The translations under genes and the position numbers were made by a program. From contig CAVTHO010000008.1 of assembly GCA_963734545.1 (NCBI GenBank), positions 320,001 to 384,000 on the forward strand: DNA of 64,000 bases, in the 5' to 3' direction. Position 1 is the first letter of the stretch. Each line of letters begins with the position of its first letter. The stretch is from an uncultured Spirochaetota bacterium (GTDB taxonomy: Bacteria; Spirochaetota; Spirochaetia; SZUA-6; Fen-1364). Of the stretch, positions 1 through 64,000 are shown piece after piece. The notes under the pieces are model-generated. The model was given only the letters and a program-made list of their open reading frames with translations. It ran no database searches and was not told the origin of the DNA.

Positions 1-1
1 T

Positions 2-769
2 CGCGGACTGACTGCCGATCACCTCCTCGCGTGTCCGCCCGGTGAGCTCCAGGAACTTGCGGTTGACGTCGATCACTTCCCATCCGTCCAGCCGCATACG
101 GAACATGCCCACTTCCGCGTTCTCGAACAGGTCGTGGAATTTCTTCTCACTCTCCCGCAGCGCATCCTCCGCGCGTTTCAGCTCGGTCCGGCCCCGATGG
201 TCCTTCACGCTCAGTGTTTCCTGGTACAGGCCGAAGATCGACACCACGATGGCCATTGCAGCGGGATTGCTGATCAGCCATACGCGCTCCGTCTGCGTCA
301 GGACCTCCCCTGCGGCCGCGACAGAGATGCTCATTGCAGCCAGAGGCGGGACAATGATGGCAAAGAGGTACTTGCGTGCCCCTCCGGCGAACACGAAATC
401 GGCGAAGATGCAGACCAGGAGGGAGGAGATCAACGCGGTCTTCCCGAACTGGGGGAACTCCGGCCGGGTCGCCAGCTCGGCGCTGATCCCGCACATCATG
501 ATGATCAGGCCGGAGAGCTGCACGATGTGCAAAGGGACCGCCAGATGCGGGTGCCGGGGGAACGCGAAGAGGGCATAGGGAAGGAAGAAGAAAGCAGGAA
601 CGAGCGCCCCGATCCTCCAGCCGATGATTCCATGAAGAGAGGGTGTCACGTGGTCGATATACATGAAGACGAGCACCAGCGGCACGAGCAGCAGGCTCAT
701 GACCAGGCCGATATTCCGGGTTTTCGTGCTCGTTTCAAATGAGTAGGAAGAGTCGCTTTCCATGTCCAT
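2..769 (-). CDS. Membrane sensor with PAS domain, probably a histidine kinase or similar signalling protein (runs off the left edge)
   Basis: Manual translation from the ATG at 769 gives MDMESDSSYSFETS..., several hydrophobic helices, then EKKFHDLFENAEVGMFRMRLDGWEVIDVNRKFLELTGRTREEVIG, a typical PAS S-box start. The output domain lies outside the window. Confidence 0.75.
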   Translation of the reverse strand, partial: MDMESDSSYSFETSTKTRNIGLVMSLLLVPLVLVFMYIDHVTPSLHGIIGWRIGALVPAFFFLPYALFAFPRHPHLAVPLHIVQLSGLIIMMCGISAELATRPEFPQFGKTALISSLLVCIFADFVFAGGARKYLFAIIVPPLAAMSISVAAAGEVLTQTERVWLISNPAAMAIVVSIFGLYQETLSVKDHRGRTELKRAEDALRESEKKFHDLFENAEVGMFRMRLDGWEVIDVNRKFLELTGRTREEVIGSQSA

Positions 770-886
770 CCCTTTTTGGTCCGCCTCGGCTGCTTATTAC
801 GGGTAGAGTGAAGCAGATGAATATATCATAGCGCGCATAATGTGCCGAGCGGGTTGGTTGGCCTGACGGGGTCGGGCCGCTCTTTG

Positions 887-1810
887 CTATCCCGAGTTCC
901 GTGTCCCCCGCATCAATCGGTGGATGAGCTGATAGCGGGTCTTGATTCCCATCTTCTCGAACACGTTGTGAAGGTGCTTCTTCACCGTGGGCACGGAAAT
1001 GAAAAGCTTCTCCCCGATCGCCAGGTTGCTTGCCCCGGACGCGACGAGCTCCATGACCTCGATCTCGCGGTCCGAGAGGCCGTATTGGCCCCGCCTCAGA
1101 GGCGCGATGTCCGGCACGTTGCCCGCCGGGGCCGCCGCGGCCTGGCCGTAGTATCGAAGGAAATACCGGGCGAAGCAGACTCCCTGAAAGCAGTAGAAAA
1201 GCGGAAAGGTGACGAGCTGCACGGGCACGGGCCCCGCGACCGGCAGGAGATACTGCTCGAAGAAGAGGGGAAGGAATATGAGGGGCGTGAACACGGAAAG
1301 GCCCACGATCATGATGCGCGCAAAACCTCTCTCCCTGATCTCTGCGTTCTTCAGGGAGACGATGCTGACGACGAGGGAATACACGCTTGCCGCCGCCAGG
1401 AGAATATACGCGGGTCCGTTCGACTGGCCTTCCGGGAAGGCATTGAAAATGAGAAGGCCGAGCGCCAGCGAATAGAAGATCCACTCCACGAACACGAGCC
1501 GCCGGGAAGAATACAACCGGTCCATGAGAGAGACGATGGTGCAGGAGAAGAAAAGGGTCGTCCAGATATCGATCCTCTCCACCGTGCGGGCGAGCGCAGG
1601 ATCCGCCAGATTCACGACGATGTAGACGTTGAGGCCCGACAAGACGACCTTGAGCGTGAATGCGAGGTAGAACACCGCGTACGTCAAAATGAGCCTCGCG
1701 CGGGTCCGGAAATACACGATCGAGATGACGATCAACGCTGCGAAACCGACGGTGTAAATGAGAAGAAAGTAGAGAAACAGGACATGAGGCACGAGCGGTA
1801 CCTGCTCCAT
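887..1810 (-). CDS. LuxR/NarL-type HTH regulator with a multi-TM N-terminal sensor region
   Basis: C-terminal GLSDREIEVMELVASGASNLAIGEKLFISVPTVKKHLHNVFEKMGI is a LuxR HTH, preceded by about 7 TM segments. Start trimmed to MEQVPL. Confidence 0.85.
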   Translation of the reverse strand: MEQVPLVPHVLFLYFLLIYTVGFAALIVISIVYFRTRARLILTYAVFYLAFTLKVVLSGLNVYIVVNLADPALARTVERIDIWTTLFFSCTIVSLMDRLYSSRRLVFVEWIFYSLALGLLIFNAFPEGQSNGPAYILLAAASVYSLVVSIVSLKNAEIRERGFARIMIVGLSVFTPLIFLPLFFEQYLLPVAGPVPVQLVTFPLFYCFQGVCFARYFLRYYGQAAAAPAGNVPDIAPLRRGQYGLSDREIEVMELVASGASNLAIGEKLFISVPTVKKHLHNVFEKMGIKTRYQLIHRLMRGTRNSG

Positions 1811-1812
1811 CC

Positions 1813-1840
1813 GAAGTATACCCGGAAGTATACCTAGGTA
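1813..1840. promoter_or_regulatory. Putative operator between the divergent LuxR and 4Fe-4S genes
   Basis: GAAGTATACC direct repeat at 1813 and 1825, overlapping the palindrome TACCTAGGTA at 1831-1840. Confidence 0.45.
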
Positions 1841-1930
1841 GTCTTGTGATCCGGTGCGGGATTGGCAATGTTTATACCACGAAAATCGGCGCGGATCAAT
1901 GACGCGCACGCCAGCCGGGGAGGAGATCGT

Positions 1931-2920
1931 GTGAAGAAATATGCGCTCATGGTCAGCAGTCTCGTCCTGTTCTATTCCATTGCCGTCGGATTCTGGCTCC
2001 TCTTTGATCAGATCTTCTATCTCTACAACTTCGCGATCATCGGCACTTCCATCGGGGTCAGCCTGGGCCTCTGGCCGATCCTGCCGAAGAACAGGAAGCA
2101 CATCGCACGAAAACTCTGCCAGGTCCTCGTGGGCGGGTACATGTTCATCGGGCTCGGCCTGGGATTCGTCTACCTCGGATTCGGCGTCATTCGGCCTGAA
2201 AACATGCAGATCGAGGGGTTCTGGTTTCTCCTCCTGGGCGGAATGTTCGCGGCTTCAGTCATGCACTACACAATCGCCAAAATCGCAGGGCCATTCCTCT
2301 CCGGCAGGACCTGGTGCGGCTGGGCCTGCTGGACGGCGGGTATCCTGGATATCCTCCCGTGGCAGAGAAGCCCGGGCAGGCTGCACTCCCGCTGGGGATT
2401 CGTTCGATACGTCATCTTTCTCCTCAGCGCCGGGCTCGTATTCCTTCTTGTCTACGCGGGCCAGTACACCGCTCGCTCCACCGCGGGGATCGTGGACCTG
2501 ACAGGAATGAACCATCGCGAGTTCGTCTACAGGAACCTCTTCTTCATCCCCGAGTTCTGGTGGTTTGCGGCAGGCAACCTCGTCTACTATCTCGCAGGCC
2601 TTGTCTCGGCTGCCGTCCTCAAGGACAATCGCGCATTCTGCAAATACGTCTGCCCGATCACCGCGTTCCTCAAGGTGGGCACCCGTTTCGCCCTCCTGCG
2701 GATCGGGGCGAAGGAGGGGTGCACCGGGTGCGGAAAATGCGATTCACTCTGTCCCATGGATGTAAGGATCAGCGAGTACGTCATGAAGGGCACACGGGTC
2801 ACGTCCACAGAATGCATCCTCTGCATGACGTGCGTGAACACCTGTCCGCGCAACGTCCTCGCGCCGTCATTCCGGTTGGACATGGCAACGAGGGAGCGTC
2901 TCAGGAAAATCAGTGAGTGA
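1931..2920 (+). CDS. Membrane 4Fe-4S binding protein (NapH/MauN-like polyferredoxin)
   Basis: GTG start after AGGAGA; TM helices; GRTWCGWAC, FCKYVCP, CTGCGKCDSLCPM and ECILCMTCVNTCP motifs. Confidence 0.85.
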   Translation: MKKYALMVSSLVLFYSIAVGFWLLFDQIFYLYNFAIIGTSIGVSLGLWPILPKNRKHIARKLCQVLVGGYMFIGLGLGFVYLGFGVIRPENMQIEGFWFLLLGGMFAASVMHYTIAKIAGPFLSGRTWCGWACWTAGILDILPWQRSPGRLHSRWGFVRYVIFLLSAGLVFLLVYAGQYTARSTAGIVDLTGMNHREFVYRNLFFIPEFWWFAAGNLVYYLAGLVSAAVLKDNRAFCKYVCPITAFLKVGTRFALLRIGAKEGCTGCGKCDSLCPMDVRISEYVMKGTRVTSTECILCMTCVNTCPRNVLAPSFRLDMATRERLRKISE

Positions 2921-2938
2921 TGCGCGTTCCCCTCACCT

Positions 2939-3427
2939 TCAGAACGACCCCTTCCGCAGATCGATGCCGTATTGAAGGTATGCCTTCAGGCAGCAGCTCA
3001 TGTGCATCCAGCCCGAACAGTTCTGATAGGACCCCTGCAGACCGCCCTCCGTGGACCGCCACCCGCTTTCGGTGATCTTGACGAGCGTTTCGTTGTCATT
3101 GAGGGCGTCAAAGGCTATTTCCACGGTATTGTCGTACCCGGCGGGCCGGGGCACCGTGCCGGCCTGTGCGTCGTATACGCCTTCGCTCGCTTCCCAGGCG
3201 AACCTGATCAGCTTGTTCTGCACGGTTTTCTGCACTTTCACCGGCACGGTGATCGTCCGGCCGGCAACCTCACCGAAAGTCCAGTGAACCGTCGTGCCCT
3301 CCACCAGGGCCCCGCTGGACCCGGCATTGGTAAAGTACGCGCTGAGCGTGCGGGGATTGTACACCGCGTCGAACACCTCGTTCACGGGCTTCTGGATTTT
3401 CGTCTGGACGGAGAATTTCAGTTCCAT
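2939..3427 (-). CDS. SRPBCC/AHSA1 domain protein
   Basis: IQKPVNEVFDAVYNP...IRFAWE...TLVKITESGW...GWMHMSCCLKAYL; GAGGAGG RBS. Confidence 0.85.
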   Translation of the reverse strand: MELKFSVQTKIQKPVNEVFDAVYNPRTLSAYFTNAGSSGALVEGTTVHWTFGEVAGRTITVPVKVQKTVQNKLIRFAWEASEGVYDAQAGTVPRPAGYDNTVEIAFDALNDNETLVKITESGWRSTEGGLQGSYQNCSGWMHMSCCLKAYLQYGIDLRKGSF

Positions 3428-3477
3428 TCGCGCTTCCTCCTCTTGACCTCTCAACGGCGGACCCGCGAAGGCGGGAA

Positions 3478-3753
3478 ATGCTCGATCTGCTGAAGACGAA
3501 GGCCCGTACGACCGGCCAGCTCTGTGCGCACTTCCAGACGCTGGACCGCTGCACGGTGATGCAGCATCTCGGCGTGCTCGAAAGGGCGGATCTCGTCATC
3601 GCGCAGCGTGCCGGTCGTGTGCGCTGGAACTACCTCAATCCTCTTCCCCTCCAGGAGGTGCACGACCGCTGGATCAGCCGCCATGCGGTCCCTGCCGTCG
3701 ACCTGCTTGCCAGGATGAAACAGGGCATCGAAGGACAGGGATCCCCGGACTGA
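3478..3753 (+). CDS. ArsR/SmtB family HTH regulator, possibly 5'-truncated
   Basis: MLDLLK...TTGQLCAHF..LDRCTVMQHLGVLERADLV...GRVRWNYLNPLPL. The in-frame sequence upstream reads ADPRRRE. Confidence 0.75.
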   Translation: MLDLLKTKARTTGQLCAHFQTLDRCTVMQHLGVLERADLVIAQRAGRVRWNYLNPLPLQEVHDRWISRHAVPAVDLLARMKQGIEGQGSPD

Positions 3754-3859
3754 TGGGGCGGCCGCGACTGTGAAGGAGTACTACAGCCTTTCCTGGCAGG
3801 AGCGACCGAGATGAACGCGCCGGCGCGGGATCTCTGAGCGCGGATCGACGCCTGCCGCT

Positions 3860-4558
3860 CTACGTGTCCCCCACCAGGAAGCGTACGCCAGCCTCCACGT
3901 GCGCATCCATGCTGTCGATGCGGGGGACGGTCAGATCCTCCTGCTGGACGATCAGGGGAAGCTCGGTGCATCCCAGGATGATCCCCTGTGCGCCGCGCGC
4001 CGCCAGCCGACGTGCTTCTTCACGCACAAATGCGCGGGAGGCATCCAGGAACTTTCCCTCGCACAGCTCCGTGAAGATGATGGCGTTGATCTTCGCCCGC
4101 TCTTCCTCCGCGGGAATGAGGGACTCGATTCCGAACCTTTCGCTCAGTCTCTTGCGATAGAAGTCCTTCTCCATGGAATATCGGGTACCCAGAAGGCCCA
4201 CCGTACCCAGGGAAAGCGAGCCGATCCTTACCCCCACTGCGTCCGCAATGTGCAGGAGCGGCAGGCAGGCGGCGTCCTCGATTTCATCCGCGAACACATG
4301 CATGGTATTGGAGGCGACAAGGATTGCATCTGCCCCTGCCGCCGCCAGGCGCTTCGCCTCGGTCACAAGGACAGTCTTCACCGCCGCCCAGTCTCCGTCC
4401 GCCATGGAGTCAGACAGCCCCTGGAAATCGATGGAGCTCACCACGAGACGCGCAGAGTGCAGCCCGCCCAATTCCCTGCGGATCCCTTCGTTGAGGAGCC
4501 GGTAGTACTCGAGCGTGGAGACCCAGCTCATGCCACCCAGGATGCCCAGTGTTCTCAT
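3860..4558 (-). CDS. Aspartate/glutamate racemase family protein
   Basis: MRTLGILGGMSWVST, ASNTMH and ILGCTELP motifs. Confidence 0.9.
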   Translation of the reverse strand: MRTLGILGGMSWVSTLEYYRLLNEGIRRELGGLHSARLVVSSIDFQGLSDSMADGDWAAVKTVLVTEAKRLAAAGADAILVASNTMHVFADEIEDAACLPLLHIADAVGVRIGSLSLGTVGLLGTRYSMEKDFYRKRLSERFGIESLIPAEEERAKINAIIFTELCEGKFLDASRAFVREEARRLAARGAQGIILGCTELPLIVQQEDLTVPRIDSMDAHVEAGVRFLVGDT

Positions 4559-4589
4559 ACCGTTTCCGCCTTCCGCAAAGCTTCCTCGC

Positions 4590-5375
4590 TCAGTCCACCT
4601 GCGCACCGGCAGTCACGTTGGCCACCGTTGCGGTCATAGCCCGGGCAAAGTCGGAAGCCAGCAGGACCACTGCATCCGCGACCTCGGCGAGGCTGGAAAG
4701 ATGCCGGAGGGGCGTCCCTGAACCGGCTCTGCGTTCGAACTCCTCGAGCGTGATCCCCTGCGCCGCCGCATGGATTTGGAACACTTCCCTCAGGCCGGGC
4801 GAGTCGGGCGAGCCCGGTGAGCGCACACAGCATGCCCGCACGCCGAACGGTCCGTTTTCCACCGCGAGATGACGGATGAAGTGCTCGATTGCCCCTGAGG
4901 CCACGCCGAATCCGCCCACGTTGCCGTACGCCTCCCGGGCCGCGTTTGCCGATATTCCGATGATGACCCCGCCCCCGTTTGCCGCCATGTGGCGCGCGAC
5001 GGCTGTCCCTGTGGTGAACCAGGTCTGCATGGCCTTGAGTATCGGCTCGATGAAGCGCGTGCGGTCGAGCTCCGTGAGCGGTATGCCCTGGGTGTCTTCA
5101 AGACCGACGGAATTGAACATGATCTTCACCGGCCCTGCACTCGCGACGATGCGTTCCAGGTGCGCGGCGACGGCTGCTTCGTCCACGGCATCTACGGGGG
5201 CGACATGCGATATGCCGCCTGAGCTGCTGATGGCCGCAGCCACCCTTTCAAGCGGCTCGCGCGTTCGGCCTGAGAGAAACACCCGGGCGCCCTGCCCGGC
5301 AAGCGCCTTTGCCACGGCGCCGCCAACGGCGCCTCCCGCGCCATACACGATGGCATTCCTGTCCTTCAGCAGCAT
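4590..5375 (-). CDS. SDR family oxidoreductase
   Basis: AIVYGAGGAVG Rossmann motif; C-terminal VANVTAGA. Confidence 0.85.
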   Translation of the reverse strand: MLLKDRNAIVYGAGGAVGGAVAKALAGQGARVFLSGRTREPLERVAAAISSSGGISHVAPVDAVDEAAVAAHLERIVASAGPVKIMFNSVGLEDTQGIPLTELDRTRFIEPILKAMQTWFTTGTAVARHMAANGGGVIIGISANAAREAYGNVGGFGVASGAIEHFIRHLAVENGPFGVRACCVRSPGSPDSPGLREVFQIHAAAQGITLEEFERRAGSGTPLRHLSSLAEVADAVVLLASDFARAMTATVANVTAGAQVD

Positions 5376-5454
5376 CTCATACCTCTCCTCGGTCAGAATG
5401 GCGTCCCTAATATAACGGCACGGGAACGATGAGTGAGAGTGCGGCTGCGACAAT

Positions 5455-6051
5455 TCAAGGGGCTGACCGCGCCAACCGCAGCTCGAGAAGTTTTTTCACA
5501 TCGGGCCATTCGCTCGCCAGGATGCTATACATGACGGTGTCACGCACCGACCCGTCCCGGCGTGCCCTATGGTGGCGAATGACGCCGTCTTTCCTGGCGC
5601 CCAGGCCCTCGATTGCCCGCTGCGAGGTACGATTGTAGAAGTCGGTGCGCAAGCCGACCACCTTGCACCCGAGGCCTTCGAACGCATGACCGAGCAGCAG
5701 CCGCTTACAGCCCGTGTTGACATGGGTGCGCTGCCAGCTCTTTGCGTACCAGGTGTAGCCGATCTCGACGCGATCGATCGAGGCGACGATGTCGTGGTAG
5801 CGTGTGCTGCCGACTATCGCGCCGGTCGAGAGTTCCCGCACCGCCCACGGCAGCATGTGGCCGGCCTCCTGCCCCGCAAGCGCCTCCGCAATGTAGGCGT
5901 GTGTCTGCCCGGGCTCCGGTACTACGGTGAACCACAACTCCCAGAGCATGCCGTCCGCCGCAGCGGCAGCCAGCCCGTCATGATGCGTGTGAGAGAGGGG
6001 TTCCAGCCGGACGCCGTGCCCTTCGAGCGTCAGAGGCTGAATCTGGATCAT
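5455..6051 (-). CDS. GNAT family N-acetyltransferase (RimJ/RimL-like)
   Basis: VEIGYTWY...HVNTGCKRLLL...NRTSQRAIEGLGARKDG...RDTVMYSILASEWP. Confidence 0.9.
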   Translation of the reverse strand: MIQIQPLTLEGHGVRLEPLSHTHHDGLAAAAADGMLWELWFTVVPEPGQTHAYIAEALAGQEAGHMLPWAVRELSTGAIVGSTRYHDIVASIDRVEIGYTWYAKSWQRTHVNTGCKRLLLGHAFEGLGCKVVGLRTDFYNRTSQRAIEGLGARKDGVIRHHRARRDGSVRDTVMYSILASEWPDVKKLLELRLARSAP

Positions 6052-6204
6052 ACTTGTTGTAGAAAATGGGCAGGATGCGGGCAAAGGTCAAGCATGGATT
6101 TCCACGAAAGGACTGGCGTCTTACGCGAAGCTCGGTGATGTGGTAGCGTTCGTCTTGAGAGGTTGGTGGCATCCATTCATGTTGCTCAAGAAAAGGAGCA
6201 TTCT

Positions 6205-7314
6205 ATGGCAGTCACTGTTGAGAAAGTCATAACGAAAAGGCAGATACGGGAGTTCATAAGGTTTCCGTATGCTTTGTACAAGAATGACCACAATTGGGTC
6301 CCCCCGCTGCTGATGGATGACTACCGAAAGATCAACCGAAGGAAGCATCCCTTCTACCAGCATGCAGAAGCAGAGTTTTTCCTTGCCCGCAAGGACGGAG
6401 CGGCTGCAGGCCGGATAGCGGCTATCCATGACACGATCTGGGAGCAGACACACAAGGAAAAGGCAGCGTACTGGGGGTGGTTCGAGTGCAGGGAAGACCA
6501 TGCAGTGGCACAACAGCTCTTCGACGCAGCTTTGGACTGGGCGCGCGGGAGGGGCTGCACGCGCATCATCGGTCCCATGTCGCCGAATGCAAACGACTAC
6601 ATCGGCTGTCAGATCGAGGGTTTCGAAGGATCGCCCGTCCTGTTCATGACCTACAACCCGGCATACTATGACCGGCTCATCCAGGGCTGCGGAAACCGCA
6701 AATGGAAGGATCTCGTCGCATGGCTGGTCGGACAGGATGCACCCGAGCGGCTGGCAAGGATCATGCCGCGCGTCGAGGCAAAGGGCGGATTTACCCTGAG
6801 AACGGTGAACATGAAGGACTTCAGGGGCGAGCTTGAGCGTTTCAATGACCTGTATAACCAGTTCGAGCAGGTGAACGCTGTTTTCACTCCCATGACGCCG
6901 GCGGAGGTCGACCTCATTGCCAAGGACCTGAAGATGGCGATCGACCCTGAGCTTGTCTTTTTTGCCGAAGTGGACGGGAAGCCGGTCGGAGTATCGCTGT
7001 CCGTTCCAGACTTCAACGTGGCCTTCAAGGCGGCTTATGGTCGCCTCTTCCCCTTCGGTCTTTTCCGTCTTCTTGCTGCGCGGAAGCGGATCCCCATCAT
7101 TCGGACGATCAGCATGGGGGTTCTCCAGGACTACCGGAATCGTGGTATCGACCTGTCCTTCTACTACAACACGTTTGTCAATGGAAAGCGGAAAGGATAC
7201 AAGGGGGCCGAATTGTCCTGGGTGGAAGAAGACAACGTGGCAATGACCAATACTGCGACAAAGATCGGCGCCACTCCGTATCGCAAATACAGGGTCTACG
7301 AGCAGGCACTCTAG
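6205..7314 (+). CDS. Tandem-GNAT N-acetyltransferase family protein
   Basis: FIRFPYALY..D.NWVPPL, GRIAAI, WGWFEC, YNPAYY, AELSWVEEDN, YRKYRVYE; AAGGAG RBS. Confidence 0.8.
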   Translation: MAVTVEKVITKRQIREFIRFPYALYKNDHNWVPPLLMDDYRKINRRKHPFYQHAEAEFFLARKDGAAAGRIAAIHDTIWEQTHKEKAAYWGWFECREDHAVAQQLFDAALDWARGRGCTRIIGPMSPNANDYIGCQIEGFEGSPVLFMTYNPAYYDRLIQGCGNRKWKDLVAWLVGQDAPERLARIMPRVEAKGGFTLRTVNMKDFRGELERFNDLYNQFEQVNAVFTPMTPAEVDLIAKDLKMAIDPELVFFAEVDGKPVGVSLSVPDFNVAFKAAYGRLFPFGLFRLLAARKRIPIIRTISMGVLQDYRNRGIDLSFYYNTFVNGKRKGYKGAELSWVEEDNVAMTNTATKIGATPYRKYRVYEQAL

Positions 7315-7377
7315 GAGGACTCCTCGACGAGTGGGTGATTCTTCAGTCTTTCTTTCACGGCAGGTGACTGCGCTGAC

Positions 7378-7405
7378 TTGACTTCCCCCCGGCCAATGAT
7401 ATGAT
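7378..7405 (+). promoter_or_regulatory. Sigma70-type promoter of the sugar ABC operon
   Basis: TTGACT (7378) - 16 bp - TATGAT (7400), with TG giving an extended -10. Confidence 0.55.
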
Positions 7406-7665
7406 AGAGGCCCTGAATGTGAGAGGAAGGATGAGAAACCCTGTGCTTCCTCGGAACGGCAACTCCCATCTTACCGACCGTCTGAACGTTCTCGAATACG
7501 CCGGATAACCATCGCTCGATTTTGGATCGGGTCGATCGGGAGTCCGTGCCGGGGCGCATGAGGAAGGAGGTGATGCGGGCCATCGAAAGAGGGGCGTGAG
7601 AGCGGCGACATGCCGTCTCGCGCGCGTTTCCAGAACGTCATCCCATTCATACAGGAGGCTGAAAG

Positions 7666-9295
7666 ATGAGAAGGTTCGTGGTATTCGCATGTGTCATCGC
7701 TGTCCTCTGTCTGGGAGCGGCTGGCGCGGGGTGGGCCCAGATGATCAGCGGCTTCCCGACGACCAGCCAGCAGGAAGCGGATACGGCCCAGGCCGCCTTC
7801 GATAAGGCTGACAAAGGCAATCCCGATCCCGCCTGGAAAGGGGAAAAGTTCACCATCGGGGTGTACTCGGCGGGCCAGCGCGGCGCCATCTCGGGCCCGT
7901 GCTATTTCTGGAGAAACAAGTTCGAGGAGTTGACGGGGGCCACGTACGACATCGTGGAGATCCCTTTCGCCGAAATGAGAGAGAAGGTATTCACGGACAT
8001 GCAGACAGGGACCGGGCAGGTACGACATCCTCATCAACTGCTCCACCTTCTACGGCGACTACATTGCCAACGATTGGATCCTCCCCCTGGATAAATACTT
8101 CAGCGATCCGAGAATGCCGAAGTGGGACCGGGATTCGATCTCTCCCGCGGTCGCCAGCCTTTACAAGTGGGGCAACCACTGGTATGGGAGCAACAACGAC
8201 CACGACGCCCAGGTCCTGTATTTCCGCAAGGACATCATCGGTGACCCGAAGTGGCAGGCAGCGTTCAAGAAGGAAGTCGGACACGCCATGCCGGTGAAGA
8301 TGGACACCTGGGACGATGTGTACGAGATCTGCAAGTTCTTCAACGGGAAGGACTGGAACGGCGACGGCAAGCCTGACCACGGAATCTCGCTGCACCTGAA
8401 GGTCGGCGGCCAGGGTTTCTTCCATTTCATGGCTCTTTCCGCTCCTTACGTGGTCATCCCGTACCCCGGCAAGCCCATCACAAAGGTTGACCGGTACCAC
8501 AATGTGTACTGGTTCGACCCGGTGACCATGGAGCCTCTCATCAACTCTCCCGGTCACGTGGCAGCCCTCGAGATGCTCATCAAGCTGTCGAAAACCGGTA
8601 CCCCGGCCATGTGGGGCTGGAGCCTCGGCGAAGCATGGGCTGACTTCCTCTCGGGCAAAGCCATTGCAACGTTCTCCTGGGGGGACGTCGGGTCGCTTGC
8701 GGAAGACCCCACGCAGTCAGTGATCACGGGCAAGCTGGGAGCGCGCGGAATACCCGGTACCAGGTTCCCCTATGACATGCAGCAGAAGAAGTTCCTGAAG
8801 CTCGACAAGCCGAACATGGTCGGCAACCAGGTAGGATGCTCGTGGCACCCGGTGCTTTCGAAGTTTTCGAAGAATCCTGACCTGGCCTACTATTGGATGG
8901 CGTGGCAGGCAACGCCGGCCATCAACCACTGGAACGTGTACATGGGCTGGACCGGAGTCGATCCCGGAACCACGTACGACTGGTTCCCGCCGTACGGCAC
9001 GGCAACGGTGAAGGAGTACGTGGACGGAGGGTACAACGCGGACGACGCCAAGGCGTTCATCAACTCCTTCCAGGACAACTTCTACAACTACCCGATCTTC
9101 CAGAACTACATGCGCATCCCCGGCACCTCCGAAATGGACGAAATCTGGGACGTGCACCTGTCCGAGGCCATCACCGGCCAGGTCAGCGCCAAGGTCGCGC
9201 TGGACAGGACCGCTGCGGACTGGAAGCGCATCATCAATGACATAGGCAAGGCAGAGTCGCTGAAGCTCTACCAGGAGTCCATCGGATACAAGTAG
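7666..9295 (+). CDS. Sugar ABC transporter substrate-binding protein (frameshift near 8020, probably a sequencing error)
   Basis: Signal peptide. ORFs 7666-8094 and 8114-9295 join when one G is removed near 8020, giving ...TGQYDILINCSTF.... SBP motifs LYFRKDI, TWDDVYEICKFF and AKVALD. Confidence 0.85.
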
Positions 9296-9316
9296 GAGCT
9301 GCGCTCTTCACTCGAG

Positions 9317-9343
9317 GGGAGGGCCTCTCTCGGAGGCCCTCCC
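9317..9343 (+). terminator. Intercistronic stem-loop (mRNA stabiliser or partial terminator)
   Basis: Perfect 11-bp stem GGGAGGGCCTC/GAGGCCCTCCC with a 5-nt loop, between the SBP and permease genes. Confidence 0.6.
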
Positions 9344-9377
9344 TCTCTCATGCGGGTTCCGAGAGAAAGGGGTCAGG

Positions 9378-10250
9378 ATGAAGAGAGAGCCAGTGAAGTT
9401 CCTGTTCGTCGTTCCCGGCATCGCCTGGGTGCTGGTGTTCACCCTGTTCCCGCTTCTGTACTCCCTGCGGCTTGCCTTTATGAAAGCGCGCCTCACCGGG
9501 CCTCAGAGCTTCATCTGGTTCTCCAACTTCGGCCAGGCCTTCAGCGACTATCGATTCTGGACCGTGCTGCAGACCACCGTGTTCTTCGTCGTCTTCGATG
9601 TGGCCGTCAGTGTTGCCCTGGGCCTCATCCTGGCACTTCTCTTCTCCCGCCCTCTGAGAAAGGCGCTGGCAGGAAGCAGGTTCTTCCGCAGCCTCTTCAC
9701 CATGCCTATGTTCACCGCTCCCATCGCCCTGGGCTATTTGGGGCTGACGATCTTCCACGAGGACGTGGGAGCGGTGAACACCGTGCTGAAAGCCCTGGGC
9801 ATGATCGATGCCCCGCGCTGGTTCTCCAGCGTGTGGCTGGCCCGGTTTGCCATCTCCATCGTCGATATCTGGCAGTGGACCCCCTTCTGCTTCCTGGTGC
9901 TGCTGGCAGGGCTGCAATCCCTGCCCGAGGAGGTCTACGAGGCGGCCGTGCTTGACACATCCTCCGGGTGGCAGATGTTCAGAAAGATCACCTTTCCCAT
10001 GCTGGGCCCGGTGCTTTTCACCGTGATCATCCTGCGGGTGGTGGAGACCTTCAAGCTGCTGGATATTCCCTTCGCCCTGACATCCGGGGGACCCGGCATG
10101 GCAACCCAGACCTACAGTTTTTTCATCTACCTCACGGGCTTGCGCAACTTCAATTCCGGCTACGCCTCGGCGCTGGCCTACATCCTGCTGGTCATCATGC
10201 TGCTGATCAGCTCCTTTTTCTTCCGACGGCTTCGGGCCAACTACGATTGA
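9378..10250 (+). CDS. Sugar ABC transporter permease (MalF/UgpA-like)
   Basis: WQWTPFCFLVLLAGLQSLPEEVYEAAVLD EAA motif; 6 TM. Confidence 0.92.
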   Translation: MKREPVKFLFVVPGIAWVLVFTLFPLLYSLRLAFMKARLTGPQSFIWFSNFGQAFSDYRFWTVLQTTVFFVVFDVAVSVALGLILALLFSRPLRKALAGSRFFRSLFTMPMFTAPIALGYLGLTIFHEDVGAVNTVLKALGMIDAPRWFSSVWLARFAISIVDIWQWTPFCFLVLLAGLQSLPEEVYEAAVLDTSSGWQMFRKITFPMLGPVLFTVIILRVVETFKLLDIPFALTSGGPGMATQTYSFFIYLTGLRNFNSGYASALAYILLVIMLLISSFFFRRLRANYD

Positions 10251-10262
10251 GGAGGCGCATCC

Positions 10263-11117
10263 ATGATGGTTACGCGGAAGCATAGCGGGGCAACCTTCCT
10301 CATCTGGGTCGTGGTCATCGTGGCTGCCTGTTGGGCCTTCTTCCCCTTCTACTGGGCCATCATCACCAGCTTCAAGCCGCCCGGAGTCATCCTCACCAAG
10401 CCCTCCCTGGTGCCCTGGCTGCAGTACACCCCCACCACTGCCAACTGGGAGAACGAATACGTCACCCGGGGCAAGGAGATCGGCAGCGCCCTCCGCAACT
10501 CCGTCATTATCGCCGGGGGAGCCACCATCATCGCCGTTGCGCTGGGCACCATGGCAGGATACGGCCTTGCGCGATTCCGCTTCCACCGCTGGAAGAACAA
10601 AGACATGACCCTGTGGTTCCTCTCCCAGCGCTTCCTGCCCCCCATGGCCACGGCCATCCCCTTTTTCCTGGTCATGAAGTACTTCAGGCTTCTGGACACC
10701 CACTGGGCCCTCATCATCGCCAACGCCACATTCGTCATGCCCTTCGCCGTCCTGATCCTGCGTGACGTGTTCAAGGAGCTGCCCGTGGAACTGGAGGAGG
10801 CGGCCCTGGTGGACGGGGCCTCACGCTTCGGCACTTTCCTTCGCATCGGGCTTCCCCTGGCGGCGCCCGCCATTGCGGTGGCCGCGGTGATCTGCTTCTC
10901 CTTTGCGTGGAATGAGTTTCTCTTCGGACTGATCCTGACCTACCAGAAAGCGCAGCCGGTAACGGTGATCATCGCGGGGGTGGAGCACACGCAGGGCATC
11001 CAGTTCTGGTTCATCGCCACGCGGCTTCTGGCGGCCATCGTTCCCCCGGCCGTCCTGGCGCTGCTGGCCCAGCGATACGTGGTACGCGCACTGACGTTCG
11101 GTGCCATCAAGGGGTAA
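10263..11117 (+). CDS. Sugar ABC transporter permease (MalG/UgpE-like)
   Basis: LPVELEEAALVDGASR, FAWNEFLF, C-terminal GAIKG. Confidence 0.92.
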   Translation: MMVTRKHSGATFLIWVVVIVAACWAFFPFYWAIITSFKPPGVILTKPSLVPWLQYTPTTANWENEYVTRGKEIGSALRNSVIIAGGATIIAVALGTMAGYGLARFRFHRWKNKDMTLWFLSQRFLPPMATAIPFFLVMKYFRLLDTHWALIIANATFVMPFAVLILRDVFKELPVELEEAALVDGASRFGTFLRIGLPLAAPAIAVAAVICFSFAWNEFLFGLILTYQKAQPVTVIIAGVEHTQGIQFWFIATRLLAAIVPPAVLALLAQRYVVRALTFGAIKG

Positions 11118-11129
11118 CCGGGGTTTCGT

Positions 11130-11627
11130 ATGGCGAGAAAAACGACGCGGCTTTCTCTTCTCATCACTGCTTCGCTTCTTTTTCTGGGCGCCGGCCTCCT
11201 GTCGGCCGATGATACGCGCGCACCCCCCTCGTCCGGTCGTGGCGTGACTGCTTCTCAGCTTTGGGAGATGCTGCAGAAGAAGGACTTCTTCCTCGTCAGA
11301 GTAGTCTCGTCTGAAAAGGAGATTCCCCACACCGACGCGCACATCGCGTACATGGACACCCTTTCCAGATTGATCGAGTACCCACGGGACAGATCGGCCA
11401 GAATCATCGTGTACTGCATGACCGGCCGCACCTCCGCGCTGGCCCTGAAGGACCTCCAGGACGCGGGCTTCTCCAACGTGCAGATGCTGGAAGGCGGCAT
11501 GAAGGCGTGGGAGCAGGCAGGACTCCCGCTGGTCAGCCCTGGCGCCGCGCCAGAGGCTCTGTATCCAGCGGCTTCTGCGCAGCCACCGGCGACGCCTCCC
11601 CAGCCTTGTCCCTGCGGGCTGGAGTGA
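11130..11627 (+). CDS. Exported rhodanese-like domain protein
   Basis: Signal peptide; IIVYCMTGRTS active loop; LEGGMKAW; Pro-rich tail ending CPCGLE. Confidence 0.8.
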   Translation: MARKTTRLSLLITASLLFLGAGLLSADDTRAPPSSGRGVTASQLWEMLQKKDFFLVRVVSSEKEIPHTDAHIAYMDTLSRLIEYPRDRSARIIVYCMTGRTSALALKDLQDAGFSNVQMLEGGMKAWEQAGLPLVSPGAAPEALYPAASAQPPATPPQPCPCGLE

Positions 11628-11713
11628 TCGGGCGCTGCAAAAGCCCGGCGCCCCCCCCTCCCATACGCCCTGCCTCGCGGTCCTGCCGCGGCACGCGACG
11701 AGCGGAGCCCCTG

Positions 11714-12189
11714 TCAGCCCGTCTTCCGGCTCAGGAGCAGGTCCACCGCCTCCCGGTTCTTCCACAGCGCGCACCCGCCTGCGGTCTCGGCGAACAGCGC
11801 ATGGTTCTCCCGTATGAGACCGAGGAAGCGCGAACGCAGAGCTTCCCTGAGCGGCACCTTCAGCAGGTTCGTGTCAGAATACGGGGCGAACGGGCAGGGC
11901 TCCAGGTCCCCGGTGGCGCTGATGTGCACGAAGCCGCGCCCCGAGGCCAGGCACCCTCCCTGCTCTTCCTCGTCCCACGGCACGGCAATGAACACGGCAG
12001 GGAAGCGCCGGCGGAAAGAGGCGACCAGGCTCTTCATGGCATCCCGCTGACCGTCGGTGATGACCCACTCGTCCGTGCGAGCAGGAGGAAAAGGCGGCAC
12101 CCGTCGTTGACGGCGCTCTGCACAAATGATTCGTCGGTGACAGTGCCGAAATTCGTCCGTGTCACGGTGAAAGAAAGACTGAAGAAGAT
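11714..12189 (-). pseudogene. Decayed 3' fragment of the radical SAM gene at 16066-17151
   Basis: DNA match to about 16066-16563; ~22-bp frameshifting deletion near 12078; lacks the N-terminus and the CxxxCxxC motif. Confidence 0.85.
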
Positions 12190-12202
12190 CATTCACCGAT
12201 AT

Positions 12203-13027
12203 CTATCCGGGCGTCCCGTCGTGCTTTCTTTTTTTGGCGAGCTGCTGCAGTTGTCCTGCGTGCACGTCGCTCACCCATTCCCAGCCTTTCTTGGCCGATG
12301 GGCCGATCCGCGGGTCGTCGGGAACACCGCCGTCATGCAGGGCATGCACGTACGCGCGATCCCGTTTGATCCGTGCGCGTACCTGATCAGCTCCGCCGAC
12401 GGACCCGTGACCGGGGATGAAGACATCGACATCGTCCGCCACGTCCTCGAGCAGCCGCAGCGCGGCGAGGTAGTCCTCGATCGGATCAGCGGCGCTCAAG
12501 TCGAGCATCGGAATTAGGACATCAGAAAGCATGTCGCCGGCGACGAGAACCCTGCGCTCCTCAATCAACAGGGCCGCATGGCCCGAAGCGTGCGCTTGAT
12601 GCTCGATAATCCGGACTTTAGGGCCGTCCCAAGGAATCTGCGCAGTTTTGGCGGGCAGACCGGTAATGAGGCCGAACAGGTCCAGCGGTACCTCGATTTC
12701 CGGCGGTAACTCCTCGGCGACTTGGGCCTTCCAGTCCGCCTTCGACAGAAGATCTCGGATATCAGCCGCGCAGCGGGCCGTGCCATAACGGGGCGCGGAG
12801 CCGAGCCGGGCGTGCCAGAGCAGGTGATCCCAATGTGGGTGCGTCGAGAAGCCTGCTGCAACGGTCTGGCCCGAATCGGACAGGTCACCAGCGAGGCAGG
12901 CCATTTCGTGGTCCTGTATCCCGGGGTCGATGAGCAACACGCCGGACGGGCCTTGTACGACAACGGCGTTACACTGGCAGAACTCGCTCTCGTGGATTTG
13001 TACACCCTCCGCGACCTGCTTCAGCAC
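12203..13027 (-). CDS. MBL-fold metallo-hydrolase
   Basis: LLIDPG, STHPHWDH, HASGH, VAGDML and IPGHG motifs; GTG start after AAGGAG. Confidence 0.9.
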   Translation of the reverse strand: MLKQVAEGVQIHESEFCQCNAVVVQGPSGVLLIDPGIQDHEMACLAGDLSDSGQTVAAGFSTHPHWDHLLWHARLGSAPRYGTARCAADIRDLLSKADWKAQVAEELPPEIEVPLDLFGLITGLPAKTAQIPWDGPKVRIIEHQAHASGHAALLIEERRVLVAGDMLSDVLIPMLDLSAADPIEDYLAALRLLEDVADDVDVFIPGHGSVGGADQVRARIKRDRAYVHALHDGGVPDDPRIGPSAKKGWEWVSDVHAGQLQQLAKKRKHDGTPG

Positions 13028-13095
13028 GGGTGGCTCCTTCTATTCTTGACGCGATCCATAGGGTCCTCTCTAACGTCGCCCGGATTCGACATGTC

Positions 13096-13458
13096 TCATA
13101 CCGTTTCCGCGGGAAGGCCGCGTATCTCCTGGATGGGCCGTATCTCGATGGTCCCGACTCCCGCAACCGGGATTCGGCCGGCTATTTCGATGGCCTCATC
13201 CAGGTCCCGGACATCAACAAGGTAGTATCCCCCAAGCTGCTCGTGCGTCTCCGCGAACGGACCGTCGCTGACGACACGCTTCCCTCCGCGCACCCTGACG
13301 CAGGTTGCCGTGAACACGGACTGCAGAGGAGACGCGCCGAGGTAGCGGCCGCCGGCGGCGAGGTCACGAGCAAGCCGCGCCGAATCGCGGTAGCAGGCTT
13401 CCCGCTCGGCCTCGCTCAGCGCGTTTTCATCCAGGTAGACCAGGAGCATGTACTTCAT
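13096..13458 (-). CDS. YciI family (DGPF) protein
   Basis: MKYMLLVY...SDGPFAETHEQLGGYYL...IEIRPI. Confidence 0.92.
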   Translation of the reverse strand: MKYMLLVYLDENALSEAEREACYRDSARLARDLAAGGRYLGASPLQSVFTATCVRVRGGKRVVSDGPFAETHEQLGGYYLVDVRDLDEAIEIAGRIPVAGVGTIEIRPIQEIRGLPAETV

Positions 13459-13461
13459 ATG

Positions 13462-13872
13462 CTATGCCGGCGCTCCTGGCGCATTCTCTGCCCTCGTGAT
13501 GCGGGCATAACGGCCGTCCTCCCTGAGCTCCGGCTCGACGGGGCGCACTTCTATGCTGCCCAGTCGGGCCGAGGGCCAGCGGGAGGCCAGTCGGATGGCC
13601 TCATTCAGGTCCTGGGCGTCGATGAGGAAGAATCCGCCGAGAGACTCTTTTGTCTCGGCAAACGGACCGTCGGTGATGGAGAGCTCTCCGTTTCGGATGC
13701 GGACCGTCGCTGCGGTTCGCGTGCTCTGCAGGGGCTCTGTCGCGATGAGATGGCCGTCCAGTCTGAGCTGGTCGACGTAGTCCAGGGTCTCGCGTCGAAG
13801 CTGATCCCATTCGCTTTGGGAAAGGGCGTTCAGCTTTGTTTCCTCTTCGTAGGCAAGACAAAGGTATTTCAT
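13462..13872 (-). CDS. YciI family (DGPF) protein
   Basis: MKYLCLAY...[17 protein letters not shown]...IEVRPV. Confidence 0.92.
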
Positions 13873-15143
13873 CTCTGTTCTCCTTCCGTGTATGAAGGGT
13901 CAAGCTCCCGCATCTTTCTTCTCAGGAAGCGGCGCTCCGGCTCCTGTCGGGTCAGGGCAAGGGCGGAGCGGAAAGACTCTCGGGCTTCGTCCGTTCTCCC
14001 CAACCTTCGGCACAGCTCTGCACGGGCCGCGTGCGCCAAGTGATACTCGGCGAGCTCGCCCCGAGCCAGCAAGGCATCGATGAGGTCCAGGCCGGGCCGC
14101 GGACCGTCACGCATCGCCACCGCCACCGCCCGGTTGAGCTCCACCACCGGCGAAGGGTTGGTCTGATACAGCAGGTCATAGAGCTCGGCAATCCGGGGCC
14201 ACTCCGTGGCCGCGGCCGTCAGGGATGCAGCGTGGACCGCCGCGATGCTGGCCTGGAGCGTGTAGGGGCCGGCGGGGCCGGACGCCCAGGCCCGTCCCAC
14301 CAGATCGATTCCCTCCGCGATCTGGTGCCGATCCCACAGCAATCGGTCCTGGTCCTCGAGAAGGACGAGATCGCCTTCTGGCGTCGATCGCGCGGCTCGG
14401 CGCGACTCCTGCAGCAGCATCAAGGCCAAGAGCCCTATCGCCTCCGGCGCCGGCAGAAGCTGCGCCAGAAGTCGTCCCAGGCGGATCGCCTCTCCCGAGA
14501 GATCCGCACGTGTCAGCGACTCCCCCGATGTCGCCGAGTAACCCTCGTTGAAAACCAGATAGACGACCCGGAGCACGGCATCGAGCCGCCCAGGCAGGTC
14601 TTTCTCCGAGGGCACTTCGTAGGGGATGCGGGCACCGCGGATTTTTGCCTTGGCTCGGACGATCCGCTGCGCGATCGTGACCGGGCTGGTCAGAAAAGCC
14701 CGGGCTATCTCCTCCGTGGTGAGCCCGCACACCTCCCTCAGCGTCAACGCCGGACGCGCGTCCGAGGACAGGGCCGTGTGACAGCAGGTAAAGATCAGTC
14801 GAAGCTGATCGTCAGGAACGGCCTCCAGGGAAGGAGAGTCCTGTTCGTAGGAGACCAGCAGAGGAGAGGCCAGCGCGGGAAGCGCCCTGTCGAAGCGGGA
14901 GCGACGCCGCAAGGCGTCAATCGCCTTGAAGCGCCCCGTCGATATCAACCATGAGCGCGGGTTGGCCGGCAGACCCTGCTCGGGCCACTGCCGCGCGGCG
15001 GCCGCGAAAGCATCGTGGAGGGCGTCCTCGGCCGTGTCGAAGTCGCCGAGCAGACGGATCAGGGTGGCCAGGATCCGCCGTGACTCAGCCCGATAGATTC
15101 TGTCCAGTATGGCGCCGACGGCTTCGGCCTCATGGGCACCCAT
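13869..15143 (-). CDS. ECF sigma factor with C-terminal TPR extension (ECF42-like)
   Basis: [63 protein letters not shown]; adjacent DGPF genes are typical of this group. Confidence 0.9.
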
Positions 15144-15152
15144 CTCCCGCTG

Positions 15153-15686
15153 TTACCGTCCTTCGTACGCCCGCTTCAGGGTGGCGATGTCTATCTTCTT
15201 CATCTGCAGCATGGCATTCATGACCCTGGTGGATCTTTCCCGATCGGGGCCGCCCATCAGCTCCGGCAGCGCCTTCGGGATCACCTGCCATGACACGCCA
15301 TACGTGTCTTTCAGCCAGCCGCACTGCTCCGCCCGGGGGTCGGCTGAGAGCTTTTCCCAGAAGTAGTCCACCTCCCTCTGGTCAGCGCATTCGAGGTAGA
15401 GGGAAATGGCCTCCGTGAACTTGAACATGGGACCTCCATCGAGCGCCATGAACCGCTGCCCCGCCAGTACGAATACGCCGGTGAGGACCTTCCCCTCCAT
15501 GCCTTTCATGAGCTCGTCCAGCGCCTTGTCCGGATACTCCAGGCCGCCATGCCGGCTGATACTGAGGATCTTCGAGTCACCATTCTTTGGCGACCCCGCG
15601 AAGACCGAGACGTAGAAGTTCATCGCCTCCTCGGCCTGCCTGTCGAACCACAGAAACGGGGTGATTGCCTGTGTCTCTGCCTTCAT
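15153..15686 (-). CDS. VOC/PhnB-like protein (3-demethylubiquinone-9 3-methyltransferase family)
   Basis: ITPFLWFDRQAEEAMNFY, FTEAISLY, CGWLKDTYGVSWQ, MLQMKKIDI. Confidence 0.92.
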   Translation of the reverse strand: MKAETQAITPFLWFDRQAEEAMNFYVSVFAGSPKNGDSKILSISRHGGLEYPDKALDELMKGMEGKVLTGVFVLAGQRFMALDGGPMFKFTEAISLYLECADQREVDYFWEKLSADPRAEQCGWLKDTYGVSWQVIPKALPELMGGPDRERSTRVMNAMLQMKKIDIATLKRAYEGR

Positions 15687-16065
15687 GCCTGCTTCCTCCT
15701 GAGTCCGGCGACACCGCCAGCTCAAGATATTGTCGTTTCCGGGGAAAGGAAATCGACAGGGAAGGAGCTGCTTTCTCGCGCTCGCCGCAATGGCAGGCAC
15801 CCGTTCGGTGTCACTCACTTGTCAGGAGTCTCATGAGGGCGCGGGGCGAAGAGGCCAATCTGGGGGAAATCCTGGACGAGCTTGAGACCCGTGGTGCGTA
15901 GGGGAGCGTCTCCCTCATCTTTCTGGATGGCAACGGGCAGGGACATGGTTCGCCGACACCAACCAGGCCTTCCTATCGGCTGGCTTCTCTACGAACGCAG
16001 CGAGCCCGGAGTCCCCGCTCCCTGATGAGCGGTACCCCGGCCATGGCAGGGAAGCTTTACCCGAG

Positions 16066-17151
16066 CTACACGGCTTTTCCGGCCAGCATCGCTTCGACCG
16101 CGTCCCTGTTCTTCCACAGCGCGCAGCCTCCCGACGTCTCGGCGAACATGTCGTGGTTCTCTCGCATGCTGACGAGGAAGGGGGACTTCAGCGCTTCGCG
16201 GAGCGGTGCGTTCTTCAGATTGATGTCCGAGTACGGTGCAAACGGACAGGGCTCCAGGTCACCGGTGGCGCTGATGTGGACGAAGCCGCGCCCCGAGGCC
16301 AGGCACCCTCCCTGCTCTTCCTCGTCCCACGGCACGGCAATGAACACGGCAGGGAAGCGCCGGCGGAAAGACGCGACCAGGCTTTTCATGGCATCCCGCT
16401 GACCGTCGGTGATGACCCACTCGTCCGTGCCCTCCCGGATGGGGGTGTACTCGAGGAAGAGGAAAAGGCGGCATCCGTCGTCGATGGCGCTCTGCACAAA
16501 TGCTTCATCAGTGACCGTGCCGAAATTCGTCCGCGTCACGGTGAAAGAAAGACTGAAGAAGATTCCCGCCTTCTTGAGCTCAGCCATCTTCACCAGCAGG
16601 CGCTCATGCACGCCCCGGCCGCGTCTCCCGTCGGTCTCTGCCTGGTTGCCTTCGATGCTCAAGACGGGCACCGTGTTGCGCTGCGCCTTCAGCCTCTCGA
16701 TGAGCGGCGCGTCGAGCAGAAGGCCGTTTGTCACGAGGAGAAATATGATATGAGGGAAGTCCCGCGCGATGTCCACGATTTCAGGCCGCGTGAGGGGCTC
16801 ACCGCCCGCGATCACGAAAAAGGAGACGCCCAGCTCGTCTGCCTCCTTCACAATGCCGCGCAGCTTGTCGGCGGAAAGCTCGTCCGGTGCGTCGCCTCGA
16901 ATCGCCTGCGCGTAGCAGCCTTTGCATTTGAGGTTGCACCTGTTGGTGATGCTGAAAATGGCGATGGGCGGAACCGTGACACCTTCCGCCGCCAGCCGGG
17001 CCCGTCGGCGCGCCGCACTGCCCTGCCAGAGCACGGTCCTGGCAAAAAAGAGCGCCTGGCCGGGGTGCCGCAGGCTCACACGCACGAACTCGGAGAAGAA
17101 AATGCGGATGCCCAGGTTGAGCTTCGAGGTCGCGGACATTTGGATTGCCAT
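16066..17151 (-). CDS. Radical SAM protein with SPASM/twitch-like C-terminus
   Basis: CNLKCKGC, AGGEPL, TNG, GGCLASGRGFVHISATGDLEPCPF; AGGAG RBS. Confidence 0.9.
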   Translation of the reverse strand: MAIQMSATSKLNLGIRIFFSEFVRVSLRHPGQALFFARTVLWQGSAARRRARLAAEGVTVPPIAIFSITNRCNLKCKGCYAQAIRGDAPDELSADKLRGIVKEADELGVSFFVIAGGEPLTRPEIVDIARDFPHIIFLLVTNGLLLDAPLIERLKAQRNTVPVLSIEGNQAETDGRRGRGVHERLLVKMAELKKAGIFFSLSFTVTRTNFGTVTDEAFVQSAIDDGCRLFLFLEYTPIREGTDEWVITDGQRDAMKSLVASFRRRFPAVFIAVPWDEEEQGGCLASGRGFVHISATGDLEPCPFAPYSDINLKNAPLREALKSPFLVSMRENHDMFAETSGGCALWKNRDAVEAMLAGKAV

Positions 17152-17467
17152 GGTGTCGGTGTTCTCCTGGTACGATGAATGGGAACGCCCGCAGCATAGC
17201 ATATGCAGGGCTCCCCTGGGAATGAAACACCGACCAGCCCTGCTTTTGTCCCGTGAAAAGCAATCGGAGCGGCTGGCGACCCAACTCTTCCTGTATCGAC
17301 TGCCAGAGAGCACTCATATTCTGGCAGGCCGCCTCAAGGTCGCGTACAAGGCGTCGTGGTGCCGCGCGGAGGCTCCTGTCAGGTGTCCTGACCCTGCCCC
17401 GCCGGCCGTTCCGGGCCGCGGCCTGTTTCTCCAGGGCCGGGCCCGGTGGCTGGACTGCAAGAGTGCG

Positions 17468-17947
17468 CTAGGAAGTATGCGCCCGCTCGCCGTCCGTGAT
17501 GGCCTGCCCGACGTTGGGCTGCCCTTTGCCTTTGACAATCAAGCTCTGCAAGCTGCCCTTGATATATGTGCCCCATGCGTCTGAACAGACGTCGTAGCAC
17601 TCATACTCGGGGACGAGACCCACGTGCGTGAAGCGGACTTCGGTCTTGTCGCCCTTTCGGGAAATCTCAAACCTGATATCCGTGCCCTTCCACTCGGTCT
17701 TGTCCTTCGTAAAACTGAAGTGGTTGTCCAGGACCCGCCAAACGACTTCTTTACCGGGAGTCAATGCTGTTATCCGCATTCTGCAGCGATGGACGTCCTT
17801 GAAATGATAGCGAAACTCCGCCCCGAGTCTATCGGTATCACCTTCGACTTCTTCTGACCACCATCCACGAACATTGTTGATGGCAGCGAAGACCTCTTCC
17901 GGAGTCTGGCCTACCGCAAAGGTAGTGGAGTAGTTCTTCCCACTCAT
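17468..17947 (-). CDS. SRPBCC domain protein (copy 2)
   Basis: TPEEVFAAINNVRGWW...EWKGT...FTHVGLVPEYECYDVCSDAW. Confidence 0.88.
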   Translation of the reverse strand: MSGKNYSTTFAVGQTPEEVFAAINNVRGWWSEEVEGDTDRLGAEFRYHFKDVHRCRMRITALTPGKEVVWRVLDNHFSFTKDKTEWKGTDIRFEISRKGDKTEVRFTHVGLVPEYECYDVCSDAWGTYIKGSLQSLIVKGKGQPNVGQAITDGERAHTS

Positions 17948-18397
17948 GTCTGCCGTTCCTTCTGGGCCTTGCCCGTAGTGATCAAGCTCCGCAAGCTGCC
18001 CTTCACGTAGGAGCCCCATGCGTTTGAGCAGGCATCGAAACACTCAAAATCGGGAACCAGGCCCGCGTGAGTGAAGCGGACCTCGGTTTTGTTTCCCTTT
18101 TTCGAGATATTCAAAAGTGATTTCCGTGCCCTTCCACTCCGTCTTGTCCCTGGTGAAATCAAGGCGTGCGTCGAGCACACGCCAAACGACTCTCTTGCCG
18201 GGGATGAGCTCAGTCACTTTCTGCTTGCTGTAATGGACGGGTTCGTAGCGATAGGTAAACTCGTCACCGAGCTTGTCGGTGCTCCCTTCAACTCCCGGCT
18301 TCCCTGTCCACCATCCACGAACATTGTTGATGGCAGCGAAGACTTCTTCCGGAGTCTGGCCGACCGCAAATGCCGCTGTGAAATCCTGCCCGCTCAT
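17944..18397 (-). CDS. SRPBCC domain protein (copy 1; frameshift near 18110)
   Basis: Paralog of the neighbouring gene; ORFs 18044-18535 and 17944-18180 join when one base is removed near 18110. Confidence 0.8.
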
Positions 18398-18474
18398 GAC
18401 CCTCTCCTTTCCGCGGACGAATATACTCATTTCACTTGCAAATTGCAAGTTATTTTGGTAGTATTGATGCGGCC

Positions 18475-18924
18475 ATGAAAAAGGGAACGAACAAGCTTCG
18501 ATCACACTGCCCGGTGAACTATGGTCTTGAAGCATTTGGCGACCGTTGGGCGCTGCTGATCCTTCGAGACATTGTTTTTCGGGGCAAGCGCACCTTCGGA
18601 GAGTTTCTGAAATCAGAAGAGAGTTTTGCCACCAACATTCTTGCCTCGCGCCTGGCTCACCTCATGACGGCAGGGATTCTTCAGCGTGAGGCGGATGAAA
18701 CGGACGGAAGGAAAGACATCTATTCCCTTACGGAAAAGGGTCTGGATCTCATTCCTTTGCTCTTTGAAATGGTTCTGTGGAGTGCGAAGTACGACGATCG
18801 GTCAGAGGCCAGACGTATCGTTCGCCTTGTCGAGCTCATCAGGAAAGACAATCGCAAAATCAGTCAGCACGTGATGGAACAGGTAAGGCGGGGCGAAGGG
18901 ATTGTGGCAGGGTATGTGTCGTAA
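18475..18924 (+). CDS. HxlR family winged-helix regulator
   Basis: RSHCPVNYGLEAFGDRWALLILRD...NILASRL...YSLTEKGLDL. Confidence 0.9.
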   Translation: MKKGTNKLRSHCPVNYGLEAFGDRWALLILRDIVFRGKRTFGEFLKSEESFATNILASRLAHLMTAGILQREADETDGRKDIYSLTEKGLDLIPLLFEMVLWSAKYDDRSEARRIVRLVELIRKDNRKISQHVMEQVRRGEGIVAGYVS

Positions 18925-18995
18925 AGTCCCGCGCCGCCGCTGCGCCTGACTGGACTACTTCTCCGTGTACTCCTGCGGACCCTTGCCGCCCGTGT

Positions 18996-20252
18996 CTACG
19001 GGGCGAGATCGGGATAAAGCTTGCGCATGCAGTCAGGACAAATGTCGTGGGAGAACTGGGCATCCGTGTGATCCGTGATGTATCTTTCGAGTCCACTCCA
19101 GGAGCCCTTGTCATCCCGGATCTTTTTACACGAGGCGCAGATGGGGAGCAGGCCCCTGAGGGTCTTGATGTCCCCGAGCGCCGCCTGCAGCTCCGTGATG
19201 AGTTTCTCCCGCTCCAGCTCCAGCGCTCGACGCTCGCTCAGGTCATGGATCACGAGTACGCTTCCCGAGGTGCTCCCATCACGGTCAAGCAGGGGCGACA
19301 GGCGCATGTCGATGTAGCGCCCGGGATCCCCCGGCAGAGACATCTCCACATGGTCGACGGTCTGTTCACGAAGCCCGGCAATCGCGGCGCCCAGCGGGCC
19401 GGGAACCTCATCCACGGGTCTGCCGACGATCTCGGCCATGCCGCCCATAAGAGAGCGCGCCGTCGGATTCACGTCCACGACCCGGTTCGACGCATCCAGG
19501 ACCAGGAGACCGTCCGCCATGCTTTCCACCAGGAAATGGCGCGCCACCGGCACGACGTCCAGGAGCTGGAACCGCCTCATGCCCACAATGACCAGGAGTC
19601 CGGTGATGGCAAATCCGAGGGGGGGCAGGTCCAGACCCGGGAAGGGGCTGATCGGCAGGATATAGATCACGGAGAAGATCCACGGAACGAGCAGGCCCGC
19701 CAGGAGAATCACGGTCTGCCGGACGAACATCCGCTGCGCTCTCCATGCGGCCCAGCCGATTGTGATGGCCGCCAGAACCCCCAGCACGGCATAGTATGCC
19801 ACGGCAACAAAGAACCAGGGTCCGTGACCGAAAATCAGGATATTCGATCCGGGCACAGGGCCGGGTGTGAAGCCCGTCCATATCAGTCCGTGCCATCTGT
19901 TGGTTGCCGCGAGTACGAGGGTAGCCACGGGGATGAGCCACAAGGCGGCCAGCTGCCACCACGTCGGCTTCCAGGAGTGCTTGCGATAGCGAAGCGCAAA
20001 GAGGAGGCAGAGGGGAGACACGTTGCTCGATCCCACGTAGCCCATAACTGCCAGGAACACCTTTCGATCCTCGCCGATTGCCGCTGACCCGATGCCCGAG
20101 CTGAGCGCCCAGACAAAAACGGCGCACATCATGAGGGAGAACTCAGTTGCCCCCGGAATGGCGCGGCGACGCCAGCCCATGATCACCACCACCAGGGCCA
20201 GGAGGGCCGCGATGAAGGCAACCATAACCGGCGCGGCGAGCATGTATCTCAC
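18996..20252 (-). CDS. 7TM (HisKA_7TM-like) + PAS sensor with a Cys-rich C-terminal domain
   Basis: About 7 TM (LAATNRWHGLIW); PAS VESMADGLLVLD..NRVVDVNP; tail LPICASCKKIRDD...FSHDICPDC; no HATPase domain. Confidence 0.85.
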   Translation of the reverse strand: MRYMLAAPVMVAFIAALLALVVVIMGWRRRAIPGATEFSLMMCAVFVWALSSGIGSAAIGEDRKVFLAVMGYVGSSNVSPLCLLFALRYRKHSWKPTWWQLAALWLIPVATLVLAATNRWHGLIWTGFTPGPVPGSNILIFGHGPWFFVAVAYYAVLGVLAAITIGWAAWRAQRMFVRQTVILLAGLLVPWIFSVIYILPISPFPGLDLPPLGFAITGLLVIVGMRRFQLLDVVPVARHFLVESMADGLLVLDASNRVVDVNPTARSLMGGMAEIVGRPVDEVPGPLGAAIAGLREQTVDHVEMSLPGDPGRYIDMRLSPLLDRDGSTSGSVLVIHDLSERRALELEREKLITELQAALGDIKTLRGLLPICASCKKIRDDKGSWSGLERYITDHTDAQFSHDICPDCMRKLYPDLAP

Positions 20253-20309
20253 TCCACCTCCCCTTTGCGCTCAATCATAATACAAGCGCAAGCGATGGTG
20301 GAGGGGCGA

Positions 20310-20684
20310 CTACGACCTGCCGGGCTGCCGCGCGTCCGACCCGTGGTGAGTGCTTTCCCGCCCTGCCAGCAGGACCGCGGCTATGAGCATGCCGAAAGCC
20401 GCCGCCTCCAGAAGGCCAAAAAGAATCGAGCTCACGGCCAGCATTCTCGCCATGGAGGCGTTGGTCCACCCCTTCTCGACTCGTCCGACAAGAATCGCAT
20501 TGGCAAGAAAAACGTGTGCGATCCTGCCGAGGAGGAAAAGCGCAAAGGAAGCGGCCGAGAGTACGCACGCCCGCACGGAACGCCGCATCATGACAAGGAA
20601 AATCACGATCCCCGCGAGCAGGGCCAGGAGGGTCGGGAGCTGCGACAGGAGCTGCATGATGGAGCTTGATACGATCTGATTCAC
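20310..20684 (-). CDS. Hypothetical membrane protein (3 TM)
   Basis: GTG start after GGAGG; three hydrophobic helices; downstream of deoC on the same strand. Confidence 0.6.
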   Translation of the reverse strand: MNQIVSSSIMQLLSQLPTLLALLAGIVIFLVMMRRSVRACVLSAASFALFLLGRIAHVFLANAILVGRVEKGWTNASMARMLAVSSILFGLLEAAAFGMLIAAVLLAGRESTHHGSDARQPGRS

Positions 20685-20764
20685 AGGCGGCCTCCGGGCT
20701 GCGCGTCAAAAGGAAATGCCGAGGCGTCTCCTGGCAGGCGTGGCCCTGCGGGCCGTCGCCAATG

Positions 20765-21574
20765 TCAATAAGTCCCTGCGCCTTCGCCGCCGGTCACGAT
20801 CGCGACGCTGGAGACGCAGCCGATCCGGCTGGCCCCGGCGCCTATGAGCGCAATGGCGTTCTTGTACGTGCGCACGCCGCCGCTTGCTTTCACGCCCATG
20901 TCCCTGCCCACCACCCGCCGCATGAGGGCAATATCCTCCACGGTTGCGCCCCCGCCGGAGAAGCCGGTGCAGGTCTTCACAAAGTCCGCACCCGCCTTCT
21001 TGGAGAGCTCGCAGGCCATCACCTTCTCGTCCTGCGTGAGGAGCGCGGTCTCGATGATCACCTTGAGGATGGTGGTCCCCCGCGTGGCGCGGCGGACGGC
21101 GCGGATATCCTCCTCCACCCCGTGATCATCACCCGACTTGAGAAGCCCGATGTTGATCACCATGTCGATCTCGGAGGCGCCGTCAGAGAGCGCCTCGCGC
21201 GTCTCAAAGGCCTTGGACCTGCTCGTCATGGCGCCCAGGGGGAACCCGACCACCGAGCAGACCTTGACCCCGGAGCCCTGCAGCTTGCGCGCAACATAGG
21301 CGATCCGGCAGGAGTTCACGCACACTCCGAAGAACTTGTAGGTGAGCGCTTCCTGGCAGAGCTTGTCGAAGGCGGCCGTGGGGGCCTCGGGGCGCAGCAT
21401 GGTGTGGTCGATGTAGCTGGCAACGTCCGCCGGCGCCAGCGCGGGCAGGGCGGAGACGCTGGAGGCTGCCGACTCCAGAGCCTTTCCGGAGGCTGGGGAG
21501 GGCTTCGCGCCCTGCGCGCCCATGCGCGCCACAACCTCGGCGACAATCTTTTCTATCAGCTGGTTCTGGTCCAT
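20765..21574 (-). CDS. deoC: Deoxyribose-phosphate aldolase with an N-terminal BMC encapsulation peptide
   Basis: IDHTML, VVGFPLG, EIDMVINIG, LKVIIET, FVKTCTGF, VKASGG; amphipathic N-terminal helix LIEKIVAEVVARM plus an Ala/Ser/Pro linker. Confidence 0.93.
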   Translation of the reverse strand: MDQNQLIEKIVAEVVARMGAQGAKPSPASGKALESAASSVSALPALAPADVASYIDHTMLRPEAPTAAFDKLCQEALTYKFFGVCVNSCRIAYVARKLQGSGVKVCSVVGFPLGAMTSRSKAFETREALSDGASEIDMVINIGLLKSGDDHGVEEDIRAVRRATRGTTILKVIIETALLTQDEKVMACELSKKAGADFVKTCTGFSGGGATVEDIALMRRVVGRDMGVKASGGVRTYKNAIALIGAGASRIGCVSSVAIVTGGEGAGTY

Positions 21575-21615
21575 CAGTCTCCAAACCTCCCCGGCGACCG
21601 CGTCAGCGGGCGCAT

Positions 21616-22095
21616 TTATAGTCGTTCAATCGCCATGATCTTGTTCACCCGCACCATGTGCCGGCCGCCCCCGAACCGCGTCTGGAGCCACGTGCGCGCC
21701 ATGTCGCAGAGCTGCGATGCGTCGTGCAGCGGACCGCCCAGCGTGAGCACGTTGGCATTGTTGTGCTCGCGGCTGTTCATGACCGTGCGCAGGTCATAGC
21801 AGAGCGCGGCGCGGATTCCCTTGATCTTGTTCGCCGCCATGCACGAGCCGATGCCCGCGCCGTCAAGGATTATCCCGCGCTCGCAGTCGCCGTTCACCAC
21901 TTTGCGGCACACGGCAATGGCGATGTCCGGGTAGTCCACCTTCTCCCCTCCCGAGCAGCCCACGTCTACCACGCGATAGCCGAGGGTCTCCAGGTAGCGC
22001 CGCAGGGCCTCTTTCTGCGTGAAGGCGCCGTGATCGGAGCCGATGGCAACGCTGCGCACCGCATCTCCTCGGCCGTGCGAGTCATGTTCGCTCAA
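21616..22095 (-). CDS. rpiB: RpiB/LacAB family sugar-phosphate isomerase
   Basis: IGSDHG, VDYPD, DGAGIGSCMAANKIKGIRAA, HNNANVL, FGGGRH..RV. Confidence 0.9.
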   Translation of the reverse strand: MSEHDSHGRGDAVRSVAIGSDHGAFTQKEALRRYLETLGYRVVDVGCSGGEKVDYPDIAIAVCRKVVNGDCERGIILDGAGIGSCMAANKIKGIRAALCYDLRTVMNSREHNNANVLTLGGPLHDASQLCDMARTWLQTRFGGGRHMVRVNKIMAIERL

Positions 22096-22382
22096 TGGGG
22101 CCCTCCGGCGTCTTCAATATCTATCCTGTCGACGATGCCGCAGATGGCCGTGCGGATGGTGACCGCGGTTTCGTCTCCGATGACCGCGCGGGCAGAACCA
22201 CCCTCGTCCACCACGAGGACACGATCTCCGATACCGGCCTGTACTCCGTCCACCGCCAGGAGACTCCTGCCCTTCGGCTTTCCCTCCGCATCGATGGGTT
22301 GGACGACGAGAATCTTGTGACCTTTGTAATGGGGGTGCTTTTCCGTCGACACCACGTTCGCCACCACCCGGGCAAGCATCAT
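22092..22382 (-). CDS. BMC vertex protein (BMC-P, EutN/CcmL family)
   Basis: MMLARVVANVVSTEKH...AVDGVQAGIGDRVLVVDEGGSAR...ICGIVD. Confidence 0.92.
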   Translation of the reverse strand: MMLARVVANVVSTEKHPHYKGHKILVVQPIDAEGKPKGRSLLAVDGVQAGIGDRVLVVDEGGSARAVIGDETAVTIRTAICGIVDRIDIEDAGGPH

Positions 22383-22669
22383 TTGCGGCCCCCGGATTTG
22401 ACGCCGCTGTCCACCGCGTCCACCACGCCGATGATCGCCGCGTCCGCGGGATTGAACCACCCGTTGGGGTTCGCCTGTGCGGCTTCCTTTCCCGCTTCGA
22501 AAAACACCAGGTCCCCCTCCCCTGCCCGCGCGATGTCGAACGCCACGAGCGCGACACCCGCGTCCTTTCCGTTCTCGTCCACCGGCTGCACCAGGAGCAG
22601 CTTCAGGCCCTCGAGGCACTCCATCTTCTGTGTGCAGACCACCCTGCCGATCACTCGTCCCAGCTTCAT
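22379..22669 (-). CDS. BMC vertex protein (BMC-P)
   Basis: MKLGRVIGRVVCTQK...AGEGDLV...DAAIIGVVD. Confidence 0.92.
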   Translation of the reverse strand: MKLGRVIGRVVCTQKMECLEGLKLLLVQPVDENGKDAGVALVAFDIARAGEGDLVFFEAGKEAAQANPNGWFNPADAAIIGVVDAVDSGVKSGGRK

Positions 22670-24123
22670 ATGATCCTGAAATAATCCACGAGGGTGCAGC
22701 GCCTCTCGCGCGTATAGGTGCGGGCACGGGTCACCCCTTCCCCGGTCGGGCTCGCGATGGTGAAGGAAGCATATCCCGCTCCTCCCTCGCCAAGGCCGGC
22801 GAAGTTGGGACCGTTCTTTATGAACAGGGAGCAGTTCATCAGCCGTGCCATCTTCGAAAGCTTTTCTATGTCGTGCGAATGGATCGAGGCGGTGTGCCGG
22901 AACCCGTGCTCCACCTTCACCGCGAACTCGATGGCCTCGTCCACGCTGCGCATCCGCACGAGGGGGATGACGGGCATGAGCTGCTCGGACCAGACCATGG
23001 GATGATCGCTCGCTACATCCATGAGAAGGATCCGGGTCTCCACAGGCACCTCGATACCGGCTGCCCGGGCAATGACGTAGGGGTCCTTGCCCACCAGGTC
23101 CTTGTTCGGCGGGCTGTGTCTGCCGGGGCCGGCGTTCTGCGGAAGCGCCACCTTCGTCACCGCCTCGATCTGGCTGCCCGTCAGCTCGAAGGCCCCGTTC
23201 TTCTTCATCTCTTCCTTGAGCCTGTCGGCGATGCTGTCCACCGCCAGGATTTCCTTTTCATCGGTACAGACCACGTTGTTGTCAAATCCCGCGCCCCTGA
23301 CGATGTCCCTGCCTGCCTTGGCAAGGTCGGCGGTCGGGTCCACGACGCACGGCGGGTTGCCCGGCCCGGCGCAGATGGCTTTCTTCCCGCTCGCCATGGC
23401 GGCTTTCACAACCCCGGGACCGCCCGTCACGACCAGCAGGGCCACGCCGCGGTGCTTCATCAGCTCATTCGCGCTCTCGATCGTCGGGTTGGCCACCGCG
23501 CTCAGAACGTTCCGCGGGCCGCCTTCCCGTACGATCACGTCGTTGAGCAGCGACACCAGCCGGCAGGAGACCCCTTTTGCGCCCGGGTGCACATTGAACA
23601 CGACCGAGTTCCCCGCTGAAATCATGCCGATCGAGTTGCTCGTGATGGTCGCAAGGGGATTCGTCACGGGCGTGATGGCGCCGATTACTCCGTAGGGAGC
23701 GTGCTCGGTGATTGTCAGACCATGCTCATCCGAGTACGCGGAGGGCTCCACATCTTCGACGCCGGGAGTCTTCTCCGCGGCAAGTGCGGTCTTCACCTTC
23801 TTGTCCCGCACGTTGCCTAGACCGGTCTCCGCCACGGCCTCCGCGCACAACGAGTCATTGGCCTCCAGCACGGCCCGGCGCATGGCGGCAATCATCTTCC
23901 TGCGTGTGTCCAGGGGGAGCGCGACCAGCTCGCGCTGGGCGGCCCCCGCGGCGGCCACTGCCGTGTCGATATCCGCGAAGACGCCGGTCCCGAGCTGCGC
24001 CGCAGGGGAGGCGCCGCCGGATTTTGCGCCGCCCGCAGAGGACACGCCGAGGAGAGTCTGCATGTCGTAGCTCTTGAGGACCTGCTCGACAATGAGGCGT
24101 ATGTCATCCGCCATGTTCGCCAT
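22666..24123 (-). CDS. Acylating aldehyde dehydrogenase (EutE/PduP-like) with encapsulation peptide
   Basis: N-terminal DDIRLIVEQVLKS helix plus linker; PYGVIGAITPVTNP, TGGPGVV, GPGNPP, catalytic FDNNVVCTDEK, TIASPTGEG. Confidence 0.93.
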   Translation of the reverse strand: MANMADDIRLIVEQVLKSYDMQTLLGVSSAGGAKSGGASPAAQLGTGVFADIDTAVAAAGAAQRELVALPLDTRRKMIAAMRRAVLEANDSLCAEAVAETGLGNVRDKKVKTALAAEKTPGVEDVEPSAYSDEHGLTITEHAPYGVIGAITPVTNPLATITSNSIGMISAGNSVVFNVHPGAKGVSCRLVSLLNDVIVREGGPRNVLSAVANPTIESANELMKHRGVALLVVTGGPGVVKAAMASGKKAICAGPGNPPCVVDPTADLAKAGRDIVRGAGFDNNVVCTDEKEILAVDSIADRLKEEMKKNGAFELTGSQIEAVTKVALPQNAGPGRHSPPNKDLVGKDPYVIARAAGIEVPVETRILLMDVASDHPMVWSEQLMPVIPLVRMRSVDEAIEFAVKVEHGFRHTASIHSHDIEKLSKMARLMNCSLFIKNGPNFAGLGEGGAGYASFTIASPTGEGVTRARTYTRERRCTLVDYFRII

Positions 24124-24149
24124 AACCCGTTCCCCTTGCCCCGCCGCCC

Positions 24150-24443
24150 TCAGCCCTGGCCGGCGTAGGTCACCACGCCGCGCTCGTCGATATGATCGAC
24201 GATGGCCACCGCGAGGGTATCCATCGGACGGTCATCGGTCCGGAACGTCCACCGGCACGAGCTGCCCTGCGTGAGCAGCACGAGCTGGCCCCTGCCGGCT
24301 CCGATCATGTCCAGCGCCACGAGGTATTCATTCCGCCCCGCACCGCGCTGATCGCATTCCTCCACGAGGAGAAAGCGTGCGCCGTCCACCTTGTCCGACC
24401 GTCGTGTCGCCACCACCGTCCCCCGCACACGCGCAATGTTCAT
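24150..24443 (-). CDS. BMC vertex protein (BMC-P)
   Basis: MNIARVRGTVVAT...ALDMIGAGRGQLVLLTQGSSCR...AIVD. Confidence 0.9.
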   Translation of the reverse strand: MNIARVRGTVVATRRSDKVDGARFLLVEECDQRGAGRNEYLVALDMIGAGRGQLVLLTQGSSCRWTFRTDDRPMDTLAVAIVDHIDERGVVTYAGQG

Positions 24444-24793
24444 TGCGCCACCGTACGCGGCGGATTCTGCGCCGCCCTCCGGGCGGACTCATCTTTTCCC
24501 GCGGCCTTGTCGTAAGTGAGGGTCCCGTCCTTCTCTATGGCATCCACGATCGCAATGATCGTGGCATCAGACGGCTTGCCCTTGGTCGTGTCGGTCATGC
24601 GCGCGCTGGATCCGGTGACGTAAAAAACGATCTCCCCGGCGTTCGCGCCCACGCTGTCGATCCCGACCACAAAGTCACCTTTGCCCTTGAGGGTGACAGG
24701 GTCGATCTTCTCCAGCAGGAGAAGCCTCAGCCCTTCCATGGGGGGAGATTTGTGGGTGGCAACTACCGTGCCCTTCACTCGCGCGAGTACCAT
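24440..24793 (-). CDS. BMC vertex protein (BMC-P) with C-terminal extension
   Basis: MVLARVKGTVVATHK...DSVGANAGEIVFYVTGSSAR...DATIIAIVD. Confidence 0.92.
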   Translation of the reverse strand: MVLARVKGTVVATHKSPPMEGLRLLLLEKIDPVTLKGKGDFVVGIDSVGANAGEIVFYVTGSSARMTDTTKGKPSDATIIAIVDAIEKDGTLTYDKAAGKDESARRAAQNPPRTVAQ

Positions 24794-24811
24794 TGATATG
24801 TCCCGGTGGAG

Positions 24812-25123
24812 CTATTTCTTCGAGGGCGCAGGCTTCCTGCCGAGGGGCAGGGCCGCGTCCACCGACTCGTGCGGCCGCGGGATGACATGGGTCGTCACGA
24901 TCTCCCCCACCTTCTCCGCCGCCCGCGCGCCCGCGTCCACCGCTGCCCGGCATGCCGCCACGTCACCGCGCACGATCGCGGTCACGTAGCCGCCGCCGAT
25001 CTTTTCATATCCCACCAGGTCGACCTTTGCGGCCTTGACCATTGCGTCCGCCGCTTCCACCATCGCCGCGAATCCGCGGGTCTCGATCATTCCCAATGCT
25101 TCAAAACTCACGTTGTCCGCCAT
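24812..25123 (-). CDS. BMC hexamer shell protein (BMC-H, EutM/PduA-like)
   Basis: ALGMIETRG...AADAMVKAA...KIGGGYVT...GDVAA...HVIPRPH. Confidence 0.95.
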
Positions 25124-25214
25124 ATGTCCCTTCCTTGCTCTCTCAACGGCTCTCGCCGTCTGCTTCGCAGCCGGCTGCCGCCACTGCGATACCGGCGTCT
25201 TACACTGATGCCCT

Positions 25215-25856
25215 CTATATTCTCTGGGTGTTGGCCGCGATCTCGCGTCCGCTCAAACCGCCCAGGCGTGATTCCACCACCTTGCGCGCTTCGATCACTT
25301 CCGCCTCGTCACCCGCGATGTACACCCGCCCGAACGCCCCGAAGCCCAGCACCTCGATGATATTCACCTTCGCCGTCTTCTCCGCCTCGTTGGCGGCATA
25401 GTACGCATACCCCGCAGGCTCCACCTCCAGCACGTACAGCGTGTCCCCGCGCAGCACCATGTTGCCGTGGCGCACCTTGTTGATGAGCTGGGCATGATGG
25501 TCGGATATGTTCTTGATGAGCTGGCTGGTCATCACGCGCGGCTTCAGACGGTCGTTCTCCGTCTTCTTCAGCTCACGCAGCACCGCCTCTCCCGCCATGC
25601 GCGCATCGCCCTGGCTGTCCGAGTGCACCTCCAGCAGGCCGTAGGCCCGCTCAACGATCTGGAGGCCTGGGGTCACATTCGTGGCTTTCAGGGCGATGTC
25701 GGTGAGCCTGTTGATTTCGATGCCCGGGGCGATCTCGATCACGCAGCAGGCCTGCATCCCGATGGGGTAGTATCCCTTGCTCACCGTTGCGATGAACGAG
25801 GCGTTCTGCAGCTGCAGGGAGTCCAGGAAAACGTATGTCCTGAGATCTACGGCCAT
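25215..25856 (-). CDS. BMC tandem-domain shell protein (BMC-T, probably the permuted CcmP/CsoS1D-like class)
   Basis: [61 protein letters not shown]. Confidence 0.9.
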
Positions 25857-25859
25857 GGC

Positions 25860-26162
25860 CTACTTCTCCTTGCCTTTCATGCCCAGCGGAAGGGCGTCGT
25901 CCACCGAGGAATGCGGCCGGGGAATGACGTGCGTGGTGACGATCTCTCCCACCTTCTCCGCCGCACGCGCGCCCGCGTCCACTGCCGCCCGGCAGGCGGC
26001 AACGTCACCGCGCACAATCGCGGTCACGTAGCCTCCGCCGATCTTTTCGTAGCCCACCAGATCGACCTTTGCCGCTTTCACCATTGCGTCCGCGGCCTCC
26101 ACCATCGCCGCGAACCCGCGGGTCTCGATCATCCCCAAAGCGTCGAAACCGTTCTCTGCCAT
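25860..26162 (-). CDS. BMC hexamer shell protein (BMC-H)
   Basis: Core identical to 24812-25123; AGGAGGAG RBS. Confidence 0.95.
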
Positions 26163-26320
26163 GTCTCCTCCTAAACTTGCTTTGCCCGCCTGGGGCGACT
26201 AGTCCAAAATGCCGTTCGTGCGGCAGTGCGCGAATACGGGAGTGCGCGAATACGCGCTCCAACGGCTGGGGTGGCCCTCGGGGCCACGGTCGCCGTTCGT
26301 ACACCCGAAAGACCGCTCTC

Positions 26321-27100
26321 TCAGTGCATCTCGCGGCCGCCGGTGACGTTGAACGCCTGACCGGTGCAATAGTCTCCGTCGATGGTTAAGAATTTCACGA
26401 ATGACACCACGTCGTCAATCCGGCACAGTCGCCCCAGGGGGACCTTGGCGGTGAACTCCTTCACCACGTCCGCCTCTTCCATTTTGAGGTTTTCCACATA
26501 CCCCTTGCTCACCGAGCCCCAAACGCCGGTTTTCTCCACTATGCCGGGGCAAAGGCAGTTTACCTTGATGTTCTGCTTGGCGTACTCGTACGCGAGCGCC
26601 TGGGTGATCGCAATGATGGCGCCCTTGGCCCCCGAGTAGGCGGCCATGAGCTTGGAGCCCGTCTTGCCCGACTTGGATGAAAAGTTGATGATGCGGCCGT
26701 CTTTCAGGCCCTTCATGCTCTTCAGCGCCGCCTGCGCACAGAACACGGAACCATTGATGTTGATCCTGTTCATCTTGTCCAGCCGCTCAGCAGTGATTTC
26801 CTCGAACTCCTGCTGGTCCACGGCACCGGCCACATTGGCAAGCGCGAAGATGTTCCCAAGGTTCTTTGTGATGTCCTCAAAGCATGCGAAAACTGCCTTC
26901 TGATCGGTGATATCGAGGATGTACCCCCGAACGGCGTGCCCGGCTTTTGCCAGGCGTTCCGACTGCTCCTTGACCTCGGGATTGATGTCGATCATCGCCA
27001 CCTTTGCGCCGAGGCTGCAATACATCTCGGCGATCCCCAAACCGATGCTGCGCGCGGCGCCTGTCACCACGCAGGTTTTGCCTCTCAGGTCAACGCTCAT
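26321..27100 (-). CDS. SDR oxidoreductase, sorbitol-6-phosphate dehydrogenase-like
   Basis: VTGAARSIG, SSKSGKTGS..AAYSGAK (YxxxK), KVPLGR, CTGQAFNVTGGREMH, resembling SrlD-type enzymes. Confidence 0.8.
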   Translation of the reverse strand: MSVDLRGKTCVVTGAARSIGLGIAEMYCSLGAKVAMIDINPEVKEQSERLAKAGHAVRGYILDITDQKAVFACFEDITKNLGNIFALANVAGAVDQQEFEEITAERLDKMNRININGSVFCAQAALKSMKGLKDGRIINFSSKSGKTGSKLMAAYSGAKGAIIAITQALAYEYAKQNIKVNCLCPGIVEKTGVWGSVSKGYVENLKMEEADVVKEFTAKVPLGRLCRIDDVVSFVKFLTIDGDYCTGQAFNVTGGREMH

Positions 27101-27124
27101 GAACCTTCCTCCGTTTGCCCTATC

Positions 27125-27209
27125 AAATCATGATTTCACTAGTGATGTCAAGCTGTTTCTTCTAATAAAACAACATTTCTTTAATAAAACCTCTCCGGGA
27201 GTCTGTCAA
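27125..27209 (-). promoter_or_regulatory. AT-rich promoter/operator region of the SDR-BMC locus
   Basis: Minus-strand TTGACA at 27146-27151 and 27204-27209; palindromes AAATCATGATTT (27125-27136) and TCACTAGTGA (27136-27145); TAATAAAAC direct repeat at 27163 and 27182. Confidence 0.6.
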
Positions 27210-27240
27210 GGCAGCGATTTAGCCCCTCCCGGGCTCGGGC

Positions 27241-30339
<3,099 letters not shown>

Positions 30340-30364
30340 TCAGCTCTGCGAGGTTCGCACATGC

Positions 30365-32024
30365 CTACTTCTCAGTGAGCTCCACGACCCCGGTCCATCC
30401 GGACGGCGGTGGCGACCGTGTGAATGCCGTGCACCGGGTCAGGAAAAGCTGGGCGCAGTGATCCTGGGGGAGCAGGGAGAGCTCTTCCCGGAAAGCCCTG
30501 CCCGCCTGGTCGAACTTCTTTTCATAGTAGAGGGCAAGGGCTTCCTCGTGCTTCTTCCATGCGCCTTCCTCCGCGTCCGTGAGCCGGCGCCGGACCTCGT
30601 ATATCCCCGAGCCGTGGCTGCGGCCTTTCACCGCCACCTTGTCCAGGAGCCGGTAGCGCGCGGCGCCCAGGATCTTCCTTTGAACGGACTCCGAAACGAT
30701 CATGGGAGCATGGTATCTCTTGGTGAGGCTCTCCAGGCGCGAGGCCAGGTTGACCATGTCACCGATGACCGTATAGTCCATCTTCTGCTCGGACCCGATA
30801 TTGCCGACGGTCACGTTGCCGTAGTTGATCCCGACCCCGGAGTGCCAGGGGCTTCGTCCTTTGCTTTTCTGCCACGAATTGAACTCTTCGAGAGCATCTA
30901 TCATGTCGAGTCCGGTCATCACGGACTGAATCGCGTCATCCTCGTGTTTCTCGGGCGCGCCGAAATATGCCATGATCGCGTCCCCGATGTACTTGTCCAC
31001 CAGGCCTCCACGCGCCATGATGATTTTCACCATCCGGCCGAAGTACTGGTTCAGGGACTCCACGATTTCGTCGGGCTGCATCTTCTCCGAAATGGTCGTG
31101 AAGTCGCGCACGTCGGAGAAAAGCACCGCGAGGATCCTGTTCTCCCCGACGAGCATCTGCTCAGGGCTGGCAATGAACTGCTCGATCACGGTCTTGGGCA
31201 CATATTTCTGGAACACGGTGCGGAGCTTCTGTTCCTTTGTCTGGGCCACCGCGGCGTGCAGCGCGAAGCCCTTGATCTGGTCGTACGCTTTGCCGAGCTC
31301 CTCGCTCATGAGGTTGAAGGTGTGCCCCAGCCGTCCCGTCTCGTCCTTGTAGAGGACGTCCACCCTTCGCGACAGGTCGTTCGTGGCGATGATCTCTGTC
31401 ATGGCGTCGGCAACCTGCTCCAGCGGCCGGGTGAGATAGCGCGCAAAGAACAGAAGCAGAATCAACGAAACCAGCAGGGAGGCGCCAAGGATGTCAGCCG
31501 GTCTGGCGCACGATGGCATCGGTGGACCGGTAAAATGTGCCTGCCTCTTCGGTCACGAAAAAGGTCCAGTGGAACGGGGTGAACCCCGCCAGGTGGGCCA
31601 CCCGGTCCACTTCCCCGATCCGCAGCCTCTGCCATCCCGACGCTCCATCGGCCCGCAGCCTGTTCAGGCCTTCCATTTCCGCCGCGCTCGCGCTAAACTC
31701 ATTGGAGCGCAGCGCCACGGTGCCGTCGGCGGCAAGGGCGAAGATGCTTTCCGTCTGGGAGCGCACGAGACTTTTCGCGAAACTCTCCACCGCTGCCTTG
31801 GAGGCCTCCACGTACGCCTGATTGGCATCCAGGGCGTTGGCGCTCAACAGGTTCCATTGTCCCTCCGCGTAGGTGACAAGCTGCTCGGCCTTGAACTGAA
31901 GGAGTCCCGCGGCAACCGCGGTGATGCCATTGCGCGCCGAAAGGGTGGAAATGACTCCAATAAGCACGAGGGGAGTGATGATGAGCGGAAGCACGACGAG
32001 CACGATCTTTGCGCGGATGCTCAT
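30365..32024 (-). CDS. Membrane class III adenylate cyclase with HAMP domain (frameshift near 31495)
   Basis: TM-periplasmic-TM-HAMP (DETGRLGHTFNLM), then LFSDVRDFT, KYIGDAIMA, DYTVIGDMVNLASRLE. The two ORFs join when one base is removed. Confidence 0.88.
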
Positions 32025-32150
32025 TGGCTGTCAGGATAGCGCACCCGGCTGGATCCGGTCAACGCGTGCCCCCCGTTCAACAGTATGAGCGCCGCTGCCG
32101 ATGCACAAGAGGAGATGCCCGGAGTTCCCATGCGTGTGAACGGCCTCCTG

Positions 32151-34046
32151 ATGAAAGCCCAATCGCTCCGTCGGCACCTGCGGCTGCTGGGCCCGGATGA
32201 GCTGCGCGCTGACGACGACAGATCGATATCCCCGGAGGAGCGGGAAAAGATTCTGTCCCAGATAGAGCAGGCGGTGGGCCGCAGCCGGATGAAGATCACT
32301 CCGGAAACCTTCCTCTTCAAGCCTCGAAAAAGGGGAAGCGTGCTCCCCATCATCGTCAACGTCGTGGCACTCGTGGTCCTCGTGGCCGGGATTTCCGGAG
32401 CCGTGCTCCTTTCGCAGCGCTCGGAGCAGACCATTACCTCCGCTCCTGTGACCCTCCTGACCGCGGAAGGCAAGATGGTGGCGGCCCTGAAAGAGCAGGC
32501 ACGCCAGCAGCTCGAGGGCAAGGACAAGGAAATCGCCTCCATACGGGAGAGGCTCGCCGGCATAGACCAGGAGCGCGCCCGGATCAAGCAGGAGGCGGAC
32601 GCGGCGGTGCGTCAGCGGCAGCAGGAGCTCCAGGACGCCCTCGACAAGTCCCTGGCGGCGCAGCGCGCGAAGCTTGCGGCGAGCGGTCTTTCGGAGGACG
32701 CCGTTGCGCGCCGGATCAGCGACTTCGAGACGAAAAGCCGCGAGTCACTCGATGCCCAGCTCGCCTCCTTTCGCACCCAGTCCGAGGCTGATCGGGCGGA
32801 GAAAGAGCGCACGATCGAGAAGCTGCAGGCAGAGTACCAGCAGTCACTTGCCGCCGCGCAGGCGGACAGGACCCGGGCACAGGAAGAGGCTGCCCGACGG
32901 CAGTCAGAGCTCGAGGCAGGAAGCAGGCAGAAGCAGCTCGCCCTCGAGCAGGACAAGGCGGCAGCCCTGGCGGAGCTGGAGAAACTGCGCCAGCAGCAGG
33001 GCAGGGAACAGCTCGTCCTGGATCAATTCCTTGCGTACTACCAGAAGGCGCGGGACCAGATCCAGGCTGCCCAGCCGGGCGCGGCGCGCCAGGTGCTCGC
33101 CGATTTTCGCACGTACCTGGACAATCCGGATCTTGCGACGCTGCCCGGCATTGCGCGGCGCCGGCCGGTGGAGCTGTTCCTCATTGACTCGCTGGACCAG
33201 CTTATCCGGGCCCAGGCCGCTCCTGCCGGGGACACCCAGAATGTCCAGGCCCTCGTTGCCTCCGCCAACCTGATCGCGTCCGTGTCGGCGCTGGTGCAGC
33301 AGGGCGACGCGTTCTTCCAGGAGCAGGGCTACGTGAAGGCCCGGGAGCTTTACCTGTCGGCCCTGGCGCAGATTCCTTCCACGCAGGCCGGATACACGAA
33401 GCTCGGGGAGATCGAAAAAATCTTCGCGCTCCAGAAAAAGAGAGACGTCGCGACGCTGATGGCTGCGGGCAACGCCTCTTATAGAACCGGCAACTACGAT
33501 GGCGCGGTTCAGAACTACGGCAGGGCCCTCGAGATGCTGCAGGGGGAGCGGGGCACGGTCGACACCCTCATCTCCCAGCTCACCGACATCGGCGCGCTTC
33601 GCAAGGCAGCACAAGCGGTCGTGTTGAAGGGGCCGGACCCGGACGCCGCCGCGCGCGCGCAGAACGCTGCCTTGCTTGCCGGCCTGCGCGCACGGCTTGT
33701 CGCCGCGGGCGCGGCTGCCGGCAAACCGGCTGCGAACGAGCGGGACACCCTCGTTGCCCTGCTGGAGACAAAGCTTCTGATGCAGAAGACGCTTCTCTCC
33801 GCTGATGTGGTGAAGCAATACCCGGATCTTTACGACCGGCTCAACCAATACCTGGATGCGCTGGCCGCAGAGAGCCGGGCCGACGCGAGGCTCGAAACGC
33901 TGCGTGATATGGACACGCTTCTCGGCGCGGTTGCAGCCAGGGCAGGCCCGGGAGCGATCGATTCGCTGCTGCAGCGCTACACGGCGGCTGATCCCCGGGG
34001 CGTTCTCCTGTCTATCCTCGACAAGCTCCAGAGGCTTTCGAAATAG
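32151..34046 (+). CDS. Membrane-anchored long coiled-coil protein with TPR-like repeats (start uncertain, 32085-32151)
   Basis: One TM (LPIIVNVVALVVLVAGISGAVLL), ~200 aa of Q/E/A/R coiled coil, TPR-like helices GDAFFQEQGYVKARELY and GNASYRTGNYDGAVQNYGRAL. Confidence 0.75.
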   Translation: MKAQSLRRHLRLLGPDELRADDDRSISPEEREKILSQIEQAVGRSRMKITPETFLFKPRKRGSVLPIIVNVVALVVLVAGISGAVLLSQRSEQTITSAPVTLLTAEGKMVAALKEQARQQLEGKDKEIASIRERLAGIDQERARIKQEADAAVRQRQQELQDALDKSLAAQRAKLAASGLSEDAVARRISDFETKSRESLDAQLASFRTQSEADRAEKERTIEKLQAEYQQSLAAAQADRTRAQEEAARRQSELEAGSRQKQLALEQDKAAALAELEKLRQQQGREQLVLDQFLAYYQKARDQIQAAQPGAARQVLADFRTYLDNPDLATLPGIARRRPVELFLIDSLDQLIRAQAAPAGDTQNVQALVASANLIASVSALVQQGDAFFQEQGYVKARELYLSALAQIPSTQAGYTKLGEIEKIFALQKKRDVATLMAAGNASYRTGNYDGAVQNYGRALEMLQGERGTVDTLISQLTDIGALRKAAQAVVLKGPDPDAAARAQNAALLAGLRARLVAAGAAAGKPAANERDTLVALLETKLLMQKTLLSADVVKQYPDLYDRLNQYLDALAAESRADARLETLRDMDTLLGAVAARAGPGAIDSLLQRYTAADPRGVLLSILDKLQRLSK

Positions 34047-34057
34047 GGCGCGGTCCT

Positions 34058-37000
34058 TTACGGCAGACCGCGCACCAGGATCACGTACTTCTGAGTGGTG
34101 CTGCCCGACGTGTTATTCGCAAGCCAGAAACCGGCGCTGACATAGCACACTCTCGGCGTCACGCTCGTCACGTCGAAGGTGCTTCCTCCCGGCTCGGCAT
34201 TGATGCCGACGTTGAGGCTGCTCAGGTTCGTGGTGCCGTCATCCCACAGGTACAAATCGATGTCATCGAAGCCGGTCGCCCACATTGAGCGCATGCTCAG
34301 CCTGCTCAGCCCTGCAATCGTCGTGAACTTGTAGGTGTCGTTCTTATTGAAGGCATCCATGGTCCCCTCAATAACGATGGTCTGGTTCGCGCCGAACGTC
34401 GTGACGAGCATGTCACTGACCTGCGGAGAAGGGCTAGGGCCTATCGCATTGTTGTTCTCCGCACCCTCCGCGTAGCGATAGTCCCCGATGGCGCACGGGT
34501 GCGGCGCAATGACGACGTCATTCGTAGGATTGTTGTCATCAGAGGTATTTATGGAAGCAATCAGGTAGTAAAGCTGGCCCGGCGCTGCAGGCCAGTTCGC
34601 CCCGAAAGTGATGACTGTGGTCCCCGAGCCTGCCAGAGGCCCGATTGTGTTCCCCTGGACCAGCGTGTCACGCGCGTCGAGCACGTTGTCCGTCGAAAGG
34701 TAAACTGCCCAGGTGATGTTCTGGACGCCCGGATTGACGCTCAGATTCTGAATGGTCATCTGGGTCGTGCCGGTGAGGTTCATGGCCGTGCCCACCAGAC
34801 CGCTCCAGGGAATGGCTGCGTTGAAGACTGCCGTGTAGTCGGGCTGGGGAGGAGTGGTGACCGCGATCGAGCCCGATGCAACATCCGGAATCGACGCATC
34901 GTCCGCGGTGAATACCCGCACGACGATGTAATAGGTTCCCGCCGTCACCGGCCAGACCCCTGCGTAGCCAGGGGAGGATGTGGCGGAAATGCCCAGGGGG
35001 CCGAACGAGCCCGTGGCGAGAAGCGTGTCGCCCACGTCGTACGTGTTGTTGCCCAGGGAGGCATAGACCTCCCAGTTCACGGTGGTGACCCCCGCCGCTG
35101 TGCCGGTGTTCTGCACGGTGAAGTTCCCGTTCACTGCCTGCTGCGTCTTGTTGCCCGCCGGCAGAGGCACCACGGTGATAAAGTAATTGGGTGCCAGGGT
35201 CGTCACGCTGATCGGTATCGAGGCTGTCCAGTTGTTTGCCGCATTGGTGTCATCGGAGGCGTTTGCTTCCACGATCAGGTACCAGGTTCCCGCGGTCACG
35301 AGGCCAGGTGCCGGCAAACGGGATGACGGCCGACGTGCCGGACCCGGGGAGCGGGCCTGTGGAGCTTGTGGCGATGACCGGGTCGGTGACCTGGAGGACG
35401 GGATCCGAGGAGACATGGGCTGTCCAGGTGATGCTCGAAACGCCGTTGTTCACGCCGTTGTTGTGGATGGTGAAGTTTCCCGTCACCGGGCCGCCCGTGG
35501 AGGTGCCACCGGTATTGTTCACCACGGACACGATATAGTTGATGTCAGGCGGATTGACCGTTACGTTGGAGGATGCGAGGGTATTGTTGCCGGAGACCAG
35601 GTCGTCCCCTGCGCCTGCCTCGACAATGAGGAAATAGATTTTCACAGTGGATGAGCTGGGCCAGGTTCCCGCAAAGGGGATGACCGCCGAGCTGGCCCCT
35701 GCGCCGAGACCAGGAGAGGGCAGAAATCCGGAGCTCACCAGCGCATCGGTGCCGATCTGCAGCGTCGCATCGGTGGAGAGATACGCGCGCCAGGGAACAA
35801 ACTGTGTCCCCGCATGGGTGCCGATATTCCTGAGGGTCACGTTGCCGGCGAGGGCGCTGCCCGCCGTTGTACCGCCCGTGTTGTTGACGCTGAGAACCGT
35901 GTAGTCGACATTCGGCGCGCTGGTAGGAGTCGGCGCGGTCACGCCCAGGTTGTTTCCCGCGTTCACGTCTTCTGCCACGGAGAGAGAGACAATGAGATAC
36001 CAGGTGCCTGCCGCGGATGGCCACGTGCCGTTGAAGGTCGTGGGGATTCCGGATGTAGTTGCGGCAGGCATCGCGGAGACGACTCCGGAATCTACTACCG
36101 TATCAGTTCCGATCTGAAGGGCGGCATCGCTCGAAAGATAGGCGGTCCAGACGACGCTCTGGCTGCCGTCTTGCGTGCCTCCATTGCGATACGTGAAGTT
36201 ACCTGACAGCGGGTCCCCGGCGGTTGCACCCCCTGTGTTGTTCAGGGAGGCAATGGTGTAGTCCACGTTGGGCGCCGTGATGACAACCGCTGCGCTCGAC
36301 GTGATGTTGTTTGTCGGAACGATGTCGTCGGATGCGGAGATCGACACGATGAGATGCCATGTGCCGGGCGCGGCAGGCCATGCGCCCGTGAAGGGCACCG
36401 CGCTCGAGCTCGGCGTAGGACCAAGGGGCCCCACGGAGCCTGAATCGATCACCGTGTCAGTCCCGAGCTGCAGCGTCGTGTCGGCGGATACATATGCGGT
36501 CCAGTAGACGAGCTGCGCGCCGGCGTCCGCACCACTGTTGGCAAAGGTGAAATTGCCCGTCAGCGGCTTGCCCGCCGTTGTGCCTCCCGTGCTGGTCACG
36601 ACCGTGATCGAGTAGTTGACATTGGCCGGGGCGGCACCCGTGGTTGTATATGTGCTGACGCTGGCCGTGACGTCATTCAACAGATCGATGTCATCCGCAG
36701 AAATGGCAGCCGCGACCAGGTACCAGGTGCCGGGAGTTGAAGGCCAGGTACCGCTGAAATCGATGGCTGGGGATGTTGCTCCGCCGGCCAGCCCGGCAAT
36801 AAAGCCTCCGGCAAGGAAGTAATCAGTCGCCGCGTCGAACGTCGTGTCCGTGGAAGCGCGCACCTGCCAGAGCACGCCTGCGCTGCCGGCGGCAGTGCCC
36901 TGGTTGCGGATGGTAAAAGTGCCCGTCATGGCCGCACCGGCGGAAGTGCCGCCGGTGTTGCTGACGGCCGGGATCACATAGTCTATATTCTGCGGGTTCA

Positions 37001-37976
37001 GGGCAATCGCGCTGGCTGCCGAGATGTTGTTCCCGGGAGTCGTATCATCGTTGGAAGTGACCTGGACGATCAGGTAGTAGGGCCCGACGGCCACGGCGGG
37101 GAAGCTGCCTCCTGTAACAGGGACAGCCGAGTTGCTTGCTCCGGCGGCAAGTGCGCCGGTCGTGCCGCTTGCCACCACCGAGTCCCCTGCGTCCAGGGTG
37201 GCGTTGGCCGAGAGATAGACCTTCCAGTCAACCGGTTGGGTTCCCGCGCCTGTCCCGTTGTTTTTCAGGGCAAAGGTCTGCCCGCCGGGCAGGGCGGTTG
37301 AGACTGTGCCGGTACCGGAAAGGGATGTTCCCGTGATGGTGTAGTCGACGGTCGAAAATGGAACCACCGTCACCGTCGCCGTGACGGCAGGAGATACCCC
37401 GTCGTTCAGATCCACGTAGTCAGTGCCCGGCGTGGAGCCGGCGGTATAGAATCCCGTTCCCGCGTTGATAACGGGATTGACGGAGCCGGGGGATGCCTGG
37501 AGAGAGAAAGTGTAGGACGGGGACGGGATCCCGCCAACGGCGACAAACGTCATGCTCGCGCCGACGCTGAGAGTGATCGACAGGGGACTGATTGCGAGAG
37601 CTGTCCCCACCGGTTGGATTGTCACCGCGGCGTCGACAGTCTTGCCTGTCTTATCGGTGACCCTGATGAGCGCGGAGCCCGCGGACGCCGGCGTGTAGGC
37701 GCCGGTCGTGGTATTGAGGCCGGAAGGACCTGAAACGAGCGCATAGACGTAAGGCGCCACTCCTCCGACGACGGTGAAGTTGATCGTGTTTCCCGCAATC
37801 ACGACCGTTACGGAAGGGCTGATGGAAAGCGCTTTCCCCTGCGGGCCGTCGAGAACATCGCGAAGCTCGTACGGCATGCAGCCGAAAAGAATGGCAAGAG
37901 CTGTCGACGCGAGAAGCACGAGCCTGATCGCCCGTGTGCGTCCATGCAGACGGCGCGCCCGATCAGAATCGCACAT
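34058..37976 (-). CDS. Large (~1300 aa) surface lipoprotein with Ig-like/CARDB-like repeats (frameshift near 35301)
   Basis: GGAGG RBS; lipobox LAILFG-C; two N-terminal Ig-like units, eight ~120-aa repeats and a PPC-like C-terminus (DTYKF, DIDLYLWD). The ORFs join at WP/VTAGTWYL. Confidence 0.8.
34485..37350 (-). repeat. Eight intragenic ~120-aa repeats
   Basis: Recurring pattern (N)VDY...GNFT..N.G...V.W.AY.S.D..L...D...WP...GTWYLIV....DD...NN; boundaries approximate. Confidence 0.8.
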
Positions 37977-39039
37977 ACATCGATACCTCCGGCGCAAACG
38001 CCATGATCACGAGAGAGCTTTCCAGGAATGCCACGTAGCTTGCCTCGAGAGCCAGCCCGAAGGAGGGAGAAAACGGCAGCTCCAGAGTCAACCCTCCCAG
38101 CACGTAGGGTATGATCTTCGACTCGTTCCCGGTGTAGCTCGCTTTGACACTCATCAGCGCGGGCCCGCCGCTCACGTGCAGGATGATGCCGGGGAAAGCC
38201 CCCGAGTTAAGCAGGTATTGCAGGTTTGCGCCGATCGGGATGATGAGGATATCCGCGGTGGAGACTGCGCCTGTCGCGCTAAGCATGCAAACTCCGGAGA
38301 GAATCCCCGCCTCCAGTGCCCCGGCGGCGAACCGGAAGCGCATGTCCACCGAAAAGGTAGCGAGCAGCCCGAGCTTGGCATAGTCGCTGGCAGGGCCGGT
38401 GGCGATCATCGGCGCGGCCCCGCTGGAGATTCCGAAGAGTTTCCACGGCTGGGTGCTGTCCGCGTCGGATACGACTGCCGGCGCTGTTGTCGGCTCGCGG
38501 GGCGTGCCGGTTGCCGGAGGAATCGGCTGCGGGGTCGTCTCTGCCGGCGGGGCCACGACAACCGCCGAAGCCTGGCGGAACTGGATTCCGGACAGGGTCT
38601 TTTCAAGGGCCTGGGCAACGATGGTGTCCAGCGACAGGTTGATCCTGCCCGACGACGCGGCAGAGCGGATCTTCTCACCGGTGGTCACATTGTAGAGATC
38701 GACTTGCAGAAGGATTTCCGAGGTCGTGGTCGAATAGGTGCCTATGAGCAGGTATTCAGCGTTCTGGGAGGCTGCCTCCGAAAGGGCGCGGCGCAGGGTG
38801 AACGCCGCCTCTTCTCCCGAGTCTGCCAGATGGAGAGCCGCTTTTCTGAGCGTGAACTGCACCGTGAACGAGCCTGCCAGAACGTCGTGGAGCGAGCGGT
38901 CCGCGCCGGTCGCGGGCAGGATGACGCCCAGGACGCCTGATCCCGGCGAGCGCCCGGCAGCGCCGCTGAATCCAGAGGCCAGCATCACGAGAATCACCGC
39001 AATGAGAAGACGCCGACCAGCCAGAATACCCACCTCCAC
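37963..39039 (-). CDS. Hypothetical exported protein with a probable C-terminal outer-membrane beta-barrel
   Basis: Signal peptide; N-terminal alpha/beta domain (AEYLLIGTY...LQVDLYNV..GEKI, CsgG/TolB-N-like); Pro/Thr linker; amphipathic strands ending YVRF; overlaps the lipoprotein start. Confidence 0.65.
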   Translation of the reverse strand: MEVGILAGRRLLIAVILVMLASGFSGAAGRSPGSGVLGVILPATGADRSLHDVLAGSFTVQFTLRKAALHLADSGEEAAFTLRRALSEAASQNAEYLLIGTYSTTTSEILLQVDLYNVTTGEKIRSAASSGRINLSLDTIVAQALEKTLSGIQFRQASAVVVAPPAETTPQPIPPATGTPREPTTAPAVVSDADSTQPWKLFGISSGAAPMIATGPASDYAKLGLLATFSVDMRFRFAAGALEAGILSGVCMLSATGAVSTADILIIPIGANLQYLLNSGAFPGIILHVSGGPALMSVKASYTGNESKIIPYVLGGLTLELPFSPSFGLALEASYVAFLESSLVIMAFAPEVSMYVRF

Positions 39040-39157
39040 CCGGTACAGGTTGCGGAAATCGAATGACTTTTTGCATATTGCTGTCAGTAGAATTGTAGTG
39101 CGGTGTAGGCACGGTTTCCAGATTATCTGATATTATACGGCAAATGGAGGAAGAAAT

Positions 39158-39457
39158 ATGAAGGCAATGGCGCTCGTGGTTACCCTGACTCTCCTGCTGG
39201 TGATGCTTGTCGGCTGCGCGCCCGGTCCAAATGAGCTGATCGGTACTGGCACCGAGAAGTCGGCAGGGTTCTGGCAGGGTCTCTGGCATGGGGTCATCGC
39301 CCCCATTACATTCATCATCTCCATTTTCAACAAAAACGTCCAAATGTACGAGGTGCACAATAAGGGGAGCTGGTACAATCTCGGTTTCCTGCTCGGCATG
39401 AGCATCATTTTCGGCGGCGGTGGAGCATCCGCCAGGGGATCGAGGCGCCGGGACTAG
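39158..39457 (+). CDS. Small conserved membrane lipoprotein
   Basis: Lipobox LVG-C; AGFWQGLWHG...YEVHN.G.WYNLGFLLG; GGAGG RBS. Confidence 0.75.
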   Translation: MKAMALVVTLTLLLVMLVGCAPGPNELIGTGTEKSAGFWQGLWHGVIAPITFIISIFNKNVQMYEVHNKGSWYNLGFLLGMSIIFGGGGASARGSRRRD

Positions 39458-39506
39458 GTACGAGCAGCGACCGGGTCACAGCCGCCGCACTGAACACAAC
39501 GCCGTT

Positions 39507-41198
39507 CTACCCCGTAACCGCCCCTCGGCTGGCAGAAGAGACGAGCCGGGCATACTTGGCAAGGGCACCGGTGGCGTAGGCGATTTCTCTGGGTTTCCAG
39601 GTCTTGCGGCGGCTCGCGATCTCGGCCGGTGAAAGGTCCACGGAAAGGGTCTTTGCGCGGGCATCGATGGTGATCACGTCCCCATCCTTCAGCAATGCGA
39701 TGGTGCCGCCGTCTCTTGCCTCGGGTGATATGTGACCCACCAGCATTCCGTGGCTGCCGCCGGAGAACCTGCCGTCCGTGATCAGCGCAACGTCACGCAT
39801 GAGACCGGCCCCTGCCAGGGCTGAGGTAGGCGCCAGCATCTCCCGCATTCCCGGGCCGCCGCGCGGACCCTCATTGCGGATCACCACGGTGTCACCCTTC
39901 CTGATTGCCTTGTTCAGAATCGCCTCGAGGGCCTGTTCCTCGCTCTCGAATACTCTTGCCGGACCCCGATGAACGAACTCTCCGATCCCGACGGTTTTCA
40001 GCACGGCGCCTTCCTCGGCAAGATTACCCATGAGGATGCTGATCGGTCCCTTCGGGCTCACGGGCTTTTCGAAGGAATGGATCACGTCCTGCCCGCCGAG
40101 GTCCGTGGACACGCCCTCGAGGTTTTCCGCAACGGTGCGGCCCGTCACGGTGAGGCAGTCCCCGTGCAGCAGGCCCTCGTCCAGCAGCATGCGCATCACC
40201 TTCTGCACTCCTCCGACCCGGAACAGCTCGTTCATCGAGTACTTTCCGGCAGGTTTCAGGTCGCAGAGAGTCGGTGTTGAATCATAGAAAGAATTAAAGT
40301 CCCGAATGTCCAGCTTCACACCCGCCTCCACGGCGAGGGCCAGAAGGTGCAGCACGGCATTGGTGGAGCCGCCGACGGCGAGCGACACCCGGATGGAGTT
40401 CTCGAACGCTTCCCGGGTCATGATCTGGCGCGGCGTGATGCCGCGGCGAACAAGCTCCATGAGGGCCTGGCCGGCCCGGACCAGGTCATCCTTCTTGCCG
40501 GCATTGACCGCCGGAATGCAGGCATTGCCCGGCAGGCTCATGCCGATTGCCTCCATGGCCGACGCCATGGTGTTGGCGGTATACATGCCCCCGCAGGCCC
40601 CGGGTCCCGGGCAGGCGGCGCATTCGATCCCATGCCTCTCCTGCTCGCTGATTTCTCCCGTGCTGAACTTCCCCACCGCCTCGAAGGCGCTTACGATATC
40701 GACATTTCTTCCATTATGTGTGCCCGGGAGGATCGAACCCCCGTAGACGAAAACACTGGGCAGATCCAGTCGCGCCATTGCCATGACCGTGCCCGGGATG
40801 GTCTTGTCGCACCCGCCTATTCCGAGAATGGCATCCATCTGGTGACCCCGCACGACCAGCTCGATAGCGTCCGCAATCACCTCCCTGCTCACCAGGGAAC
40901 ACTTCATTCCCTCATGACCCATGGCCTCACCATCGGTCACCACGAACGTGTTGAACTTCAACGGAACACCGCCGGATTCACGAATCGCGCCTTTGGCCAT
41001 GGCCGCAAGGTCGTCCAGATGCACATTGCACGGAGAAACTTCGCTCCCCGCGCTGGCAATGGCAATGATGGGCTTGTCGAAGTCTTCGTCGGTGAATCCG
41101 ACCGCGCGAAGCATTGCGCGGTTGGGCATCCGCGAGACGCCCTCCGTCATGATCCTGCTGCGCGTGTTCAGCTTTTCAGTGGAAGTTTTCATGGTCAC
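39507..41198 (-). CDS. ilvD: Dihydroxy-acid dehydratase
   Basis: PCNVHL, GGCDKT, CPGPGACGGMYTANTM, GGSTNAVLHL, GPGMREML, TDGRFSGG. Confidence 0.96.
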   Translation of the reverse strand: MTMKTSTEKLNTRSRIMTEGVSRMPNRAMLRAVGFTDEDFDKPIIAIASAGSEVSPCNVHLDDLAAMAKGAIRESGGVPLKFNTFVVTDGEAMGHEGMKCSLVSREVIADAIELVVRGHQMDAILGIGGCDKTIPGTVMAMARLDLPSVFVYGGSILPGTHNGRNVDIVSAFEAVGKFSTGEISEQERHGIECAACPGPGACGGMYTANTMASAMEAIGMSLPGNACIPAVNAGKKDDLVRAGQALMELVRRGITPRQIMTREAFENSIRVSLAVGGSTNAVLHLLALAVEAGVKLDIRDFNSFYDSTPTLCDLKPAGKYSMNELFRVGGVQKVMRMLLDEGLLHGDCLTVTGRTVAENLEGVSTDLGGQDVIHSFEKPVSPKGPISILMGNLAEEGAVLKTVGIGEFVHRGPARVFESEEQALEAILNKAIRKGDTVVIRNEGPRGGPGMREMLAPTSALAGAGLMRDVALITDGRFSGGSHGMLVGHISPEARDGGTIALLKDGDVITIDARAKTLSVDLSPAEIASRRKTWKPREIAYATGALAKYARLVSSASRGAVTG

Positions 41199-41704
41199 GT
41201 GACCTCCTGTCCGCGCGCAACGATGACCTTGCCGGTCCGCACCATCTCGATCACCCCGTAACGGTCCAGCATCCGATGCAGGGCGTCCACCTTCTCCGTG
41301 TTTCCCGTGACCTGCACGGTGAGGGCCGAATCGGTCAGGTCCACGACCTGGCCCTTGAAGGTATGCACCACATCCAGCACTTCCGTGCGTTTTTCCGGAG
41401 GGCAGCGCACCTTGACCAGCGCGAGCTCTCTCTGGATGACGTCTTTCCCCGTGTTGTCCGCGGCATGCACCACGTCCACGAGCTTGTTGAGCTGCTTGAT
41501 GATGTGGCCGATGGTTTTCTCGTCTCCCGTTGCCACGATGTTCATGTGCGAGAAGTCCGGATCGTATGCCTCGGAGACCACGAGGCTGTCGATATTGAAG
41601 CCCCGCCGGGCGAACACGAGCGCCACGCGGTTGAGAACACCGAACTTGTTCGCCACGTAGAGGCTCACCAGGTGCTTTTTCATTCCCCCATTGGTCGGGC
41701 TCAT
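41195..41704 (-). CDS. ilvN: Acetolactate synthase small subunit
   Basis: [46 protein letters not shown]. Confidence 0.95.
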
Positions 41705-43410
41705 TTACGTTCCTTCCGGGGAGGGCCGAGGATCATGTCCTTGATCGAAGATCCCGCCGGGATCATGGGGAACACATTATCTTCCTTGGACACTTCCGCG
41801 TCGATGACGACCGGCCCCTCCGTCCAGGCAAGGGCTTTCTGGAGCACGGTGCGCACGTCGCCGCTCCTCTTGATCCTGAAGGCCTTGCACCCGTAGCTCT
41901 CCGCAAGCTTGACGAAGTCGGGGTTGCCGACCAGGTCCACGCCGGAGAGGCGGTTCTCCCAGAAGAGGTTCTGCCACTGCCGCACCATGCCCAGAAAATG
42001 GTTGTTGATGATCAGAATCTTCAGGGGCAGCTTGAGGTTCACCGCGGTGGCAAGCTCGTACATGGTCATCTGGAACCCGCCGTCACCCACGATGGCGCAG
42101 ACCAGCTCTTTCGGCTGCGCGAGCTGCGCTCCGATTGCGGCGGGAAAGCCGAATCCCATCGTGCCCGCGCCGCCTGACGTGATCCAGTGGAAACGTTCAT
42201 CCGTCCGGTAGAACTGCGCGGCCCACATCTGGTGCTGGCCCACGTCCGTGGTGACGATCGCCTTGCCTTCGGTAAGCTGGTACAGCTCGTCGATCACGAG
42301 CTGCGCCTCGAATGTCCCCCGCCGATGATAGTGAAGCGGGTACGCCTTTCTCCACTCCTCTATCCGCGCCAGCCACTCCGACGTGTCCCCCGGCTCGAGG
42401 TGGCGGTTCAGCTCGGCCAGGACGGCGCGCGCGTCTCCGACGATCGCGCATTCCATTGCGTACAGCTTGTTGATCTCTGCCGGGTCGATGTCGATGTGGA
42501 TCTTCACCGCGTCCGGACAGAACGTGGCAGGGGTGCCGGTGATCCTGTCGTCCCAGCGTGAGCCCACCGACATGATGAGATCGCAGTCCACGACCGCCTT
42601 GTTCGCATAGGCCGTCCCATGCATACCCAGCATGCCGACGGAAAGCGGGTGTGTTTCCGGGAAAGCTCCCTTGCCCAGGAGCGTGTTGGTGACGGGGATC
42701 TTCATCTTCTCCGCCAGCGTGCGCAGCTCCGCGCCCGCGCCGGAGATCACCGCGCCATGCCCCACGAGCAGGAGCGGCCGCTTTGCCGCGTGCAGCATCT
42801 TTGCCGCGCAGGCAATCTGCTCAGCATCACCGGCCTCCGGGACCCTGTAGCCGGGAAGGTGGAACTCGTCATCTTCCCGCAGCTCGATTGTTGCGTTGGA
42901 GCAGTTGCGCGGGATGTCCACCAGCACGGGGCCCGGTCTTCCGGACTGTGCGATGTAGAACGCCTCTCTCAGGACCCGGGGTATATCGGACGCGGTCTTG
43001 ACCAGATAGGAATGTTTCACGATGGGAAGCGATATCCCCGAAACATCGGCCTCCTGGAATGCGTCCATTCCGAGGTCCGCCACATTTGCCTGACCGGTAA
43101 TCACCACCATGGGTACCGAATCCATCTGCGCGGTGAGAATGCCGGTAATGGTATTCGTGGCGCCGGGTCCCGAGGTGACAAGCACAACGGCAGGCTTCCC
43201 GCACGCGCGCGCGTAACCGTCCGCCATGTGCGTGGCGCCCTGCTCGTGCCGCGTCAGCACGAGATGGATGGAGGAATCGACCAGCGCATCGAACAGGGGA
43301 ATGGCCGCCCCGCCGGGCAGGCCGAATACGTATTTCACCCCCTGTTTTTCCAGTATGTGCACCACGGCCTGGGCGCCCGTGCACCTTCGTCCATTTGTTT
43401 TCTCTTCCAT
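41701..43410 (-). CDS. ilvB: Acetolactate synthase large subunit
   Basis: [47 protein letters not shown]. Confidence 0.96.
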
Positions 43411-43510
43411 GGCTCCGTCTTGCCTTTAAGGTACTCTCCAATCGCAGGTGCGGCCAACAGAATTTCTCCTGCATGAACCGAAATCCTTGACTCCGGCGGC
43501 CAAAAAGGAT

Positions 43511-45107
43511 ATGACGAATCCACCTATGACGCACAAGGAATGGCCGTTTGTCGAGGCGCGGAGGATTGTCGAGCGGCTGCAGAAAATCGGCAAGACTTCC
43601 GTGACCGCGGAGACCGGATACGGACCCTCGGGGCTTCCCCACATCGGCACGTTCGGCGAGGTTGCCCGCACCTCGTTTGTGCTCCAGGCGCTGAAGACGC
43701 TTGCGCCCGAGATCGATTCCCGCATCATCGCATTTTCGGACGATATGGACGGCCTGCGCGAGGTGCCGAAAAACATTCCCAACGCCGCGGTGCTGAAGGA
43801 GCACCTTGGCAAACCTCTGACCGCCATCCCGGATCCTTATGGGGAAGAGAAGTCCTTTGCCCACTACATGAACCGCAAGCTGCGCGAGTTCCTCGACTCG
43901 TTCGGCTTCACCTACCAGTTCGCCTCCTCCACCGATACGTACGCTTCGGGCGTGTTCGACGAAGGGCTGCGAAAGGTCATGTCGCACTACGAAGCCATCA
44001 GCGAGCTTTTCAAGGCCAGCATCGCGGAGGAGAAGCGCGCCGCCTGGAGCCCCTTCTTCCCTGTCTGCCAGAACTGCGGGCGGGTGTACTCGACGCGCGT
44101 GACCGGGCTCGACGCAAAGACCCTGTCCGTCACGTACGCCTGTGACTCCCCGCTGCAGGGCAAGTATGCGGCGTGCGGGCACCAGGGAGCCACGAGCATC
44201 CTCGGCGGGAAGTGCAAGGTCGGATGGAAGGTGGACTGGGCCCTGCGCTGGTACTCCCTGGGCATCGACTACGAGATGCACGGTGAGGACCTGCTGGACT
44301 CCGCCCGCATGTCTTCCAAGATCGTGAAGATCCTCGGGGCCGAGCCGCCGGAGCTCTTCAAGTACGAGCTCTTCCTTGACGAGAAGGGGAAGAAGATCTC
44401 CAAGAAGCTCGGAAACGGCATCTCCATCGAGCAGTGGCTGCGGTTCGCTCCGGTGGACTCGCTCCTGTACATCATGTACGTGAAGCCCCAGCAGGCCAAG
44501 AAAATGGGCCTGCCCATTCTGCCCGAGATCGTGGACCAGTACCTGGACCTCGTGGCGCACGACGACGGCGCGGAGGATTCTCCCGTGCCGTTCATTTCGC
44601 GGCTTTCCCGGGGCGCGCATGCGGGCAGGCTTCCCCACCAGAAGATCGTCACCTATTCGATGATCCTCGAGCTCGTCATGGCCCTCAGCCAGGACGACCC
44701 CCGTGTCGTGCGCGACTATCTCCTGCAGTACCAGCCGGACATCGCGGGCAACGTGGCGTACTACGACCAGCTCATCGAGGACGCCCTGGCCTACTACCGG
44801 GAAGTGGTGCTCCCTGCGCGCACGACGGAGAATGCGGACCACGACCTGGACGCGGCCGTGGCCGTGCTCCGGGACGAGCTTGTCCCGGCTCAAGGCAGCG
44901 GGGACAGCGACGGACGCCGACGCGCTCCAGACCATGGTGTTCCAGGTGGCCAAGGACAGGGAGATCCGGATGAAGGACTGGTTCCGCACGCTGTACCGCA
45001 TTTTCATCGGGCAGTCCCAGGGCCCGCGCATCGGGAGCTTCATCGCGCTGCTGGGGTACGCGAAATGCATCGAGCATCTGGAGACACACCTGGCGAAGGG
45101 AGGGTGA
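43511..45107 (+). CDS. lysS: Class I lysine--tRNA ligase (frameshift near 44880)
   Basis: ETGYGPSGLPHIGTFGE, SDDMDGLR, WKVDW, KISKK. The C-terminal WFRTLYRIFIGQSQGPRIGSF lies in the shifted frame ending at 45107. Confidence 0.92.
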
Positions 45108-45112
45108 ATCCT

Positions 45113-46399
45113 ATGCGCTCCTCGTCGATGAGCGAGAAGACCGCGCAGAGCGCCGACAGAGTGCTGGACGGGAAAAGCAGGAAGAACCTCTTCAAGCGCA
45201 TCCTTCCGTTCATGGGACCGGCCTTCATTGCGAGCATCGCCTACATGGATCCCGGGAATTTCGCCACGAACATCTCGGGAGGCGCGCAGTTCGGCTTCAT
45301 GCTCCTCTGGGTGATCGTCGCAAGCAACCTCATCGCCATGCTCATCCAGACCCTCTCCGCCAAGCTGGGCATCGCCACGGGCATGAATCTCGCCGAGCAC
45401 TGCAGGGCGAGCTTCCCCCGGCCTTTCGTCTTCTTCCTCTGGCTCCTGGCGGAGATCGTGGCCATGGCCACGGACCTCGCCGAGTTCCTCGGCGCTGCCG
45501 TGGGGTTCTACCTTCTTCTTGGAATTCCGCTCTGGGTCGCGGGACTCCTGACCGCGGCCGCCACGTTCATCATTCTCAGCCTCGAGCGGTACGGCTTCCG
45601 GCCGCTGGAGATCGTCATCAGCGGGTTCGTCGGCGTCATCGCGGTGAGCTACCTCGTGGAAACCATTCTCGACAAGCCGCCCCTCGGGCAGGTGCTCTTC
45701 CATGCCGTGGTCCCGCAGCTCGCCGGCCCGGAAAGCATCCTCCTGGCCGTGGGCATCCTCGGCGCAACGGTCATGCCGCACGCAATCTACCTGCATTCCT
45801 CGCTCATGCAGAACCGCATCGTGGCCAAAGAGCCCGCAAAGCTGCGCCGGCTCCTGCGGTTCGAGATCGCGGATGTGACGATCGCCATGGGCATCGCCGG
45901 GCTCATCAACATGGCAATGCTCATCATGGCCGCGGCAACGTTTTTCAGCCAGGGCCTGACTCAAGTCGGCTCCCTGGAAGAAGCGCACAAGACCCTCGAG
46001 CCGCTCCTGGGCAAGGCGGCAAGCTGGGTATTTGCCGTGTCCCTGCTCGCCTCCGGTCTCTCCTCCTCGACCGTGGGCACCATGGCAGGCCAGGTGATCA
46101 TGCAGGGGTTTCTCAAGCGCCGCATACCCTCGTGGATACGGCGCCTGGCCACGATGATCCCGTCCCTTGTCGTCATATTCATGGGCCTGGACCCCACGCG
46201 TACGCTCGTCATCAGCCAGGTCCTGCTGAGCTTCGGGCTGCCGTTCGCCATCATCCCGCTGGTGATCTTCACACAGCGGAAAAAGACCATGGGCACGCTG
46301 GTCAACAAGCCCGTAACAACGGCACTTGCCGGAGCGGCCGCCGCGCTCATCGTGGTCCTCAACTTCTACCTGCTGTACCAGACCTTTTTTGGGAGGTGA
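45113..46399 (+). CDS. mntH: Nramp family divalent metal transporter
   Basis: AYMDPGNFATN, TDLAEF, GATVMPHAIYLHS, TMAGQ, SQVLLS. Confidence 0.93.
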   Translation: MRSSSMSEKTAQSADRVLDGKSRKNLFKRILPFMGPAFIASIAYMDPGNFATNISGGAQFGFMLLWVIVASNLIAMLIQTLSAKLGIATGMNLAEHCRASFPRPFVFFLWLLAEIVAMATDLAEFLGAAVGFYLLLGIPLWVAGLLTAAATFIILSLERYGFRPLEIVISGFVGVIAVSYLVETILDKPPLGQVLFHAVVPQLAGPESILLAVGILGATVMPHAIYLHSSLMQNRIVAKEPAKLRRLLRFEIADVTIAMGIAGLINMAMLIMAAATFFSQGLTQVGSLEEAHKTLEPLLGKAASWVFAVSLLASGLSSSTVGTMAGQVIMQGFLKRRIPSWIRRLATMIPSLVVIFMGLDPTRTLVISQVLLSFGLPFAIIPLVIFTQRKKTMGTLVNKPVTTALAGAAAALIVVLNFYLLYQTFFGR

Positions 46400-46403
46400 T
46401 GCG

Positions 46404-47319
46404 ATGTTCAAGCATCTCCTGGTCCCCCTGGACGGTTCACGCTTGTCGGAGTCGGCCATCCCCGCCGCGGCGCAGATGGCGGCGCGCATGGACGCCGAGC
46501 TGACCCTCGTGCATGTCATAGAAAAGCACGCGCCCGCGGAGGTGCACAGCGACAGGCACCTGGTATCCGCCGACGAAGCGACTGCCTACCTGGAGGAGGT
46601 TGCGCGCCGCCCCGTGCTTGCCGGCCTGCGCGTGCAGACGCACGTGCACACGGCGGAGGTGAGCGACGTGGCGGACAGCATCACGGCGCACGCGGCGGAG
46701 CTCGCCCCTGACCTCGTGGTCATGAGCACGCACGGCAAAGGCGGCGCGCGCAGGCTCATCTTCGGGGCTATCGCCCAGCAGGTCCTCAGCCGGGGCGACA
46801 CGCCCGTCCTCCTGGTCCGGCCGTCGGAAGAGGCCGCCTCCGGGGCTTCCGGCCCGGCCGACACGTGGCACACGATTCTCGCTCCGATTGACGGGGATCC
46901 GGCGCACGAGAAAAGCCTGCCGGTCGCGGCGGACCTGGCCGCCGCTTTCGCCTGCCGCGTGCACCTCCTCATGGTCGTGCCGACCCTCGGGGAGCTGGCC
47001 GGCTCGCAGGCCGCGGCAGGGATGCTCCTCCCCGGTGCCGACCCGGATCAAGCTGGAGATGGACAGCGCGGCGGCGAGCGACTACCTGCAAGCAAAGGCG
47101 GAAGAGCTCGCGCGGGCGGGGGTGGCGGCAGGAAGCGAGGCTTCGCGCGGCGACCCGGCCCGGGCAATCGTGCGGGCCGCCCGGAAGCTGGCTGCGGACC
47201 TGGTGGTCATGGGCACGCACGGAAGGGCGGGCACGGTGGCCTTCTGGGAAGGGAGCGTGGCTGCGCGCGTCGTCTCCCGCACGCGCGTGCCCTTGCTGCT
47301 GGTGCCGCTCAAGGCGTAG
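46404..47319 (+). CDS. Tandem universal stress protein (frameshift near 47040)
   Basis: MFKHLLVPLDGS, VMSTHG; second domain ILAPIDG...VMGTHGRAG...GSVA. Confidence 0.88.
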
Positions 47320-47328
47320 CCGCGTTCC

Positions 47329-48669
47329 ATGCTCGAGCCGAAGAAAGACATGCGCGCCCTCCGCGCCATCCTGGCATGCCTTGCAGCGATTCTGCTTGGA
47401 TCGTGCGCGGGCATGCATTTCAAGGCGGCGCCTTCGGCGGCGCGCGCGGCCTCCTATCCGGCGGCGCGCTTTGCCGTTTTCAGCGACCCGCACCTTTTCG
47501 ACGAGAGCCTCGGGACGGATGACAGCGACCCCAAGCTCCTGCGGGAGAGCGGGGAGATTCTCTCCGCGGCCCTGCAACGTGTGAAGGACCTTTCGGTCAG
47601 CTTCCTGCTCGTGACGGGAGACCTGACCAGAGACGGCGAGCGCCAGGACCACCTGATCATGGCGCGCCAGCTCGCGGGCCTCGCGAGGGCCGGGGTCAAG
47701 GTGTACGTGGTGCCGGGCAATCACGATGTCCTCAACCCGCACGCAGCCCGCTTCCCTGCATCCGGAAAAGAGCGCGTCCTCACGGTCACGCCGGCTTCTT
47801 TCGCCGAGATCTATGCGGAGTGCGGCTACGCGGATGCGCTGATGAGGGACCCTGGCTCACTGAGCTATGTCGCGGAGCCGGAGCCGGGGCTGTGGCTCCT
47901 GGCCGTGGATTCCGCCAACTACGCGGAGAACATGCGGAATGGCAGGTCGACGGCAGGAGGGGGGCTCACTCAGGCGCGGATCGACTGGATCGAGACAGTT
48001 CTCGAGGACGCACAGCAGAAGGACAAGGCGGTGATCGTGATGATGCATCACGGGGTCCTGGAGCATTTCGCGGGCCAGGCGAGGTACTTCGGGGCCTACC
48101 TGGTCAACGGATGGCAGCAGGTCTCCGAAATGCTCGCCGCGCGCAACGTGCGCGCCGTGTTCACCGGACACTTCCATGCGCAGGACATCACGGTGAGAAA
48201 GATGAATGACGGGAAGCTCCTCTACGACATCGAGACCGGTTCTCTCGTGTCGTTCCCCATTCCCGTGCGACGCGTGGAAATCACAGCGGGGCAGAAGATG
48301 GTAATCACCTCCTCCTTCATCAAGGATCTGCCCTCTTTCGCCGCGCGCGGGGTCGATTTCTGGGAGTACGCCCGGGAAAGCCTGAAGCGGAGCATCGAGG
48401 GGACCGTTGCCCGGATGATGACCGGGGTCGGCGTCTCCTCGAAAGAGGCCTCCCTTGTCGCTCCCCAGGTCGCGGACGCGTCCCTCGCTCATTTTCGCGG
48501 AGATGAGAGCTTTGACGGCGCGCAGATGCTCAGCTCGAAGGGCCTTGGCCTGGTGGCCGACATAGTGGCGGGGAGCAGAAAGGACCTGGTCGAGGGCCTC
48601 TGGCACGACCAGGAGCCCGCGGACAACGACGTGACCCTCGACCTGGCGCCGGGGGTGACTCCGGAATGA
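47329..48669 (+). CDS. Metallophosphoesterase lipoprotein
   Basis: Lipobox LLGS-C; SDPH, TGDLT, PGNHD, MHH and TGHFH motifs. Confidence 0.88.
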   Translation: MLEPKKDMRALRAILACLAAILLGSCAGMHFKAAPSAARAASYPAARFAVFSDPHLFDESLGTDDSDPKLLRESGEILSAALQRVKDLSVSFLLVTGDLTRDGERQDHLIMARQLAGLARAGVKVYVVPGNHDVLNPHAARFPASGKERVLTVTPASFAEIYAECGYADALMRDPGSLSYVAEPEPGLWLLAVDSANYAENMRNGRSTAGGGLTQARIDWIETVLEDAQQKDKAVIVMMHHGVLEHFAGQARYFGAYLVNGWQQVSEMLAARNVRAVFTGHFHAQDITVRKMNDGKLLYDIETGSLVSFPIPVRRVEITAGQKMVITSSFIKDLPSFAARGVDFWEYARESLKRSIEGTVARMMTGVGVSSKEASLVAPQVADASLAHFRGDESFDGAQMLSSKGLGLVADIVAGSRKDLVEGLWHDQEPADNDVTLDLAPGVTPE

Positions 48670-48691
48670 CCGGTCGCTGAACCGGGAACCG

Positions 48692-49174
48692 TTATTTCGC
48701 GGTGGAGAGCTGCTCCAGGGCTTCCCTGGCCCTGGGGACCGTATCTTCGGGCTTCACCTTGTACCAGGCGCGCAGGATGACGCCCTTTTCATCCACCAGG
48801 AATGACGATCGGATGATTCCCTCGTACGTCTTTCCATAGCTCGTCTTTTCGCCCCAGACCCCGTACGCGTCGGCGGTCTTGTGATCGATATCGGCAAGGA
48901 GCGGAAATCCGAGCGAGTACTTGATGTCGAACTTCTTCTGATCTTCCGGCGCGTCCGGGCTGAGCCCCAGCACGTCGACCGTGAGCTTCTTCAGATCCTG
49001 CTTCGCGTCCCTGACCGCGCACGACTGCGTCGTGCACCCCGGGGTATCTGCTTTCGGATAGAAATAGAGCAGCACCTTGCGGCCCCGGAAATCGGAAAGC
49101 CTGACCGTCCTGCCGTCCTGGTCGGAGAGTGAAAAATCAGGGGCCTTCTGGCCGCTGGTAAGCATCACGTCCAT
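48692..49174 (-). CDS. bcp: Thioredoxin-dependent thiol peroxidase
   Basis: LYFYPKADTPGCTTQSC, GIIRSSFLVD. Confidence 0.93.
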   Translation of the reverse strand: MDVMLTSGQKAPDFSLSDQDGRTVRLSDFRGRKVLLYFYPKADTPGCTTQSCAVRDAKQDLKKLTVDVLGLSPDAPEDQKKFDIKYSLGFPLLADIDHKTADAYGVWGEKTSYGKTYEGIIRSSFLVDEKGVILRAWYKVKPEDTVPRAREALEQLSTAK

Positions 49175-49192
49175 CGAGATCCTCCTGGGCCA

Positions 49193-49222
49193 AATGTAAG
49201 GGGCGGGAACGGCGGGAGTCAA
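49193..49222 (-). promoter_or_regulatory. Putative sigma70 promoter of bcp
   Basis: TTGACT - 18 bp - TACATT on the minus strand. Confidence 0.45.
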
Positions 49223-49227
49223 ACAGT

Positions 49228-49298
49228 GGGACAGTAGTCCCAATCCGGGGGGACAGTAGTCCCGAATCCGGGGAGACAGTAGTCCCAACCCGGGGAGA
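49228..49298. repeat. Three tandem 22-23-bp repeats
   Basis: GACAGTAGTCCC(G)AA(T/C)CCGGGG x3, each with an internal GGGAC/GTCCC inverted repeat. Confidence 0.85.
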
Positions 49299-49338
49299 GG
49301 CGGTCCGCCCGGCGGACGCGCCTCTCATGAGGCAGCGT

Positions 49339-50022
49339 TCAGGTGTGCGGCTGATCCGAGGAGGCCGGCGCGGTGACCGGTGTCGATTTGGCGAGTGCCG
49401 CGGTGAGTGCGTCATGGAAACTCTGAACCTGCGTCGTCGTCAGATCGAATGTCTTGTACGACGTCATGCGATTGCCGTACAGGTTGGTCACGGTGATGGG
49501 GAAAACCGTCTTGAAGGATTTCCCGTCATTGGTCACCGAGCAGATGACGATGAACGTGAGGTCCCTGAAGGGTCGGTACTTGTCGTTTCCCTCCGTCATG
49601 TCGAGGGTGCCCGAGTACAGCTCGAAATTGAACATTTTCGAGGGTGAAAGTGATTTGGGATCCATCGCGATGAACTGTTCGATCGCGGTCAGGAACTTCC
49701 TGCCCTGGTCGACGCTCAAAGAGGCTGTTTCACTCAAGTCGTAGTCCTTGACCGTTCCCTGCGCCTTGGACCCGAACCCGCCCTTGCCGCGCTGCGTGAA
49801 GAGCAGCATCTGCGCGTCTCCGCTCTTGTACGTTTCCCGGGAATAGAACACGCCGAGCATCGAGGCGTCCAGATCCACCTCGCTGACGAGCTCGATGTTG
49901 GAGGAAATGGCCCGCTCGCCGCGGGTTTCAGGGGCGCGAGACTGGTAGACGGAATTGCCGGCAGTGGCGCACGACGACAGGACCAGAACGCCGGCGGAGA
50001 GGATCACGAGCAAGACCTTCAT
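49339..50022 (-). CDS. Hypothetical lipoprotein
   Basis: MKVLLVILSAGVLVLSS-C lipobox; AAGGAG RBS. Confidence 0.75.
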   Translation of the reverse strand: MKVLLVILSAGVLVLSSCATAGNSVYQSRAPETRGERAISSNIELVSEVDLDASMLGVFYSRETYKSGDAQMLLFTQRGKGGFGSKAQGTVKDYDLSETASLSVDQGRKFLTAIEQFIAMDPKSLSPSKMFNFELYSGTLDMTEGNDKYRPFRDLTFIVICSVTNDGKSFKTVFPITVTNLYGNRMTSYKTFDLTTTQVQSFHDALTAALAKSTPVTAPASSDQPHT

Positions 50023-50127
50023 ACATTCGCTCCTTTTGGTTTTTTTGTATCACAGCGTGATACAGCGGGGACATTACCGCAAATTCCGGGGCTTGGTCAA
50101 CACGCGCGGCGGGTCTATACTCCCGCG

Positions 50128-51301
50128 ATGCGTGCGGCGGGGATCAGCGTGCTCATCTATCGCGGTGACAGCCGGCGCATGACCGAACTCGAATCCGGCA
50201 GCGTGGAGCTGATCGTCACCTCGCCCCCGTACTGGCAGATAAAGGATTACGGTGTGCCCGGGCAGATCGGGCACGGCCAGGCACTGCACGCATACCTCCG
50301 GGACCTGTCGCTCGTGTGGGGAGAGTGCTTCCGCGTCGCGCGGGAGGGCGGCAAGGCTGTGCGTGAACATCGGGGACCAGTTTGCCCGCGCCAGCCTCTA
50401 CGGCCGCTACAGGGTCATCCCGCTGCACGCGGAGGTGATCTGCCAGTGCGCGGCCATGGGGTTCGACTACATGGGCTCGATCATCTGGCGAAAGAAAACA
50501 ACGATGCACACCTCGGGCGGGGCAACGGTGATGGGCTCATATCCTCATCCGCCCAACGGCATAGTCGAGATCGACTTCGAGTACATCCTCCTCTTCAAGA
50601 AACCCGGGACACCGAAGAAGAAGGAAGCGGCCTTGAAGAAGAGCGCTGCCATGAGCCGCGACGAATGGAAGAGCTGGTTCTCCGGCCATTGGGAGCTCGG
50701 CGGGGCGCGAAAAAAAGGTCACGAAGCTCCTTTTCCGGAGGAGATTCCGCGCAGACTGATACGCATGTTCAGCTTCCCCGGCGACACGGTGCTCGACCCG
50801 TTCCTGGGAACGGGCACGACGGCCGCGGTGGCGAGGGACCTGGGCAGGAATGCGATCGGCTACGAAATCAATGCCGAGTTCGTCCGCCTGGCCCTGGAGA
50901 GGCTTCATCCGGATGCCGTGTGCCGGGACACACGGCAGGCCGGCTCCCCCCGCGCGCGCGGTGCCTGGAAACCGAGGATACCGGACCTGGTCCCCGCCGA
51001 GGGAGGAAAAGCGCCGCCCCCCGGCCCGAAGCTCCATACCGTTGTTTCGGTGGCGCAGGATTGCTCGCTCGTGCTCGATTCCGGTCTGCGCGTGGTCCTT
51101 CTGGACCTGCTGGTTGCAGATCAGGCGGCGGCGCTCTCCTATCTGAAGCAGAGGGTGCTGAAGAAGAAGGTCTTCCTCCTGGACGCCCGGCCTGACGGAG
51201 ATTCCGTGGTACGGGCGCGCGTGGTGCTCAGGAACAGGATATCGATAAATGCCCAGCTCGTGAAATCGGGCGCCGCGACCAGGGTTACGGGAAAGGGGTG
51301 A
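50128..51301 (+). CDS. Beta-class DNA methyltransferase (probably N4-cytosine) with a C-terminal SNase-like domain (frameshift near 50355)
   Basis: IVTSPPY, then HEAPFPEEIP and VLDPFLGTGTT; the ORFs join when one base is removed. C-terminal ~90 aa ends INAQLVKSGAA. Confidence 0.85.
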
Positions 51302-51831
51302 TCGCAATGGTGCACGGAATCGGGGACAAGATCCCCCGGGTGAAGGACGCGATCTTCACGGCATGGAACGCCGAAATCGCGGGAGAGGTCACCCTGGGGA
51401 GAGAGACGAGCGTGTGGTTCAGCGCGACGATACGCGCCGACATTGCGCCGATCACGGTGGGCCGGGGATCGAATATCCAGGACGGCGCCACCGTCCACGT
51501 CGATACCGGGCTCCCCTGCACCATCGGACAAGGCGTCACAGTGGGACATAACGCTGTCCTGCATGGCTGCACCGTGGGAGACGACTGCCTCATCGGAATG
51601 GGCGCCGTGATTCTGAGCGGCGCGGTAATCGGAAAGGAAAGCATCGTCGGGGCGGCTGCCCTCGTCACCGAGGGCAAGGTGTTCCCTGCGCGATCCCTCC
51701 TGGTGGGAAGCCCTGCAAAAGCGGTCAAGGCGGTTGACGACGCAATGCTGGAAAAGGTCCGGGCGAACGCGCGCGTGTATCTCGGCCTGGCGCGCCAGGC
51801 GTCGAAAGAGTACCGCGAGGTGAAGAAGTGA
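51298..51831 (+). CDS. Gamma carbonic anhydrase family protein
   Basis: SVWFSATIRAD, SNIQDGATVH, TVGHNAVLHGC; hexapeptide repeats. Confidence 0.92.
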   Translation: MIAMVHGIGDKIPRVKDAIFTAWNAEIAGEVTLGRETSVWFSATIRADIAPITVGRGSNIQDGATVHVDTGLPCTIGQGVTVGHNAVLHGCTVGDDCLIGMGAVILSGAVIGKESIVGAAALVTEGKVFPARSLLVGSPAKAVKAVDDAMLEKVRANARVYLGLARQASKEYREVKK

Positions 51832-51844
51832 GATGACGGGAACG

Positions 51845-51869
51845 CGCCAGCCCGTGAAGAGGGCTGGCG
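51845..51869. terminator. Hairpin between convergent genes
   Basis: 9-bp stem CGCCAGCCC/GGGCTGGCG; no clear U-tract. Confidence 0.5.
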
Positions 51870-51884
51870 GGAGCTCGGAACCTG

Positions 51885-52424
51885 CTACTTGAACAGAACG
51901 GTGAAACGCGCGTTCACGTAGAGAAGAAAACCGAAGTTGTTCATGTTGTCGAAGGGAGCCAGGGCGATGGCCCCGCCGCTGAGCCGGAACCAGTCGTTGA
52001 CCTTGAAGCCGACATCGATCTGAGGAACGACCCAGGTCCAGCTGTTGTCGAGCAGCTGGTTCCCCAGGCCGAATGCGAAGAAGAAAAATCCGCCGAAGTC
52101 ACCGCGGATCACCACGGGATTCAGTTCTATCTCAATGAACGCGTTGGGCCACAAAACGTTTTCGACGATGAATGTCACGGCCTTGGCACCCACTCCGAAA
52201 CGTATGGGGCCTTCCCCGAACTGGTACGTTGCCTCGACCATGGGAAGGATGATCAGGTACTGGCCGATATCTGTACCTCCCGATATGCCCAGGTCTCCGA
52301 ATTTGATGCCTGCGTAGACCGGCCAGGCGACATCGAAATCGAGCCTGAACTGCGCGCCCGCGCTGAAGGCCACCGCGCACAACAGGACCGCAACCACAAC
52401 CATGACAATGAGCCGCCTCTTCAT
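51885..52424 (-). CDS. Hypothetical exported protein, probable small outer-membrane beta-barrel
   Basis: Signal peptide ending AGA-Q; aromatic amphipathic strands; GGAGG RBS. Confidence 0.7.
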   Translation of the reverse strand: MKRRLIVMVVVAVLLCAVAFSAGAQFRLDFDVAWPVYAGIKFGDLGISGGTDIGQYLIILPMVEATYQFGEGPIRFGVGAKAVTFIVENVLWPNAFIEIELNPVVIRGDFGGFFFFAFGLGNQLLDNSWTWVVPQIDVGFKVNDWFRLSGGAIALAPFDNMNNFGFLLYVNARFTVLFK

Positions 52425-52524
52425 CTGATCCTCCTGGGCGCTGTCGTGCGGTACGTTTCCCAACAGGAATGATATCACACTTTGCCGCGCACGGCGTGAT
52501 GATATCTCACCGTGGGGCCGGGTG

Positions 52525-52568
52525 ATTGTCACGTTATTGTCAACGCTGGCTGCTTTCCATTGTCAACA
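52525..52568. repeat. Three-box ATTGTCAAC site, copy A (over the gene's stop codon)
   Basis: Boxes at 52525 (ATTGTCA), 52536 and 52559. Confidence 0.85.
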
Positions 52569-53572
52569 ACATGACGGATGACCGCCTCGATACCGGGCAG
52601 CACGTTCACCCGTTTCAAGGCCACACCCGGGTGCGCGTGCGCGAAAACCCGGAAAATCTCGTCGGCGAACCCTTGTCCTATCGATCGTACTCCTGCAAAG
52701 TCGAGAACGACCTCCCGAAATTGATCGAGCCGGGCGAGGAGCCGCTTTGCCTCCGAGCGCGAAACATACTCACCCGCGTAGAATCGCACGGTCACGAGGC
52801 TTCGCTCGAACCGGAACTCGAACTCCTCAGGCGCGAAAGAAGAGAACACATCCGTGAGCTTTCGCCGCGCCGAACGGCTCACACGCAGGGACACTTCGGT
52901 GCCGATGAGATACGCGCGCACGTTCACAAAAGTGTCTTTCTTCAGCGTGTCAAAGACGAGCTCGATCCTGTGGGACCGAAGGGCAAACCGGTCGCACGCC
53001 TTTGAGGTGAAGAAAATCCCTTCTCCGGCGTGCCGTTCCGGCATTGACGTGGCCTTGCCCTTGAGCAGCTCACCGATCGCTGCCTCCTCTTCGGCGAGGC
53101 GATGACGCTCGGCAACCGAGGTGAAAACACCCACTCCCTGATCCCTGATCCGGGCGTCCACCTGGCGGTCCGCCAGCGTGACGTCCACCGTGCACGTGGG
53201 TGAATGCGAGTGCTCGACGGCGTTGTTGAGCATCTCGGTGAAAGCATATGCGAAAATCTCGTATGCCGCGGCAGACAGGGAACGCCTGAGCGCGAGGCGC
53301 AGAGCCACGTCCGCGAGCACCTCGTCTTCCATCAGTCCGTCGATCCGGTACTTCCGATGAAATGGCTGTGCCGGCGGGGCCGCCTTGCCGCGGCGGTCGG
53401 GAAGGCGGTACTGGACCCCCCGGGTCCTTCCCGTGCGGGTCAACAGCCCCTCCTCCAGGAGCCGGACGAGATGCCGGTGCGCGGCCTGCCGTGACACGCC
53501 CAGGACTGCAGCGATCTGGGCGCCGGAGAGGGAGTGGCGCGAGCTCAGGGTCTTCAGAATCCGGCTCCTCAT
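52529..53572 (-). CDS. HTH + HATPase-like + STAS-like (DUF4325-type) protein
   Basis: HTH IAAVLGVSRQAAHRHL; FTEMLNNAVEHS, IRDQGVG, HAGEGIFFTS; SRSEAKRL...VVLDFAGVRSIGQGFADEIFRVF. Confidence 0.85.
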   Translation of the reverse strand: MRSRILKTLSSRHSLSGAQIAAVLGVSRQAAHRHLVRLLEEGLLTRTGRTRGVQYRLPDRRGKAAPPAQPFHRKYRIDGLMEDEVLADVALRLALRRSLSAAAYEIFAYAFTEMLNNAVEHSHSPTCTVDVTLADRQVDARIRDQGVGVFTSVAERHRLAEEEAAIGELLKGKATSMPERHAGEGIFFTSKACDRFALRSHRIELVFDTLKKDTFVNVRAYLIGTEVSLRVSRSARRKLTDVFSSFAPEEFEFRFERSLVTVRFYAGEYVSRSEAKRLLARLDQFREVVLDFAGVRSIGQGFADEIFRVFAHAHPGVALKRVNVLPGIEAVIRHVVDNGKQPALTIT

Positions 53573-53594
53573 GTCCACCGTCTGATCATGTGCT

Positions 53595-53638
53595 ATTGTC
53601 AACCTATTGTCAACACATCAGACAATTTATTGTCAACA
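53595..53638. repeat. Three-box ATTGTCAAC site, copy B (upstream of the gene)
   Basis: Boxes at 53595, 53606 and 53629; same 11/23-bp spacing as copy A. Confidence 0.85.
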
Positions 53639-53673
53639 GACTGCTTCCGAGACGCAGCGGGGGGGACCCTTTG

Positions 53674-54177
53674 TCAGCTCCGCCGGCCGAGGGCGCGCAC
53701 GAGCATGGGCCACTCGCGCTCGAAAAGGGGGGTGAGGGTTCCCGTGCCGACGAGGGATCCCACCTGTGCCAGGCTGAAGAACCGGCCTTCCTCGATTTCA
53801 TCCGGGGCGGGACGGATGTCTCCGCGCCACGTGAGAGAGAAGCATTGCGCGTATTCCGATTCGAAGCTGCCTTCGAAGAGAAAAGCATAGAGGCGCTTTG
53901 CGCCCGCCGCGTCGATGGCCAGCTCTTCGCGGCCTTCCCGAAGCAGTGCGGCCGCCACATCCTCACCGGCGTTCACGTGACCTCCCACGGAAGTGTCCCA
54001 GAGCCCGGGGTTGGTGTCCTTTCTCACCGATCGCTTCTGCAAGTAGAGCCGCCCCTGCGCGTCGAATACGTGCAGGTGCACCACGAGATGGATGAGGAGC
54101 GGATTGCCGTGGCACTCCTCCCTGGATGCCGTCCCGACGGGCGTGCCGTTCCTGTCCACGAGCTGGAACATTTCCAT
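53674..54177 (-). CDS. NUDIX hydrolase (Idi-like)
   Basis: HLVVHLHVFD..GRLYLQKRS..KD..PGLWDTSVGGHVNAGE...REGREEL. Confidence 0.88.
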   Translation of the reverse strand: MEMFQLVDRNGTPVGTASREECHGNPLLIHLVVHLHVFDAQGRLYLQKRSVRKDTNPGLWDTSVGGHVNAGEDVAAALLREGREELAIDAAGAKRLYAFLFEGSFESEYAQCFSLTWRGDIRPAPDEIEEGRFFSLAQVGSLVGTGTLTPLFEREWPMLVRALGRRS

Positions 54178-54197
54178 GGGCGGCTGCAGTTCAGGAC

Positions 54198-56465
54198 TCA
54201 ACGCGGTATGCACGCCGCGGCCGCCTTCCTTCCGAGGCAGAACGAGACGAAAGTGTCCAGGGAGGTGATCGCGGGGCGGATATCCGGATAGACCGGCAGA
54301 CCCCCTTCTTCCAGCGCCGCGACGAAATCAGCGTAGTGCCGTCCCGCGTTCACCGATACGACCATGGGCTTGGAGTGCCGCCGGGAAATCCCCACGAGCA
54401 GGTTTGCCAGGCCGTCCGGGTCCCGGCAGGTTTCCGGCACGGTCTTCAGCGACACCGCGTGGGGCACGACGGCCACGAACACGCAGTCCACCCCCTCGTC
54501 CTGGATTATCGCCTCCACGAACTCGGCGTACATGGCGTCGTCCGCCATGGGTGTGATATCCAGAAAAGGGGAGGACGTGTCCACGAGGCCATGCCGGTTG
54601 ATGGTGTTGAGCCTCGCGAGAGTCGCGGGTGACAACTTCGCCTGCGTGAGACCTTTGAGCTCGTCGGCACCGACGGTAGACTCGAATCCCGCGTTCACGA
54701 CACCCGCCACCCGGTTGCCCTGGGGCGGCCTGCCGGCGAGGAGTGAGAAGGCCCTGATCTGATCGTAGTACTCCTCGATGGTCTCCGCGAGGATGATCCC
54801 GGCCTGCCGGCAGGCCGACTGGAACACCTCGTAGTTTCCCGACATCGAGGCGGTGTGCGACGCTGCCGAGCGCGCGCCGGCCTCCGTGCGGCCGCCCTTG
54901 TAGGCGATGATCGGCTTGGTGGATTCCCGGGCGCGCTCGAAAAATGCGCGGCCCTCCCCCGCGTCCAGTCCCTCCAGGTACACGGCCGCGACCTTCATGG
55001 AAGGGTCACGCGCGAAATGCGCCAGCAGCTCTCCGACTTTCACGTCGAACTTGTTCCCGAAGCTGACCACGCAGCGCAGCGGCCTGCAGTTGCGCAGCTT
55101 GTCGATGACCGTCACCGCCAGGGCGCCGCTCTGGGTGAGGAGGACGACGTTGGCGGACTCCGAGGACCTGACCTCCAGACGTTTTTCATTGATGAAAAGG
55201 GTATTGATCCCCGGCCGTCCGCGCGCCGGGGCATGATACACGCCCATGCAGTTGGGCCCCATCACGCGGATTCCGGCAGGCGTCGCGGCGCGAAGCTCGC
55301 GCGCGTACTGGAGGTAGGGGATCGAGGAGGGCACGCCGGGAATGAGCACAACCGCGCGCACGCGGCTGCCCTGCAGGGAGCGCAGGAATTCCGGGGCGCT
55401 CTGCGCCGGCGCCGCGTACACGGCCAGCTCCACCTGGCCCGGCACCTCGGAGAGCGTGCGGTACAGGGGGTAGTCGTGCGTGCCGAGCCGCAGGGTGCCG
55501 CCGTGCGGATTGACCAGGTACAGGTCGTCGCGCCGCAGCTCGTGAAGAAGCTCCGCGATATCACGCGCAAGGCTGTACTTGGCCGGATCCGCGGACACGC
55601 CGATGACCGCGATCCCCCGCGGCTGGAAAAACGCGTCCAGGTTTCCGAGGTCCACGCGGGGGTTCCACTCTTCGGGGGACGGCGCGGGACCGAACTCCGC
55701 GAGGCCGTCCAGGGCGACGAACCTTCCGTCCGACGAGATGGCGAACGGGTTCACCTCCAGGGCCTTGATCACGAACCGGGGGTTCTCCGCCATGGGCGAG
55801 TAGCGCATCGCGAGGCTGCTGAACTCCGCCATGGCGTTGGCCATGAGGGCGAGGTACTCGGGGTGCCCGATCTGCTCGAATTTGTGCCGTATGTGCAGGG
55901 ACCGGGTGAAGGCAAGGGCCTCCTCGTACTCCATGGGGGGCAGGAAGAGGTTCGCCGCATCGTAGTGCGCGGCGAAGAACTCCGCGTCGTCCCCTCCCTT
56001 GCTCACCGTGAGCACGGGTCCGAACGCGGGATCTTCACGGAATCCGACCAGCACCTCGTAGCCGAGGGCCTGGGTGAAGGAGATGTGCTCCGCAATGAGA
56101 AACCCGACGATCTCGGGCCGCGCGCCGTCCTCGAAATGGGACAGCACCTCCTCGCGCATCCGGGAAAGCACGAACTGGACGTAGAGCGGATCGGAGGCGG
56201 AGATTTTCTTCACGCCGCCGAGCTTCTGCTTGTGCGGTATCCCCGGCGAAACGATCTTCACGATCAGGGAATGGCCGAACCCGCGCAGGGCCTCCTCTCC
56301 CACTTCCTTGACGTCCCGCGCGAAGATGAACCGCGGCACGGAGAGCCCGAGACAGGCCAGGATGCCGTATACCTCGTGCTCGTAGAGAGAGCTCCTGCCT
56401 TCGCGGGCCGCAGCCGTGAGGATGCCGTCGATCTTCCCTGTTGCCTCGTGTGTCAGTCCCGCCAT
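54198..56465 (-). CDS. NDP-forming acyl-CoA synthetase (acetate--CoA ligase family) with the ATP-grasp domain N-terminal
   Basis: VKIVSPGIPHKQKLGGV, DPAFGPVL, LEVNP; then FFQPRGIAVIGVS, GPNCMG, TQSGAL and phospho-His AASHTAS. Start trimmed to MAGLTHE. Confidence 0.88.
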   Translation of the reverse strand: MAGLTHEATGKIDGILTAAAREGRSSLYEHEVYGILACLGLSVPRFIFARDVKEVGEEALRGFGHSLIVKIVSPGIPHKQKLGGVKKISASDPLYVQFVLSRMREEVLSHFEDGARPEIVGFLIAEHISFTQALGYEVLVGFREDPAFGPVLTVSKGGDDAEFFAAHYDAANLFLPPMEYEEALAFTRSLHIRHKFEQIGHPEYLALMANAMAEFSSLAMRYSPMAENPRFVIKALEVNPFAISSDGRFVALDGLAEFGPAPSPEEWNPRVDLGNLDAFFQPRGIAVIGVSADPAKYSLARDIAELLHELRRDDLYLVNPHGGTLRLGTHDYPLYRTLSEVPGQVELAVYAAPAQSAPEFLRSLQGSRVRAVVLIPGVPSSIPYLQYARELRAATPAGIRVMGPNCMGVYHAPARGRPGINTLFINEKRLEVRSSESANVVLLTQSGALAVTVIDKLRNCRPLRCVVSFGNKFDVKVGELLAHFARDPSMKVAAVYLEGLDAGEGRAFFERARESTKPIIAYKGGRTEAGARSAASHTASMSGNYEVFQSACRQAGIILAETIEEYYDQIRAFSLLAGRPPQGNRVAGVVNAGFESTVGADELKGLTQAKLSPATLARLNTINRHGLVDTSSPFLDITPMADDAMYAEFVEAIIQDEGVDCVFVAVVPHAVSLKTVPETCRDPDGLANLLVGISRRHSKPMVVSVNAGRHYADFVAALEEGGLPVYPDIRPAITSLDTFVSFCLGRKAAAACIPR

Positions 56466-57271
56466 CTGCCGTCCCTCGTGGGGGAGCGTAGCACGGCTCC
56501 CCTGGTTCGAGAACCCAGTCTCCTGATCACCTGCGTGGATGACCACCCTTCGACGTGGGGAAGAAGGATGACGCGGCCTCCCCCGCCTTCCACTATCCGC
56601 TTCCCCACCACTCCCGAGAGCGAATACTCCGAGCCCTTGGCCAGAATGTCCGGCCTCACCACGCGCAGCAGCGCGCGCGGATCCGCCTGGCCGAAGATCA
56701 CGCACACGTCCACGCCGCGCACGGCAGCGACGAGCTCCGCGCGCGCGAATTGCGGCACCACGGGGCGCAGCCTTCCCTTGAGCGACCTCGCGGACTCGTC
56801 GCTGTTTATGCCCACGACAAGGGCATCCCCCCGGGCGCGCGCCGCCTGCAGCAGCCGCAGGTGCCCGACATGGAACAGGTCGAACACGCCATTGGTGAAC
56901 ACGATGCGCTTTCCTGCTTTCCGCATGGCGGCGCATCGCCGCGCCGCGAGCTCGAAATCGGAAATCACGCGGGAGCGCGCGGCAGCAGCCTGCACGCGGC
57001 GGATCGCGCGGAGAAGCTCCTTCGGAGTGGCAGCGGCGATGGTCCCGCAAAAAGCTCGGCGCACGTCATCCGGGATCCGCCGGGAACGCGCATGGAAGAC
57101 GAGCCAGGACGCCGACAGCTCAACGTCGAGTGAGTCGGCGAGCTTCCGCCAGGCGTCGAGAGAGCACGCCCGTCCCGCCGTGAGCGGGGAATCGATAAGT
57201 GAGTACTCCCCCGCGCAGGAATCGAGGGACGCGCCGGCGTCCCAGCCGGAAGTGAAGATCGCACGAATCAT
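56453..57271 (-). CDS. Cytidylyltransferase family protein (RfaE2/HldE adenylyltransferase-like) with N-terminal extension
   Basis: FTNGVFDLFHVGH, VVGINSDES...KG..RP, PDILAKGSEY, WSST. Confidence 0.85.
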   Translation of the reverse strand: MIRAIFTSGWDAGASLDSCAGEYSLIDSPLTAGRACSLDAWRKLADSLDVELSASWLVFHARSRRIPDDVRRAFCGTIAAATPKELLRAIRRVQAAAARSRVISDFELAARRCAAMRKAGKRIVFTNGVFDLFHVGHLRLLQAARARGDALVVGINSDESARSLKGRLRPVVPQFARAELVAAVRGVDVCVIFGQADPRALLRVVRPDILAKGSEYSLSGVVGKRIVEGGGGRVILLPHVEGWSSTQVIRRLGSRTRGAVLRSPTRDGRWRD

Positions 57272-58059
57272 GGGGCCGCGCGCACCACGGCGATCGAGTC
57301 GAGACGAAAGGTGCGCCGCTCATTCCTGAGAGAACAGAATGCCACGACGCCGACCGACCCGCCGACGCACGAGAACGCGCGCGGCTGAATGGTCCGCACG
57401 GTCTTCTCTCCCCGCGCGCTGCGGTAGGTGATTTCCACTTCGGCTCCCGCGGCGATGGCCTGCTGGAGCAGGGACGCGGTGCGCGCCAGGCGCGGCGCGT
57501 GCGTGGTGAAATCCAGCGGCTCCCCGCAGGAACGGGTGAGCTTCTCCCAGCCGCCTGCCCGGAGACACTCCAGATAGAGGAGCCGGCAGGCGTGCGCATC
57601 CGCAAGCGCCCTGTGCGCGCCCGAAACCCTGATTGAGAGGTCACGCACCAGGTTCGAGAGGCTGTAGCTGAAGCGCCCGGGAAATGCCCGACGCGCCAGG
57701 ATGCGGGTATCCAGCACGGGCCCCTGCGGCGCCTCCAGCCCCGCGGCCATTATGTCCACGGAAAGGAAGCCCACGTCGAATACGGCATTGTGCGCCACCG
57801 GGGTTCCCTTCGACACGAGTGCGAGGAATGGGGGGAGGGCGGCGCCGACCGCGGGCATTCCCCGCAGCATGCTGTCCGAGATGCCGTTGATCTCCCGGGC
57901 CTCCTGCGGCATGGGGATGCCGGGATCCACGAGCTGGTCAAAGGTTTCCAGCACGTCCTCTCCCCGGAACAGGACGGCCCCCAGCTCGACGATCCGATCC
58001 ACGCCGGGAATCAGGCCCGTGGTCTCCACGTCGAAGGCAGCAACGAGTGGCAGCGGCAC
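57268..58059 (-). CDS. DEDDh 3'-5' exonuclease fused to a WYL domain
   Basis: FDVETTG, AHNAVFD, HRALAD; C-terminal ITYRSARGEKTVRTIQP...AFCSLRNERRTFRLDSI. Confidence 0.88.
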   Translation of the reverse strand: MPLPLVAAFDVETTGLIPGVDRIVELGAVLFRGEDVLETFDQLVDPGIPMPQEAREINGISDSMLRGMPAVGAALPPFLALVSKGTPVAHNAVFDVGFLSVDIMAAGLEAPQGPVLDTRILARRAFPGRFSYSLSNLVRDLSIRVSGAHRALADAHACRLLYLECLRAGGWEKLTRSCGEPLDFTTHAPRLARTASLLQQAIAAGAEVEITYRSARGEKTVRTIQPRAFSCVGGSVGVVAFCSLRNERRTFRLDSIAVVRAAP

Positions 58060-58061
58060 GC

Positions 58062-58253
58062 TTACTGCTCGCCCTTGAGCTTCTCCGGTGTCGATTCGCC
58101 GAGCAGGAGCTTGCAGATGTTCTTGTAGCCCACCTTGCGGTACTTTCGGAGGAGAGCCGCGAAAGCGTCATACGCCTCCGGGTGCTGCGCCTTGAGCTCT
58201 TCCAGGCGCGCGAGCACGTCCTTCAGTTCTTCGAGCGGTGCCAGTGCCGGCAT
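58062..58253 (-). CDS. Small hypothetical protein (63 aa)
   Basis: GGGGAG RBS, helical sequence, first gene of a tightly packed run. Confidence 0.7.
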   Translation of the reverse strand: MPALAPLEELKDVLARLEELKAQHPEAYDAFAALLRKYRKVGYKNICKLLLGESTPEKLKGEQ

Positions 58254-58272
58254 GGAACTCCCCTTTCAGCGC

Positions 58273-58302
58273 ATCGTAGGATCGGGCCCGGAGCCTTGTC
58301 AA
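58273..58302 (-). promoter_or_regulatory. Putative sigma70 promoter
   Basis: TTGACA - 18 bp - TACGAT, 20 bp upstream of the ATG at 58253. Confidence 0.55.
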
Positions 58303-58330
58303 GGAGAACGATTGAAGGTATGCACTACCT

Positions 58331-59587
58331 GTGACGGAAAAGCTCTACTACGACGATTCCTCGCTGCTCGAGTTCGACGCGCGCGTAATGGAAATCGAGA
58401 CACGTGACGGCCGCTGCGAGGTCCTCCTCGACCGCACCTGCTTCTACCCCGGCGGCGGCGGGCAGCCCTGTGACCTGGGCGCTCTGGGCGGCACGCGGGT
58501 GCGCGCCGTGGAGTACCGGGGGGAGGACATCGTGCACGTGGTAGAGCCGGCTCTCGGCCACGAGAACCTGCACTCTTCCGTGCACGGCTCCGTGGACGCA
58601 AAACGCAGGCGCGACTTCATGGAGCAGCACACGGGGCAGCACATGTTCTCACAAGCCCTTCTCCGGGCCGGGAAGCTGGAGACCGTGTCGGTGCACTTCG
58701 GAGAAGACGACACGACGATCGAGCTCAAGGCGGATGCCAAAATGTCACGGGATACCGTGACCGAAGTGGCCGAAGACACGCTGCGCGCCGCGGAAGAGCT
58801 TGCCAATGCCGTCATCATGGAGAACCGCCGGGTGCTCCTCCACGAAATCGACCCCTCGGATGTGTCGCGATTTCCCCTGCGCCGCACTCCTCCCGACGCC
58901 GGGAGACTTCGCATTTTAGAGATAGAGGGTTTCGACTTCGCCGCCTGCGGGGGGGTGCACCTCGCGTCCACGGGGGGCGTGTTTCTCATCAAGGCGGTTG
59001 GGCAGGAGAAGATCAGGGGAAGGGTGCGTATCCACGTCATGATGGGAAAACGGGCACTCGAGGACTACGGCCGCAAGGTCTCCGTGGTGCAGAGCCTGAC
59101 CCGGACGCTCACGTGCGGGGAAGCCGACATCCCGGACCGCGTGGCGGAGCTGCTGAACGGCCAGAGGGAATCTGCCCGGGAGCTGCGCAGGCTGCGCGCG
59201 GCCCAGGCCGCGGTGGATGCGGACACAGCGGTGCCCGCCGCTCCCTCCATCGGGGGATGCGCCCTGGTCAAACGCGTGTTCGACGCCGCGGGCGGTGAAT
59301 ACCTGAAAGCCTTCGCGGAGAGGGTGATCTCTGCCCCGGGCAGGATCTGCATCGCCATCGATCGGGGAGCTGAAGGCTTCCAGTGGATCGCCGCCCACTC
59401 GGCCGGCGGGGACCTTGATCTCTCGCAGATCATCCCTTCGTTCTTCGAAATTGCCGGGGCCAAGGGCGGAGGTCGGGGGGCCCGCATGCAGGGTGTCGGG
59501 ACCAGGAACGAGGCAATCGCCCTGTTCGCGGACGCCATCGAAGAGGAGCTCGCGCGCAGGCTCGGCACGCCGGGGGGAGGAATGTGA
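58331..59587 (+). CDS. Alanyl-tRNA editing protein (AlaX-like, with DHHA1)
   Basis: FYPGGGGQPCD, QHTGQH, CGGVH, AKGGG. Confidence 0.9.
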   Translation: MTEKLYYDDSSLLEFDARVMEIETRDGRCEVLLDRTCFYPGGGGQPCDLGALGGTRVRAVEYRGEDIVHVVEPALGHENLHSSVHGSVDAKRRRDFMEQHTGQHMFSQALLRAGKLETVSVHFGEDDTTIELKADAKMSRDTVTEVAEDTLRAAEELANAVIMENRRVLLHEIDPSDVSRFPLRRTPPDAGRLRILEIEGFDFAACGGVHLASTGGVFLIKAVGQEKIRGRVRIHVMMGKRALEDYGRKVSVVQSLTRTLTCGEADIPDRVAELLNGQRESARELRRLRAAQAAVDADTAVPAAPSIGGCALVKRVFDAAGGEYLKAFAERVISAPGRICIAIDRGAEGFQWIAAHSAGGDLDLSQIIPSFFEIAGAKGGGRGARMQGVGTRNEAIALFADAIEEELARRLGTPGGGM

Positions 59588-60189
59588 TGAAGCTGCGTAT
59601 CCGGTACAACTCGCCGGTCATTCTCTCGTTCGCCCTTCTCAGCGCGGTGGTGCTCCTCATCGACCAGATCACCGGCGGCGCATTCATCCGGACGTTTTTC
59701 GTTCTGCCCCCCACGTTCCAGTTCGGGAACCTGCTGTCCTGGCTGAGACTTTTCACCTACGTGATCGGCCACCAGGGCTGGGCCCACCTGATCAGCAACT
59801 TCTCCTTCATCCTGCTCATCGGGCCGGTGCTGGAGGAGAAGTATGGGTCGCTGCCGCTCCTCCTCATGATGCTCGTCACGGCCCTTGCCACCGCGCTGCT
59901 GAACCTGCTGATCGTCAGAACAGGCCTCTATGGCGCAAGCGGAATCGTGTTCATGCTCATCCTGCTCAGCTCCTTCACCAATATCCGCCAGGGGGAGATC
60001 CCCCTCACCTTCATCCTGATCGTCGTCCTTTACCTGGCGCGCGAGTTCGTGAATGCCCTCAACCCTGACACGATCTCCCAGCTTGCCCACATAGCCGGCG
60101 GGATCATCGGCGGGCTGTTCGGATTTCTCTTCTCGCGCCCTGATTCGAAACCGGCCCTTCCGGCATCAACGCCGGCCCCCAAGGAGTAG
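59584..60189 (+). CDS. Rhomboid family intramembrane serine protease
   Basis: H..WAHLISN, GASG, SQLAHIAGG. Confidence 0.9.
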   Translation: MMKLRIRYNSPVILSFALLSAVVLLIDQITGGAFIRTFFVLPPTFQFGNLLSWLRLFTYVIGHQGWAHLISNFSFILLIGPVLEEKYGSLPLLLMMLVTALATALLNLLIVRTGLYGASGIVFMLILLSSFTNIRQGEIPLTFILIVVLYLAREFVNALNPDTISQLAHIAGGIIGGLFGFLFSRPDSKPALPASTPAPKE

Positions 60190-60192
60190 CGT

Positions 60193-62256
60193 ATGCGTCC
60201 CATCACGGGTTTCCTGCTCGTTCTCATCCTCCTGGCGCCCCTGTCCGCCTCCGCGCAGGCGGAGGAGAAGGACGCGAGCGTCCCGATCTCCAGCCTCGTG
60301 CTGTTCACGAGCGGCGTGGGCTATTTCCAGCACGACGGCACCGTGGACGGAAACGCGCGCATGGAGCTCACCTTCTCTTCGGACCAGATCAACGACCTGT
60401 TGAAGAGCCTCGTGCTGCGCGATCTGGACGGGGGGGCTGTCTCAAGCGTCACCTATTCGTCGCGCGACCCCATCACCCGCACCCTCAAGAGCTTTTCAAT
60501 CGACCTGACCTCCAATCCTACGCTGGCGGGACTGCTCACCCAGACGCGGGGGGAGTCTGTCGAGGTGAGCATGACGGGCGGGAACAGGCTGACCGGATCC
60601 ATCGTCGGGGTGGAGACACGGCAGGTCCAATCAGGTCCCAAGGGTGATGTGACCGGAGAGTTCCTGACCCTGAACACCCAGACGGGCATCACGAGCCTCG
60701 CATTGAGCGATGTCCAGGGGATCAGGTTCCTGCGCAAGGAGGTGCAGGATGACCTGGCGCAGGCGCTCCAGGTCCTTTCCTCTTCCCACGGCATCGAGAA
60801 GAAGAAGGTCGTCCTCCATTTCACGGGAACGGGCAAGCGCCGTGTGCGCATCGGCTACATCCTGGAATCCCCCGTGTGGAAAACCAGCTACCGGCTGGTC
60901 CTTGCCGACAAGACCCCGCATCTCCTGCAGGGCTGGGCAATGGTGGAGAACACCTCCGACACGGACTGGAGGAGCGTTGCCCTCACCCTGGTGTCGGGCC
61001 GGCCCATCACATTCATCATGGATCTGTACCAGCCCCTCTACCTCCAGCGGCCGGTCGTGCAGCTCGAGCTCTTCCAGTCGCTGCGGCCGCGCACGAATGA
61101 AATGTCGATGGAGGAGAAGGAGTCGGCGGCCGACTCGGCAATGGCGGAGGAGGCCCTCATGCCGCAGGCGGCACCCGCTCCGTCAGCCAAATCTGCGGCC
61201 GCGCCGCGGGCGCTGGCAAGGAGCGGGTTCGCAGCAGGTCCAGGCGGCGGCGAGTTCTCCGTCTCCCAGGGCGTGACGGCTGCCGCGAGCGGGGCCCAGG
61301 TCGGCGAGCTCTTCCAGTACGCCATCGACAAGCCGGTCACGCTCCCCCGCCAGCAGTCCGCCATGCTCCCCATCCTGAATCAGCAGGTCTCGGGCGAGCG
61401 ATACTCGCTGTACAACGAGTCCACCCACCCGAAGTATCCCCTGAATGCGGTGAAGCTGAAAAACGCGAGCAGCCTGCACCTCATGCAGGGCCCCATCACC
61501 GTGTTCGACGGAGGGACGTACGCGGGTGACGCCCAGATCACGGACCTGGCACCGGGGGCGGAGCAGCTCGTCACCTACGCGATGGACCTGGATACCGAGG
61601 TCGAGCCGCAGCAGGGCGCCTCCCCGGTCACGCTCGTATCCGTGAAGATCAGCAAGGGAGTCTTCTTCTACACGAACAGGCAGCAGAGGGAGCGGATCTA
61701 CAGCATCAAGAGCCGGGGCACGAAGAGCCGGACGGTCCTGCTCGAGCACCCCTTCCAGCCGGACTGGACCCTGGCCGAACCCAAGGAGCCGGCGGAGCGC
61801 ACCCGGGACGCGTACCGTTTCGCCGTCCCTGTTGCGGCGGGAAAGTCCGCGAAGCTCTCCGTCGTGGAGACCCGCACGGTTGCGCAGAGCGTGACCCTGT
61901 CCAGCCTCGGGAGCGACCAGGTGGCGTTCTACGTGGCGAGCAAGGTGGTGAGCCCGGCGGTCAAGACGGCGCTCCAGAAGGTCGTCGCTCTCCAGCAGAA
62001 GGTTTCCGACACGGTCTCCCAGCGCGCGCGGCTCGAAACGCGCGTGAACGAGATCGTCAACGACCAGTCCCGGATCGGGGCGAACATGGACAGGCTCTCC
62101 CAGAGCTCGGATCTGTACAAGACGTACGTCAAGACGCTCACCGACCAGGAAGGCGAGCTGGCGAAGCTGCGGGAGAACATCGCGCGGCTCCGTGACCAGG
62201 AGGCGTCCCAGAGAAAGGACCTGGACACCTTCATCCTGTCACTGGAAGTGAGCTGA
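60193..62256 (+). CDS. DUF4139-type exported protein
   Basis: Signal peptide; LFTSGVGYF, INDLLKSL, PVWKTSYRL, LQGWAMVEN..DW..V.LTLVSGRP; C-terminal coiled coil. Confidence 0.8.
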   Translation: MRPITGFLLVLILLAPLSASAQAEEKDASVPISSLVLFTSGVGYFQHDGTVDGNARMELTFSSDQINDLLKSLVLRDLDGGAVSSVTYSSRDPITRTLKSFSIDLTSNPTLAGLLTQTRGESVEVSMTGGNRLTGSIVGVETRQVQSGPKGDVTGEFLTLNTQTGITSLALSDVQGIRFLRKEVQDDLAQALQVLSSSHGIEKKKVVLHFTGTGKRRVRIGYILESPVWKTSYRLVLADKTPHLLQGWAMVENTSDTDWRSVALTLVSGRPITFIMDLYQPLYLQRPVVQLELFQSLRPRTNEMSMEEKESAADSAMAEEALMPQAAPAPSAKSAAAPRALARSGFAAGPGGGEFSVSQGVTAAASGAQVGELFQYAIDKPVTLPRQQSAMLPILNQQVSGERYSLYNESTHPKYPLNAVKLKNASSLHLMQGPITVFDGGTYAGDAQITDLAPGAEQLVTYAMDLDTEVEPQQGASPVTLVSVKISKGVFFYTNRQQRERIYSIKSRGTKSRTVLLEHPFQPDWTLAEPKEPAERTRDAYRFAVPVAAGKSAKLSVVETRTVAQSVTLSSLGSDQVAFYVASKVVSPAVKTALQKVVALQQKVSDTVSQRARLETRVNEIVNDQSRIGANMDRLSQSSDLYKTYVKTLTDQEGELAKLRENIARLRDQEASQRKDLDTFILSLEVS

Positions 62257-62263
62257 AGCTCCC

Positions 62264-63004
62264 GTGGTGCTCAAGCTCATCGCGTGCGAGGTGTTCTATC
62301 GGGAGGTGTGCCTGTGCGTGGCCACGTCCCCCCACAGGGTCGACCTCGAGTTCACCGAAAAGAACGCCCACGAGCGCAGCGACTTCCTCCGCTCCCTGGT
62401 ACAGGAGAAGATCGATGCGGCAGAAGGCGGCGGTGTGGCCTATGACGCCATACTCCTCGGTTTCGGGCTGTGCGGGAACGGCGTGCTCGGCACCGCGGCG
62501 AAAAAGACGCCGATCGTCCTGCCCCGCGCGCATGACTGCTGCACCATTTTCCTCGGCTCGCGCCGGGCGTTCAAGGAGCATTTCTCCGACAACCCCAGCC
62601 TCCCGTTCTCGTCGGTGGGCTACATGGAGCGGGGCGGCACGTGGATACACGATGCGAGCGCAATCCAGGTGCCCGGCCTGGACAAAAAGTACGATGAGTA
62701 CGCTGCCCTGTACGGTGCGGAGAACGCGAAGTACATCATGGAGACGCTCACCGCCGCCCCCCAGAACAACCGGATCGTCTTCATCGACGTGCCCGAGCTC
62801 TCTCACCTCGGTTTTGCGGAGAAGGCACGAGCAGAGGCAAAGGCGAGCGGCCGTGAGTTCGTCCAGCTCCCCGGAGACATGCGCCTGATCCGCAAGCTGG
62901 TGAACGGAGACTGGGATGCGGAGGAATTCCTGGTGCTGAAGCCGGGACAGAAGGTCGGGGGCGTCTATGACTGGGACGAAATAGTGAGAGCCGAGGACAC
63001 ATAA
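62264..63004 (+). CDS. DUF1638-type protein
   Basis: LIACEV..RE, YDAILLGFGLCGNG, PRAHDCCTIFLGS, GDWDAEEFLV. Confidence 0.82.
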   Translation: MVLKLIACEVFYREVCLCVATSPHRVDLEFTEKNAHERSDFLRSLVQEKIDAAEGGGVAYDAILLGFGLCGNGVLGTAAKKTPIVLPRAHDCCTIFLGSRRAFKEHFSDNPSLPFSSVGYMERGGTWIHDASAIQVPGLDKKYDEYAALYGAENAKYIMETLTAAPQNNRIVFIDVPELSHLGFAEKARAEAKASGREFVQLPGDMRLIRKLVNGDWDAEEFLVLKPGQKVGGVYDWDEIVRAEDT

Positions 63005-63015
63005 GCGGGGAAATT

Positions 63016-63091
63016 TGGGGGGCAAAGGAGTCGAACCTCTGTACGGGCCTTTGCGGAGGATCGTAACCTGTTACGGTTTATGTGACCCCCC
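63016..63091 (-). ncRNA. tRNA-like element (non-canonical)
   Basis: 76 nt: acceptor GGGGGGT/GCCCCCC+A and T arm AGAGG-TTCGACT-CCTTT; D and anticodon arms are not canonical. Confidence 0.4.
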
Positions 63092-63196
63092 AACCCTCCC
63101 CCCCGGGGGATTTGGAACAACGCGTGAGCCTACCAGTCCCTTCCCTCCGGCTTCAAGGGGGAGGCATCTCCTTCCGATACTGGAAGGGGACGGAGA

Positions 63197-63664
63197 ATGC
63201 AGCACGTGTCGGAAGCCGCACTACAATCGATCGACCAGCAGTCGCAGCGCGACACGGAGATCCTCCGACTCATTGGCGAGCTCAAGGAAGTATTCGAAAA
63301 CCACTTCGACCGGACGTGGTTCTCCCTCATCATCGACGGCATGCCCATCGACTTCCACACGGTGCGGGACATCCGGGAGCTCGTGTCCCTGACCTCGTTG
63401 TACCCGGGTGAGGAAAGACAGCTTTTCCAGGGCGTCCAGGAGCTGGAAACATTCCACAAGACCGTGAAGCGCTTCCTCCTCCCCGTGCTGAGGGAGCGTC
63501 TCGGTATTTCATGGCTCTTTCCGCAGAAGCGCGTGCGCGACGCGCAGCAGTACATATTGAGGAAATTCGTCGCCTTCACCTTCCCCTACAACCTCGAGCG
63601 GCTGCGGCGGCTCACGCAGAAGCTGAAGACCTGCCTGCTCCTGTACTATCCGTTCCTCCAGTAA
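63197..63664 (+). CDS. Hypothetical protein
   Basis: 155-aa ORF with an upstream purine-rich RBS and host-like codon usage; no recognised motif. Confidence 0.7.
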   Translation: MQHVSEAALQSIDQQSQRDTEILRLIGELKEVFENHFDRTWFSLIIDGMPIDFHTVRDIRELVSLTSLYPGEERQLFQGVQELETFHKTVKRFLLPVLRERLGISWLFPQKRVRDAQQYILRKFVAFTFPYNLERLRRLTQKLKTCLLLYYPFLQ

Positions 63665-63715
63665 GATGGTAAATTCGTGCCGATGGGTGACACGGCTGCC
63701 CCTCGCCGGCGCGCG

Positions 63716-64000
63716 ATGAATCCTGCAGCACCGCCCCCAATGGACTTCAAGAGCTCCCACGCCTTGTCCCGCCGCCTCGTGGACGGACTGGAATCTGTCA
63801 TCCGGGGCAAGAGAGCGGTCCTGGAGCACCTCGTCACGGGGATCCTGGCCGGCGGGCACGTCCTGATCGAAGACGTGCCCGGTCTGGGCAAGACCACGCT
63901 GGCAAAGACCGTCGCGCGGCTGATCTCACGCTCCCGCAAGGGAAGCGCCGTGGTGTTCCGCCGCATCCAGTTCACCCCCGATCTCCTTCCCTACGACATC
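63716..64000 (+). CDS. MoxR family AAA ATPase (runs off the right edge; start uncertain)
   Basis: GHVLIEDVPGLGKTTLAK...FRRIQFTPDLLPYDI. Confidence 0.9.
   Translation, partial: MNPAAPPPMDFKSSHALSRRLVDGLESVIRGKRAVLEHLVTGILAGGHVLIEDVPGLGKTTLAKTVARLISRSRKGSAVVFRRIQFTPDLLPYDI

Follow-up and report, generated by a model that had tools for sequence, protein, structure and literature searches.

In the lambda CI system, the tripartite operators OR and OL bracket cI-rexAB, one of them overlaps the gene's own promoter, and looping tunes autoregulation. In P1 and F, iterons flank the gene of their binding protein, with the upstream set used for autorepression and the downstream set for pairing or titration. 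Promoter-carrying direct repeats also flank the coding part in elements that give rise to solo LTRs and in those bounded by attL and attR, and recombination leaves one copy. LacI bound at O3 roadblocks transcription of lacI, with a truncated transcript and SsrA tagging as the outcome, and the lac operators cooperate via an O1-O3 loop (PMC3711431). C.Kpn2I is reported to bind inside its own coding region as an elongation roadblock, and the authors suggested that this mode is possibly widespread (PMC6237814).

Here we describe a gene bracketed by two arrays of short direct boxes in a window of 64,000 nucleotides, the whole stretch of DNA analysed, from an uncultured Spirochaetota bacterium. The arrangement would be a variant of known operator logic in an undescribed protein family. 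The downstream array, a predicted operator, is placed like lac O3, at the 3' end of the gene that encodes the regulator. The lac sites are, however, single palindromes, the lacI promoter is not an operator, and O3 serves the adjoining lac promoter, whereas the arrays here consist of three direct 9-bp boxes, the upstream one lies in the gene's own promoter, and the 3' one has no conserved neighbour. C-protein units are small, mobile and self-regulated, as the array-gene-array unit appears to be from its sequence, but C.Kpn2I has one site instead of two arrays and is a small HTH protein that lacks ATPase and STAS domains and belongs to a multi-gene restriction-modification system. The two three-site operators of lambda, about 1-2.4 kb apart, surround the repressor gene as both arrays do here. 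They are, however, 17-bp pseudo-palindromes for dimers with outward promoters on both, in contrast to direct repeats of which the second array has no promoter, and the window protein is not a CI-type repressor. P1 and F carry iterons on both sides of the initiator gene, as the arrays are placed here, but no Rep family and no plasmid match was obtained. Solo-LTR and att elements leave single-repeat alleles like those of two metagenome relatives (L258 and L332), but no reverse transcriptase or integrase is present here, and the flanking repeats are arrays of 41-55 nt that are predicted operators, unlike those of LTR or att elements. SpoIIAB and RsbW, anti-sigma kinases that work by partner switching, are similar to the central domain of the encoded protein in fold and ATP-binding motifs. 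Their STAS partners SpoIIAA and RsbV are separate proteins, whereas here the STAS-like domain comes next in one chain with the ATPase and all parts are fused to a wHTH.

Exact matches to ATTGTCAAC were counted in the window and found at 52536, 52559, 53595, 53606 and 53629, five against 0.23 expected, and at least five were obtained in none of 100 shuffles. A sixth box, at 52525, reads ATTGTCACG and is the ATTGTCA box of the initial annotation. Every box except this degenerate one contains TTGACA on the gene strand. The spacing is 11 and 23 bp in either set and the distance between sets is 1070 bp; thus the composition and the geometry of the two sets stood as the initial annotation had given them. 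The 9-bp boxes are all that the two copies in the window have in common. When the whole 5.1-Mb genome was scanned, 17 exact boxes were found versus 3 for the reversed control; the 12 outside the window pair were singletons, and no further cluster of exact boxes or arrays was found in that genome, leaving the window pair as its sole cluster. A regulator without a target besides itself in its own genome would count against the operator reading given below. In the window clade, no target-site duplications were found immediately beyond the outer boxes. An inverted GACAAT/ATTGTC pair, which had also been ascribed to the upstream copy, is present at 53621-53634 but is not conserved in orthologs. The features of the locus are collected in the table.

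Table. Features of the array-gene-array locus (window coordinates)
Feature	Position	Strand	Basis
Conserved array-gene-array block	52519..53637	-	blastn against orthologous loci aligns this block alone
Gene for wHTH + SpoIIAB/RsbW-like GHKL ATPase + STAS-like (DUF4325) protein	52529..53578	-	Pfam, AF2, ortholog alignment
Upstream array box 1, GTTGACAAT on gene strand, about -58 from start	53629..53637	-	exact match, conserved in orthologs
14-bp A+T-rich spacer between box 1 and box 2, putative UP-element position	53615..53628	-	
Upstream array box 2; TTGACA at 53613-53608 is the -35 hexamer	53606..53614	-	promoter scan
Upstream array box 3, in the -35/-10 promoter spacer	53595..53603	-	exact match, orthologs
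-10-like hexamer CATGAT	53585..53590	-	promoter scan, orthologs
Downstream array box 1', inside the CDS (codons V-D-N after conserved H-V)	52559..52567	-	
Downstream array box 2'	52536..52544	-	exact match, orthologs
Downstream array box 3', degenerate, CGTGACAAT on gene strand, holds the stop codon	52525..52533	-	

The protein had been read as an HTH-HATPase-STAS-like fusion, and Pfam agreed, with matches to DUF4325 (1.8e-12), HATPase_c_2 (1.9e-08) and several wHTH families. The AF2 model had a pLDDT of 86, and its best Foldseek matches in the PDB were SpoIIAB structures (1til and 1tid, TM on target 0.70-0.75), together with RsbW at 0.73-0.82 (0.82 for 6m36). E113, N116, N117, G146, G148, G183 and G185 were invariant in 92 sequences and D144 was nearly so; the protein has the N-box Asn and the G1 (DxGxG) and G2 (GxG) motifs of Bergerat-fold ATP binding and a SpoIIAB-like fold. 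Other libraries added little: PADLOC gave HTH-level matches only (Csa3, CasR), NCBIfam gave only sub-threshold HTH or kinase matches, a sequence search of solved structures gave only weak kinase or HTH matches (E 1e-4 or worse), and PHROGs gave no match for the window protein, its viral relatives matching phrog_3364 of unknown function. Neither Pfam, NCBIfam nor the other profile libraries matched the protein to a nuclease, recombinase, transposase or Rep family. The sole Rfam match was ArcZ, below threshold (20 bits versus a gathering score of 66), and was attributed to chance. In the papers examined in our literature search, DUF4325 was named only in tables, without a described function, and the search found no paper that pairs a STAS-like domain with a HATPase.

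Relatives were found widely. A single scan of species genomes confirmed 546 of them, 52 relatives were on viral contigs, and the array-gene-array unit recurs in many bacterial phyla. tblastn gave no match in 72,556 plasmids and none in a phage record collection. These searches bear on the idea of a small integrated replicon, similar to P1 (incC-repA-incA) or F, with the arrays as its iterons and the gene coding for its initiator. As in P1 and F, direct repeats in helical register stand on either side of the wHTH gene and the upstream ones overlap its promoter, and in one Atlas cluster of relatives 37% of the members carry a RepL label. We consider this idea extremely improbable, given that no Rep family is matched, that the protein core is an anti-sigma-kinase-like ATPase, that the plasmids gave no match, and that the gene is chromosomal, single-copy and placed among housekeeping genes.

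The upstream array coincides with a promoter. A consensus scan of 51800-53800 returned a single promoter-like site, TTGACA, 17 nt and CATGAT, with 10/12 matches, in which box 2 supplies the -35 hexamer. The same layout, with box 2 as -35 and a -10-like hexamer having A2 and T6, was present in 27/31 upstream arrays, and orthologs range from CAnnAT up to TATAAT at the -10 position. A predicted regulator site thus overlaps the core promoter of the regulator's own gene; its assignment to the encoded protein is inferred from the covariation of boxes and recognition helices described below. Part of the upstream box conservation could reflect sigma-70 contact instead of binding by the HTH, because the box contains the canonical -35 hexamer. 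In G+C-rich loci, upstream spacers averaged 74% A+T versus 38% for the whole loci (n=20), and this A+T-rich spacer may be an UP element. The start codon lies 6-7 nt beyond the -10 in the loci that were read, so the mRNA would be leaderless or near-leaderless. For the window gene, GTG at 53578, 6 nt past the -10-like hexamer, is a more likely start than ATG at 53572 or TTG at 53602, and was placed by alignment with the ATGGAC of the orthologs. GTG starts on leaderless mRNAs are used poorly by some bacteria.

At the other end, the initial annotation had placed the downstream array across the gene's final codons and its stop, and it does overlap the gene end, because the minus-strand stop codon TGA at 52531-52529 sits inside the 52525 box. 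Orthologs have (G/T)TGAC(A/G)AT at the position of box 3'. Box 1' is kept in orthologs while the stop shifts relative to it, starting 11 to 59 nt ahead of the stop-codon end, and it begins before that end in 18/18 two-array loci measured. A candidate site is therefore located inside the regulator's CDS or at its end. No credible intrinsic terminator was found 3' of the gene. The arrays lie 1046 to 1084 bp apart, and modulo 10.5 these distances leave remainders spread over 0-9.5; helical phase between the arrays is not conserved, and the claim of in-phase operators was not upheld.

The next gene in the window (51885-52424) encodes a signal-peptide protein; the initial annotation had proposed control of a downstream beta-barrel gene. 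The downstream array could be the promoter or operator of this gene under control of the HTH protein, and the bracketing would be two adjacent regulated promoters. The small exported protein gene is co-oriented and 100 bp past the array in the window and in a second genome (G002), in a third (G014) the same gene is divergent and 27 bp from the other array, and in all three genomes an array adjoins its promoter. At another locus (L075), a co-oriented gene starts 8 nt past box 3'. A -10-like hexamer, however, follows just 2/19 downstream arrays, the neighbour has its own TGnTATCAT element that is conserved whatever the orientation of the cassette, and the genes downstream vary from ortholog to ortholog, often lying convergently. 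This explanation is therefore very unlikely in our judgement, and control of the downstream gene is not a general feature.

We then compared the arrays among relatives. Both arrays were present in 11/11 order-level relatives with a scorable 3' end (L009-L019, 100-46% identity), and information content in this comparison was restricted to the boxes. The array-gene-array order is conserved in orthologs down to 46% identity amid unrelated gene contexts; in L009 the blastn block runs from 1433-1436 to 2549-2554. The spacing between box 1 and box 2 was equal in both arrays of a locus in 17/18 loci, four of them with 24/24. A locus-specific cognate box pair was found at the 3' end of 16/58 loci versus 0/58 in each of three control regions, two of them gene-interior and one far-downstream. 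A second cluster of like sites thus lies at a distance on the same DNA. When 61 related genomes were searched for TTGACAA-N4-TTGACA, 14/20 matches were at the gene's own flanks; the other six were rRNA or ordinary promoters, and the reversed control also gave six.

Box sequence and geometry vary with the class of HTH recognition helix. By box regex patterns, and among related and hence non-independent sequences, TTGACAA boxes accompany the SRQA helix in 32/48 loci, TTTACAA boxes the SRQY helix in 7/10 loci, and xxACAACT boxes the SR(A/V/T)Y helix in 8/21 loci; the patterns used found fewer than two boxes in 13/48 SRQA and 11/21 SR(A/V/T)Y loci. The SR(A/V/T)Y class has its own geometry of two direct boxes and one inverted box, which is copied at its own 3' ends. 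A downstream array was found in 19/49 class A loci, 3/21 class C loci (by regex) and 0/11 class B loci. Since it is absent in most of the family, its function must be dispensable or replaceable. Relatives without a 3' array often have extra upstream arrays (L056, L057, L060, L067, L068 and L069).

The same comparison addresses whether the boxes are bound by the HTH at all. They might instead be -35-like elements in clusters, or binding sites of a different host factor, to which RNA polymerase is recruited or at which it is trapped, their conservation then serving expression in any host. TTGACA in every box (the degenerate one aside), the resemblance of the A+T-rich spacer to an UP element, and a weak match of the HTH to sigma-70 region 4 in Pfam (E 0.0089, below the cut-off) are in line with such elements. 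Subfamilies with other helices, however, have boxes that make poor -35 elements (TTTACAAT, GTAGACAACTT) and yet have arrays at both ends, downstream arrays lack a -10, and the sole constant companion of the arrays is this gene. We regard binding by such host factors in place of the HTH as highly improbable.

Taken together, the arrays are probably operators of the encoded wHTH, which would act in autorepression and, through the 3' array as an auxiliary operator, by looping or by blocking polymerase. Compared with recombination sites, the other option of the initial annotation, operators are the best-supported reading. The promoter-embedded array, its travelling with the gene, the box/helix covariation and the cognate 3' pairs all favoured the operator option, while its parts on helical phase and downstream-gene control did not hold. 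As we would picture it, the upstream array is fused to a strong sigma-70-type promoter, in which box 2 provides the -35 and box 3 occupies the spacer, with box 1 two helical turns upstream behind the A+T-rich stretch. Bound at the boxes, the protein would keep RNA polymerase off the promoter and so repress its own gene. The downstream array, of the same geometry without the -10, would most likely serve as an auxiliary operator through either of two modes, or both. In the first, protein-protein contacts over the loop of about 1.07 kb would raise occupancy of the promoter array. In the second, elongating polymerase would be stalled at the gene end, so that, as with LacI at O3 and C.Kpn2I in its own gene, the transcript is truncated or terminated, and the neighbours are insulated. 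A roadblock cannot account for relatives in which the second array is upstream. Array, gene and array would form a unit that carries all it needs for its own expression and has been passed horizontally among many phyla and to prophages.

Arrays were also found without the gene. Among the arrays that were fully scorable in metagenomes, 13/54 were solo arrays in unrelated housekeeping contexts, and some keep three perfect boxes. Pure cis-autoregulation does not predict such perfect solo arrays, except where a recent deletion left them as scars or where they act in trans. One solo array shares both flanks with a filled cassette. The filled cassette L236, whose arrays match each other at 96% over 48 nt, has two gene-less counterparts that keep a single array, the alleles L258 and L332; L259 and L237 are a more diverged pair of this kind. 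In young cassettes, the arrays are 84-98% identical over 42-55 nt including the spacers, and the spacers differ between loci. Recombination can remove or add the gene and one array, because the arrays are direct repeats that are near-identical in some relatives, and array-array recombination would leave gene-less single-array alleles.

The initial annotation's recombination option calls for empty sites, with one repeat and no gene at the same locus. These were found in metagenome relatives only; in the window's genus, the empty NUDIX/hexapeptide-transferase junctions carry no array. The recombination idea gains support from the solo arrays and the filled/empty alleles, but for the window itself it was not shown. 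The surroundings of nine cassettes, out to 4-8 kb, contained no family of integrase, transposase or other recombinase. Among window ORFs of at least 110 aa that were scanned (9, 10 and 40 proteins, from a greedy non-overlapping ORF set) there was no match to an integrase or transposase family, in agreement with the earlier statement that the window holds no recombinase.

Known kinds of mobile unit were compared with the locus and rejected. An integron gene cassette, which has at one end an attC site of imperfect inverted repeats that fold into a hairpin and lies in an array with an IntI integrase, does not fit, the sites being direct 9-bp boxes at both ends with no integrase near the nine cassettes or in the window. 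Some loci have extra direct repeats of neighbouring host sequence outside the arrays; an integron reading of the longer outer repeats in distant relatives was discarded, these resembling duplicated 3' ends of neighbour genes and not attC hairpins. A Xer site has two 11-bp XerC and XerD arms around a 6-bp spacer, and pdif modules are flanked by such sites in inverted orientation; the layout here is three repeats at 11/23 bp, in direct orientation. An insertion sequence or transposon, with terminal inverted repeats and a transposase gene, was likewise rejected, the ends being direct repeats around a single gene without a transposase family match.

A more general form of the recombination idea is that the arrays are dedicated att-like sites, at which a circle of the gene and one array integrates into or excises from a solo array in a Campbell-type manner, catalysed by a host enzyme or by the encoded HTH-ATPase. 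Bracketing would then be the signature of attL/attR, and an operator role may coexist with it. Filled and empty alleles that differ by exactly one array, the solo arrays in unrelated contexts, and the close identity of arrays in young cassettes with locus-specific spacers all speak for such sites. Several features of individual loci do so too: the array spacer of L258 and L332 has diverged far more than the flanks, the block is inverted between unchanged flanking genes in G014 (one species), an indel in G016 begins 3 nt past box 3', and the cassette is found in many contexts inside one genus. Deletion between direct repeats of 40-55 nt, however, requires no dedicated enzyme, tight gene packing puts any tolerated breakpoint beside the arrays, and inversion is not explained by direct repeats. 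The encoded protein has no recognisable nuclease or recombinase domain, no recombinase family lies near the nine cassettes or in the window, the window arrays share just the 9-bp boxes, and the empty junctions of the window's genus are without an array. We consider dedicated att-like sites unlikely. In a more specific version, the gene and one array would be a very small mobile cassette that exchanges with chromosomal solo-array landing pads, the encoded HTH-GHKL-STAS protein synapsing the arrays and promoting or controlling exchange without a classical recombinase, so that the sites serve as promoter, operator and recombination ends at once; this we take to be quite unlikely.

If the arrays are operators, as we favour, the analysis has several implications for this widespread family, for which a predicted operator and promoter, a leaderless start and box codes specific to each subfamily can now be read from the sequence. 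The layout is self-contained and host-independent: its promoter parts are of consensus type, a ribosome-binding site would not be needed, and a predicted repressor site stands at each end. Such portability may account for the gene's functioning once it has been transferred to another phylum. Since the second array stands 3' in some relatives and is stacked upstream in others, they offer a natural experiment in how auxiliary operators act, as loop, roadblock or insulator. Solo arrays, together with the alleles that hold or lack the gene, suggest that regulatory repeats can also bound gene gain and loss.

The initial annotation had described two three-box sites of identical spacing around a gene of HTH-HATPase-STAS-like make-up, the downstream site overlapping the stop codon, and all of this held. 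The box ATTGTCAAC occurred five times in the window against 0.23 expected, a count reached by none of 100 dinucleotide-preserving shuffles, and a sixth, degenerate box (ATTGTCACG) contains the stop codon. Start-to-start spacing was 11 and 23 bp in both sets, which lay 1070 bp apart and had only the boxes, not the spacers, in common. Pfam matched all three parts of the protein: DUF4325 (STAS-like, 1.8e-12), HATPase_c_2 (1.9e-08) and, over residues 1-60, several winged-helix families. An AlphaFold2 model from 92 sequences (mean pLDDT 86) had SpoIIAB (1til, 1tid; TM on target 0.70-0.75) and RsbW (6m36, 0.82) as top PDB matches of its central domain, and the Bergerat-fold residues that bind ATP were invariant or nearly so. 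Family searches gave no match to defence, Rep, recombinase or transposase families.

Coordinates of the box arrays, the bracketed gene and other features (window positions unless a contig or locus is named)
Feature	Position	Remark
Exact boxes	52536, 52559, 53595, 53606, 53629	
Degenerate box	52525	
Bracketed gene	52529..53578	minus strand
Start codon	53578	GTG, most likely, by ortholog comparison
Stop codon	52531-52529	
Block aligned by blastn	52519-53637	outer box to outer box
Promoter consensus scan	51800-53800	
Sites ATGATATC(A/T)CAC	52469-52480, 52499-52510	30 bp apart
Small exported-protein gene	51885-52424	
AhpC-like/hexapeptide-transferase interval	49339-51307	
Its counterpart in the related genome G002	L152 5697-7857	
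Exonuclease-WYL fusion	57268-58059	RNase_T-type domain (2.5e-30), C-terminal WYL domain (2.1e-12)
Box pair, same assembly	C6:379127	
Degraded HTH gene, related genome	L160 (G006:C4) ~7936-8213	

The 5.14-Mb assembly held 17 exact boxes versus 3 for the reversed control; the 12 outside the two sets stood singly, within coding sequence or at ordinary promoters, and no second cluster of exact boxes was found elsewhere in the assembly. On contig C6, two boxes 11 bp apart, the second degenerate (GTTGACAAT-TG-GGTGACAAG), lie ahead of a small gene that begins MRFITVRDLRTTPAQVWKLL and presumably resembles an antitoxin.

Of 61 related genomes, 20 had a full-length relative, among them 9 of the 20 others of the window's genus. 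The orthologs L010-L019 (86-46% identity; upstream side of L018 masked), read in the direction of the gene, carried GTTGACAAT-N14-GTTGACAAT-N2-GTTGACAAT upstream of the start and GTTGACAAT-N14-GTTGACAAT-N2-(G/T)TGAC(A/G)AT at the 3' end, with high information content in the boxes and about zero in the spacers and directly outside the outer boxes. Counted back from the end of the stop codon, the first box of the 3' array began at a distance of 11 to 59 nt. Because the stop thus shifts relative to the boxes, the 3' array is selected as DNA, the protein's C-terminal tail being a by-product.

When the window locus was compared with other loci by blastn, the alignment was limited to the block between the outer boxes, and the flanks were unrelated save in G002 (downstream flank common) and the sister species G014 (both flanks). 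In the latter (L010, contig C18), the array-gene-array block, 82% identical, was inverted between 85-89% identical flanks bearing the same two neighbours as the window, the small exported-protein gene and a NUDIX gene, with breakpoints 20-85 bp outside the outer boxes. Since neighbouring genes are tightly packed, any tolerated breakpoint would lie near the arrays, and the sharpness by itself argues only weakly for a dedicated mechanism. Of 20 same-genus loci, 7 had the hexapeptide-transferase gene at most 70 bp from the 3' end of the NUDIX gene, with neither HTH gene nor exported protein, and no array was found in the two such junctions read; the cassette and its exported neighbour are thus an insertion in the window lineage. 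The degraded HTH gene of L160, reduced to residues 1-37 and 59-119 and cut after the N box, carried neither array. Two assembly variants of one locus, L159 (end of G016:C39) and L016 (G016:C275), had the 3' array in common and diverged from 3 nt past its third box; one has 58 bp before a converging transketolase-like gene and the other 457 bp, a segment that appears to encode a small protein, which we take to be GYD-like.

By pattern scan, 546 relatives were confirmed in species genomes, and the best 80 of these were kept. The family is large and phylogenetically scattered, and its protein tree departs from taxonomy. The boxes varied with the recognition helix: at least two upstream boxes of the type TTGACAA were present at 32 of 48 loci with the helix SRQA(V/A)(H/N)xH, of the type TTTACAA at 7 of 10 with SRQY, and of the type (G/T)T(T/A)(G/T)ACAACT at 8 of 21 with SR(A/V/T)Y. 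The SR(A/V/T)Y class had two direct boxes, a -10 and after it one inverted box, with a normal leader, and this geometry was repeated at the stop codon in L021, L096, L113, L122 and L098, and partly in L121. Spacing between the first two boxes was equal in both arrays of a locus in 17 of 18 cases, including four of 24/24 instead of 23/23. A search for each locus's own tandem pair, allowing at most two mismatches per box, found it at the 3' end of 16 of 58 loci (one, L062, seemingly spurious) and at none of the 58 in each of two gene-interior regions and one far-downstream region; 27 more loci had no upstream tandem pair under this rule. In the 61 related genomes, 14 of the 20 matches to TTGACAA-N4-TTGACA flanked the gene, and the remaining 6 belonged to rRNA or ordinary promoters. 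Six matches were obtained with the reversed control. The sole constant companion of the arrays was the wHTH-ATPase-DUF4325 gene, which is the main evidence for its own wHTH as their predicted reader. The arrays are best read as predicted operators of this wHTH.

The two arrays differ in promoter character. The sole promoter-like site in the region scanned was the TTGACA of box 2 followed, after 17 nt, by CATGAT, matching the consensus at 10 of 12 positions. Among loci with a pair of boxes 1 and 2, a -10-like hexamer (A2 and T6, 16-18 nt past the box-2 TTGACA) stood behind 27 of 31 upstream arrays versus 2 of 19 downstream arrays; within one locus, L019, the hexamers were TATAAT and TCAATT, respectively. 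Judged by sequence, the upstream array is a promoter and the downstream array is not. At the loci read, the -10 ended 6-7 nt from the start codon without a Shine-Dalgarno sequence, so that a leaderless or near-leaderless mRNA is predicted. Boxes 1 and 2 are separated by a 14-nt spacer, which was 74% A+T in G+C-rich loci, whose mean was 38%; it lies at the position of an UP element, and we infer such a role. The upstream array would accordingly be named a promoter-operator, through which the protein would repress its own gene. No credible intrinsic terminator was found behind the gene.

Of the 23 rows with a 3' array in a quick maximum-likelihood tree (92 proteins), 19 sat in one 23-row clade (SH-aLRT 85), which covers Verrucomicrobiota, Lentisphaerota, Nitrospirota, Thermodesulfobacteriota and the window's group. 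The 3'-array label changed eight times, at least five of the changes being forced by strongly supported branches. Four clade members had no 3' array: L068 had two upstream arrays, L056 had six upstream boxes, and L059 and L070 kept one 3' box. The sister clade had no 3' arrays, and extra upstream arrays were stacked in L057, L060, L067 and L069. L060, from an uncultured gammaproteobacterium, carries seven exact TTGACAAT boxes in 140 bp upstream, arranged in repeated array units, and lacks a 3' array. A second array close to the promoter one is thus a recurring need, met upstream or at the 3' end, which favours cooperative binding between arrays as the putative shared function. In three box classes the 3' array is placed strictly on the stop codon, and this suggests a further role at the transcript end. 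Two roles of this kind appear in earlier work, which describes LacI at O3 as blocking lacI transcription, with a truncated, SsrA-tagged product (PMC3711431), and C.Kpn2I as an elongation roadblock binding within its own coding region (PMC6237814). The 3' array would be a promoter-less auxiliary operator, acting via a loop, a roadblock or both.

In metagenomes, the strict three-box pattern gave at least 140 stretches, and the 77 loci read held 78 distinct arrays: 29 ahead of a family gene (plus 7 with the other side unscorable), 12 ending one (plus 4 likewise), 13 solo, with no family gene on either side and at least 400 bp scorable each way, and 13 without a visible gene but scorable on one side only, an unreliable class (L274 does carry the gene). 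Solo arrays had no -10 or start behind and no coding end ahead, and were set among unrelated housekeeping genes. The key result was that empty sites in relatives, as the initial annotation had envisaged, do exist. The filled locus L236 has a single-array allele in L258, whose left flank is 92% identical to the L236 upstream flank up to 3 nt from the array and whose right flank is 92% identical to the downstream flank from 4 nt off the array; L332 is a second, more diverged single-array allele. L237 (solo) and L259 (filled), with about 69% flank identity, look like a further pair. Arrays within such filled loci were 84-98% identical over 42-55 nt, spacers included. These alleles show the gene plus one array to be a unit of gain or loss.

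The same alleles speak for arrays that are dedicated recombination sites, but deletion between 40-55-nt repeats is possible without a special enzyme, and no recombinase was found near the 9 cassettes searched or, as already stated in the initial annotation, in the window; we consider such sites improbable. As predicted operators, the two arrays would also bound a portable one-gene unit, lost or gained through inter-array exchange. In L055, L083, L096, L097, L118, L119, L121, L220 and L236, stretches of adjoining host sequence (22-167 nt, 77-94% identical) were directly repeated outside the arrays on both cassette sides; in L118 and L055 the repeated stretch was the 3' end of the gene next door. 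Such repeats may be marks of the original insertions, and resemble either long target duplications or the outcome of a Campbell-type insertion in which the circle brought along a piece of a former host's flank. On one metagenome contig (L264, L265), a complete cassette is followed, about 1.65 kb past its 3' array, by a solo array of the same orientation; the interval holds a convergent 204-aa ORF, and an NYN-domain gene starts 232 bp past the solo array. Another contig holds two cassettes about 17 kb apart (L052, L053), with runs of heptamer-like tandem repeats (CTACGCC/TTACGCT type) on both sides.

IMG/VR viral contigs carried 52 relatives (28-42% identity), whose positions varied: next to an integrase, flanked by an HNH endonuclease and an endolysin, or ahead of terminase genes. 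This fits an autonomous accessory gene; no relative was found in plasmid and phage record collections. Near the cassette in the window, the ATGATATC(A/T)CAC sites lie ahead of the small exported-protein gene, and the gene-proximal copy fits a TGnTATCAT extended -10, kept in G014 too; the site is probably this gene's own promoter, locally duplicated. The AhpC-like/hexapeptide-transferase interval had a weak N6_N4 DNA-methylase match (E 9e-4), and its G002 counterpart a full methylase (2e-44) and then an unassigned 324-aa ORF. A restriction-modification unit may have decayed here, within a variable island.

DUF4325 has little prior description in the literature (table entries only in the papers examined), where no paper with both 'STAS-like' and 'HATPase' was found. 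The kind of mechanism predicted for these operator arrays is already known from lac, lambda, C-proteins and iterons. As read from sequence, what would be described here for the first time are the family, its box code, the two-ended layout, the solo-array alleles and a putative leaderless promoter-operator design kept across phyla.
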